A stretch of DNA of 42,503 bases, taken from IMG/VR virus record IMGVR_UViG_3300046047_000272. The stretch is one strand, 5' to 3'. How positions within the stretch are numbered: position 1 is the stretch's first letter; every line of letters begins with the position of its first letter. Under the pieces are notes generated by a model. It ran no database searches. It worked only from the letters and a program-made list of their open reading frames with translations, and was not told where the DNA came from. The translations under genes were made by a program, and so were the position numbers. Of the stretch, positions 1 through 42,503 are shown piece after piece. The DNA comes from a virus. Its lineage: Duplodnaviria > Heunggongvirae > Uroviricota > Caudoviricetes.

Positions 1-146
1 ATCTGGTAAGAGGTACGAGTGGTCTGGCGTGGTGCGTGATGATCTGGTTCAATCCCAGCGTCTACGTGATATGAAGATATTCATATTCGTGGGTATTGGT
101 TAAGCGCGCCACGTATACCGGTTCGATTCCGATACGTACTCCGAAT

Positions 147-229
147 GCCCTTATGGTTGGAATTGGTAGACACGGCCGACTTAAAATCGGCTTCCGTAAG
201 GAATCTCGGTTCGAGTCCGAGTAAGGGCA
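147..229 (+). tRNA. tRNA-Leu(TAA)
   Basis: Acceptor GCCCTTA/TAAGGGC, loop CT-TAA-AA, long variable arm, T-loop TTCGAGT. Confidence 0.93.
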
Positions 230-337
230 CTGAGTTGCTGGCAACCAGCTTTAGTCGAAAGACAGTCTGCCCGGTAACCCTCTCATAATGTTTGTTCTAA
301 AACGAGGAGCAATGACTTTGAGAGGAACCGTTCGTTT

Positions 338-409
338 ACGGGTATAGTTCATCGGTCAGAACACTTCTCTGATACAGAAGAAAGGATAGTTCAATTCTAT
401 CTACCCGTA
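338..409 (+). tRNA. tRNA-Ile(GAT)
   Basis: Acceptor ACGGGTA/TACCCGT, loop CT-GAT-AC. Confidence 0.9.
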
Positions 410-410
410 C

Positions 411-482
411 GCCTTAGTAGCTCAGAGGAAGAGCATCTGTCTCTTAAACAGAGGGTCGAGATATCATAATTCTCCTGAGGCA
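411..482 (+). tRNA. tRNA-Lys(CTT), non-canonical T-loop
   Basis: Acceptor GCCTTAG/CTGAGGC, loop CT-CTT-AA; T arm GAGA-TATCATAAT-TCTC lacks TTCRA. Confidence 0.8.
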
Positions 483-602
483 CGAAACCGATCTGCAGCT
501 CGGTTTTGGACTGGTGTCCGGATCAAAGTGAAGTGAAACTCTTCAAACAGCGGGGTTCGATTCCCCAATGTACGCGAGTATAACGCATTGACCCACCTTT
601 AT

Positions 603-683
603 GGTGCATTCGCATAGCGGCAATTGCGGCTGGCTGTAAACCAGCTCCCACCGGGTTCGAGGGTTCGAGTCCCCCATGCACCA
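603..683 (+). tRNA. tRNA-Tyr(GTA)
   Basis: GGTGCAT/ATGCACC, loop CT-GTA-AA, long variable arm. Confidence 0.92.
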
Positions 684-945
684 CGAGCTGCATGATCTCG
701 CAGCTATACGTTGATGTTACTATATAAGGATTGATTATCCGAGTATGGTTCTCAACAGGGGATCCTTCAACATCGTATCGTGATGGACACCATGATACGA
801 TAGAGTATATAGTTAACCGCTTGATGTGATGTAATCAATGATTACAACATCAAGTTACATAAATCCTGTCCTCAAATGATCGAGAACGATCTCGCCCATG
901 GAGAACCATGATGATGACGAAGCCCTAATCAAGCAACGTCAACAT

Positions 946-1016
946 ACGCCTATGGTGTAGTGGTAACACAAGAGCTTCCAAACCTCTTGACTTGGGTTCG
1001 ATTCCTGGTGGGCGTA
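946..1016 (+). tRNA. tRNA-Trp(CCA)
   Basis: ACGCCTA/TGGGCGT, loop TT-CCA-AA, C31-C39 mismatch. Confidence 0.82.
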
Positions 1017-1037
1017 CTTTGTCAACACTTGTTGACA

Positions 1038-1096
1038 GGAATCTTGGTGTGAACCATGCTGTTAGCATGGTCATGGGTTCGATTCCCATGATTCCA
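1038..1096 (+). ncRNA. D-armless tRNA-Asn(GTT)-like RNA
   Basis: GGAATC/GATTCC, perfect anticodon arm CCATG-CTGTTAG-CATGG, T arm ATGGG-TTCGATT-CCCAT; only ~10 nt where the D arm should be. Confidence 0.65.
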
Positions 1097-1353
1097 CGTG
1101 TGTCATCGTGCAGCCACTAATAGTGGAAATAGCGGACCATGCTTGATAACCATGGGACATCGGGTTCCTCGTCGCACGCTTCAACATCACATCGAATTGG
1201 ATGGAATATCGTATTGATGGAGTAGAAGTCAACTGCCTGTTACTGTGGTTAAGACCATACCTCAGGTTCTATAAACACTATCCTCGCTGACTGAGAACAG
1301 TCTCGTTCATGGAGTATCATGATACAGTCATGGAACTATCATCCATGACTTAT

Positions 1354-1426
1354 GGTCTCATAGAGCAACGGTTACCTCGTCTCCCTCTCAAGGAGAAGAT
1401 TGCGGGTTCGATTCCCGCTGAGACTA
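1354..1426 (+). tRNA. tRNA-Glu(CTC)
   Basis: GGTCTCA/TGAGACT, loop CT-CTC-AA. Confidence 0.92.
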
Positions 1427-1522
1427 CGGAGGTCCTGCGTATCGTCGGCGTAATTACCCGATGATGCAAAGGAACGTTCTCTGGCGCCGTCAGCCTGATC
1501 ACCTGATGGCATCAGGATAAAC

Positions 1523-1594
1523 AACCCATTAGTGACACTGGTTAGAATAGGCCCGTGGGAGGGTCAGAACCGGGTTCAATTCCCGGATGGGGCA
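1523..1594 (+). pseudogene. degenerate tRNA-Pro(TGG)-like
   Basis: T arm CCGGG-TTCAATT-CCCGG; anticodon stem GGCCC/GGGTC with 6-nt loop GTGGGA; mismatched acceptor end. Confidence 0.55.
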
Positions 1595-1653
1595 TTAATC
1601 TTTTTCATAATGGCATTCTAATACGTGATTGCATGTTTCGGAATGTTATGCAT

Positions 1654-1725
1654 GCCTTGATAGCACAATGGCTCGTGCGACTGTTTAGTAAGCAGTTGAT
1701 CTTAGTTCGATTCTAAGTCAAGGCT
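1654..1725 (+). tRNA. tRNA-Thr(AGT), A34
   Basis: GCCTTGA/TCAAGGC, loop TT-AGT-AA, U73. Confidence 0.88.
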
Positions 1726-1929
1726 CGCAACGTGAGTACATATTGATATCACATAGCTCATTCAAATAGTCTAATCAGCGTTTAGTGAGAATGAGTCGGA
1801 TCATCAGGAAGCGCTGATAATGATGGTTATCATCGTTGCACGTTTAATCAGGGGGCGACGAACCCTGCGGTGATGGCATGGGATACTAGATTGAGTGCCA
1901 TCTCAATTCATCTCCGTAAAGGATGATAT

Positions 1930-2002
1930 GGCCGCGTAGTTCAGGGGTAAGAACGCTTGCTTGTCACGCAAGAGGTCACCGGTTCAATTCCGGTCGTGGT
2001 CG
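1930..2002 (+). tRNA. tRNA-Asp(GTC)
   Basis: GGCCGCG/CGTGGTC, loop TT-GTC-AC, G73. Confidence 0.93.
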
Positions 2003-2004
2003 CT

Positions 2005-2089
2005 GTGTACAAGGTCGATATGGTTTGCGACATCAGGTTGTGACCCTGATGGGAGTTATCCCATGCGGGTTCGAGTCCCGTTGTACACC
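2005..2089 (+). tRNA. tRNA-His(GTG) with long variable arm
   Basis: GTGTACA/TGTACAC, loop TT-GTG-AC, C73, variable hairpin TGGGA-GTTA-TCCCA; base at -1 is T, not G. Confidence 0.82.
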
Positions 2090-2091
2090 CC

Positions 2092-2174
2092 GCCCCTATG
2101 GTTGGAATTGGTAGACACGACCGCCTCAAAAGCGGTTTCCGCAAGGAATCTCGGTTCAAGTCCGAGTGGGGGTA
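2092..2174 (+). tRNA. tRNA-Leu(CAA)
   Basis: GCCCCTA/TGGGGGT, loop CT-CAA-AA; paralog of the gene at 147. Confidence 0.93.
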
Positions 2175-2232
2175 CGAGTCATCGAATGAGATGCTCTAGA
2201 ACTGGTTGACCCAATATGATCGATCAGTCTTT

Positions 2233-2306
2233 GCCTTCTTAGCCCAATTGGTAGAGGCGATAGGTTTAGGTCCTATTCAGTGAGAGTTCGAGTCTCTTAG
2301 AAGGTA
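2233..2306 (+). tRNA. tRNA-Leu(TAG), short variable loop
   Basis: GCCTTCT/AGAAGGT, loop TT-TAG-GT, variable region only TCAGT. Confidence 0.88.
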
Positions 2307-2363
2307 CTGGTGTATGGTGTATTCCGTATGCTTACATGTGAATGGTGACAGGATCATGTGTTA

Positions 2364-2512
2364 GGGGTGTTTGATGGTGAATAGCAGAGGTTAACCGTTC
2401 TGCTGGGCATCATATGGTCAATAGTGTTTGAGATTGGTTATCCAAGCCAGAAACGCGGGGTGAGTCCATTAGGACTCACGCTCGAAGCACGGTTCGAATC
2501 CGTGCCGCTCCA
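2364..2512 (+). ncRNA. ~150-nt RNA with an Ala-type tRNA-like end (G3-U70, A73)
   Basis: 5' GGGGTG pairs with 3' CGCTCC-A; T arm GCACGG-TTCGAAT-CCGTGC; internal hairpins GCAGA..TCTGC and GTGAGTCC-ATTA-GGACTCAC. Confidence 0.5.
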
Positions 2513-2691
2513 CGTAAGCGTTGAAACGGTCGTATTCGTGATGTATCTATTCATCATGAAAGGCTCACTAGACGTGATGATTGCTGTAGCCACGGCAGGC
2601 AGTCATCTACAATTACTTGCTGGTGATTAGAGTTCAGGCACCTGTTGGTCTATGACCTTAGAGGGGTGCGCTGGCTCCACCAGCATCATAT

Positions 2692-2763
2692 GGCCACGGA
2701 GCCTGACGGTAAGGCGTCTCCCTGTCGAGGAGAGGACAGCGGGTCCAACTCCCGTCGTGGTCG
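2692..2763 (+). tRNA. tRNA-Asp(GTC), second copy
   Basis: GGCCACG/CGTGGTC, loop CT-GTC-GA, T-loop TCCAACT (C55). Confidence 0.85.
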
Positions 2764-3115
2764 CGTAGCGTCTGATCTACATCGGTGTCGACTGATAAGG
2801 AAAGGGTGACGAACCCTAATGCGGATGCTGGTGTATCGGAGACGTTCGATACTCTAACGAGATTGCACTCGTTGGGATTCAGTCTGGCTGACCGTGCTGG
2901 ATGCGCGTTGAGGTTCGATTCCTCTTTGAGACTCTAGTCGTGGAACTGGCGGCATGGATGTATACCCATGCTGGGAATCTTGATGACGTCGTTCACCAAG
3001 ATTGAGGAAAGGCCACCTCGTATCACTGTTAGAAAGGCATTGATAGTACACGACATGATGAGATACAGAATCATAATACATCAATATGCTCCTTCTAGAG
3101 CTATTTGAACATAAT

Positions 3116-3199
3116 GGATGGTAGGCTGAGCGGCTAAAGCGCCTCACTGCTAATGAGGTTCGGTTCACACCGTGGCGGGTTCGACCCCCGCACCATCCG
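3116..3199 (+). tRNA. tRNA-Ser(GCT)
   Basis: GGATGGT/ACCATCC, loop CT-GCT-AA, long arm, G73. Confidence 0.93.
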
Positions 3200-3259
3200 C
3201 GTAGGACATGATTAGAAGCAATGAATCATGTTTGCTGGTGTCCTGATAAGGATTCCAGT

Positions 3260-3377
3260 CCTGAATGAGTGACAGGTGGTGGACAATAACTACGTCCTTG
3301 CGGGTTCGAATCTCGCCCAATCTCCGTGGGGATTGGCCGTGCAGCATAGGAGAGCAGTCGCTTCTCACTCACTCAGG
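3260..3377 (+). ncRNA. YrlA-type Y RNA candidate (circularly permuted tRNA mimic)
   Basis: Terminal stem CCTGAATGAGTGA/TCACTCACTCAGG; inside, T arm GCGGG-TTCGAAT-CTCGC, then closed acceptor-like hairpin CCAATCTCC-GT-GGGGATTGG, then D-loop-like GCAGCATAGGAGAGC; Ro60 gene in the same island. Confidence 0.7.
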
Positions 3378-3384
3378 TTTCAAT

Positions 3385-3448
3385 GGTCTCAATTGGTAGT
3401 ATTCCTGATGTTCCATCAAACGACGAGGTTCGATTCCTCGTGAGACTA
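3385..3448 (+). ncRNA. degenerate tRNA-Glu(TTC)-like RNA
   Basis: Same acceptor as the gene at 1354 (GGTCTCA/TGAGACT-A), intact T arm, no D stem, TGATG-TTC-CATCA hairpin. Confidence 0.5.
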
Positions 3449-3585
3449 CGAGGGGTATGGCAACAGTCGCCTCAAGGTCAACCTGGCTCAAGTGGTTATT
3501 AACTTAATCAACTCAGGTTGTTATGCCCGTACAATGTCGTTGCTCGTTCGATGAGAACCTCGTGCTAGCGGGAAAGCCGCCATGT

Positions 3586-3657
3586 GGCCTGTTCTTTCAC
3601 CGGTTAGGAAAGGTGTCTTATAAACACTTAAAGATTGTTCAACTCAATCACAGGCTA
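3586..3657 (+). tRNA. tRNA-Ile(TAT)
   Basis: GGCCTGT/ACAGGCT, loop CT-TAT-AA, A73. Confidence 0.83.
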
Positions 3658-3752
3658 CGATGTCCATAAGTGCCTTCACAAGCTACGTTCTGAGAGATCA
3701 AATGCTCATAAGTAATCATTCCTTGTTCACAGAACATCTTGTGGGCACGTTT

Positions 3753-3836
3753 GCATCCGTGGTGAAATGGTAAACACAATGGCTTCAGAAGCCATCGTCC
3801 ATCATGGACTTGCCTGTTCGAGTCAGGCCGGATGCA
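3753..3836 (+). tRNA. tRNA-Leu(CAG)
   Basis: GCATCCG/CGGATGC, loop TT-CAG-AA, long arm. Confidence 0.93.
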
Positions 3837-3846
3837 CGTTGGAAAT

Positions 3847-3917
3847 GTCTTAATAGCTCAGAGGAAGAGCACTTGGAAAGCAACAAGTACGCGGGATATC
3901 GTCATTCTCTTAAGACA
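3847..3917 (+). ncRNA. paralog of tRNA-Lys(CTT) at 411 with a scrambled 8-nt anticodon loop
   Basis: Perfect acceptor GTCTTAA/TTAAGAC, same D arm AGCTCAGAGGAAGAGCA, T arm GGGATATCGTCATTCTC; loop GAAAGCAA. Confidence 0.65.
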
Positions 3918-4171
3918 CTGGGTAATGAAGCGTAATCACCGTTATGAGTGACATCATGACGATAGGATAAGGTAATCACGCACGTAGTCATCACGCCGAT
4001 AAGAATGACCGTCTATAGGGTGTAGGAGTATCGTACCGAGCGGTAAACCCTGTGATTGTTCACACTCGTTCAATGTGAACAATGATACCATCGTCATATG
4101 GTGTCAGCAGTTGGAATACTGAAGGGAAGCGATGATCGTCGAAGTACAAGACGGAAGAGTTTCCCGTTTAT

Positions 4172-4245
4172 GCCGTCATAGCTCAATTGGCCAGAGCGCA
4201 GAGTTGAAGCCTCTGAGGTTGTCCGTTCGATGCGGACTGTCGGCA
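4172..4245 (+). tRNA. tRNA-Phe(GAA)
   Basis: GCCGTCA/TGTCGGC, loop TT-GAA-GC. Confidence 0.9.
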
Positions 4246-4530
4246 CGATGATTGCACGTTGTAGGCATAAGCTTTTCACTCGTGTAGTGCAGTCTCACTG
4301 ATTATCAGGCCTAACAGTGCGTTGCCCGGCGTTAACGGGTAGGCGGAGCATTCCTATATCAGTATGATCTATTCGACGATTGATAATATAATGTAATTTT
4401 TACATTATTATCATGGCATCATATAAATGATTAGGAATAGTACGAACGATACTAGAATCGCTCATTGTAATGGATGTACGTCTAAGTGACGTTAAACGGA
4501 CTGCATGATGGCTTTGAATCATGCAGTCTA
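4246..4530 (+). ncRNA. unidentified structured RNA, copy 1
   Basis: Homologous to 5063-5308 with compensatory changes in four helices. Confidence 0.65.
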
Positions 4531-4531
4531 T

Positions 4532-4605
4532 GCCGTAATAGCTCAATTGGCAAGAGCGCTGAGCTGAAGCCTCAGAGGTTGTCCGTTCGACCCGGACTGT
4601 CGGCA
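4532..4605 (+). tRNA. tRNA-Phe(GAA), second copy
   Basis: GCCGTAA/TGTCGGC, loop CT-GAA-GC. Confidence 0.88.
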
Positions 4606-4804
4606 CTGGTTGTGAAACCCGGATACGATGCTAGCTATGATGGCAGTGGGGACAAGAAGTAGATCCGGGGACGTGAGCGTCCGTCCGATTTGACGTTCAG
4701 CCGTGGATGATAGCAGTTCCGTAACCAGCGGAAAGTCCTCGATGCATGGTGCCATTCTAACCATGCCAGAAGCCTTCGGTTGACGCATCTAATCAATGCG
4801 GGCT

Positions 4805-4889
4805 GACCTTGCGGATGGATCGCCCCGTTGAATCACATTCGACATATGGGAAGGGCTTCAATAGACGGGTTCGAATCCCGTCTAGGTCA
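4805..4889 (+). ncRNA. tRNA-like RNA with an elongated anticodon-position hairpin
   Basis: GACCTTG/CTAGGTC-A, T arm ACGGG-TTCGAAT-CCCGT, hairpin GTTGAAT-CAC-ATTCGAC. Confidence 0.45.
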
Positions 4890-4977
4890 TGCTGATAGGG
4901 AGATAAGGGGTCTCCTGCCGTGCTCCATCACGGTGTAGGCAAGATCCTGCAGGATCTTGCTGGCATGGCCGATTCAT

Positions 4978-5062
4978 GTCCATATGGCGAAATGAGGTAG
5001 ACGCACCAGTTTAAGGAGCTGGCGGCCATACGACCGTGCAGGTTCGATTCCTGCTGTGGACA
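4978..5062 (+). tRNA. tRNA-Leu(AAG), A34, long arm
   Basis: GTCCATA/TGTGGAC, loop TT-AAG-GA. Confidence 0.9.
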
Positions 5063-5308
5063 CGATGATCACACGTTGTAGGCATAAGCTATTCACTCGT
5101 GTAGTGTGGTCTCATCACCATCAAGTCTCAGTGGTGCGTGGCCAGGCGTCATCTGGTTGGCGGAGCATCTCCAATTGGTATGGATATAACCACACGTTCA
5201 TACGTAAAGGATTGGAGTATCAAGAATTAGTATACTGATTCACCCTATAGAGTAATACGTCTCATGACGGTAAACTGGTTGCATGATGACTTGAATCATG
5301 CAATCTAT
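5063..5308 (+). ncRNA. unidentified structured RNA, copy 2
   Basis: Homologous to 4246-4530 with compensatory changes. Confidence 0.65.
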
Positions 5309-5381
5309 GTGGTCTATAGCTCAACGGTTAGAGCGATGGTCTGTGGCACCATAGATTCGGGTTCGATTCCCGATAGTCCAA
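5309..5381 (+). tRNA. tRNA-His(GTG), second copy
   Basis: Loop CT-GTG-GC; acceptor (G)TGGTCTA/TAGTCCA with a T-T mismatch; A rather than C at 73. Confidence 0.75.
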
Positions 5382-5402
5382 CGTTATCATAGTGATAATT
5401 AT

Positions 5403-5489
5403 GGTTGATTGTCCGAGTGGCTGAAGGAACTTGTCCCGAAAACAAGTATAGGTGACAACCTATCGGGGGTTCGAATCCCTCATCAACCG
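5403..5489 (+). tRNA. tRNA-Ser(CGA), C33
   Basis: GGTTGAT/ATCAACC, CTTGT-CC-CGA-AA-ACAAG, long arm, G73. Confidence 0.87.
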
Positions 5490-5701
5490 CGACGTGCTTC
5501 CAACATGCTTACAACATGTGGAGGGCTGCACAGGCTTGTAAGGCCGTGGTGCGGCGCGACAGTGAAGTGGTAGCTGGCACAGAACGCGAAAGCGAGTAGG
5601 TTCCGTTTGCGGGTGCGTCTCGCGAACAGATGTTCTCATTTTGAGGATATCGCACCCTGGTACGACGGTAGCTAATAGTTATCCGCACCGCTGGGGATCA
5701 T

Positions 5702-5788
5702 GGTTGATTGTCCGAGTGGCCGATGGAGCTTGTCTTGAAAACAAGTATAGGTGCAAGCCTATCGGGGGTTCGAATCCCCCATCAACCG
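5702..5788 (+). tRNA. tRNA-Ser(TGA)
   Basis: Paralog of 5403; loop CT-TGA-AA. Confidence 0.92.
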
Positions 5789-5817
5789 CGATGATCGTGA
5801 TGATGACTATCACGATG

Positions 5818-5892
5818 GCCGTCATAGCTCAATTGGATAGAGCATCTGACTATTAGAATCAGGGGATCGTGGGTTCGAATCCTACAACGGCA
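5818..5892 (+). ncRNA. paralog of tRNA-Arg(ACG) at 8663 with a 9-nt anticodon loop
   Basis: Shares AATTGGATAGAGCATCTGACTA and 3' flank CACTCATG with 8663; loop CTATTAGAA; acceptor 3' strand one base short. Confidence 0.6.
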
Positions 5893-6048
5893 CTCATGTT
5901 TACAAGAGTAAGGCGGGTTATTGATGGCACCGTCATGGCATCAATGACCATGATCACCAGTGACTGGGATTCCAGTGCACATCAGTGGTGACCAGCCTGC
6001 TATGGTATCATGGCAAGGGGATGAGTCAGACGGAAGACTATCCTGTTT

Positions 6049-6135
6049 GGTCGATTGTCCGAGTGGCTGATGGAGCTTGTCTAGAAAACAAGTATAGGTG
6101 CAAGCCTATCGGGGGTTCGAATCCCTCATCGACCG
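6049..6135 (+). tRNA. tRNA-Ser(AGA), A34
   Basis: GGTCGAT/ATCGACC, loop CT-AGA-AA; paralog of 5403 and 5702. Confidence 0.9.
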
Positions 6136-6267
6136 CGTTTGCAATAGGTGTGGTAGGAGGGAAAATGGGTTTGTAGCTCATAGGTTAACCTACCTGTAAA
6201 TCCTATTGTAAGCATGTTCTCATAGGTATCAAGGATGAGGGCATGATCACAGTAATCTTGATACTAT

Positions 6268-6350
6268 TGTGCGTTTGCAGAGTGGTAAATGCGGCTGGCC
6301 GTAACCCAGCTCTTATTGCAAGTACGGGGGTTCGAATCCCTCACGCACAA
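6268..6350 (+). tRNA. tRNA-Tyr(GTA), C33
   Basis: TGTGCGT/ACGCACA, GCTGG-CC-GTA-AC-CCAGC, long arm. Confidence 0.85.
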
Positions 6351-6361
6351 CGATGATTCAT

Positions 6362-6434
6362 GGGGGCGCATGTTCCTGGGCGGCGATTCTCCCTCGCACG
6401 GAGAATGTGATGGGTTCAAATCCCATCGCCTCCA
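6362..6434 (+). tRNA. tRNA-Ala(CGC)
   Basis: GGGGGCG/CGCCTCC with G3-U70, loop CT-CGC-AC; weak D stem. Confidence 0.85.
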
Positions 6435-6448
6435 CCCAGTATCATCAT

Positions 6449-6524
6449 CGTGGGGTAGCTCAAGTCAGGTTAGAGCGCATGATTCATATCCATGAGGTTG
6501 ATGGTTCAAATCCATCCTCCACGA
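6449..6524 (+). tRNA. tRNA with CAT anticodon (Met or Ile2 unresolved)
   Basis: CGTGGGG/CTCCACG, loop TT-CAT-AT. Confidence 0.82.
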
Positions 6525-6653
6525 CGACATGGTCACCAGTTCTCTGGTGCTCATGTGAACAATATTAGCACATCTCTGATAATATGATTATGACGCATTA
6601 TCGTATTGATGTTATATCTTTCATGCATGTTCATATGATTGAGGAGTTATACG

Positions 6654-13513: not shown

Positions 13514-13586
13514 GCCTCTGTAGCTCAGCGGATAGAGCGCTGGTCCTCGGAACCAGGCGTCGCAGGTTCGAATCCTGTTAGAGGCA
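13514..13586 (+). tRNA. tRNA-Arg(TCG), C33
   Basis: GCCTCTG/TAGAGGC, CTGGT-CC-TCG-GA-ACCAG. Confidence 0.87.
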
Positions 13587-13610
13587 CCTTCATGAAGAAC
13601 CATTAGAAGC

Positions 13611-13657
13611 AAATAGGCCCAGATCACTACTAGATGCATGTGATCTGGGCCTATTTT
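13611..13657. terminator. bidirectional intrinsic terminator closing the RNA island
   Basis: AAATAGGCCCAGATCAC/GTGATCTGGGCCTATTTT. Confidence 0.7.
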
Positions 13658-13846
13658 GCGTTGTAGACCCTGAAAAAGGCCATTTATGTATAGTGACATT
13701 AGACGAACCTCTTCTCGTCATTAGAATGCTTCTCATCGAGTTTCCTATATGATCATTATTATGGCATGGTATAATGTCATATTGATAACGTCATGCATCA
13801 TATGCGTGACTGACTGATTATTCCATAATAACGGAGGATAGGAATT

Positions 13847-14332
13847 ATGTCTTTTACCCAGTTGACAATTGACGATCTACTTGATGACGATGATCATCCA
13901 GTGCTCAATATGACACTTGATCCTGGAGCGCAGGAGCCAAGGAGAATGCATGCTGATGATGCTGGAGCTGATTTGATGTCCATCGAGGATGTTACCCTGT
14001 CTGCTGGTGAGCGGAGAATCGTTCATACTGGTGTACATATTGCCTTAGATCCATCAATGTTAGCTTATGTCGTACCTCGTTCAGGACTGGCCGCTAAGCA
14101 TGGTATCACTATTACGAATGCTCCTGGTTTGATTGATACGGGATATCGTGGCGGTCTTGGCGTATGTCTCCAGAATACGAGTTCGGAGGACTTTGAAATT
14201 CATGTTGGTGATAGAATCGCTCAGTTAGTCGTGCAACGATTCTTACCAGTGCGATTCAGGTTGGTCGATGCGTTAGATGAGACTGAGCGCGGGGATGGTA
14301 GTTATGGCTCTACTGGCGTCCAACGTCAGTAA
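13847..14332 (+). CDS. dut: trimeric dUTPase
   Basis: AGADL, PRSGLA, GLIDTGYRG, RIAQLV, RGDGSYGSTG motifs. Confidence 0.95.
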   Translation: MSFTQLTIDDLLDDDDHPVLNMTLDPGAQEPRRMHADDAGADLMSIEDVTLSAGERRIVHTGVHIALDPSMLAYVVPRSGLAAKHGITITNAPGLIDTGYRGGLGVCLQNTSSEDFEIHVGDRIAQLVVQRFLPVRFRLVDALDETERGDGSYGSTGVQRQ

Positions 14333-14347
14333 GGTTAATAGATGTTC

Positions 14348-14383
14348 TAGGAGGGTACGCTACGTAGCGTACCCTCCTATTTT
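14348..14383 (+). terminator. intrinsic terminator
   Basis: TAGGAGGGTACGC/GCGTACCCTCCTA followed by TTTT. Confidence 0.7.
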
Positions 14384-14418
14384 GCGTTCTAATCAGGATC
14401 GCTACGTTTTTGACATGA

Positions 14419-14429
14419 TCTTGATATCT
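14419..14429 (+). promoter_or_regulatory. TCTTGATATCT motif 7 nt before the start codon
   Basis: Recurs at 17568, 23277, 32441 and as a variant at 40935. Confidence 0.55.
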
Positions 14430-14436
14430 GTATTGT

Positions 14437-15519
14437 ATGAAAGATGGTCTTAATTCCTCTAATTATGTGAGCGTCGAATTATTCGAGAGGACGCTTCCAG
14501 CATTCAAAGCCGGATTAGAGGCAAAAGACCGTCTTGACCATGAATACAGTGACTTAGATCGCCTAGAGAGAATTCGATTACGGCAATTAGTCCGTCAAGG
14601 AGAGGCCGCGTACGATGAGGTCTGTACATCGTGTTCATGGATTATTCGACGTGTTGTCAAAACTGAGATGGGCAAACCAAGATCATTCCATGTCATCCTC
14701 GATGCTGAGGATCTTGAGCAAGCTGGATTAGAGGCCGTCTGGAAGATGATGAGGACGGCTGATGTGGAGAAGATGCGTCGATCAGCTGTGAATTATCTCA
14801 TGCAGTGGATTAGCACGAATGTCAGCAGAGCCGCTCTTAAAGAAGAGGCTGAGTTCGGTATGAGCTCTAGCAAAATTAACATGATGAAGAAGATCGCTGC
14901 TGTGCGAGCAAGATTAGCGAAGAAAATTGGGCATTCACCATCGAATGAGGAAGTATATGACTTCCTCCAATCTGGTCACGCTGATATGAAGACGGTCTAT
15001 GGTAGATCTGATAATCATAATCAGAGTAAAGCGAACAAGTTAATCACGATGGACATGATTGAGGAACAATCATCGTTGAATGCTGGAACGCCAATGAAGT
15101 ACGCTGTTACTGATCCATCAAGTATCGATGCGAGTATTGATACTGATCAACTTGGAGACGATTATCAGGAAATCCTTGAGGAACCGACGAAGGCTTTCTG
15201 GCAGGGGTGGATGCAGCGCGTCCATATTCAAGAGCAACAATGGGATAGGCTGGCCGCGTTGACTGGCGTGTACGATGTCGACGCTACGCTCAAAGTCAAG
15301 AAATCTCCGCGTCTTGTTAAAGAATTTTATCTTCTTATCGGTAGTCGTTTAGGAAACATTGATCATTACGCCAGGGAATGGAGTGACCTTCATGGCCCGG
15401 GTCGATGGGATGTTTTCAAGGATGCGCCGTTGAAGGACGATGTGCAACTGGACACGGTTGATGAATCTGGTCGTCCAGTATTCACCATGTTGAAGATCTC
15501 AGGAGGATCAAATCAATGA
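14437..15519 (+). CDS. divergent sigma-70-like factor (regions 2-3)
   Basis: EDLEQAGLEAVWKMMRT..AVNYLMQWISTNVSRA resembles region 2; LAKKIGHSPSNEEV resembles region 3; no obvious region 4. Confidence 0.62.
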   Translation: MKDGLNSSNYVSVELFERTLPAFKAGLEAKDRLDHEYSDLDRLERIRLRQLVRQGEAAYDEVCTSCSWIIRRVVKTEMGKPRSFHVILDAEDLEQAGLEAVWKMMRTADVEKMRRSAVNYLMQWISTNVSRAALKEEAEFGMSSSKINMMKKIAAVRARLAKKIGHSPSNEEVYDFLQSGHADMKTVYGRSDNHNQSKANKLITMDMIEEQSSLNAGTPMKYAVTDPSSIDASIDTDQLGDDYQEILEEPTKAFWQGWMQRVHIQEQQWDRLAALTGVYDVDATLKVKKSPRLVKEFYLLIGSRLGNIDHYAREWSDLHGPGRWDVFKDAPLKDDVQLDTVDESGRPVFTMLKISGGSNQ

Positions 15520-15926
15520 GTCATACCACCATATTAATTATACTTGGCTGTTTAATACTCCTAGCCATAGGAGGCGTTATAGCCTTTGGAATTTATGCTA
15601 TACTATCGGGCAGGCGTGAGGACAAGGAATACTCTACAACGGCCCTACCATCAATTGATCAATTGAATGCGGCCGCTAGTGAGGCTGATAGCTTAGACTC
15701 CTTGAGCGTTAACGACATTCTTAAGAATAATCAAGCATCATCGAATCAAGAGAACGTCTCCCTGCCATTGCCATCATTGTCCTCAACGGACACAGATTCA
15801 ATGCCTATGCCCATGCCAACACCGCCTATCGATTTACCAGATGTTCAGCCGGTCGTGTCAGATGAACGATCAGTATCAACTATTAACAATGAGAATCCAT
15901 TCTCATCTAGCCCATTTGAAGCATAG
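15516..15926 (+). CDS. small membrane-anchored protein
   Basis: N-terminal TM segment, Pro/Ser-rich tail; start overlaps the previous stop (ATGA). Confidence 0.7.
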   Translation: MSHTTILIILGCLILLAIGGVIAFGIYAILSGRREDKEYSTTALPSIDQLNAAASEADSLDSLSVNDILKNNQASSNQENVSLPLPSLSSTDTDSMPMPMPTPPIDLPDVQPVVSDERSVSTINNENPFSSSPFEA

Positions 15927-15938
15927 GAGTAGTGGTCA

Positions 15939-16229
15939 ATGTCAAGTAACGATTATGTGTCCAGTAGGGATCTTATGAAGGACGTTGCCCGAAGGGCAGG
16001 AGTCAGTGTATATCTTGCTGAAAAGATCTTAACGGCTATATCTGATGAATCAATATCAATTCTTCAAGAAGGTAAATCAGTTAAGATTAGGGGATTAGTC
16101 ACGTTACGTCCTCAGATGAAAGAGTCGCATGAGATTTATTCACCATATGATCATAAGAAGATTATGCTGTCAGCTCATACTATCATTAAGGCGTATAGCT
16201 CTACGCGGCTAAAGAAGGAGGTCAAATAA
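15939..16229 (+). CDS. HU/IHF-family DNA-binding protein
   Basis: 96 aa; DLMKDVARRAGVS..EGKSVKIRGLVTL..P..K...Y...LKKEV fits the HU fold. Confidence 0.82.
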   Translation: MSSNDYVSSRDLMKDVARRAGVSVYLAEKILTAISDESISILQEGKSVKIRGLVTLRPQMKESHEIYSPYDHKKIMLSAHTIIKAYSSTRLKKEVK

Positions 16230-16233
16230 TATC

Positions 16234-17478
16234 ATGTCATCAGGACAACCAATTCCTTTGAATATGACTGGCGTCAAGTCGGTTCAATGGAGTGCTATTT
16301 TCAGTATGCTTGCCTATCCAGAATGTTCTGAGGTCGAGATCAATGGGCCTGATAATGTCTTTGTAAAGTACAAGGGCAAGAGAATGGAAATGGGCGTTGA
16401 CATCGGTAAGCGTATCGCTTGGAGTGATATTGACGATTTTGGCCGATCAATGGCTGATGTCGAAAGCCATATGGTCAGATATGGACAGGATTATAAGGAC
16501 GCGTTCTGTATTTTTGAGGGTGGCCTACGATTACAGACGAATGATGATCATAAGCCCATTCGAGCACGATTCCATTGTCTTAAGCCTCCTGTTTGTGAAT
16601 TTCCCCTAGTCACGATTGCTAAGCAATCAGTAGAATTAGCCACTCTAGGATCAATTGTCAAGTCCGGTAGCCTATCTCCTGAAATGGCTAAATTCATTAA
16701 GGGACTAATGGCCAAACGACAGACGATTGTCTTCTCAGGTGGAACGGGTGCTGGCAAGACAACATTCCTGAATGCTATATCTAAATTCATTGATCCAACG
16801 GAACGAGTCTGTGTCTGTGAGGACGCACCAGAACTGCTCTTCGAGCATCTTAGAGATACAGCCTACTTGATGTCCTATCCTAAACAGCCAGGTAAGTCCG
16901 CCGACGATCAAGCGACATTATCCTGGGTAACGAGTCAGACAGCTCGTATGCGTGTAGATAGAATCATCATCGGAGAGACCCGTGGACCAGAGTTCTCAGA
17001 TTTCTTAACAGCGGCTAATTCTGGATTCGACGGATCGTTAACCACACTGCACGCAAATACACCAAGAATGGCTCTTGATAAGATGTTCAACTTTACCAAA
17101 CGAGCTCCAGGAAATGGAACAACTCCGTCAACGTCTATTAATAAGGACATTGCCAATGCTGTTGACTATATCATACAGCTTGGTAGACCTAGGAACAAGT
17201 ATCGTGTTCTGGCTATTGAAGAAGTTACCAAGACCGTTGGTGACGATGAATCAGCTAAGATTAAGACGAACCCTATTTATCAGTATAATCAGAATATTGA
17301 TGGATGGGAGAGGACCAGCTGGCCTTCTGATGACGATATGAGAGAATTCTTACAGGACTTCATTGCTAAGGAAGAGGCACGCAGACAAGCTGAGGCCAGT
17401 TCTAGAATGAATGATCTTCAGCAATCATCAACTACATCGAGTCAGAATCATCACTCTAGTAGATTTTTCCGACGATAA
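16234..17478 (+). CDS. CpaF/TadA/VirB11-family secretion ATPase
   Basis: GGTGAGKT, EDAPEL, RMRVDRIIIGETRG, GSLTTLHAN. Confidence 0.9.
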   Translation: MSSGQPIPLNMTGVKSVQWSAIFSMLAYPECSEVEINGPDNVFVKYKGKRMEMGVDIGKRIAWSDIDDFGRSMADVESHMVRYGQDYKDAFCIFEGGLRLQTNDDHKPIRARFHCLKPPVCEFPLVTIAKQSVELATLGSIVKSGSLSPEMAKFIKGLMAKRQTIVFSGGTGAGKTTFLNAISKFIDPTERVCVCEDAPELLFEHLRDTAYLMSYPKQPGKSADDQATLSWVTSQTARMRVDRIIIGETRGPEFSDFLTAANSGFDGSLTTLHANTPRMALDKMFNFTKRAPGNGTTPSTSINKDIANAVDYIIQLGRPRNKYRVLAIEEVTKTVGDDESAKIKTNPIYQYNQNIDGWERTSWPSDDDMREFLQDFIAKEEARRQAEASSRMNDLQQSSTTSSQNHHSSRFFRR

Positions 17479-17567
17479 ATCGCCGCTATGCGTTACGGGG
17501 TCCATATGGCTAATATGGACCCTATGATGTTTCTAGATTGCTGATACTATTGATCTCATCAGTAAGA

Positions 17568-17578
17568 TCTTGATATCT
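17568..17578 (+). promoter_or_regulatory. TCTTGATATCT motif 7 nt before ATG 17586
   Basis: Exact copy, same spacing. Confidence 0.55.
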
Positions 17579-17585
17579 TCATATC

Positions 17586-20243
17586 ATGTTTGAGGAAGAG
17601 AGTCATATCAACCAAATGGAAGAACGATCAGGGTTTGATGGATCGTATAATTCTGGACATTGGGGCGCTGACAATAAGGGATGGTCTGACGGTAACTCGT
17701 CGGCACAAGATGCTGATCTTATCAAGACTGTATTGAATCTTATTGGTGCTATCATCTGTATTATCATCGCGCCATTGGCCATAGCCGCTGGTTGTATGGC
17801 GTCAGTATTGTATTACGTGTTCTTCCGTTGGCTCAAGTATCGAGTGAGATTCAATGCGATCATAGCTGCAGCCATATCACTGATCATGTCGTTTATCTTC
17901 ATAGCCCATGGTGGCTTCTCCTCAATCACTAGTGTTGTCACCAATATCCATATTGACGGAGCTAATCAGATCATCCATGTCTTGACGAGTAGCTATCTCA
18001 ATCTAATAACGCCATTAGTGTTATTGGGATTAGTCGTAGGACCATGGATAGGCTTGCTGATTATTTACATGAGATGTGTCAAGATGAGGAATAGCCCGCA
18101 TCTTGTAGCTAACGAGGGATTAGATCCAAAATGGATGTATCATTTCAGATTTAGAATGAGTCCTATAGAATCATTATCACGAAAGAGAATGATTAATGGT
18201 ATAAGGAGCGATACGTTAAAGCCTTATCATAGAAAGGATCTTACACCGTTAGGCGTCGAAGACGACCCGTTAAATCCACCAGACGACCCAACTAAGATCA
18301 AGAATGAGACACTCATTTGTAGAGCTATTGACGAGGTCCCTAAGCATACGTTCATTACTGGGGCCGCTGGATCTGGTAAGACCGTCACATTGAAATCAAT
18401 GATGACGAGGGACATTGACGCTCATACAACGATGGTTATGATTGATTGTAAGAAGGATCCAGAGAACGCGGAGTTCCTATCACGTCGTGCAGCTTCTGCG
18501 GGTTGTCATTTCTATCATTTCTCAGCTGATCTTCCATATATGATTCAGGGTAATCCTGCGGGTCCCTCATCATACGACCCATTATCGTCTGGATCAACGT
18601 CAAAGAAAGTTGACATGCTATTAAATACCCGTGAATGGGATACGGCAGCAGCTGTGTATCGTGACCAGGCTCAATCATATCTTTCTAAGGTGTTCGCCGT
18701 TATTGACGAGGCGAATAAACACGATGTCTTCTCGAAGGTCCCTATTATTGATAATGATCATGGTGAGCTATGGACATTCACTCAGATGCTTGATCCTAAT
18801 ATCTTCAATGCCGTCATTGTCGCCATGAATGATATACCAGACGCATCCTACGTCCGTCAGCAAGCGTCAGAATTAAACGCCTTGTTATCATCGACTAGAC
18901 GAACGACAGAGGTGCAGGCCGCCCAGCATTCACAGGGATCATATCTCTCTAAGATGACTGGTCTTATGGTAAGCAGCTATGGTAAATGGTTGAAAGGAGC
19001 TGATGGTTCAGGGTCTGGGAACATCATTGATCTCATGAAGCTAACATCAGAACCGGGTAATGTCATTTTATTCTCACTTGACGCTGCTCAGAAAGGTGAT
19101 TTAGGCTCATTGATGGGATCAATGGTCTGTACAGATCTCGCGAATATGACTGAGATACGTAAAAATCTTGGTCATACTAATCCTGTATCAGTATATATTG
19201 ATGAGTTCCAGTCATTGCCGCCAGAATGTGTGAAATCAATGTTACAGAAGGCGCGTTCAGCTAACGTGGGATTATCCTTAGCCTTCCAGTCATTAGATCA
19301 GGTATCAGCGGAAACTGGCAGTGACTCATATATCAAATCGTTACTTGATACATGCTCGAACTTCATATTCCATGCTGGATCAAATTATGATACTGGCTTG
19401 ATAGCAACGAAGATTATTGGTACGCATATGAAGAATAAGTATATTGTAAATAAACGTAATGAAACGAAACTTGGCGCTCTGAATTGGACGAATAACAGGG
19501 ATTTACAGGTTAATTCTACACCATCTGAGGAGTGGATAGTCGATCCATCAGATTTTGCTAAACTGGCCATGCCAAACGAACAGAATGGATATCGTTCAGA
19601 AGCTATTATTATTAAGAAGGCTTCATCAGATCCTATTGATAAGGGTAGTGTTGGAGCAATTGCTCATAAAACAAGAATGATTCCTCCTGATTGCGTCTTG
19701 CAGGAATTCTTTGATCCCATGGCTCAACCAATTGATATTGACAAGCCGTTAAATATCAGAGTCAGTAAAGGCTTTATGAATGATGTCAGGAAGGCCGCCG
19801 TGATAACTGACCAAACGCCTATACCTCAAGAGTCAGAACATCAGTATGAACCTGATTCTAGACATCCATCTGCCACTGATACATCGACTCGTAATCATGG
19901 TCCTCAGGAGGCTGATCATCATGATACGCATGATCAACCCGTAGTATCGAATGCTGAGCGTATGAGGAAATTCAGACAGAAAAGAACTCCAGTACAACGT
20001 CCAGTAGTATCATCGTCACGTCGTCAAGAAGCTCAACCAGGGTACAAGGACAATCATAATTCAATGCCAATGCCAAGGCCAATTCCCGCTGAAGACACAA
20101 GCGCACATCGTCAGCATCAACAATCAGTATCATTACCGAAGCCACCGGAATCATCGACGCCCAAGGTACCATCCGATAGATTATCGTCAAGAAGGAATGG
20201 CTTAGGAGGGCATGGATTAACCTTGGATGACTTTGATGACTGA
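17586..20243 (+). CDS. VirD4/TraG/TraD-like type IV coupling protein
   Basis: N-terminal TM helices; GAAGSGKT, IDCKKD, YIDEFQ, QKARSANVGLSLAFQSLDQ; disordered C-terminal tail. Confidence 0.85.
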   Translation: MFEEESHINQMEERSGFDGSYNSGHWGADNKGWSDGNSSAQDADLIKTVLNLIGAIICIIIAPLAIAAGCMASVLYYVFFRWLKYRVRFNAIIAAAISLIMSFIFIAHGGFSSITSVVTNIHIDGANQIIHVLTSSYLNLITPLVLLGLVVGPWIGLLIIYMRCVKMRNSPHLVANEGLDPKWMYHFRFRMSPIESLSRKRMINGIRSDTLKPYHRKDLTPLGVEDDPLNPPDDPTKIKNETLICRAIDEVPKHTFITGAAGSGKTVTLKSMMTRDIDAHTTMVMIDCKKDPENAEFLSRRAASAGCHFYHFSADLPYMIQGNPAGPSSYDPLSSGSTSKKVDMLLNTREWDTAAAVYRDQAQSYLSKVFAVIDEANKHDVFSKVPIIDNDHGELWTFTQMLDPNIFNAVIVAMNDIPDASYVRQQASELNALLSSTRRTTEVQAAQHSQGSYLSKMTGLMVSSYGKWLKGADGSGSGNIIDLMKLTSEPGNVILFSLDAAQKGDLGSLMGSMVCTDLANMTEIRKNLGHTNPVSVYIDEFQSLPPECVKSMLQKARSANVGLSLAFQSLDQVSAETGSDSYIKSLLDTCSNFIFHAGSNYDTGLIATKIIGTHMKNKYIVNKRNETKLGALNWTNNRDLQVNSTPSEEWIVDPSDFAKLAMPNEQNGYRSEAIIIKKASSDPIDKGSVGAIAHKTRMIPPDCVLQEFFDPMAQPIDIDKPLNIRVSKGFMNDVRKAAVITDQTPIPQESEHQYEPDSRHPSATDTSTRNHGPQEADHHDTHDQPVVSNAERMRKFRQKRTPVQRPVVSSSRRQEAQPGYKDNHNSMPMPRPIPAEDTSAHRQHQQSVSLPKPPESSTPKVPSDRLSSRRNGLGGHGLTLDDFDD

Positions 20244-20274
20244 ACCACTAATGCTCAATTATAGATAGTGCTTC

Positions 20275-20320
20275 ATGATGGCGCAACTACCGGCATTCGG
20301 TAGTTGCGCCATCATCGTTT
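20275..20320 (+). terminator. intrinsic terminator
   Basis: ATGATGGCGCAACTACCG/CGGTAGTTGCGCCATCAT. Confidence 0.7.
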
Positions 20321-20329
20321 ACATACGGT

Positions 20330-20358
20330 TTGACTGAATACGATTTATATGGTATGAT
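20330..20358 (+). promoter_or_regulatory. sigma-A-type promoter
   Basis: TTGACT-17 nt-TATGAT with TG extension. Confidence 0.6.
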
Positions 20359-20396
20359 GACTACATACGATGAATTTTCTGACTAGGAGGACAGCT

Positions 20397-21011
20397 ATGT
20401 CAGCTGATGATACAGCATATCGTGTCGGCGCTTTTCTGCGTAAGGCCGTTGATTCTGCTAATGGATTAGTAGATACTATTGGCGGCAGTTTAGACGATGA
20501 CATAGATAACGAAATTGACGGTGCATCTACGACCATGGAGGATCATACACTTGATCATATTCTTGATGAGACGCACACTGAGGACAGTCATGATTATGGC
20601 GTTTCGGGCATTGATCGTTTCTGCGTCATGTCTTTTCAAGATAACAGCCAAATCGTATGGCTAATCAATCCAGAACAGCGAACGAGTGACGCTCTTACTG
20701 TTTGCGTAGAGCGGTTCAAGAAAAACGCTGAGGACTTCGTTAAGAAGAATAATCAGTATCATGATGGCGTCATCGTGGTGTCAACCGTTAAGGATCAAGT
20801 CTCATATGCTATCAGCGTCATCTACACGGATAAAGGATTCAGACACGGAGATGTTCTGACAATTATTGATCTTAAGGAACAAACAGCCGTTAATCATGAT
20901 GGTCGAGTTGATCCTAAGGTACCATATAATCCGTATGATAGTAGATGGCCATGGTCCTGTGAGGATAAATCGAAATATCGATATGCTTCACGTAGCCTAC
21001 GAATGAATTAG
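20397..21011 (+). CDS. hypothetical protein
   Basis: SD AGGAGG before ATG 20397; open to 21011. Confidence 0.7.
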   Translation: MSADDTAYRVGAFLRKAVDSANGLVDTIGGSLDDDIDNEIDGASTTMEDHTLDHILDETHTEDSHDYGVSGIDRFCVMSFQDNSQIVWLINPEQRTSDALTVCVERFKKNAEDFVKKNNQYHDGVIVVSTVKDQVSYAISVIYTDKGFRHGDVLTIIDLKEQTAVNHDGRVDPKVPYNPYDSRWPWSCEDKSKYRYASRSLRMN

Positions 21012-21025
21012 GAGAACAGATAATC

Positions 21026-21754
21026 ATGAAGATGGATGATAAGGTCGCTAAAGCGAACGCGGCTAGTATGAGGATCATGAAGGACGCGGTGAAATCAGCT
21101 GGTCTTCGTCCTAAAGATCTTTCTGATACGTTTGAGGTGGATGAGAGTGAGATTAAAACCTGGTTTTCTGACACCATGCCATACGGTGCGTTCCTACAAT
21201 TATGTAAGATGACTCATGTTAAGGCTTCTGATGTCTTCACTGAGACCAAAGCTGTTCTTAAAGCAGAGATAACAGCCCAATCCGACACCAGTAAACATGA
21301 TCAGAAGGAATCAGAGGATCGCGAATCCACGGATGAGCCATCAGTCGTTGAAACCATCCCAGAGACTGATAATTCTCATACCGAGGATGCATCTCCAGTC
21401 GTCGAAGCTGTTAATGACGATTTGAAAGTGAATGAACAGGATGGTGAATTGCCATTTCCTCTGATTACGGCCGAGGAAGCTGGTCTCAAGAATGCTGATG
21501 CATTGATCCTTGAATGGCTATCTGTCAAAAAGGAGGCCATCGACCTTAGGGACGATCTGTCAGATGAACAGAAGGCTAAGAAAATCGAGAAATATCCTAA
21601 ACCAGTTAAATTGTCTTCAGATACAGTACAATTAGTCTTCCCTAATTATAAGGCTGCTCAAGGCTTCGTCAATGGGGGATATTTGAACAATATCAATGAT
21701 ATTGTTGCTCGACATCATTATGGTGTTACTGTTAGCGTTAAGGAACGCGATTAG
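21026..21754 (+). CDS. XRE-like HTH protein with an acidic linker
   Basis: KSAGLRPKDLSDTFEVDESEIKTWF..FLQLCK fits an XRE HTH; SD AGGAG. Confidence 0.6.
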   Translation: MKMDDKVAKANAASMRIMKDAVKSAGLRPKDLSDTFEVDESEIKTWFSDTMPYGAFLQLCKMTHVKASDVFTETKAVLKAEITAQSDTSKHDQKESEDRESTDEPSVVETIPETDNSHTEDASPVVEAVNDDLKVNEQDGELPFPLITAEEAGLKNADALILEWLSVKKEAIDLRDDLSDEQKAKKIEKYPKPVKLSSDTVQLVFPNYKAAQGFVNGGYLNNINDIVARHHYGVTVSVKERD

Positions 21755-21799
21755 ACATACATTGATGATTAATTTTCCATCATTATTATCATAAGGAGT

Positions 21800-23191
21800 A
21801 TGATGAGTAACAAGGACCTTTCTCCTGAATTCCTCAGCAAATTGAGTCAAGATGAAATTAATAAGCTGTTAAAGGAGGCCTACGCTCATAAACATGATCG
21901 AGACGAAGAGACGACTATGGACTTGGTGAATCGTATGAATGATGCCACACGATTGCAATCAGATTATCTTGCCAAGTCATTAGAAGCCATTACAACTATA
22001 GGTGGAAGTAATCAAGCAGAGGCCGTGAAGCCGCCTACATCAATGGCAGAAGAATTGTCCGGCGGCTCCAATAAGGGTATTGTCATTAACAAGACGCCAG
22101 ATCAAGTTCATGATGAGATCGATACCAGAACCGCTGAGGAGCAAGCTAAGGCGGACGCTGAGGAAAGGGCGAAGATCCTTGAGGAAGCATCAGATTCTCT
22201 CGCTAAGCTCACTGGATTGAAAGAAGTCAAGGATCAAGTCAAGGAATTACAAGCGACAATATCAGCTAATCAAATCAGAAAGTCTCTTGGCATGCTTGAC
22301 GAGAGTGATCCTGAGGCTGATGATATTGCCGTGCATCTCGCGTTGCTTGGTGCTCCAGGAACAGGTAAGACGACGGTTGCCAGAATCTACGCAAAATTGC
22401 TTCACGGTATTGGCTTGCTGAAAAAAGGTCATCTCGTCGAAACTGATCGATCAGGTCTTGTTGCAGAATATCAGGGTCAGACATCTCCTAAAACGAATAA
22501 GGTTATCGATGCAGCATTAGATGGCGTGTTATTCATTGACGAGGCTTACAATCTGAATACTGGTGAACAGGACACCTTCGGACAGGAAGCTATAGCTACG
22601 TTAATGAAGAGGATGGAGGACGATCGTGAAAGACTGGTCGTCATCATCGCTGGATATACAGACGTCACCGAGCACTTTCTTGACTCTAATCCTGGTCTTA
22701 GGTCAAGATTCGTGGAAAAAATCGAATTCCCGAATTACTCTAATAATGAATTAGTGATCATTGCAGAGAAAAAGGCTAAGGCTAAGGGCGTCATACTCAC
22801 CGATGCGAATAAGACCATTCTATTAGACGCCTTCAACACCCTCCGAACGACTGAGGCTTTTGCTAATGGCCGTACAGCACGAGTTCTTATTGATAATGCT
22901 ATTAAGGCTCAGTCACTAAGATTCACCACCTTACTACAATCGAATCCAGCAATGAGCGACGACGAGAAGAAAGCTGTTCTATCATCGTTTGATGAATCAG
23001 ATTTGAAGAGTTCAGCTAGTAAGACCATTGATATGAGTACATCTAAGCAGTCAGAGAAGAGTAAGATGCTAGATAATCGCTTAGAGCTGGCGAGAGCATT
23101 CAGTAAAGCCGGTGACGAAGTGACGAGGAAGTTACATAGTGATGTTGATACTGTGTCAGCATTGCAATCAGACCAGCATTCATCTGATTGA
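21800..23191 (+). CDS. CbbX/SpoVK/EccA-family AAA+ ATPase
   Basis: GAPGTGKTTVAR, LVETDRSGLVAEYQGQT, GVLFIDEAY, FGQEAI, NPGLRSRF, NGRTAR. Confidence 0.9.
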   Translation: MMSNKDLSPEFLSKLSQDEINKLLKEAYAHKHDRDEETTMDLVNRMNDATRLQSDYLAKSLEAITTIGGSNQAEAVKPPTSMAEELSGGSNKGIVINKTPDQVHDEIDTRTAEEQAKADAEERAKILEEASDSLAKLTGLKEVKDQVKELQATISANQIRKSLGMLDESDPEADDIAVHLALLGAPGTGKTTVARIYAKLLHGIGLLKKGHLVETDRSGLVAEYQGQTSPKTNKVIDAALDGVLFIDEAYNLNTGEQDTFGQEAIATLMKRMEDDRERLVVIIAGYTDVTEHFLDSNPGLRSRFVEKIEFPNYSNNELVIIAEKKAKAKGVILTDANKTILLDAFNTLRTTEAFANGRTARVLIDNAIKAQSLRFTTLLQSNPAMSDDEKKAVLSSFDESDLKSSASKTIDMSTSKQSEKSKMLDNRLELARAFSKAGDEVTRKLHSDVDTVSALQSDQHSSD

Positions 23192-23215
23192 TTCACACGA
23201 TATCCATTTGATGAA

Positions 23216-23250
23216 GAATAGCCCCATTGAATGTTCCGATGGGGCTATTC
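23216..23250 (+). terminator. hairpin/terminator
   Basis: GAATAGCCCCAT/ATGGGGCTATTC. Confidence 0.55.
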
Positions 23251-23327
23251 TCAGATAAGCCTCTAGATTCTTAGCGTCTTGATATCTAATTATTGTAATA
23301 GCCAATACCTAATTAAAGGAGATCATC

Positions 23328-23915
23328 TTGTCAGATTATCAGGATAACGTATTCAATGAAACCAACGATCAGCAGGGTGACGCCTTATCATTTGACGTTC
23401 CAGACGAGGTATCCCATGATGTGTCCGACCAGCCTAAGAAGAAATCATCTAAGAACACGAAGAGGGTCATTAGAAAGGCGAATATCACGCCTCAGGCTGT
23501 AGAAGCCGTATTAGCTTGGCGTGATCGTTTAGAGTCAGCTGATGATCGTACGAAGAACTTAGCTGCGGAATTATTGAATCTTAAGAATACTGATGAATCG
23601 AAATTCATTTCCGCTCTTATGGATAATGATACTGTGGCCATGGCGCGTAAGAGCATTAGTGAGGCGTTTGAATTATCACGATTATCAGATATGGGATTCG
23701 CCGTCGAGGTGGCTAAGGTTGATCGTACCGATCGTAGGGATCTCTGGGATCTAGAATCGAAGATTGATCCCGAGCTGGCGAACGTGTTAACGAATGGATC
23801 TAATAAGCTTCCTGTGAATGACCTTTATGAAGAAGTCAATCTTCTTCGTAGGATGCAGAAGGAATCAACAATCTTTAAGGACACGCTAGATGCTGTTACC
23901 GATCTTCTAGGATGA
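23328..23915 (+). CDS. hypothetical protein
   Basis: SD AAGGAG, TTG start; preceded by TCTTGATATCT at 23277. Confidence 0.72.
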   Translation: MSDYQDNVFNETNDQQGDALSFDVPDEVSHDVSDQPKKKSSKNTKRVIRKANITPQAVEAVLAWRDRLESADDRTKNLAAELLNLKNTDESKFISALMDNDTVAMARKSISEAFELSRLSDMGFAVEVAKVDRTDRRDLWDLESKIDPELANVLTNGSNKLPVNDLYEEVNLLRRMQKESTIFKDTLDAVTDLLG

Positions 23916-23967
23916 TGTTCCGGGCATGACGGTATTATGAGGAATACGATGAAGGAGAGAACATATT

Positions 23968-24759
23968 ATGGCAGAAGCATTGACTGATCGACAGAAAGAG
24001 TTAATTCGTCGTAGACGACGTGTGGCTAGACTGGTGTCATCAGGCAAGTCTAAAACTGATGTCGCTAAGAGTTTGAGTATTTCGACGCAGACGGTTACCC
24101 GAGACCTTCTCTGGATTAAAGAGCATGAATCGGAAAGACTCACGGCTAAGCCTAAATCTAAAACAAAGAAAACGCCTACTCGTAAGAAGAGTGGCGCTCA
24201 CTCATCGGTATCATCTACTCGTCCAAAGAAGACCGCGTCAGAAAAGATCGTCCAGAAAGACGATAATGACACTACAGCCTCAGACGTACAGAACCGCCGG
24301 TCTAACGGATCGGTAAAACCACCCGTACAATTACAGGTACGTGATGATAAAGACGAATCTGAGGCCGTTACAGAGTCTTTTAGAGCCATTCCACAGCAAT
24401 CTGAGGACGGATTTGATGAAGACGAGTCACAGACGTTCTCTGATGAGTTCAAGAAGACCATGAATCTCCTTGCTGACACGAAGCATACATCAGATTATCC
24501 AGATGTGCTGACCTGGTGGAAGAATGATTCTAGTACACCATCAGAAGCCGCAGAGGGCGAGAAGAGTTATGCTGACGCGACTCATTCAGACCTCAAATCA
24601 GCGGATCGAGAGGCCGATGCAATAGACGCCTTTAACGCTATACCCGATGAGGATAAGTATGTGTACATGAAACATGAAGTGCAGGCCGCAAGATTGAGTG
24701 TTATTATCGGCGGTGTGTTCATAGGCTTAATTCTTTTTATGTTCTCAATGCTTTCATAG
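23968..24759 (+). CDS. N-terminal HTH protein with a C-terminal transmembrane anchor
   Basis: RRRRVARLVSSGKSKTDVAKSLSISTQTVTRDL; terminal LSVIIGGVFIGLILFMFSML. Confidence 0.7.
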   Translation: MAEALTDRQKELIRRRRRVARLVSSGKSKTDVAKSLSISTQTVTRDLLWIKEHESERLTAKPKSKTKKTPTRKKSGAHSSVSSTRPKKTASEKIVQKDDNDTTASDVQNRRSNGSVKPPVQLQVRDDKDESEAVTESFRAIPQQSEDGFDEDESQTFSDEFKKTMNLLADTKHTSDYPDVLTWWKNDSSTPSEAAEGEKSYADATHSDLKSADREADAIDAFNAIPDEDKYVYMKHEVQAARLSVIIGGVFIGLILFMFSMLS

Positions 24760-24769
24760 GAAGGATGAT

Positions 24770-25627
24770 ATGCAAGACGATTGGTCTGAGGAAAGCCCTG
24801 CGTCGTGGAAGAGTTCTTGGATAGAAGACGATGAGAACGATGATGAGCCTGAATTAAGTGTCAGTCACGAGTACTATGATTTAGACGCAGCGGCCGGTAT
24901 GCCCATATGGGTAGACGAAGACACATTAGAATTCATCTTCTCCATTAGGTATAACTCTCCGGCATTCGATGGATCACTCCTTCAGGAAGACTATCGAATT
25001 ATGGCTCATAAGGCCTTCTCAGACCTTATCATTGATCTTATCAAGCAGAAGCTGAAGATGATGGCCGCACGACCAGATCTTTATGACATGAATAAGATGC
25101 GTGACCGAAAATATAATCTCACGACTATTAACACTGACAATATCATTGATATTGCTAAGAGTATGGGTATCAATCCCACGAAGACATCCGTTTTGACATT
25201 GGTCGCTGATGTGACCAGCGCATTAGAGAAAATTGTCATGCGGTCAATATCAGAAAGACCGGGCATGAATACTGCTGATAAGAATCTTGCTAAGAGTTTC
25301 TTGGAGAATCAGTTATGGGATGAAGACGCGCAATTACGATGGAGAGCAGTTCACGCTCATACATTAGCGGCCATGTATTCATATGACGCCTTACCTAAAA
25401 GCATTAAAATCCTCCATCATCTTGATGATTACATTCTTAGTGAAATGCACGATGGATCATTACAAGCGGCCAATCTTAATGTGACCTTTATGGACGCCTA
25501 TCTTAATGACGACGTTGTTCTCTATGTATTAGAAAGATTAGGTGACCCATATGATACGCGTGATGATGACATGATTATTGATGAGGCCATAGAGGATGTA
25601 CGAACCGGGGAATGGCAGGATTTCTAA
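24770..25627 (+). CDS. hypothetical protein
   Basis: 285-aa ORF, SD GGAAGGA. Confidence 0.7.
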   Translation: MQDDWSEESPASWKSSWIEDDENDDEPELSVSHEYYDLDAAAGMPIWVDEDTLEFIFSIRYNSPAFDGSLLQEDYRIMAHKAFSDLIIDLIKQKLKMMAARPDLYDMNKMRDRKYNLTTINTDNIIDIAKSMGINPTKTSVLTLVADVTSALEKIVMRSISERPGMNTADKNLAKSFLENQLWDEDAQLRWRAVHAHTLAAMYSYDALPKSIKILHHLDDYILSEMHDGSLQAANLNVTFMDAYLNDDVVLYVLERLGDPYDTRDDDMIIDEAIEDVRTGEWQDF

Positions 25628-25706
25628 TTAGACGACATCGTTTTCGTGAATATGATATAATATCGATACGATGCTATGATTATCGTAATAGGAAAGGATA
25701 CGATCG

Positions 25707-26354
25707 ATGAAACGATCAAATACATGGATACTCGACGTGCTTATCGTCTCCTTAGGCGTCATCGGTGGGGTGCTCATGATTTTTGACATGCATCTCTTCA
25801 TCATGTATCTTATTGGATTGGGCATTGTTTCCTGTATAGCCATTGGCGTATCCATACCTATAGCCATGATGATTAGAAAAACTAAATTCAGACGCGAGAT
25901 CAAAGCCATGAGAAAAAAGCAACACGATCTCGACATTGCTCGCCAGCAAGACGCTGAACGAACCAGGGACGCTCTTGATAATGTTGACACGACGTCTCCA
26001 GTAACCTATCTACAGGATAGAGCCCAACATGGCAATATAACCGCGTCTAACATCATATCGATGTATAAGAAACTTGAAGTCCTCCGCCTTAGAAACGATA
26101 TGTCCGTTGACTCTTTACGTGAACAATATCAGAATAGATTTGAGGCTCTTAATAGTCTCATGGATTTCCAGCAGGATATGCATCAGGACGCCTCATTGTA
26201 TACGATGACACCAGATGAAGCTCGCAGTATGATTAACAAATCAGCTACAGCATTAGAACGATCATTACGCGATGATATTAAACAGATCGTTGATAATCAG
26301 ACTATGAAAGCCCAGGCTGCGGCCGATTATCTCACTGCGGAGTCATCCATCTGA
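25707..26354 (+). CDS. two-TM membrane protein with a helical C-terminus (possibly XpaC-like)
   Basis: Two hydrophobic segments followed by coiled-coil-like sequence. Confidence 0.65.
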   Translation: MKRSNTWILDVLIVSLGVIGGVLMIFDMHLFIMYLIGLGIVSCIAIGVSIPIAMMIRKTKFRREIKAMRKKQHDLDIARQQDAERTRDALDNVDTTSPVTYLQDRAQHGNITASNIISMYKKLEVLRLRNDMSVDSLREQYQNRFEALNSLMDFQQDMHQDASLYTMTPDEARSMINKSATALERSLRDDIKQIVDNQTMKAQAAADYLTAESSI

Positions 26355-26447
26355 CAGCGTAAGACCTTTCAGCCTATGGCGTGTCTAATCGCGCGTATAT
26401 GATACAATAGATTCTACTATCAAATACTGATAAGATGGAGATGTATC

Positions 26448-26987
26448 ATGCGTCAAGAACAACAGGACACTCAGAGGATACCCGTAATACAACCAGTCAT
26501 ATATGACAAGGATGAACCAGCGTCATCTAAGAATAAGAAGACCATTCCTACTTGGATCTGGGTAATCATTGGCTTCATTGTCGTTATCATTATCATGAAT
26601 ATGATCACTGGTGGTCATCAAACCACATCATCAGCAACACCATCAGCGTCGACATCGACCTCTCAGCCAGCAGTAAGAAAAACGATGAAAACTATTGCTC
26701 TTGACGGTCTCGCGGGTCAGAAATGGTCCAACGCTAAGAAGATCATTCTTTCACGAGGGGCCATTGTAGAAGACGCCGTTGTTCTTACAGACGATGGTAA
26801 GGAGCCAGTGATTGATAGTAATTGGACGGTAGACTCCGTAGCAAGAGACACGAATGGTCAGGTGACTATTCATCTCAAGCATGATACGAATACTGATGTC
26901 AGTGGCGTTGCTGGTGACCTTAAGAACAAGGTGTCAGACGCTTACACCAATCTTACCGACGGATCTATTGGTCTGGGTAAGCATTGA
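26448..26987 (+). CDS. membrane protein with a PASTA-like domain
   Basis: Single TM, Ser/Thr linker, DGLAGQKWSNAKKIILSRG. Confidence 0.6.
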   Translation: MRQEQQDTQRIPVIQPVIYDKDEPASSKNKKTIPTWIWVIIGFIVVIIIMNMITGGHQTTSSATPSASTSTSQPAVRKTMKTIALDGLAGQKWSNAKKIILSRGAIVEDAVVLTDDGKEPVIDSNWTVDSVARDTNGQVTIHLKHDTNTDVSGVAGDLKNKVSDAYTNLTDGSIGLGKH

Positions 26988-27239
26988 GCCGTAGTCCGAC
27001 TAGCCGGTTTCCTATAATCCATCATCCGATGATACAATAGTATGGTTCCATATAGGATGATTGGAGAGAAGAATGCCTAGAATGCAGTATCGGCCGCAAG
27101 GCGGACATGATCGAGAGCACAATCAGCAGGAGAGGATTAGCGTGAATGGAAACAGTATGATGTCATTTGTCACATCATCGAATACAATTACTATTCCGCT
27201 CGTCAGCGTCCTTGAGTTCATGATGGGATCTAAGCGATT

Positions 27240-27725
27240 ATGACGGCTATTCACACCAATGATTATCGACAATTACGCGATAAAGACATGGCTATTTATC
27301 AGATTGGTAAAGACTCTAATACCATGTTAACGCAGGACATTGTTGAGCAGACGGGACGAAGGAGTCATGTTCGTCTGAAGGTCAATGGACACGATATTGA
27401 GGAATTTGCTAATTCTGATGAATTAGAATTATTAGGATTCGTTCGTCTTGAATACCATGACGATATTCCTCATTTGAATGTGAAGAAAACCAATATAGCC
27501 TATCTGATGGAGACTCTTAGATTTGCTTTAGGTGATTGGTATCATAGTGAGCTTCTTCGTCAATCAATATGGATGGATCTCGATGGCTCGTTCGCCAGAT
27601 CGAGGAAAATCAATAAACGTCTTGCGGAATCGTGCATGGCCACTCTGAGAGACGTATACGACGCTAAGTTCTCGTCATCTTGGTTTGATGCTATGGAGAA
27701 TTATGCGAAGGAACAAGTGTTCTGA
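27240..27725 (+). CDS. hypothetical protein
   Basis: 161-aa ORF, no recognised motif. Confidence 0.6.
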   Translation: MTAIHTNDYRQLRDKDMAIYQIGKDSNTMLTQDIVEQTGRRSHVRLKVNGHDIEEFANSDELELLGFVRLEYHDDIPHLNVKKTNIAYLMETLRFALGDWYHSELLRQSIWMDLDGSFARSRKINKRLAESCMATLRDVYDAKFSSSWFDAMENYAKEQVF

Positions 27726-27820
27726 TAGGCTTAGATGGTAACAGTTGTAACGATATCTACCATACAGTGGTATAATGCTATTATAGTTGATGACGTTGAT
27801 TCACATAAGGAGAATTATAG

Positions 27821-29959
27821 GTGGCTATGAATAAGACCGCATCAGTTGATGCTGATAACTACACCGCGGACGATATCCTGCATTTCGAGTATCCATTATC
27901 GATATGGAAGCGACCATCCATGTATCTTGGTGAACGTGGAGGACAGCAATCAGTTGGTATTAGAGAGTTGACCGATAACGCGACCCAAGAAGGCCTACGT
28001 GGATTCGCTGATCGTGTTCGAGTGGTCTTTAATGAAGATGGGTCAATCATCGTTCAAGACAATGGACGAGGACTTCCTGTTGACATGAACAAGAAGAGCC
28101 ATGAGAATGGTATCATCCTGACGATGGCCACACTTCACGCAGGTGCAAACTTCAAGTCAGACGTTAAGGCTGGGCAAGCTGGAGCTGGTCTTAACGGTGT
28201 TGGCGCATCTGTTACGAACGCCTTATCGAAACGATTCGACGTCCTCGTCTATCGTAATGGTAAAACCCATAGTCTGTCCTTCCAGAATGGCTATGCTGGA
28301 CACTTCACTGGTGATGGGCCTGACGCTGACTTCACGAAGAGTGATGATATCGTAGTTACTAAGGACAATCGTCCCGCGTCAGAGAAAAAGTCTTGGAAAA
28401 CAGGGACATGGATTCGTCTATGGTATAACAAGGAGCGATTCCCAGAGGACGAGCATGTCGATAGGGACGATCTTATTGAGCGATTACGTGGTGTCAGTTA
28501 CATCATTCCGAAGCTGCACATTGACATTCAGGATAGAATGCGTGTCAACGAGGATGGATCTCCTTATGAATACTCCTTCTACTCAGAATATGGCATCCCA
28601 GAATTCGTAGAGAACACGGCCCCCGATGAATTACTTCCAGAGTCAAATACGAATGGCTCAGAGTTTGAGAAGAAGGGCATTTACAGTATTAGCGTTGAGG
28701 GTCATTATCAAGAGCACACAACTGACGAACATGGTAAGGCGATTATCGCTGATCGAACAGTCACGGCTGATCTCGCCATGAGATGGGGTATCGGTTATGA
28801 GAAGACCCTGAAATCCTATGTCAATACGATCCAAACACATAATGGAGGCATTCATGAGGAGGCCTTCGAGAATTCCTTAACGAGGAGCGTCGTCAAGAAG
28901 ATGGACTCCATGAGGAGCGTCTTAACGAAGAAGGACGAGACGCCAATATCCGATGACGTACTATCTGGTGCTACAGTGATCCTATCAGTCAATGTACCCG
29001 AGCCACAGTTCGTTGGTCAGCAGAAGGATAAATTGTCTGGGCCTGAGGTCAAGAAAGCTCTTACAACCGCGTTGTCCAAGGGATTAAGCGACCTATTCGA
29101 CTCGAATAAGAGTTTGCCGGCCTTTCGGGCAATCTTCGACAAAATTAAGACCACGGCTAATGACCGGCGTTCTGCTGATGAAGCGAAACTGTTGAAGCGT
29201 CAGTCACACCGAGTAACTAGTGCCTCGCTGCCAGCCAAACTATCCGATTGTGATATGGTTGGTTCCTCAGAATCAGAGTTACTGATTTGTGAGGGTGATT
29301 CAGCCGCGGGAACAATTGTGAAGGCTCGTGACGCGACGTATCAGGCTGTCATTCCTATTCGAGGTAAGATTCTGAATTGTCTGAAAGCGTCGATGAGACA
29401 AATTCTGAAGAACACGGAGATTGCTGACATTGCTAAGGCTCTAGGCGCAGGTATGGGCGACACGTTCGACTCTGATAAACTTCGATATGGGCGAGTTATC
29501 TTCGCTGCTGATGCTGATGTGGATGGATTACAGATTGATAATCTGCTCTATACGGTTTTCAATAGATTATTCCATGATATGATCGTTGAGGGCAGGGTGT
29601 TCCAGGCCGTATCACCATTATACGAGATTCGTTCTGGCTCTGGAAAGAACCAATCCACGTTCTATGCTATTGATGGTGATGAACGTGATAAAATTACTAA
29701 GCGGCTTGATGCTCAGAAGAAGACGTATAAGGTTGATCGTGATAAGGGACTCGGTGAGATGGAGCCAGATGACTTCTGGAATGCTGTGCTTGATCCTGAA
29801 CAACGAACCTTGAAGCGAATTACTCTTGATGACGTGGCTCAGGCTGAGGAGGCGTTGACCTTAACGATGGATGATTCATCTGACGAGAAGAAGGATTTTA
29901 TGGGCGACAACTTCCAAGTAGCTATTGACACTGGGCTCATTGAAGGCTTCGGAGACTGA
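27821..29959 (+). CDS. type IIA topoisomerase subunit B (GyrB/ParE family)
   Basis: RPSMYLG, ELTDNA, DNGRGLP, GLNGVGASVTNALS, EGDSA, PIRGKILN, DADVDG, KGLGEM. Confidence 0.95.
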   Translation: MAMNKTASVDADNYTADDILHFEYPLSIWKRPSMYLGERGGQQSVGIRELTDNATQEGLRGFADRVRVVFNEDGSIIVQDNGRGLPVDMNKKSHENGIILTMATLHAGANFKSDVKAGQAGAGLNGVGASVTNALSKRFDVLVYRNGKTHSLSFQNGYAGHFTGDGPDADFTKSDDIVVTKDNRPASEKKSWKTGTWIRLWYNKERFPEDEHVDRDDLIERLRGVSYIIPKLHIDIQDRMRVNEDGSPYEYSFYSEYGIPEFVENTAPDELLPESNTNGSEFEKKGIYSISVEGHYQEHTTDEHGKAIIADRTVTADLAMRWGIGYEKTLKSYVNTIQTHNGGIHEEAFENSLTRSVVKKMDSMRSVLTKKDETPISDDVLSGATVILSVNVPEPQFVGQQKDKLSGPEVKKALTTALSKGLSDLFDSNKSLPAFRAIFDKIKTTANDRRSADEAKLLKRQSHRVTSASLPAKLSDCDMVGSSESELLICEGDSAAGTIVKARDATYQAVIPIRGKILNCLKASMRQILKNTEIADIAKALGAGMGDTFDSDKLRYGRVIFAADADVDGLQIDNLLYTVFNRLFHDMIVEGRVFQAVSPLYEIRSGSGKNQSTFYAIDGDERDKITKRLDAQKKTYKVDRDKGLGEMEPDDFWNAVLDPEQRTLKRITLDDVAQAEEALTLTMDDSSDEKKDFMGDNFQVAIDTGLIEGFGD

Positions 29960-29980
29960 TAAGGAGAGGTATAAGACAAA

Positions 29981-32389
29981 ATGGTGCGTAAGAAGAAGAA
30001 TCATAGTGAATTGACGGAGGAATCCCGTCTGAAATTCACGAAGGTCGCTAAGAATCTACAGGTTGTGTCGACACAGGACTGGTTGAAGACGAACTTCATT
30101 CCCTATGCCTGGTCATACACACTTGACCGAGCATTAGTTGATGTCTCCGGATTGAAGCCAGTGCAACGTAGAATTCTGTATACCATGTTCAAAAGGGGTC
30201 TCAGCCCGACCAGTAACAGAGTCAAGGTGGCGACGTTAGGCGGAGCGGTGCTGCAATTCCATCCTCACGGTGATGCGTCGGTCGTTCAGGCTCTGAAGAA
30301 CATCGAACGAAAACACATTTTCAGGGTGCCATTAATCGATGGTAAGGGAGATTTTGGATCCATCGGTATGCCCGGCGCCGCTGGTCGTTATATCGAGGCT
30401 CGACTGTCTAAAGCTGCTTGGTTGAACGTTGAGGATATTAGCCAGAACGCTGTAGAAATGATCCCCAATTATGACAATACAACAGTTGAGCCAAAGCGTA
30501 TTCCCGTCAAATGGCCTGTTGGCGTCATTAACGGTGGATCTGGAATGGCTATCGCTTACGCGTCGAAGATTCCATCTCATAATCCTGGTGAGATTATGAA
30601 GGCGTGTATCGAATTAGTTAAGAATCCAAACGCAACGCATAGGAAATTAGAATCGATTATTAAGGGTCCTGACTTCGCTATGGGTGGTGTTATTGTCAGT
30701 AATGATGGTATCAAGGATTATCTAGAGACTGGTTCTGGAACGTTCACGCTGAGATCAAAGTATGAGCTCATACCAATGAAGCGTGGCGCGTATCGAATCG
30801 AATATTATGAGATTCCATTCGGTACGAATCCTGAGAAGATTATTGAGGACATTCAGAAGCAAATGGATAAGGGGAATCTTAAGGAGATCTCTAATTATAA
30901 GAACCTTTCTGATTTGAAGCATCCTGTCCGCATGATTGTTGAGGTGAAAGCCGGTTCTCAAATTAAGAAGGTCATTGAGGATCTCTTCAGGATGACCTCG
31001 TTGCAGATACGATTCTCAGTGAATATGACGACCATCGTCAATAATCGTCCTGAACAATTGCCTATGAGGGATATCCTATTAGACTTTATCGAATTCAGAA
31101 AGCTATGCATTGTTAATAAGACCAAATACATCCTTTCTAAAAAGCAAGACCGCCTCCATCTTATTGATGGATTAATGAAGGTTCTACTAGATATTGACGC
31201 TACCATCAAAATTATTCGTGGTGCAGACAATGTGGATATTGCTCGTGAGAAACTGGCGAAGAAATTCCATATTGATGATGATCAAGCGAATTACGTCCTG
31301 TCATTGCAATTGCGTCGATTGACGAAGATGGATAAGCTAGAGTTGAATAACGAACACGATCAGCTGATTGACGAGGTTACATCAATGACTGATCTTATCA
31401 GTGACGGCACAAAGCTGAACGATTATCTTATCAAGGAGTTCAAGGAGACACTGAAAGTCATTGACGATGAACGCTGTACGGAGATTTCTGATCTCAGTGA
31501 CGAGGAGTTCAATAATCAAAAGACGACAGAGGTCAAGCAGATGAAAGCCGCTGGTAAGGGTGTGAAGACCTACGTGTACCAATTAGCTGACGGATCAATC
31601 TTCAAGACTCCGGTGAAACTGTCCACGGCAAAGGATCTAGAACAATCTAATCCTAGTCTTAAAGCCACGCCAATCACGTCAATGATGACCATGCCAGGTA
31701 ATGCTGACATGGCTGTCCTTGATTCATCTGGACAGGCTTACACAACAAGCTTGCTCAGTATCGAGGATAATAAGAGCATCGACTTGAAGAAAAGTGGACT
31801 TCATCCTAATAAGCACACTAAGCCATTACTTACCATTGGTGATGGAGAATCAACGATCCTACTGGTAACGAAGACAGGAAGAACCAGACATATTAAGGTA
31901 GACAATGTCGGTAAGTGGTCTTCTACTGATGTCGTTAAACTAGATGATGGGGATGATATTGTTGGAGCTGTTGACACGTCGTCAGCAGTCAAGGGGTCAA
32001 CGGTTATTATGGTTAGTAAACGTGGTAAGGTTCTACGATTCCCTCTAGATACATTGAAACCCTGTAATGCTGGATGTCAGACTGTAGCCGGTATGAGATT
32101 AGGTAAGGGTGACGAGGTTGCATCAGTGACTATCGCTCGTCCAGATGCTGAGGTTATTGTAACGACATCAAGTGTGACGGCTAAGGCTACGCCAGCGAAA
32201 GATATTCCCGTCCAGAGTAGAGGTGGCGGCGGATCTAAGTTGCATCCAATCCTTGCTACTGATAGTATCGATCAGCTAGCCGTTGATCCAGTATTCGTAT
32301 ATCATGGTAAGATTGTCCCTGCACCAGCGCCATCAGCTAGAGCAAGTCGTCCAGCGCCAATGCGAAAAGGCACCTTATTGTCTATGTGA
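29981..32389 (+). CDS. type IIA topoisomerase subunit A (GyrA/ParC family)
   Basis: DVSGLKPVQRRILY, HPHGD, AAGRY (catalytic Tyr), IPSHN, KGPDF; partial beta-pinwheel C-terminal domain. Confidence 0.95.
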   Translation: MVRKKKNHSELTEESRLKFTKVAKNLQVVSTQDWLKTNFIPYAWSYTLDRALVDVSGLKPVQRRILYTMFKRGLSPTSNRVKVATLGGAVLQFHPHGDASVVQALKNIERKHIFRVPLIDGKGDFGSIGMPGAAGRYIEARLSKAAWLNVEDISQNAVEMIPNYDNTTVEPKRIPVKWPVGVINGGSGMAIAYASKIPSHNPGEIMKACIELVKNPNATHRKLESIIKGPDFAMGGVIVSNDGIKDYLETGSGTFTLRSKYELIPMKRGAYRIEYYEIPFGTNPEKIIEDIQKQMDKGNLKEISNYKNLSDLKHPVRMIVEVKAGSQIKKVIEDLFRMTSLQIRFSVNMTTIVNNRPEQLPMRDILLDFIEFRKLCIVNKTKYILSKKQDRLHLIDGLMKVLLDIDATIKIIRGADNVDIAREKLAKKFHIDDDQANYVLSLQLRRLTKMDKLELNNEHDQLIDEVTSMTDLISDGTKLNDYLIKEFKETLKVIDDERCTEISDLSDEEFNNQKTTEVKQMKAAGKGVKTYVYQLADGSIFKTPVKLSTAKDLEQSNPSLKATPITSMMTMPGNADMAVLDSSGQAYTTSLLSIEDNKSIDLKKSGLHPNKHTKPLLTIGDGESTILLVTKTGRTRHIKVDNVGKWSSTDVVKLDDGDDIVGAVDTSSAVKGSTVIMVSKRGKVLRFPLDTLKPCNAGCQTVAGMRLGKGDEVASVTIARPDAEVIVTTSSVTAKATPAKDIPVQSRGGGGSKLHPILATDSIDQLAVDPVFVYHGKIVPAPAPSARASRPAPMRKGTLLSM

Positions 32390-32406
32390 GATAGAATGGA
32401 TGAAAA

Positions 32407-32451
32407 GATGTCCGCACATCATGACTTTGATGTGCGGACATCTTGATATCT
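32407..32451 (+). promoter_or_regulatory. terminator-like hairpin overlapping a TCTTGATATCT motif
   Basis: GATGTCCGCACATCA/TGATGTGCGGACATC; motif 32441-32451 sits 7 nt before ATG 32459. Confidence 0.55.
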
Positions 32452-32458
32452 ACATGTT

Positions 32459-33349
32459 ATGAATAATCGTGAACAGCCCTGTTGCACAACGCTTATACGT
32501 CGATGGGTCGAGTCGAAGATACGCAGTGAATCTGGATTTATGGGTATGACTCATGCTTTATCAGCAGTGGCTCTTCTTATGATTATCTTCGTTATGAGCC
32601 CCCATATCATTGCTAAGGCCTTGCATGGTGACACTCAGCCAGCGTATCTTATCCTCTTACTACTAGTTGCTGTTGGTGGGGCATTGATGCCTGATCTTGA
32701 TAACACCAATTCATCGGCTAAATCTGCTTTAGGTGTTATTGGTGTTGGTATCAGTGGATTCATGAGATTCACCGCACCAGTCATTCAAGGACTGTTACAT
32801 ACTAAGTATGATAAGGACTATGACAATCCGCATCGCGGTTTCTATCACACAGCTTTATCGTCAATACTCTTCGGAGGACTTACATGGTTGCTCTGTTCAG
32901 ATATTATTGATATTCCAGTATCTGGATCATTCCATATTAATGGAAAGATGTTCGCTCTTATCATCGTGTTCATAGGATCCCATATTGCCCTATCGACACT
33001 TGGGAAGCCAATCATGAAGAAGGTGTCTCATGCTGCTGGCGTCATCGGATTCATTATGCCGACACTATTGTCATTGGCCATTGTTGGCGTACTATGGTCA
33101 CAATTATCGAATGCTACTGATTATCGATCTGTAGGATTAGCTTTTGGATTAGGCTGGCTGATTCATATTCTCGGGGATATGTGTACGACACAGGGTGTCC
33201 CAGTACTCTTCCCCATCCCTATTAAAGGCAAGTTATGGTGGCATGTCCGTTTACTACCAATAAAAGCCGGAGGAGCAGCCGAGAATTATCTGTTCATACC
33301 AGCTTTTATCATCATCATTGTTGCGTGCACAGTAATCCTATTACTATGA
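32459..33349 (+). CDS. membrane metal-dependent hydrolase (YdjM/DUF457-like)
   Basis: MGMTH, GALMPDLD, HRGFYHT, HILGDMCTTQGVPVLFP; multiple TM helices. Confidence 0.85.
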   Translation: MNNREQPCCTTLIRRWVESKIRSESGFMGMTHALSAVALLMIIFVMSPHIIAKALHGDTQPAYLILLLLVAVGGALMPDLDNTNSSAKSALGVIGVGISGFMRFTAPVIQGLLHTKYDKDYDNPHRGFYHTALSSILFGGLTWLLCSDIIDIPVSGSFHINGKMFALIIVFIGSHIALSTLGKPIMKKVSHAAGVIGFIMPTLLSLAIVGVLWSQLSNATDYRSVGLAFGLGWLIHILGDMCTTQGVPVLFPIPIKGKLWWHVRLLPIKAGGAAENYLFIPAFIIIIVACTVILLL

Positions 33350-33418
33350 TCACACGTTATATAATAGTATACAAGAATAAGCAATATCCTCTGATTGATG
33401 AGGATGGAGGGTACAATA

Positions 33419-34135
33419 ATGGCATCTTGGGGCTTAACCGTTGATAAGAATGGCGTCATGCAATCGAGTATTTGTAGAGCGAAGCATCCCGGTTCGGGAC
33501 GCTGTAATCATTTCGCTCACGTCAAGAACGCCGCCAGCGCACAGAAATATATTGTTTTGCATCAATTACAACCTGATCTGATGAAGGTCGTGAATTACGA
33601 TAAAGACGTTAATTCGCTTCATGAGTCAGTAAAAGACTATATGTCAGATAGAGGAGTTGATGTTGAATACACGCCAACCGAGGATGGCGTCAATATCATT
33701 GATACATGGTTCAATGGAGATCGAAAATTAGCTGAGCGTATTCTTGGAGAGGCGCAGGAAGAGGGCGTCATTCCAAAGATCAAGGCATCTGATACTGTTC
33801 GTACTGATATTCACGATCTTACTGTTGCTGGTGTGAAGGTTGAGGTTGATGGTGACAGATTTGCTGGCATGAATCCCGAGGCCGATGTGTCACTCGACAC
33901 TGATGTCTGGATGACAGCTAATGGATTATCACATAAAATGATTGATGGTGAGGCTCCAGTAACATTAATGGTAGCTGAGGGCGCGGAGGAGGCTCATGCA
34001 TCGGATAAGATTAGATCGAATTGGTCAAAGGATCAATCACTAGATTCTCTCATCTCAGAGGAGCGTAGATCTGATTTCGAACACGCCGGATACGCTAGTC
34101 TTCATGGACAGACCACTGATCAGATATCTGAGTAA
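33419..34135 (+). CDS. hypothetical protein with an N-terminal Cys/His motif
   Basis: SD GGAGG before ATG 33419; CRAKHPGSGRCNHFAH. Confidence 0.72.
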   Translation: MASWGLTVDKNGVMQSSICRAKHPGSGRCNHFAHVKNAASAQKYIVLHQLQPDLMKVVNYDKDVNSLHESVKDYMSDRGVDVEYTPTEDGVNIIDTWFNGDRKLAERILGEAQEEGVIPKIKASDTVRTDIHDLTVAGVKVEVDGDRFAGMNPEADVSLDTDVWMTANGLSHKMIDGEAPVTLMVAEGAEEAHASDKIRSNWSKDQSLDSLISEERRSDFEHAGYASLHGQTTDQISE

Positions 34136-34401
34136 TAGAATCATATCGGTCATAGGAATCCTAGCACGTCGTACATCTTATTAGTTATGTGACGGTTGCT
34201 AGGATTCTTTCATTGTTAGACCGTTATTCCTCTTGTAGACGCATCTATTTGGTGCATATTTCATCATCTGTCATTTATTATTAGATTACTGATTCAGCGG
34301 TTTGCACACTCATCATACACATCATTTTGACGGGTATAGACCATGTATCAAGAAGCAACAACTCGTTCGCGAGTATATTTTAAGGAGCAAGTATCATAAG
34401 T

Positions 34402-35376
34402 ATGTTAGCATCAAATAATCACGCAAGCCCATCCTCACATCGTCAACCATTAGATGCAGATGACATCACCTTAATGCGTCTTGGTCATAAAGCGTCCGAT
34501 GGATATTTCTTCACGCTAGATGAAGAGCTCTTCCTAGGTAAAATGATTAGATTATCGAGGACTGATTGTTCAGCGAGAGCAACACGAAGAGCCAGTAGAG
34601 CGAAACAATATCTTGCACAGGCTAATCAACGATTAGTCTTTAAAATGGCTAATAAAGTCTATTCGAGTTATCCTAAAGGAACGACTCGTGAGGATGTCGT
34701 GTCCGCAGGAAATCTAGGTCTCAGCAGAGCATTAGAAGATTATGATGATACCATGGGTAATAAATTGTCCACATATGCTACATGGTGGATCAGACATTAT
34801 ATTCAACGATTAGGTCATAAAATCGCTCGCATTGGTACTCTGCCTGATAGCAAGATTGGTATCATATCTGACGTTAAGAAGGAGACACTCCGCATTGAGG
34901 AGGAGGGCCGATCAGTAACGAGTGAGGAAATGAAGACGATTCTCCAAACCCATGGTATTGATGAGGCTGAGTACAATAAGATCATGTCATTCAACAATAC
35001 GCCATTCAGTTTTGATGCGCCAGTATTCAACGATGATTCTACTGAGGCTTCTGAGGTGATGAATTATGATGATACTCGTAATGAAATTATGGGTACGCCA
35101 TTGGAGACGCCTGAGGGATCAGCAATCAAGAATGATACGATCAGCATATTCAATAAGGCCCTATCAGAATTGACGCCACTACAACAATCTCTCATTAACA
35201 TGTCGTATATTGAGGATCGGCCTATGGGCGTTAATGGAGAAATTAAAAGAACGCAAGCGTCAATCCGTAGGACTCTTGGCGTCACGAAATCAGTAGCTGA
35301 AAGAGAATTGCAGAAGGGTCTCGCTCATCTTCGCGAACAAATGACATCATATGGCTATGGACCAAATCAGGAATGA
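34402..35376 (+). CDS. RNA polymerase sigma-70-family factor
   Basis: ANQRLVFKMA, GNLGLSRALEDYD..GNKLSTYATWWIRHYI (region 2); LSELTPLQQSLI..IRRTLGVTK..ELQKGLAHLR (region 4). Confidence 0.9.
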   Translation: MLASNNHASPSSHRQPLDADDITLMRLGHKASDGYFFTLDEELFLGKMIRLSRTDCSARATRRASRAKQYLAQANQRLVFKMANKVYSSYPKGTTREDVVSAGNLGLSRALEDYDDTMGNKLSTYATWWIRHYIQRLGHKIARIGTLPDSKIGIISDVKKETLRIEEEGRSVTSEEMKTILQTHGIDEAEYNKIMSFNNTPFSFDAPVFNDDSTEASEVMNYDDTRNEIMGTPLETPEGSAIKNDTISIFNKALSELTPLQQSLINMSYIEDRPMGVNGEIKRTQASIRRTLGVTKSVAERELQKGLAHLREQMTSYGYGPNQE

Positions 35377-35436
35377 CTCTATACTAACCGTTAGATATTC
35401 AATGACTGATCATAACGATACATTGGGGATGAGTGA

Positions 35437-37713
35437 ATGAGTACATCTGAGGACACGTGGCATATGACGCCTAATGGCCCAACACCATGTCATGCAAAGA
35501 TGAAGGAACGGTGTCCATATCGTGACAGGACACACGGGTCACAAAAGGATCTAGAGCGTCAGTATGAATCGGATATGACCATCGTAAATGATCTTAAGCA
35601 TCGATTGACCACAGCTGCACAGGCTTATTATCAGGGATCTGATACCGATTCACCAATGACCGATGACGAATACGATGCTGGTATCAAATACCTCAAACAA
35701 TTGAATACCTCGTATCGTCTTAATGATCAGGACATTACGAATCTTATCGACGGTAAGGTAGCGGGTGGCACGACAGTTGACGTGAAGAATGATCACAAAG
35801 TCCATCACGACGTACCAATGCTATCATTACGTAAAGCCGATAGCGAGGAGCAAGTGACCAGTTATCTCCAGGATATGGAGACTCAAGGAGCCACCGGATT
35901 CAAATTACAGGCTAAACTTGATGGTATTGCCTGCTCCGCAGAATACGAGCAGGGCCACTTGGAGAGGATGTCTACTCGTGGTAATGGTGCTGATGGTGAG
36001 GATATGTCATATCTCGTGGAGAACCCAGACGTCCAAGTTAAAGGTCTTCCACAACAGTTGAACGGTAAACTGGCGAATGCTGACGTCGAGATTAGAGGAG
36101 AGCTATTCCTTCGACCATCTGAGTTTGATAAGATGAATGCAGCTAAACGAGCCTCAGGAGACGATGAATACAAGAATCCTAGGAACACGAATGCTGGTAT
36201 CGTCAAACGAGCGGCTAATGGCATGCATGGAGAAAAAGCTACTCTGCAATTTGTCATGTACAAGATTGTCGGTCATAACATATCAGAGGAGGACCTAGTC
36301 AGTTCTGGTGTGGCCGAAGTATCTAGAGTGACGAAGGAAGAATGGGATAAAACTGGACTTGCTAGACCGGATCAACTGTCCATATCTATGAAGGATAGAA
36401 CACCTGATGAGGTCACGAATGAGACCATGAATATCATTAATGCCTTCGGACCAGTTCGTGATGAATTAGATTTGCCAACCGATGGTATCGTCATCAAGCC
36501 GATCAATGAGCAAGCAATGGACGATCAGATGGGATCGAACGCTCATCATCCATTATCACAATTAGCCTGGAAGTATCAAGGAGCGAAGGCTCAGGTGAAA
36601 ATTACGGGTGTAAGCTGGACTGTAGGAAAATCAGGTAAGCTGACGCCTACGCTTCATTATGAGCCGACAGCATTCGGAGGATCAATTAACGCGAACGCTA
36701 CTCTGCATAATCCAGCTATCTTAAATGAACTTGGCCTATCCATAGGAGCTGTGGTCGAGGTCGAGAAACGCCATGATATTCTTCCTGAGATTATTCGAGA
36801 ACGACCTATATTCACGCCCAAGGACAGCTCCATCATCAAGCCACCCGAACATTGTCCATATTGTGGATCTTTTATCAGTTCTTCTGATAGATTGTCCTTC
36901 TGTCCTAATGCTAAATGCCCATCACGTGGAGCATACATGTTGAAAGCGGCCGCTAGTAAGGGATCGTTGAATTTTGATGGTATGGGCAATCACCTCATCG
37001 AATCTTTACAGGACAATGGACAGGTGTCAACCATAGCAGATTTCTACGATCTTACTGAGGATTCATTATCAAACACGCCAGTAGGCATAAATGCTGACGG
37101 CAAGCCAAAGATCTTTGGACATACACGAGCTAAGCATGTCATGGATTTTATCACGGCAAGTAAGAAATTGCCATTTCATAAGGTACTACCAAGTCTATCT
37201 ATTAACGATCTCGGTCCTCAAACGGCTAAAGCCATCATTAAGGAATATCCTTCTATTGACGCTATTAGACAAGCGTCAATAGATGATCTTAGCACAATTG
37301 ATGGTATTGGGCCTGAGACGGCACGTAAAGTCAAAGAGGGCATAGATGATCAGTGGGACACCATTGAACGCTTGCGTAAAGCCGGATTGCAATTTGAAGA
37401 GCACGATGATCATGCCATGAATCCTATGCGCGATGACGACCCGGCGGTTAAGGCTGTTAAGGGGAAGTTTTTCAGTATCAGTGGTACTGTGCCATCGGGA
37501 TATGCTAATCGTTCGGAGTGGCAGGAATTCGTTTCAGCTATGGGTGGAACTGCTCAAGGATCACCGAATAAAACCACGGATTATATGATCGGTAATCCAG
37601 ATGATACGTCAAGTAAGATCATCAAAGCTAAGAAATTAGGCGTGACGATCATATCTCCAGATGACTTCATGAGAGCCGTGAGAAATGGTTCTTTCGAAGA
37701 TAACGTGGCGTGA
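35437..37713 (+). CDS. ligA: NAD+-dependent DNA ligase with an N-terminal extension
   Basis: KLDG, TRGNG..GED, EIRGE, NPRN, DGIVIK, AWKY, ATLHN, C4 zinc finger, HhH repeats, BRCT. Confidence 0.95.
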   Translation: MSTSEDTWHMTPNGPTPCHAKMKERCPYRDRTHGSQKDLERQYESDMTIVNDLKHRLTTAAQAYYQGSDTDSPMTDDEYDAGIKYLKQLNTSYRLNDQDITNLIDGKVAGGTTVDVKNDHKVHHDVPMLSLRKADSEEQVTSYLQDMETQGATGFKLQAKLDGIACSAEYEQGHLERMSTRGNGADGEDMSYLVENPDVQVKGLPQQLNGKLANADVEIRGELFLRPSEFDKMNAAKRASGDDEYKNPRNTNAGIVKRAANGMHGEKATLQFVMYKIVGHNISEEDLVSSGVAEVSRVTKEEWDKTGLARPDQLSISMKDRTPDEVTNETMNIINAFGPVRDELDLPTDGIVIKPINEQAMDDQMGSNAHHPLSQLAWKYQGAKAQVKITGVSWTVGKSGKLTPTLHYEPTAFGGSINANATLHNPAILNELGLSIGAVVEVEKRHDILPEIIRERPIFTPKDSSIIKPPEHCPYCGSFISSSDRLSFCPNAKCPSRGAYMLKAAASKGSLNFDGMGNHLIESLQDNGQVSTIADFYDLTEDSLSNTPVGINADGKPKIFGHTRAKHVMDFITASKKLPFHKVLPSLSINDLGPQTAKAIIKEYPSIDAIRQASIDDLSTIDGIGPETARKVKEGIDDQWDTIERLRKAGLQFEEHDDHAMNPMRDDDPAVKAVKGKFFSISGTVPSGYANRSEWQEFVSAMGGTAQGSPNKTTDYMIGNPDDTSSKIIKAKKLGVTIISPDDFMRAVRNGSFEDNVA

Positions 37714-37877
37714 TAACGACCACGTTATATTCATCCTACGATGATCTCAGGACGACGGGAAAAGTTGTATTACAACACGATGTCAGATTATCTACGTAAG
37801 ATTAATGATACTGATATCTACTTCATCCTGAACCTATCTAATTACGATAATCAAACAATATAAGGAGTGCAACTACT

Positions 37878-38099
37878 ATGGTTAAGATCTACACGAAACA
37901 GCGATGCCCACAATGCGAGGCCACGAAAAGGCGGATGCGTAAGAATGGCGTAGATTATATTGAAGAGGACGCCATCAGTCATCTAGACGATTTAAAGACC
38001 ATGGGCTTCATGGCTGCTCCAGTCGTGATGACAGATCAGACGAACTGGTCTGGTTATCGCCCAGATCTTATTGATGCATTAACAACGGTTAACGTCTGA
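37878..38099 (+). CDS. nrdH: NrdH-like glutaredoxin
   Basis: IYTK..CPQC..TK, LGFMAAPVV-like motif, WSGYRPD. Confidence 0.88.
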   Translation: MVKIYTKQRCPQCEATKRRMRKNGVDYIEEDAISHLDDLKTMGFMAAPVVMTDQTNWSGYRPDLIDALTTVNV

Positions 38100-38283
38100 A
38101 AAATAATGCCCTACCAGTGCTATACTCACTGGATTAGATCTAGTTAGGCTCAGAACATGACTCTTTACTCATGTTCTGAGCCTATTCAGATTGGTGCTGG
38201 CCGTAAAAGCCCTCAGATGATACGTTATACTAGACGAGACAAGAATTAGGATTAGACGCGAGATCTACAGTGATCGTAGCTGA

Positions 38284-38312
38284 TTGACAAAAGATCATTG
38301 ATAACATATAAT
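38284..38312 (+). promoter_or_regulatory. consensus sigma-A promoter
   Basis: TTGACA-17 nt-TATAAT. Confidence 0.72.
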
Positions 38313-38322
38313 CAATCATATT

Positions 38323-38916
38323 GTGTTAGCTATTATGAAGGAAGAAGACGTGCATCAAATCATTATGAGCCCATCTGATCTTCATATGATCAGTACTCGA
38401 TCAGTGTCATACGCCTGTGGAAGAATGACCTATGTCACTGATGTTATCAAAGATGCGATCATGATGCTACGACCGATACTGGATACATCGTCTATACATG
38501 ATATCATATCGATGGTTCAACACAGAATTGATACGAATACAGCTGGTATGTCATACGATAGGGATATGGTATGGTCATCACTCATCAAATCGTTATCATC
38601 TAAAGAATCAGTATCAACATCAACGGTCAGCTTGCCCTCAGACACGTATTACTCAATCATCAGTTCTGCCTTTAGAGATATGAGCGCTGATTGGCCACAT
38701 CATATTGACGAGCATGAGATCATATCCATGACGAACCTGATGACAGCCATATGGCCATATATGAATCTACGATGGAGAACCGTTATGATGAATGATTGGA
38801 TAGAGCTTAATCGTTATGCGCACATATCACTTGATCAACCTCTACGTATGGATGATCGTACTCTAAACGACGATGAATATCTTACTGTCATCGTATCAAG
38901 GAATCGGGAGTGTTAA
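38323..38916 (+). CDS. hypothetical protein
   Basis: 197-aa ORF directly after a consensus promoter; two internally similar halves. Confidence 0.6.
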   Translation: MLAIMKEEDVHQIIMSPSDLHMISTRSVSYACGRMTYVTDVIKDAIMMLRPILDTSSIHDIISMVQHRIDTNTAGMSYDRDMVWSSLIKSLSSKESVSTSTVSLPSDTYYSIISSAFRDMSADWPHHIDEHEIISMTNLMTAIWPYMNLRWRTVMMNDWIELNRYAHISLDQPLRMDDRTLNDDEYLTVIVSRNREC

Positions 38917-38920
38917 CATC

Positions 38921-39613
38921 GTGAATCATAGAATTATCGGATTAGCCACTGGAGGTTTCATCGGCAGTGTGGTTTTCCTCATGCAGCCAGTGGGCGCATC
39001 GATATGGACATTCGCTGTGGCTTTAGGTGTTGGTCTCGGTATTGGAGCGGTCATCTCACATCTATTCGATGAAACGAAGAATCAATTATCACTATCCAAT
39101 GTCGCTAAGCCATTAACTCGACCATCGTCCTCGTCGATTCGACTGGATAACGCTCAATCATTCCTAGCCATGCTATCTGATAAACAGGGTCAGGTTCAGG
39201 ATGACGCGGTCTCTGAGGAGATAGGTGAATTAATAGACGTATCCACATTACTCGTGCAATATGTGCAGAATTATCCGCATCAGAGTACATCGTTAAGCGC
39301 GTTCTTATCATCGTATTCTGCTCAGACCGAACAGGTTCTCACTGGGTACATCACTGTTGAGAAATATCATGGAAAGAATCTTGACGCTACAAAACAATAT
39401 ACGATATCAGCTCTTAATGCATTAGAGGGAGCGGCTCAAGGTGTGCTTGACTCTGCTAATGATCAGCAAAGTACAGCTGTTGAGGCTAGCAGTGAGGCTA
39501 TTAATCGACTGGCAGCGATGCAAGGATTCACACCTGATGCTGATCATCCTAGTGAGGCATTGCAAGCAGCCGAGGACTTGAAACGCTTAACGGTGAATAA
39601 ACCATCCGTGTAA
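38921..39613 (+). CDS. XpaC-like (5-bromo-4-chloroindolyl phosphate hydrolysis family) membrane protein
   Basis: Two N-terminal TMs, FLSSYSAQTEQVLTGY segment; adjacent to TelA as in B. subtilis xpaC-yaaN; GTG start after GGGAG. Confidence 0.7.
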   Translation: MNHRIIGLATGGFIGSVVFLMQPVGASIWTFAVALGVGLGIGAVISHLFDETKNQLSLSNVAKPLTRPSSSSIRLDNAQSFLAMLSDKQGQVQDDAVSEEIGELIDVSTLLVQYVQNYPHQSTSLSAFLSSYSAQTEQVLTGYITVEKYHGKNLDATKQYTISALNALEGAAQGVLDSANDQQSTAVEASSEAINRLAAMQGFTPDADHPSEALQAAEDLKRLTVNKPSV

Positions 39614-39680
39614 GGATGATGACTAATTGCCATCATCCGATGCATAGGATAAAATACATTATCAATCAAAGGAGCAAAGA

Positions 39681-40862
39681 ATGTCAGACACGAATGGCAG
39701 TAATATCAGAATTGATGGTGAGCAGAAATCCATCTCCATGGACGATCTCATGAAATCATCCACTCAGGGTGATGTCCAATCACAAATCCAGCCTATGAGT
39801 GATCCTAGTGCGAGTCAGCCAACTCAAGTGGAGGCCGTTGACCATCTTACTGATGCCGATCAGCAACAGGTTGATGAAATTGCAAAGAGTATTGATCTCA
39901 CTAAAAACGATCTTGATTCATCGTATGGTGCTGAGGCTCAGAGAACGATGGGTCAATTTGCCGAGTCTATTCTATCCAATACTCGATCCAAGGATGCTGG
40001 ACAAGCGGGACAGTTAATGCAGAGTCTTGTAACGACCATTGACGATTCTCATCTTAGCGGCGTGAAGAAAGTTCCAATTATCGGTAAGATCGTCATGAAG
40101 ACCGAGGAGATCAAACGGCAGTATCAAAAGGTCACACCTCAGATTGACGATATTGTCGATAAGCTGTTACAGTCACAGGCTCAGATGCAGGCTGATATTG
40201 CCATGTATGATACGATGTATGATAAGAATCTTGAGCAATACAAATCGTTGAAGATTTACGTGGCTGCCGGTCGTAAGAGCCTTAACGATTTTAGGGAGCA
40301 GCAGCTACCAGCGTTAGAGCAGCAGTCAACGACATCTGGTGATCCTATGCAGGCTCAGATTCTTAAGGACTTCAAGGATAAGCTTGATCGTTTTGAGAAG
40401 AGATTAGACGATCTTGATCGTATCAGTGTTGTATCACTCCAGAACGCTCCTCAAATTAAGATCCTTCAGAATGCTGATCGAAAGATTGCTGATAAAGTCA
40501 ATACGACGATTACAACGACCATTCCATTATGGAAGTCCCAGATGGTCATCGCACTGGGCTTGGCTCGCCAGAACGAAGCCCTTAAGTTGCAGAATAGTGT
40601 TGACGATACGACGAATAAGCTGCTGAGTCAGAACGCTGCCGCTCTTCACACTGGAGTCGTAAATGCTGAGAAGGCTAATCAGCGTAGTGTCGTTGATATT
40701 GAGACTCTACAGAAAGTCAACTCTGAATTAATAGCAACCTTGAAGGAGACACAGCAGATTCAGGAGGATGGTCGAAAGAAGCGAGCTGCCGCCGAGGATC
40801 AGATGCGAGAAATCGAGGCTAATCTGAGAACAGCTCTCATGGATAATATCACATCTGCCTGA
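39681..40862 (+). CDS. telA: TelA/KlaA toxic anion resistance family protein
   Basis: YGAEAQ, QMQADIAMYDTMYDKN..Y..L..YVAAG, RFEKRLDDL, Q.APQIKILQ, TIPLWKSQMVIAL. Confidence 0.9.
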   Translation: MSDTNGSNIRIDGEQKSISMDDLMKSSTQGDVQSQIQPMSDPSASQPTQVEAVDHLTDADQQQVDEIAKSIDLTKNDLDSSYGAEAQRTMGQFAESILSNTRSKDAGQAGQLMQSLVTTIDDSHLSGVKKVPIIGKIVMKTEEIKRQYQKVTPQIDDIVDKLLQSQAQMQADIAMYDTMYDKNLEQYKSLKIYVAAGRKSLNDFREQQLPALEQQSTTSGDPMQAQILKDFKDKLDRFEKRLDDLDRISVVSLQNAPQIKILQNADRKIADKVNTTITTTIPLWKSQMVIALGLARQNEALKLQNSVDDTTNKLLSQNAAALHTGVVNAEKANQRSVVDIETLQKVNSELIATLKETQQIQEDGRKKRAAAEDQMREIEANLRTALMDNITSA

Positions 40863-40872
40863 TCATAGGTTT

Positions 40873-40915
40873 TTAGGGCCAATTCTTTAGATATGATAAC
40901 GAGAATTGGCCCTAA
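40873..40915. terminator. hairpin after telA
   Basis: TTAGGGCCAATTCT/AGAATTGGCCCTAA. Confidence 0.55.
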
Positions 40916-40952
40916 GATCATGTTAGAGGCGGCATCCTGATATATTCATATT

Positions 40953-41729
40953 GTGAAAATTTTGACTTGGAATATCTTGAATAAGACAGATACGTTGTGG
41001 GATCGTTTACCCATGATTATGGAGGTTCTTGACTTTGAGAATCCTGATTGCATCTGTATTCAAGAAGTTCTCGACGCTGGTAAGAACTCCGTTAGAGCAA
41101 GTCTTAAACGCATAGGATACGACATGAGCAATGGCTCTAAGAGCGCAACAAAAGACCGCTCATACGTTGCCTGGAAGACAAAAGATTATCACGTCATTGA
41201 TGAAAGAACAATAGATGATATTGATGTTGACGCTGTCCGTCTTCAATCCGATACGAATAAAACAATAAGTCTATTATCATATCATGGATTATACGGCGCT
41301 GAACACAGTGGTGGCAGACTTCGAGAACTACGATCAATCATGCATCTTACTGATCACCGTAATCCTGATAGCATTAATGCATCTGAAGATGACGTTTACC
41401 TCGCGGGAGATTTTAATGCTCTACCAAATGAGATTGGGATGAGAGCTATGAGGGGTCTAGAAGGAGACGCGGTTTACTGGACTGACGCTTTTGACGCCTC
41501 GCCTAGGGTTCGTGGTCTCGAGGATGGAACCTCAATAAGGACAGGATTAGGATTGATTACGGCCTTGAACAATGATGTTCTCATACCCGCTAGTCTTCCC
41601 AAGAGAAGAATTGACTATATCCTACATCAAGGATGGTCGTATGGAAAACCTGGAGGATTTACCAATCTAAAAGGCGTGAATCGTGATGACTTATCCGATC
41701 ATGTCATTCTCATAGCAGAGACGCTATGA
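40953..41729 (+). CDS. endonuclease/exonuclease/phosphatase (EEP) family protein
   Basis: TWNI, CIQEV, GDFN, RIDYIL, SDH. Confidence 0.9.
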   Translation: MKILTWNILNKTDTLWDRLPMIMEVLDFENPDCICIQEVLDAGKNSVRASLKRIGYDMSNGSKSATKDRSYVAWKTKDYHVIDERTIDDIDVDAVRLQSDTNKTISLLSYHGLYGAEHSGGRLRELRSIMHLTDHRNPDSINASEDDVYLAGDFNALPNEIGMRAMRGLEGDAVYWTDAFDASPRVRGLEDGTSIRTGLGLITALNNDVLIPASLPKRRIDYILHQGWSYGKPGGFTNLKGVNRDDLSDHVILIAETL

Positions 41730-41788
41730 TCGTATTAGACGTCCTCTGACTCATAGTTCGAGCGCGTTGCTATGAACCAGTGGCCGAG

Positions 41789-41820
41789 AGCCTGGGTGTA
41801 TGCCCAGGCTTTTATTTATT
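41789..41820 (+). terminator. intrinsic terminator
   Basis: AGCCTGGG/CCCAGGCT followed by a T-rich run. Confidence 0.72.
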
Positions 41821-41891
41821 GGTTGACATGATCAGGCCATTCGTGATACAATAGTATCTGTCAATAATTCATCACAGAAAGGTGTCTCATT

Positions 41892-42503: not shown

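What the first reader, a model, noticed from the sequence alone, without database searches (positions are those of the whole stretch)
3260..3377. YrlA-type Y RNA candidate located 7.6 kb from its Ro60 gene
Seen: permuted order (T arm, then loop-closed acceptor-like hairpin, then D-loop-like segment) held by a 13-bp terminal stem with one mismatch. Established: this is the described architecture of bacterial YrlA Y RNAs, which usually sit next to rsr. Here it is hidden among tRNAs and has an extra GGAC/GTCC hairpin before the T arm.
Basis: partly seen in the sequence, partly recalled or inferred. Interest (0 to 1): 0.72.

Follow-up and report, generated by a model that had tools for sequence, protein, structure and literature searches.

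The report
Permuted tRNA-like RNA, YrlA-shaped
A 118-base RNA gene in a giant phage's tRNA cluster folds like the tRNA-mimicking part of bacterial YrlA "Y RNAs", but it lacks the sequence that normally docks such RNAs onto the Ro60 protein, so it is at best a divergent relative.

Summary
Window 3260-3377 (+) folds robustly into a 13-bp closing helix with one A:C mismatch, a 6-bp inner helix, a 4-bp hairpin, a canonical T arm, a perfect 8-bp loop-closed acceptor-like hairpin directly after the T arm, and a weak D-like arm. A TROVE/vWA Ro60 gene lies 7.6 kb downstream on the same strand.

This layout is that of YrlA. The "extra" hairpin is simply the described V arm. A model built from the candidate alone retrieves almost only Y RNA loci beside Ro60 genes of other phages.

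Against membership:
- A covariance model of 79 phage YrlA-like RNAs gives the candidate 20.9 bits. Real members score 41-126 bits, and tRNA-tRNA junctions reach 34-38 bits.
- Motif HMMs for the conserved Ro60-site strands find two short Y-like hairpins just upstream of Ro60 (10559-10747) as the top hits of the window, but not the candidate.
- No homologue or paralogue exists to test covariation.

It is most likely a divergent or derived YrlA-type tRNA mimic whose Ro60 binding is doubtful.

The scan had already noted the array and these hairpins on this same window, not on other DNA.

The parts
3260..3377 (+). Whole candidate RNA: a circularly permuted tRNA-like module closed by a roughly 20-bp helix
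   Evidence: MFE -43.2 kcal/mol. The same fold appears when it is folded alone and within 3201-3450. Family model R1 gives 20.9 bits in a global alignment. Rfam YrlA gives a local 15.6 bits over the T, AS and D positions.
3260..3272 (+). Closing helix, 5' strand (pairs with 3365-3377)
   Evidence: 12 of 13 Watson-Crick pairs with an A3265:C3372 mismatch. Pair probabilities 0.95-1.0. Reached in 0 of 300 shuffles.
3365..3377 (+). Closing helix, 3' strand
3274..3279 (+). Inner helix, 5' strand (pairs with 3358-3363); equivalent to a tRNA anticodon stem
   Evidence: 6 pairs including 3 G-U; probabilities 0.41-0.87. It aligns with the inner stem of YrlA members in the reciprocal model.
3281..3297 (+). 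V-arm hairpin, GGAC / 9-nt loop / GUCC; CUAC lies at the 3' end of the loop
   Evidence: Pair probability 0.83. This is the position of the V arm described for YrlA. It aligns to the V arm of L044 and L035 members.
3300..3316 (+). T arm (GCGGG / UUCGAAU / CUCGC, with G52-U62)
3317..3336 (+). Loop-closed acceptor-like (AS) hairpin, 8 bp, loop CGUG
   Evidence: It starts directly after the T arm. Pair probabilities 0.84-0.94.
3337..3357 (+). CC linker (tRNA positions 8-9) and weak D-like arm with a GG
   Evidence: Rfam and R1 align it to the YrlA D arm with a G-A mismatch. The alternative UGC/GCA stem has probability 0.21 or less.
10946..12568 (+). Ro60 (TROVE + vWA) gene, 7.6 kb downstream on the same strand
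10559..10644 (+). Context: short Y-like hairpin 1. It has the Ro60-site motifs (AGCGUAG ... UUACUUC ... CUGUUCUC) and no tRNA-like domain.
   Evidence: R1 gives 23.2 bits in a global alignment with the T-AS-D block deleted. 5' motif HMM E 0.012. Fold.
10655..10747 (+). Context: short Y-like hairpin 2 (UGUGAAGA ... UUACUUC ... UGGUUCUCUG)
   Evidence: R1 gives 20.2 bits. 5' motif HMM E 8.3e-6, the top hit of the window; 3' motif HMM is also the top hit.

Best explanation
Window 3260-3377 most likely encodes a real, stable small RNA. It would be co-transcribed with the giant phage's tRNA array and folds as a circularly permuted tRNA mimic. A canonical T arm stacks on a loop-closed acceptor helix. 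A D-like loop with a GG can dock on the T loop. A V hairpin fills the variable-arm position. The place of the anticodon arm is taken by a roughly 20-bp helix that joins the 5' and 3' ends.

This is the layout of the tRNA-like domain of YrlA-type Y RNAs. Related Ro60-encoding phages carry one such RNA each near their Ro60 gene. I read the candidate as this phage's divergent or derived YrlA-type RNA.

Shown: the fold, its non-chance character, the shared layout, and the absence of the family's Ro60-site motifs.

Inferred:
- Its ends are set by tRNA-processing nucleases. RNase P cutting at the tRNA-like element that starts at 3385 would leave a 7-nt 3' tail.
- The long helix protects the ends.
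- It engages tRNA-recognising proteins.
- Because the conserved asymmetric internal loop is replaced by a continuous helix, binding to Ro60 is doubtful, about one in three. The short Y-like hairpins at 10559-10747 are the better Ro60 ligands.
For: - Fold and robustness.
- Non-chance closing stem, 0 of 300 shuffles.
- A T arm followed at once by a perfect hairpin is, in the sequences held here, almost exclusive to Y RNAs next to Ro60.
- The published YrlA description has V, T, AS and D stem-loops in this order.
- Rfam YrlA aligns the candidate's T, AS and D to model positions 29-81.
- The reciprocal model R2, built from the candidate only, hits 32 of 32 non-self places at Y RNA loci within about 2 kb of Ro60 genes in 1.38 Mb. 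Inner stem, V, T, AS and D are aligned in register.
- All 39 nearest huge-phage relatives searched have one YrlA-like RNA within 10 kb of Ro60. Some lie 4.5-8 kb away. The candidate is the only T-AS-D module in this window.
- Deviations at positions 8-9 and in the D arm also occur in clear members: L016/L154 type, L044:6432, L069 and L073.
Against: - Family model R1 gives only 20.9 bits. Members not used in training score 111-126 bits, huge-phage members 47-86 bits, and members with degenerate D arms 41-53 bits. tRNA-tRNA junctions in the same window reach 34 bits.
- 5' and 3' Ro60-site HMMs, both family-wide and clade-specific, do not find the candidate even at E 100-200. They rank the window's two short Y-like hairpins first.
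- There is no internal loop in the closing helix.
- The candidate has C8C9 where 79 of 79 aligned members have U.
- The D arm is thermodynamically weak.
- It is a singleton: no paralogue in the window, no DNA match in phage, IMG/VR or metagenome collections, and the nearest Ro60 relatives are only 52-57% identical. No covariation test was possible.
- With filters off, the reciprocal model's noise reaches 21 bits against 25-29 bits for the best YrlA hits.
Confidence: 0.55

Rival explanations
1. It is a stand-alone tRNA mimic unrelated to Ro60. It would have been derived independently from tRNA genes of the array, for example from the junction of two tandem copies of one tRNA: 3' half, a few-nt spacer, then 5' half. 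It would then have been fixed by a long closing helix. It would act on tRNA-binding proteins as a decoy or competitor for processing, modification or tRNA-cleaving defence enzymes, without Ro60.
For: - The array holds tRNA genes only 1-3 nt apart, so such junctions exist.
- The array also holds other non-decoding tRNA-like elements, such as 3385-3447.
- The Ro60-site motifs are absent.
- A junction of two copies of one tRNA automatically gives a closed acceptor hairpin and a paired anticodon stem (inference).
- The CM score lies within the range of tRNA junction noise.
Against: - No tRNA of the window resembles its halves beyond the T loop.
- The 13-bp helix and the V hairpin are not explained by a simple junction.
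- None of the T-arm-plus-perfect-hairpin cases without a Ro60-site motif in the related loci had a D-like arm.
- The candidate-only model finds Ro60-linked Y RNAs rather than anything else.
Confidence: 0.27
2. It is a decaying relic, either a YrlA or a tRNA pseudogene, that is still foldable but has no function.
For: - It deviates at family-invariant positions: C8, U62, the lost Ro60-site motifs and a weak D arm.
- It is a singleton without detectable conservation.
Against: - Four helices are intact: 12 of 13, 4 of 4, 5 of 5 and 8 of 8 pairs.
- A perfect T loop is not expected of a decaying sequence.
- The loss of both internal-loop strands together with full complementarity in their place looks like remodelling rather than decay (inference).
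Confidence: 0.13
3. It is a chance arrangement of hairpins in a tRNA-rich spacer.
For: - The folding z-score is only -1.84.
- A perfect hairpin after a T arm is expected 0.36 times in this window.
Against: - The closing stem was reached in 0 of 300 shuffles.
- A D-like arm follows in the right register.
- The whole layout matches YrlA.
Confidence: 0.03

Closest known systems
YrlA-type Y RNAs (Salmonella Typhimurium YrlA, Mycobacterium smegmatis YrlA, mycobacteriophage homologues; Chen et al. 2014, PMC4201824; Rfam RF02553)
   Same: - The stem-loops come in the same order inside a terminal helix: V arm, T arm, loop-closed acceptor-like stem (8 bp, as in most members), D arm.
- It is on the same strand as a Ro60/TROVE gene.
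- The T loop is canonical and the D loop has a GG.
   Different: - It has no GNCGAAN0-1G / GGUGCGCAGG 5' motif, no UACUUC before the V arm (only CUAC inside the V loop) and no 3' UUGAUCUC or GGUUCUC motif.
- A continuous 13 + 6 bp helix replaces the helix - asymmetric internal loop - helix arrangement.
- It has CC instead of UA/UG at positions 8-9, and a mismatched D stem.
- It lies 7.6 kb from Ro60, where Chen et al. found nearly all within 4 kb.
- Its scores are far below members: R1 20.9 bits against at least 41; Rfam 15.6 bits against a gathering score of 69.
YrlA-like RNAs of related huge phages found here (e.g. L008:9604-9761, L001:16028-16181, L006:17535-17696, L011:1995-2149, L154:9475-9633)
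   Same: - They are embedded in or beside large tRNA arrays that also hold the Ro60 gene.
- They have the same T-AS-D core.
- Some lie several kb from Ro60.
- Some have non-canonical D arms or no 8-9 linker.
   Different: All of them keep the CAGA | (A/U)G(C/U)G(U/A)AG ... UUACUUC and ... UUCUCUG motifs and the internal loop. The candidate does not.
Short Y RNAs without a tRNA-like domain (Salmonella YrlB; the 'mini-Y' hairpins of this window at 10559-10747 and of relatives such as L004:9838-9938)
   Same: Same phage, same strand, same transcription direction, and part of the same tRNA/Ro60 array.
   Different: The two are complementary. The short hairpins carry the Ro60-site motifs and lack T, AS and D arms. 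The candidate carries T, AS and D arms and lacks the Ro60-site motifs.
Circularly permuted tRNA genes (Cyanidioschyzon merolae type) and two-piece (permuted) tmRNA genes
   Same: The 3' half (T arm, acceptor 3' strand) is encoded upstream of the 5' half (acceptor 5' strand, D arm).
   Different: There is no anticodon loop, no bulge-helix-bulge processing motif, and no tag reading frame or pseudoknots. ARAGORN found no tRNA or tmRNA here, and Rfam gave no tRNA-model or permuted-tmRNA hit on the candidate at E up to 10, only a 13-bit tRNA-Sec match at E 9.8 over 3230-3322.

Membership tests
YrlA-type Y RNA | T stem-loop resembling a tRNA T arm (5-bp stem, UUCRANY loop) | tested here: met
   3300-3316, GCGGG/UUCGAAU/CUCGC.
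YrlA-type Y RNA | Acceptor-like (AS) stem-loop lying directly between the T and D arms | tested here: met
   3317-3336, 8 bp, loop CGUG, zero-nt junction with the T arm.
YrlA-type Y RNA | Nearly invariant D stem-loop (U8, G10, A14, G18G19, A21, 4-bp stem) | tested here: inconclusive
   - G10, A14, GG, A21 and C25 can be aligned, but with a G-A mismatch in the stem.
- Pair probability is 0.21 or less.
- C8C9 replaces the U seen in 79 of 79 aligned members.
- Exceptions exist among clear members: the L016/L154 type has no linker, and L044:6432 has CU.
YrlA-type Y RNA | V stem-loop upstream of T, begun by the conserved YUAY / UACUUC | tested here: inconclusive
   The V hairpin at 3281-3297 is present in the right place. 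However, CUAC lies at the 3' end of its loop and is followed by GUC, not UUC. The family has UACUUC in at least 90% of members.
YrlA-type Y RNA | 5' Ro60-site motif (GNCGAAN0-1G; in phage members GGUGCG(C/A/U)AGG, in huge phages CAGA(A/U)G(C/U)G(U/A)AG) | tested here: not met
   nhmmer with three HMMs (all 79 members; 71 classical members only; 18 huge-phage members) does not report 3260-3299 at E up to 20-200. The positive controls at 10666-10692 and 10574-10596 are the top two hits.
YrlA-type Y RNA | 3' motif (UUGAUCUC / GGUUCUC) forming an asymmetric internal loop with the 5' motif above the closing stem | tested here: not met
   The 3' HMM does not report 3355-3377. The helix is continuous apart from 1x1 mismatches. 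Only a loose likeness remains: UCGCUU-CUC against UCGCUUUUUCUC of the L016/L154 type.
YrlA-type Y RNA | Encoded on the same strand as Ro60 and close to it (nearly all within 4 kb in Chen et al. 2014) | tested here: inconclusive
   It is on the same strand, 7,569 nt upstream. That is beyond 4 kb, but clear members in huge phages lie 4.5, 6 and 7.9 kb away.
YrlA-type Y RNA | Significant covariance-model score | tested here: not met
   - Rfam RF02553: 15.6 bits, local, against a gathering score of 69. That model also misses all phage members and gives 34.3 bits to the L008 member and nothing to the L001 member.
- Own model R1: 20.9 bits against 41-126 for members, and up to 34-38 for tRNA junctions.
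YrlA-type Y RNA | Bound by Ro60/Rsr; carries tRNA-type modifications (pseudouridine 55, dihydrouridine); substrate of RNase P and the CCA-adding enzyme | not testable with these tools
   These need experiments.
Canonical tRNA (RF00005) / tmRNA | Cloverleaf in standard order with an anticodon loop; or a tRNA-like domain plus a tag reading frame | tested here: not met
   ARAGORN found no tRNA or tmRNA at 3260-3377. Rfam gave no tRNA-model or permuted-tmRNA hit on the candidate at E up to 10, only a 13-bit tRNA-Sec match at E 9.8 over 3230-3322. There is no anticodon loop in the fold.

The most novel reading that the evidence does not exclude
This phage may have split the two halves of a Y RNA into separate molecules. 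The short hairpins next to Ro60 would keep the Ro60-docking loop. The RNA at 3260-3377 would keep only the tRNA-like effector domain on a plain helix. It would then be a stand-alone, circularly permuted tRNA mimic working without Ro60, for instance as a decoy or competitor for host or phage tRNA-binding enzymes. That would make it a distinct class of phage tRNA-like RNA derived from YrlA.
Probability: 0.25. Interest if true: 0.6.

Novelty: new variant of a known kind. Interest (0 to 1): 0.38.

Why it matters
Y RNAs tether Ro60 to effectors, and the role of the tRNA-like domain of YrlA is still unknown. A natural RNA that keeps that domain but has lost the Ro60-docking loop, in a phage that also carries docking-loop-only RNAs, would be a ready-made separation-of-function case. 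It would allow a direct test of what the tRNA-like domain does alone.

The session also produced two by-products:
- Ro60 genes of many huge phages sit inside tRNA arrays, with one YrlA-like RNA and several short Y-like hairpins.
- The Rfam YrlA model misses all of these phage RNAs.

The candidate itself remains an unconserved singleton, so its importance is modest until expression or binding is shown.

Tried and rejected
- Rfam at gathering score on the window and on 13 related loci gave no YrlA anywhere, so it is not informative.
- Whole-genome searches: no genome is held for this window.
- DNA similarity of 2900-3900 to the phage collection, and an exact 23-mer of the T/AS junction in IMG/VR, gave no match.
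- The close-relative search with Ro60 in IMG/VR found nothing. Profile searches in IMG/VR and in metagenomes gave only relatives at 55% identity or less. Homologues of the candidate suitable for covariation were therefore not obtained.
- The HEAT-repeat ORF at 6639-7322 has no relatives. Its own 491-kb contig could not be fetched, so the array upstream of the window could not be checked for a canonical YrlA.
- The tool for finding sequencing runs was closed, so there are no expression data.
- Two likenesses of the candidate's 5' strand were considered: to the degenerate third hairpin at 10862-10920, and a 10-nt identity with the inner stem of L016:9795. BLAST of the candidate against the window shows many equally good 10-mers, so both are rejected as chance-level.
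- The downstream AUGGUCUC at 3382-3389, which model R1 used as a 3' motif, belongs to the acceptor stem of the next tRNA-like element at 3385-3447 and is not counted.
- The 8-bp acceptor with a G(-1):C73-like pair was considered as a tRNA-His signature. It is rejected because 8-bp AS stems are the norm in the family.
- The sigma-70 promoter and terminator scan of 2700-3900 found nothing above the shuffle level.

Full report
**Setting**

The window starts inside a very large tRNA array. ARAGORN finds 44 tRNA genes between 147 and 13588, all on the + strand, and Rfam finds 42 tRNA matches. Genes typical of a very large phage follow, including dUTPase, gyrase B and A, and AAA ATPases. No genome is held for the window. 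The window's own HEAT-repeat protein is recorded on a 491,046-nt contig. ORF 10946-12568 (+) is a Ro60 homologue with TROVE and vWA domains. It is about 34% identical over its full length to annotated phage Ro-like RNA-binding proteins. It is 52-57% identical to hundreds of TROVE proteins on metagenomic contigs of up to 547 kb.

**The observation**

- a 13-bp terminal helix, 3260-3272 with 3365-3377, with one A:C mismatch;
- a 6-bp inner helix, 3274-3279 with 3358-3363;
- a GGAC/GUCC hairpin at 3281-3297;
- a canonical T arm at 3300-3316;
- a perfect 8-bp hairpin with loop CGUG at 3317-3336, beginning directly after the T arm;
- the linker CC, then a D-like segment with a GG at 3339-3357.

Pair probabilities are 0.72-1.0 for all helices except the D-like one (0.21 or less). 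The fold is identical when 3201-3450 is folded.

The chance assessment is mixed but clear overall. A perfect hairpin directly after a T arm occurs in 0.6% of shuffles, so 0.36 are expected among the window's 61 T-arm-like sites. A 12-of-13 Watson-Crick closing stem around the module was never reached in 300 flank shuffles.

**What the layout resembles**

Chen et al. 2014 (PMC4201824) define YrlA RNAs by four things: a 5' GNCGAAN0-1G motif thought to contact Ro60; nearly invariant T and D stem-loops; an acceptor-like (AS) stem-loop between them; and often a V stem-loop upstream of T. Nearly all lie within 4 kb of Ro60 on the same strand. The candidate's "extra" hairpin is therefore the described V arm.

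To see what such RNAs look like in phages, I fetched 172 loci around Ro60 homologues. I scanned them for a T arm followed at once by a closed hairpin and a D arm. Of 61 unique T arms with a perfect hairpin directly after them, about 57 lie in RNAs with the full YrlA signature. Most are 100-600 nt upstream of the Ro60 start, often in two to four tandem copies.

An alignment of 79 of these (A2) has this consensus: closing stem, GGUGCG(C/A/U)AGG, inner stem, UACUUC, V arm, T arm, AS, UA, D arm, inner stem, CCGAC-UUGAUCUC, closing stem. Compensatory changes are abundant in the closing stem and in the T, AS and D arms.

Every one of the 39 nearest huge-phage relatives searched has exactly one such RNA within 10 kb of Ro60. 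Some are far from the gene: L001 +4.5 kb, L006 +6 kb, L011 -7.9 kb. These relatives also carry several short hairpins that have the stem motifs but no tRNA-like domain.

**Tests of membership**

- Rfam's YrlA model gives the candidate a local 15.6 bits over the T, AS and D positions, against a gathering score of 69. That model finds none of the phage members at its threshold. It gives 34.3 bits to the L008 member and nothing to the L001 member. The Rfam score can therefore neither support nor refute.
- My model R1, built from the 79 members, gives 111-126 bits to members it was not trained on. It gives 47-86 bits to huge-phage members, and 41 and 53 bits to two members with aberrant D arms.
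- R1 gives the candidate 20.9 bits. That equals the window's short hairpins (23.2 and 20.2 bits). It is below the 34-38 bits that tRNA-tRNA junctions reach in local mode.
- HMMs of the 5' and 3' stem motifs were built from all members, from classical members only, and from huge-phage members only. They rank 10666-10692 (E 8.3e-6) and 10574-10596 (E 0.012) as the two best hits of the whole window. They do not report the candidate at E up to 200.
- In the candidate, the conserved asymmetric internal loop is replaced by an uninterrupted helix.
- Positions 8-9 are CC where all 79 aligned members have U. Clear members without a linker (L016/L154 type) or with CU (L044:6432) exist, so this weighs less.

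**Reciprocal test**

A model made from the candidate alone with its own structure (R2) was searched against 1.38 Mb in 74 sources, which include hundreds of tRNAs. With default filters it gave 32 non-self matches at E up to 1. All were global, and all fell on Y RNA loci within about 2 kb of a Ro60 gene. Inner stem, V, T, AS and D aligned in register.

With filters off on five loci, the three best of 94 matches are again Y RNAs (29.2, 25.9 and 24.6 bits). Unrelated hairpins reach 21 bits, and the huge-phage members reach only 13-15 bits. The layout is therefore specifically YrlA-like, although each single score is marginal.

**Conservation**

The candidate has no paralogue in the window. It has no DNA match in the phage, IMG/VR or metagenome collections. 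No phage with a Ro60 closer than 57% identity was found. No covariation test was possible. The part of the array upstream of the window could not be fetched, so a canonical YrlA there cannot be excluded.

**Reading**

The element is a real structured RNA gene with the topology of the YrlA tRNA-like domain. It is on the Ro60 strand, in a phage lineage whose relatives each carry one YrlA-like RNA. It fails the tested family criteria that concern Ro60 docking, and it scores below every member.

I therefore file it as a divergent or derived YrlA-type tRNA mimic (confidence 0.55), with Ro60 binding doubtful at about one in three. The window's likely Ro60 ligands are the two short hairpins directly upstream of the gene.

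Rivals:
- an independently arisen tRNA-junction mimic (0.27);
- a decaying relic (0.13);
- chance (0.03).

The most novel reading not excluded is a division of labour: docking-loop-only RNAs next to Ro60, plus a stand-alone tRNA-like RNA.

**Verdict**

It is a new variant of a known kind, of modest interest until expression or binding is shown.

Noticed in passing
window 10559-10644 and 10655-10747 (+): Two short hairpins about 200-390 nt upstream of the Ro60 start carry the family's Ro60-site motifs: AGCGUAG or UGUGAAGA, then UUACUUC, then (U/G)GUUCUC. They have no tRNA-like domain. They are the top two hits of the window for motif HMMs built only from other phages. They are likely the real Ro60 ligands, comparable to YrlB.
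   Followed up: yes
window 12681-12808 (+): Downstream of Ro60 lies a third element with a T arm flanked by GGAC/GUCC and a 3' AUGUUCUCGG motif. It aligns globally to the Y RNA model at 16.5 bits. It could be a further aberrant Y-like RNA.
   Followed up: partly
L030, L032, L034-L036, L040, L092 and the other loci of alignment A2: The Rfam YrlA model (RF02553, gathering score 69 bits) reports none of the 79 phage YrlA-like RNAs that sit beside Ro60 genes and show clear covariation. The Rfam family is too narrow for phage members.
   Followed up: yes
L001:12639-13025 and L006:13058-13480: GOLLD RNA (233 and 220 bits) lies 1-1.5 kb downstream of the Ro60 gene, inside the tRNA arrays of two related huge phages. 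No GOLLD was found in this window.
   Followed up: no
L004:9838-9938, L016:9782-9881 and 6390-6500, L006:9708-9802, L001:9701-9792 and 14259-14352: Related huge phages carry several short Y-like hairpins: closing stem ending CAGA, then UGCGUAG or AGUGAAG, inner stem, UUACUUC, loop, then UGGUUCUCUG. These come in addition to one full YrlA-like RNA. I did not look for a prior description of this family.
   Followed up: partly
window 3385-3447 (+): Seven nt after the candidate lies a tRNA-like element with a perfect acceptor stem and T arm but degenerate D and anticodon regions (tRNA model 15.4 bits, mascRNA-like 21.8 bits). Its 5' end would define the candidate's 3' end if RNase P cuts there.
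   Followed up: partly
window 16234-17478 and 17586-20243 (+): There is a T2SSE/VirB11-like ATPase and a TraG/VirD4-like coupling protein (TraG-D_C, TrwB domains) in a phage genome, a few kb beyond the RNA array.
   Followed up: no
window 10109-10201 (+): A T arm at 10109-10125 is followed by a 6-of-7-bp hairpin and a partial tRNA match (10144-10201, 29 bits, model positions 9-63). This is either two abutting tRNA-like remnants or a second, poorer permuted module.
   Followed up: no

Follow-up and report, generated by a model that had tools for sequence, protein, structure and literature searches.

Two diverged copies of a putative structured RNA between tRNA genes in the array of a huge phage

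The tRNA gene cluster of phage T4 includes two products that are not tRNAs, 'species 1' and 'species 2' RNA (rnaC and rnaD), both of them stable, structured and about 120-140 nts long. Phages and prophages also encode the large ornate RNAs GOLLD (RF01998) and ROOL (RF03087), frequently in the vicinity of tRNA islands (PMC12286853). Y RNAs are recognised by a size of 80-130 nts, a terminal stem between the 5′ and 3′ ends that has the Ro60 site, a GNCGAAN0-1G or GGUCCGA motif near the 5′ end, and a position at most 4 kb from the Ro60 gene and on the same strand (PMC4201824). The two sequences considered here are spacers between tRNA genes in a large phage array that also has a Ro60 gene.

The window (the whole stretch of DNA analysed, 42,503 nts) is from an uncultivated huge phage of ~491 kb in sludge, and near-identical DNA is present in bioreactor-sludge and wastewater runs. 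Its first 13.6 kb (147-13588) is an array of about 45 tRNA genes, all on one strand (+), and the inter-tRNA DNA of this array is largely non-coding. At the array end, and on the same strand, is a Ro60/TROVE gene (10946-12568), downstream of which are genes for a secretion-type ATPase, a TraG/TraD-like coupling protein, gyrase B and A, an NAD-dependent ligase and TelA. To judge from the printed gene ends, CCA is not encoded by the array tRNAs: the called ends are ...C, followed in most cases by G. Position -1 is almost always T (TAT, CAT, TTT), the base that RNase P prefers there. Two of the tRNAs, at 5818-5893 and 9401-9475, have the anticodons TTA and CTA, which are of the ochre and amber suppressor types; the genes downstream of them are open under the standard bacterial code. 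There is also an ORF for a HEAT-repeat protein of about 210-227 aa inside the array (6639-7322), which matched only itself among 5.8 billion clustered proteins.

The spacers concerned are bounded by four tRNA genes called by ARAGORN and Rfam (4172-4246, 4532-4606, 4978-5063 and 5310-5382):

4247-4531, + strand: RNA copy A, 285 nts, the whole spacer between tRNA-Phe(GAA) 4172-4246 and tRNA-Phe(GAA) 4532-4606
5064-5309, + strand: RNA copy B, 245-246 nts, the whole spacer between tRNA-Leu(AAG) 4978-5063 and tRNA-His 5310-5382 (G5309 may be G-1 of this tRNA)

Aside from a central insert of variable length, the two copies align end to end (MAFFT) with a mean column identity of 79%. Their homology begins at the first base past the upstream tRNA (GATGAT...) and stops at the last bases before the next one (...TCTAT), so that in both cases the borders are at exact tRNA ends despite the flanking tRNAs being unrelated (Phe/Phe versus Leu/His). 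The 29-mer GTTGTAGGCATAAGCT(T/A)TTCACTCGTGTA occurs exactly twice, against an expectation of 0 in shuffles. An earlier note on this DNA had described two copies that fill gaps between tRNAs and share this 29-mer, GTGCGT(T/G)G and GGCGGAGCAT; the tRNA calls confirm the placement with its coordinates displaced by 1 nt, and the three motifs are found in both copies. Read from their sequences, A and B are diverged paralogues of one predicted multi-hairpin RNA. The tRNA-Phe(GAA) genes on either side of copy A are themselves 90% identical, with a compensated pair in the anticodon stem, and on pairing by eye the acceptor stem of each has one or two mismatches.

Helices were derived by inspection, single-sequence folding and RNAalifold, and relative numbers count position 4247 of copy A as 1:

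4250-4257 and 4287-4294, + strand: P1 of copy A, arms GATTGCAC and GTGCAGTC (relative 4-11/41-48), closing a 29-nt loop at 4258-4286
5067-5074 and 5104-5111, + strand: P1 of copy B, closing the loop 5075-5103
4296-4319, + strand: P2 of copy A (relative 50-54/69-73), CACTG/CAGTG
5113-5136, + strand: P2 of copy B, CATCAC/GTGGTG
4321-4351, + strand: P3 of copy A with the junction that follows (P3 relative 75-82/90-98), GTTGCCCG/CGGGTAGGC, which includes CCCG/CGGG
5138-5161, + strand: P3 of copy B
4342-4351 in copy A and 5159-5168 in copy B, + strand: the conserved junction GGCGGAGCAT (as RNA, GGCGGAGCAU)
4350-4438, + strand: P4 of copy A, a long AU-rich variable hairpin with the closing stem ATTCCTA/TAGGAAT
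5169-5217, + strand: P4 of copy B, a shorter hairpin with the closing stem CTCCAAT/ATTGGAG
4447-4460, + strand: P5 of copy A, a small hairpin, CGAT/ATCG
5224-5241, + strand: P5 of copy B, GAATTAG/CTGATTC
4477-4497, + strand: the conserved block TACGTCT..TGACG(T/G)TAAAC of copy A, containing P6 (ACGTC/GACGT)
5256-5275, + strand: the same block of copy B, with P6 at 5258-5261/5266-5269
4500-4527, + strand: P7 of copy A, a 10-bp 3′ hairpin that ends 4 nts before the next tRNA
5278-5304, + strand: P7 of copy B

The fold has at least six or seven helices, with P1 starting 3 nts from the 5′ end and P7 finishing 4 nts from the 3′ end. The four covarying helices of the earlier note correspond to P1, P3, P4 and P7, each of which does pair in both copies and has changes on both sides, and to these P2, P5 and P6 are added here. 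Between A and B there are two compensated pairs in P1 (U-A to C-G and G-C to A-U), two in P2 together with one wobble change, and one in P7. The closing stem of P4 retains a UCC/GGA core in both copies, and the pairs flanking this core differ yet still pair. P2 is the least certain helix, as its strands could instead pair with those of P1 or with the junction GCAU. The four strands of P1 and P2 (4250-4319, 5067-5136) share words and have changed jointly, AUUG/CAGU/ACUG/CAGU in one copy becoming AUCA/UGGU/AUCA/UGGU in the other; an alternative fold is likewise kept in which the 5′ strand of P1 pairs with the 3′ strand of P2 and the 3′ strand of P1 with the 5′ strand of P2. Another option is for GUGC at 71-74 to form a helix with the junction's GCAU, in which one pair is compensated. 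With several mutually exclusive helices near P2 fitting both sequences equally, the architecture is still provisional.

The 5′ domain (106 nts) aligns without gaps, and all 21 of its pairs form in both copies, six of them with both sides changed. Stems contain 13 of its 27 substitutions, with no pair broken and six compensated. In a control where the partners were slid by 1-3 columns, pairing was 28-40% with at most one two-sided change. When 27 substitutions were scattered at random over the 106 columns, a mean of 7.3 pairs was broken. The combination of no broken and six compensated pairs was never reproduced in 200,000 such trials (P<5e-6), a value that applies to helices derived from the same two sequences.

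A third sequence comes from a comparison of the Logan contigs of four runs with 3600-5500. One contig of 212 nts, from another bioreactor-sludge study and with a depth of 2.9, is a variant covering 5186-5398, and so includes the 3′ half of copy B. It has 16 differences inside the RNA (13% diverged) and none in tRNA-His (5310-5382), the 17th being downstream at 5392. P7 has two double compensations (T5280C with A5302G, G5281A with C5301T) and two further changes that are compatible with pairing (A5298G, taking U-A to U-G, and T5304C, taking G-U to G-C). P5 of the variant is GAATGG/CCATTC: T5228G is compensated by G5237C, and A5229G, combined with loss of base 5236, gives back a perfect stem of 6 bp. 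In P6, G5270T restores the fifth pair that is present in copy A. All the other differences are in loops or linkers, and P5, P6 and P7 are each retained. Random placement of the variant's 15 substitutions gives no broken and at least three compensated pairs at a frequency of ~5e-6; as the helices had been defined without the variant, the test is an independent one. The pattern of the differences cannot be due to sequencing error. The contig is either from a strain variant or from a third paralogue outside the window, and either way it is a third homologue.

G-U pairs are retained in P1, P3 and P7, and therefore the strand under selection is the RNA of the + strand. The loop closed by P1 has one change in its 29 nts against 26 in the remaining 77 columns of the 5′ domain, while the P1 stem has four changes in 16 nts. 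The block UACGUCU..UGACGKUAAAC is identical in A, B and the variant. As judged from this comparison, stems drift by compensation while certain unpaired blocks stay fixed, and the predicted RNA structure is under selection. In part the conservation of the loops could reflect a short divergence time, the three sequences all being of one phage lineage.

Relatives of the RNA were sought widely. The earlier note had found no family to which it could be matched, and Rfam agrees: neither copy is matched by any family, GOLLD, ROOL and YrlA included, even at E = 0.1 (searches at the gathering score, at E<=5 over 1-14000, and at E<=10 for each copy with the laxest filters). A covariance model had also been proposed there; the covariation is significant in the simulations above, and models of the 106-nt 5′ domain (R1) and of a 56-nt 3′ module (R2) recover just copies A and B. 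With blastn, 4100-5400 had no match in phage and plasmid collections. A 16-mer of the invariant loop gave 16 matches in IMG/VR, all of them by chance and in unrelated contexts, the 3′ block gave one chance match there, in a coding region, and a P3-junction pattern gave none. In JGI metagenomes a 22-mer pattern had 0 matches and the 3′ block had 26, none of which is followed by P7 or matches R1. A pattern scan of GTDB genome contigs had 0 matches, and a string search of the literature for the conserved sequences had one, which is irrelevant.

Related loci were sought in IMG/VR with the Ro60 and HEAT proteins, and none was found. Other huge phages, known from metagenomes, oral ones among them, carry homologues of the Ro60 (about 50-56% identical) within tRNA arrays in which long spacers are again present, and Ro60 is often beside a gene for a CCA-adding enzyme (PF01743; the two adjoin within the arrays of the related huge phages L020, L026, L027 and L028). 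In another relative (L022) Ro60 is flanked by two Cas12f/TnpB-like genes (7183-8730 and 13213-14760). With 10-kb flanks, the Ro60 loci of these relatives (L017-L029) have no copy of the RNA detectable by R1, R2 or tRNA-masked blastn, nor, for L017-L024, by nhmmer. Within the searches made, the RNA is confined to one phage lineage. It is an uncatalogued new family of a known general kind, that of structured RNAs embedded in phage tRNA clusters.

Two other sequences were considered in this connection. The stretch 3955-4032 may be a decayed third copy but is not significant: it scores 10.8 bits with R1 (E about 0.09-1) and its local alignment scores are not above those of shuffles; in it AUGAC/GUCAU closes a loop resembling the invariant 29-mer (UAGGAUAAGGUAAUCACGCACGUAGU), after which come GUAGGAGUAU and CGGUAAAC. 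A contig of the X4 run seemingly joins a tRNA-Leu-like end to tRNA-Phe without the RNA, with only 28 nts on one side; it may be from another organism.

Folding is widespread in the array. Among its 28 spacers of at least 87 nts (231-10767), 27 fold better than dinucleotide shuffles, and many spacers start and finish with hairpins that abut the tRNAs. The folding z of copy A is -3.1, and that of copy B -1.2 to -1.6. The strongest spacers are 685-945 (z = -6.2), 7771-7911 (z = -5.9), 2308-2691 (z = -5.1) and 10566-10767 (z = -4.5), and the whole array resembles an operon of folded RNAs. Since structured spacers are the rule here, copies A and B are the less exceptional for being structured; they stand out because duplication makes selection visible in them and their loops are sequence-constrained.

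The explanation we favour, to which we give about an even chance, is that the copies are two paralogues of a non-coding RNA gene specific to this lineage, on the + strand of a huge-phage tRNA array; the product would be a stable RNA, freed by tRNA processing and acting in trans. A cis role is its most serious competitor, and is possible if on balance doubtful: a folded spacer would aid the folding or processing of the neighbouring tRNAs, have been copied once in the shuffling of the array, and be degraded afterwards with no function in trans. The negative folding z of 27 of the 28 spacers, the frequency of terminal hairpins beside tRNAs and the failure of the searches made to find a homologue outside the lineage are all as expected for such a spacer. 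An insulator, however, needs stems and not a particular sequence, yet the 29-nt loop of P1 is almost invariant while the stem that closes it changes, and further unpaired blocks likewise do not vary among A, B and the variant. Nor does such a spacer account readily for homology that ends exactly at the tRNA borders though the flanking tRNAs differ. At the other extreme is the reading that there is no RNA function at all, the constraint being that of a small-protein gene starting with the ATG at base 2, or of a DNA site (promoter, recombination) in the 29-mer. That ATG does open a frame in both copies, in which the only difference between the two 29-mers (CTT to CTA) is silent, but the frame is 17 codons in copy A versus 65 in copy B (as read by eye), there is no Shine-Dalgarno sequence before the ATG, and the substitutions are without 3-base periodicity. 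The promoter scan does not flag the 29-mer block, and the compensatory changes and kept G-U pairs point to selection on the RNA strand, all of which leaves this reading with hardly any credit. Neither copy is itself tRNA-like, there being no ARAGORN or RF00005 call within 4247-4531 or 5064-5309.

Among particular functions of the RNA, one reading is that of a Y RNA, with the copies serving as partner of the phage Ro60 protein (10946-12568) and tethering or gating it as the bacterial YrlA and Yrn RNAs do. In its favour, the array ends with a Ro60/TROVE gene of the same strand, and in related huge phages too Ro60 is found within tRNA arrays. The copies themselves fit poorly: they are 285 and 245-246 nts and not 80-130; their ends form their own hairpins, P1 and P7, instead of a conserved 5′/3′ terminal stem (the terminal 30-mers give at best an irregular duplex, not the same one in A and B); neither has the GNCGAAN0-1G or GGUCCGA motif; and RF02553 is unmatched over either at E<=10. 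Though on the same strand, they end 6.4 kb (A) and 5.6 kb (B) upstream of the Ro60 start at 10946, and a Y RNA identity is accordingly improbable. The spacer just upstream of Ro60 (10566-10767), which has a GTCGAATG motif (GNCGAANG) at 10717, is on its sequence the better Y RNA candidate; 10668-10732 within it is the only spacer stretch similar to the array of a relative (L028:9721-9787, 72% over 68 nts). Still less probable is a catalytic RNA, self-cleaving or other, or a switch between two conformations. There are indeed many conserved unpaired nucleotides between the covarying helices, and the concerted changes in the strands of P1 and P2 keep both the 1:2+3:4 and the 1:4+2:3 pairings. Against this, the ribozyme and riboswitch models of Rfam fail to match, whichever threshold is used (the hammerhead, twister, twister-sister, pistol, hatchet, HDV-like and glmS models have no match in either copy), and the helices that are supported make a row of hairpins rather than a compact junction. 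Both ends are already explained by tRNA processing without self-cleavage, and a switch would depend on alternative pairings of just 4-5 bp, which in a sample of two sequences may be coincidental. A wider proposal is that with this RNA a new class begins, of structured RNAs of middle size derived from huge-phage tRNA processing, and that it works via its invariant loops (for instance as specific partner of the phage's RNA-repair or RNA-surveillance proteins, such as Ro60, the CCA-adding enzyme or ligases, or as a switch or catalytic RNA), with diverged relatives unrecognised in other phage arrays; this we consider unlikely.

On the favoured explanation, an RNA released by tRNA processing, the copies would be transcribed as part of a polycistronic tRNA precursor; a promoter/terminator scan has no promoter-like or terminator-like site that stands out as their own. 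They would then be excised passively by the enzymes that mature the flanking tRNAs, the 5′ end being generated by tRNA 3′-end processing just past the upstream tRNA and the 3′ end (...CUAU) by RNase P acting at the downstream one. Such processing is the natural route of release because the borders coincide exactly with tRNA ends. The terminal hairpins P1 and P7 may shield the released RNA from exonucleases, and the fixed blocks (the 29-nt loop of P1, GGCGGAGCAU and UACGUCU..UGACGKUAAAC) may be contact surfaces; the RNA would then be a trans-acting folded scaffold or decoy, with a protein or another RNA as its partner. Within the window, complementarity to the conserved loops is limited to 9-mers at chance level. 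No run recorded as RNA contains this stretch of DNA. Two runs labelled 'RNA-Seq cDNA', flagged as probably DNA, each have one short contig within a spacer (4259-4483 and 4626-4796), which are not counted as expression. The earlier note had spoken of a possibly new ncRNA or ribozyme class released by processing of the flanking tRNAs. A structured + strand RNA with its borders at tRNA ends is the part of this that is supported; nothing points to a ribozyme, no model matching and no conserved multi-helix catalytic core being resolved, and 'class' is too strong a word for two paralogues and one variant from a single lineage.

Very large tRNA arrays are a feature of huge phages. What the locus offers is clean and internally replicated evidence that at least one spacer of such an array is a selected RNA structure with sequence-constrained loops and not filler. 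If spacers are stable RNAs, then phage tRNA arrays would also be operons for hidden non-coding RNAs that are delivered by the tRNA-processing enzymes of the host. The narrow distribution limits the present importance of the RNA, but with its ends, helices and conserved loops defined it is a concrete and testable example.

Among described RNAs, it is like the candidate phage and virus RNAs of PMC10690425 in being a covariation-supported intergenic motif in a phage, a likeness that is by description as those motifs are not in Rfam. With Y RNAs (YrlA, RF02553), which are also present in phages (PMC4201824), it has in common that a non-coding RNA is linked to a Ro60 gene and to tRNA-related loci. 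Like GOLLD and ROOL it is phage-encoded and inside a tRNA array. Those RNAs, however, are 500-800+ nts with elaborate multi-pseudoknot folds and a wide distribution, and the RNA described here is 245-285 nts, lineage-restricted and unmatched by their models at E<=10. Species 1 and 2 of T4 have no sequence relation to it; it is twice as long, is present as two paralogues in an array of about 45 tRNAs, and its processing is putative. The resemblance to them is in the arrangement: a predicted structured RNA that lies between phage tRNA genes and shares their strand, has no promoter or terminator to itself, and is presumably co-transcribed with the tRNAs and released by their processing.
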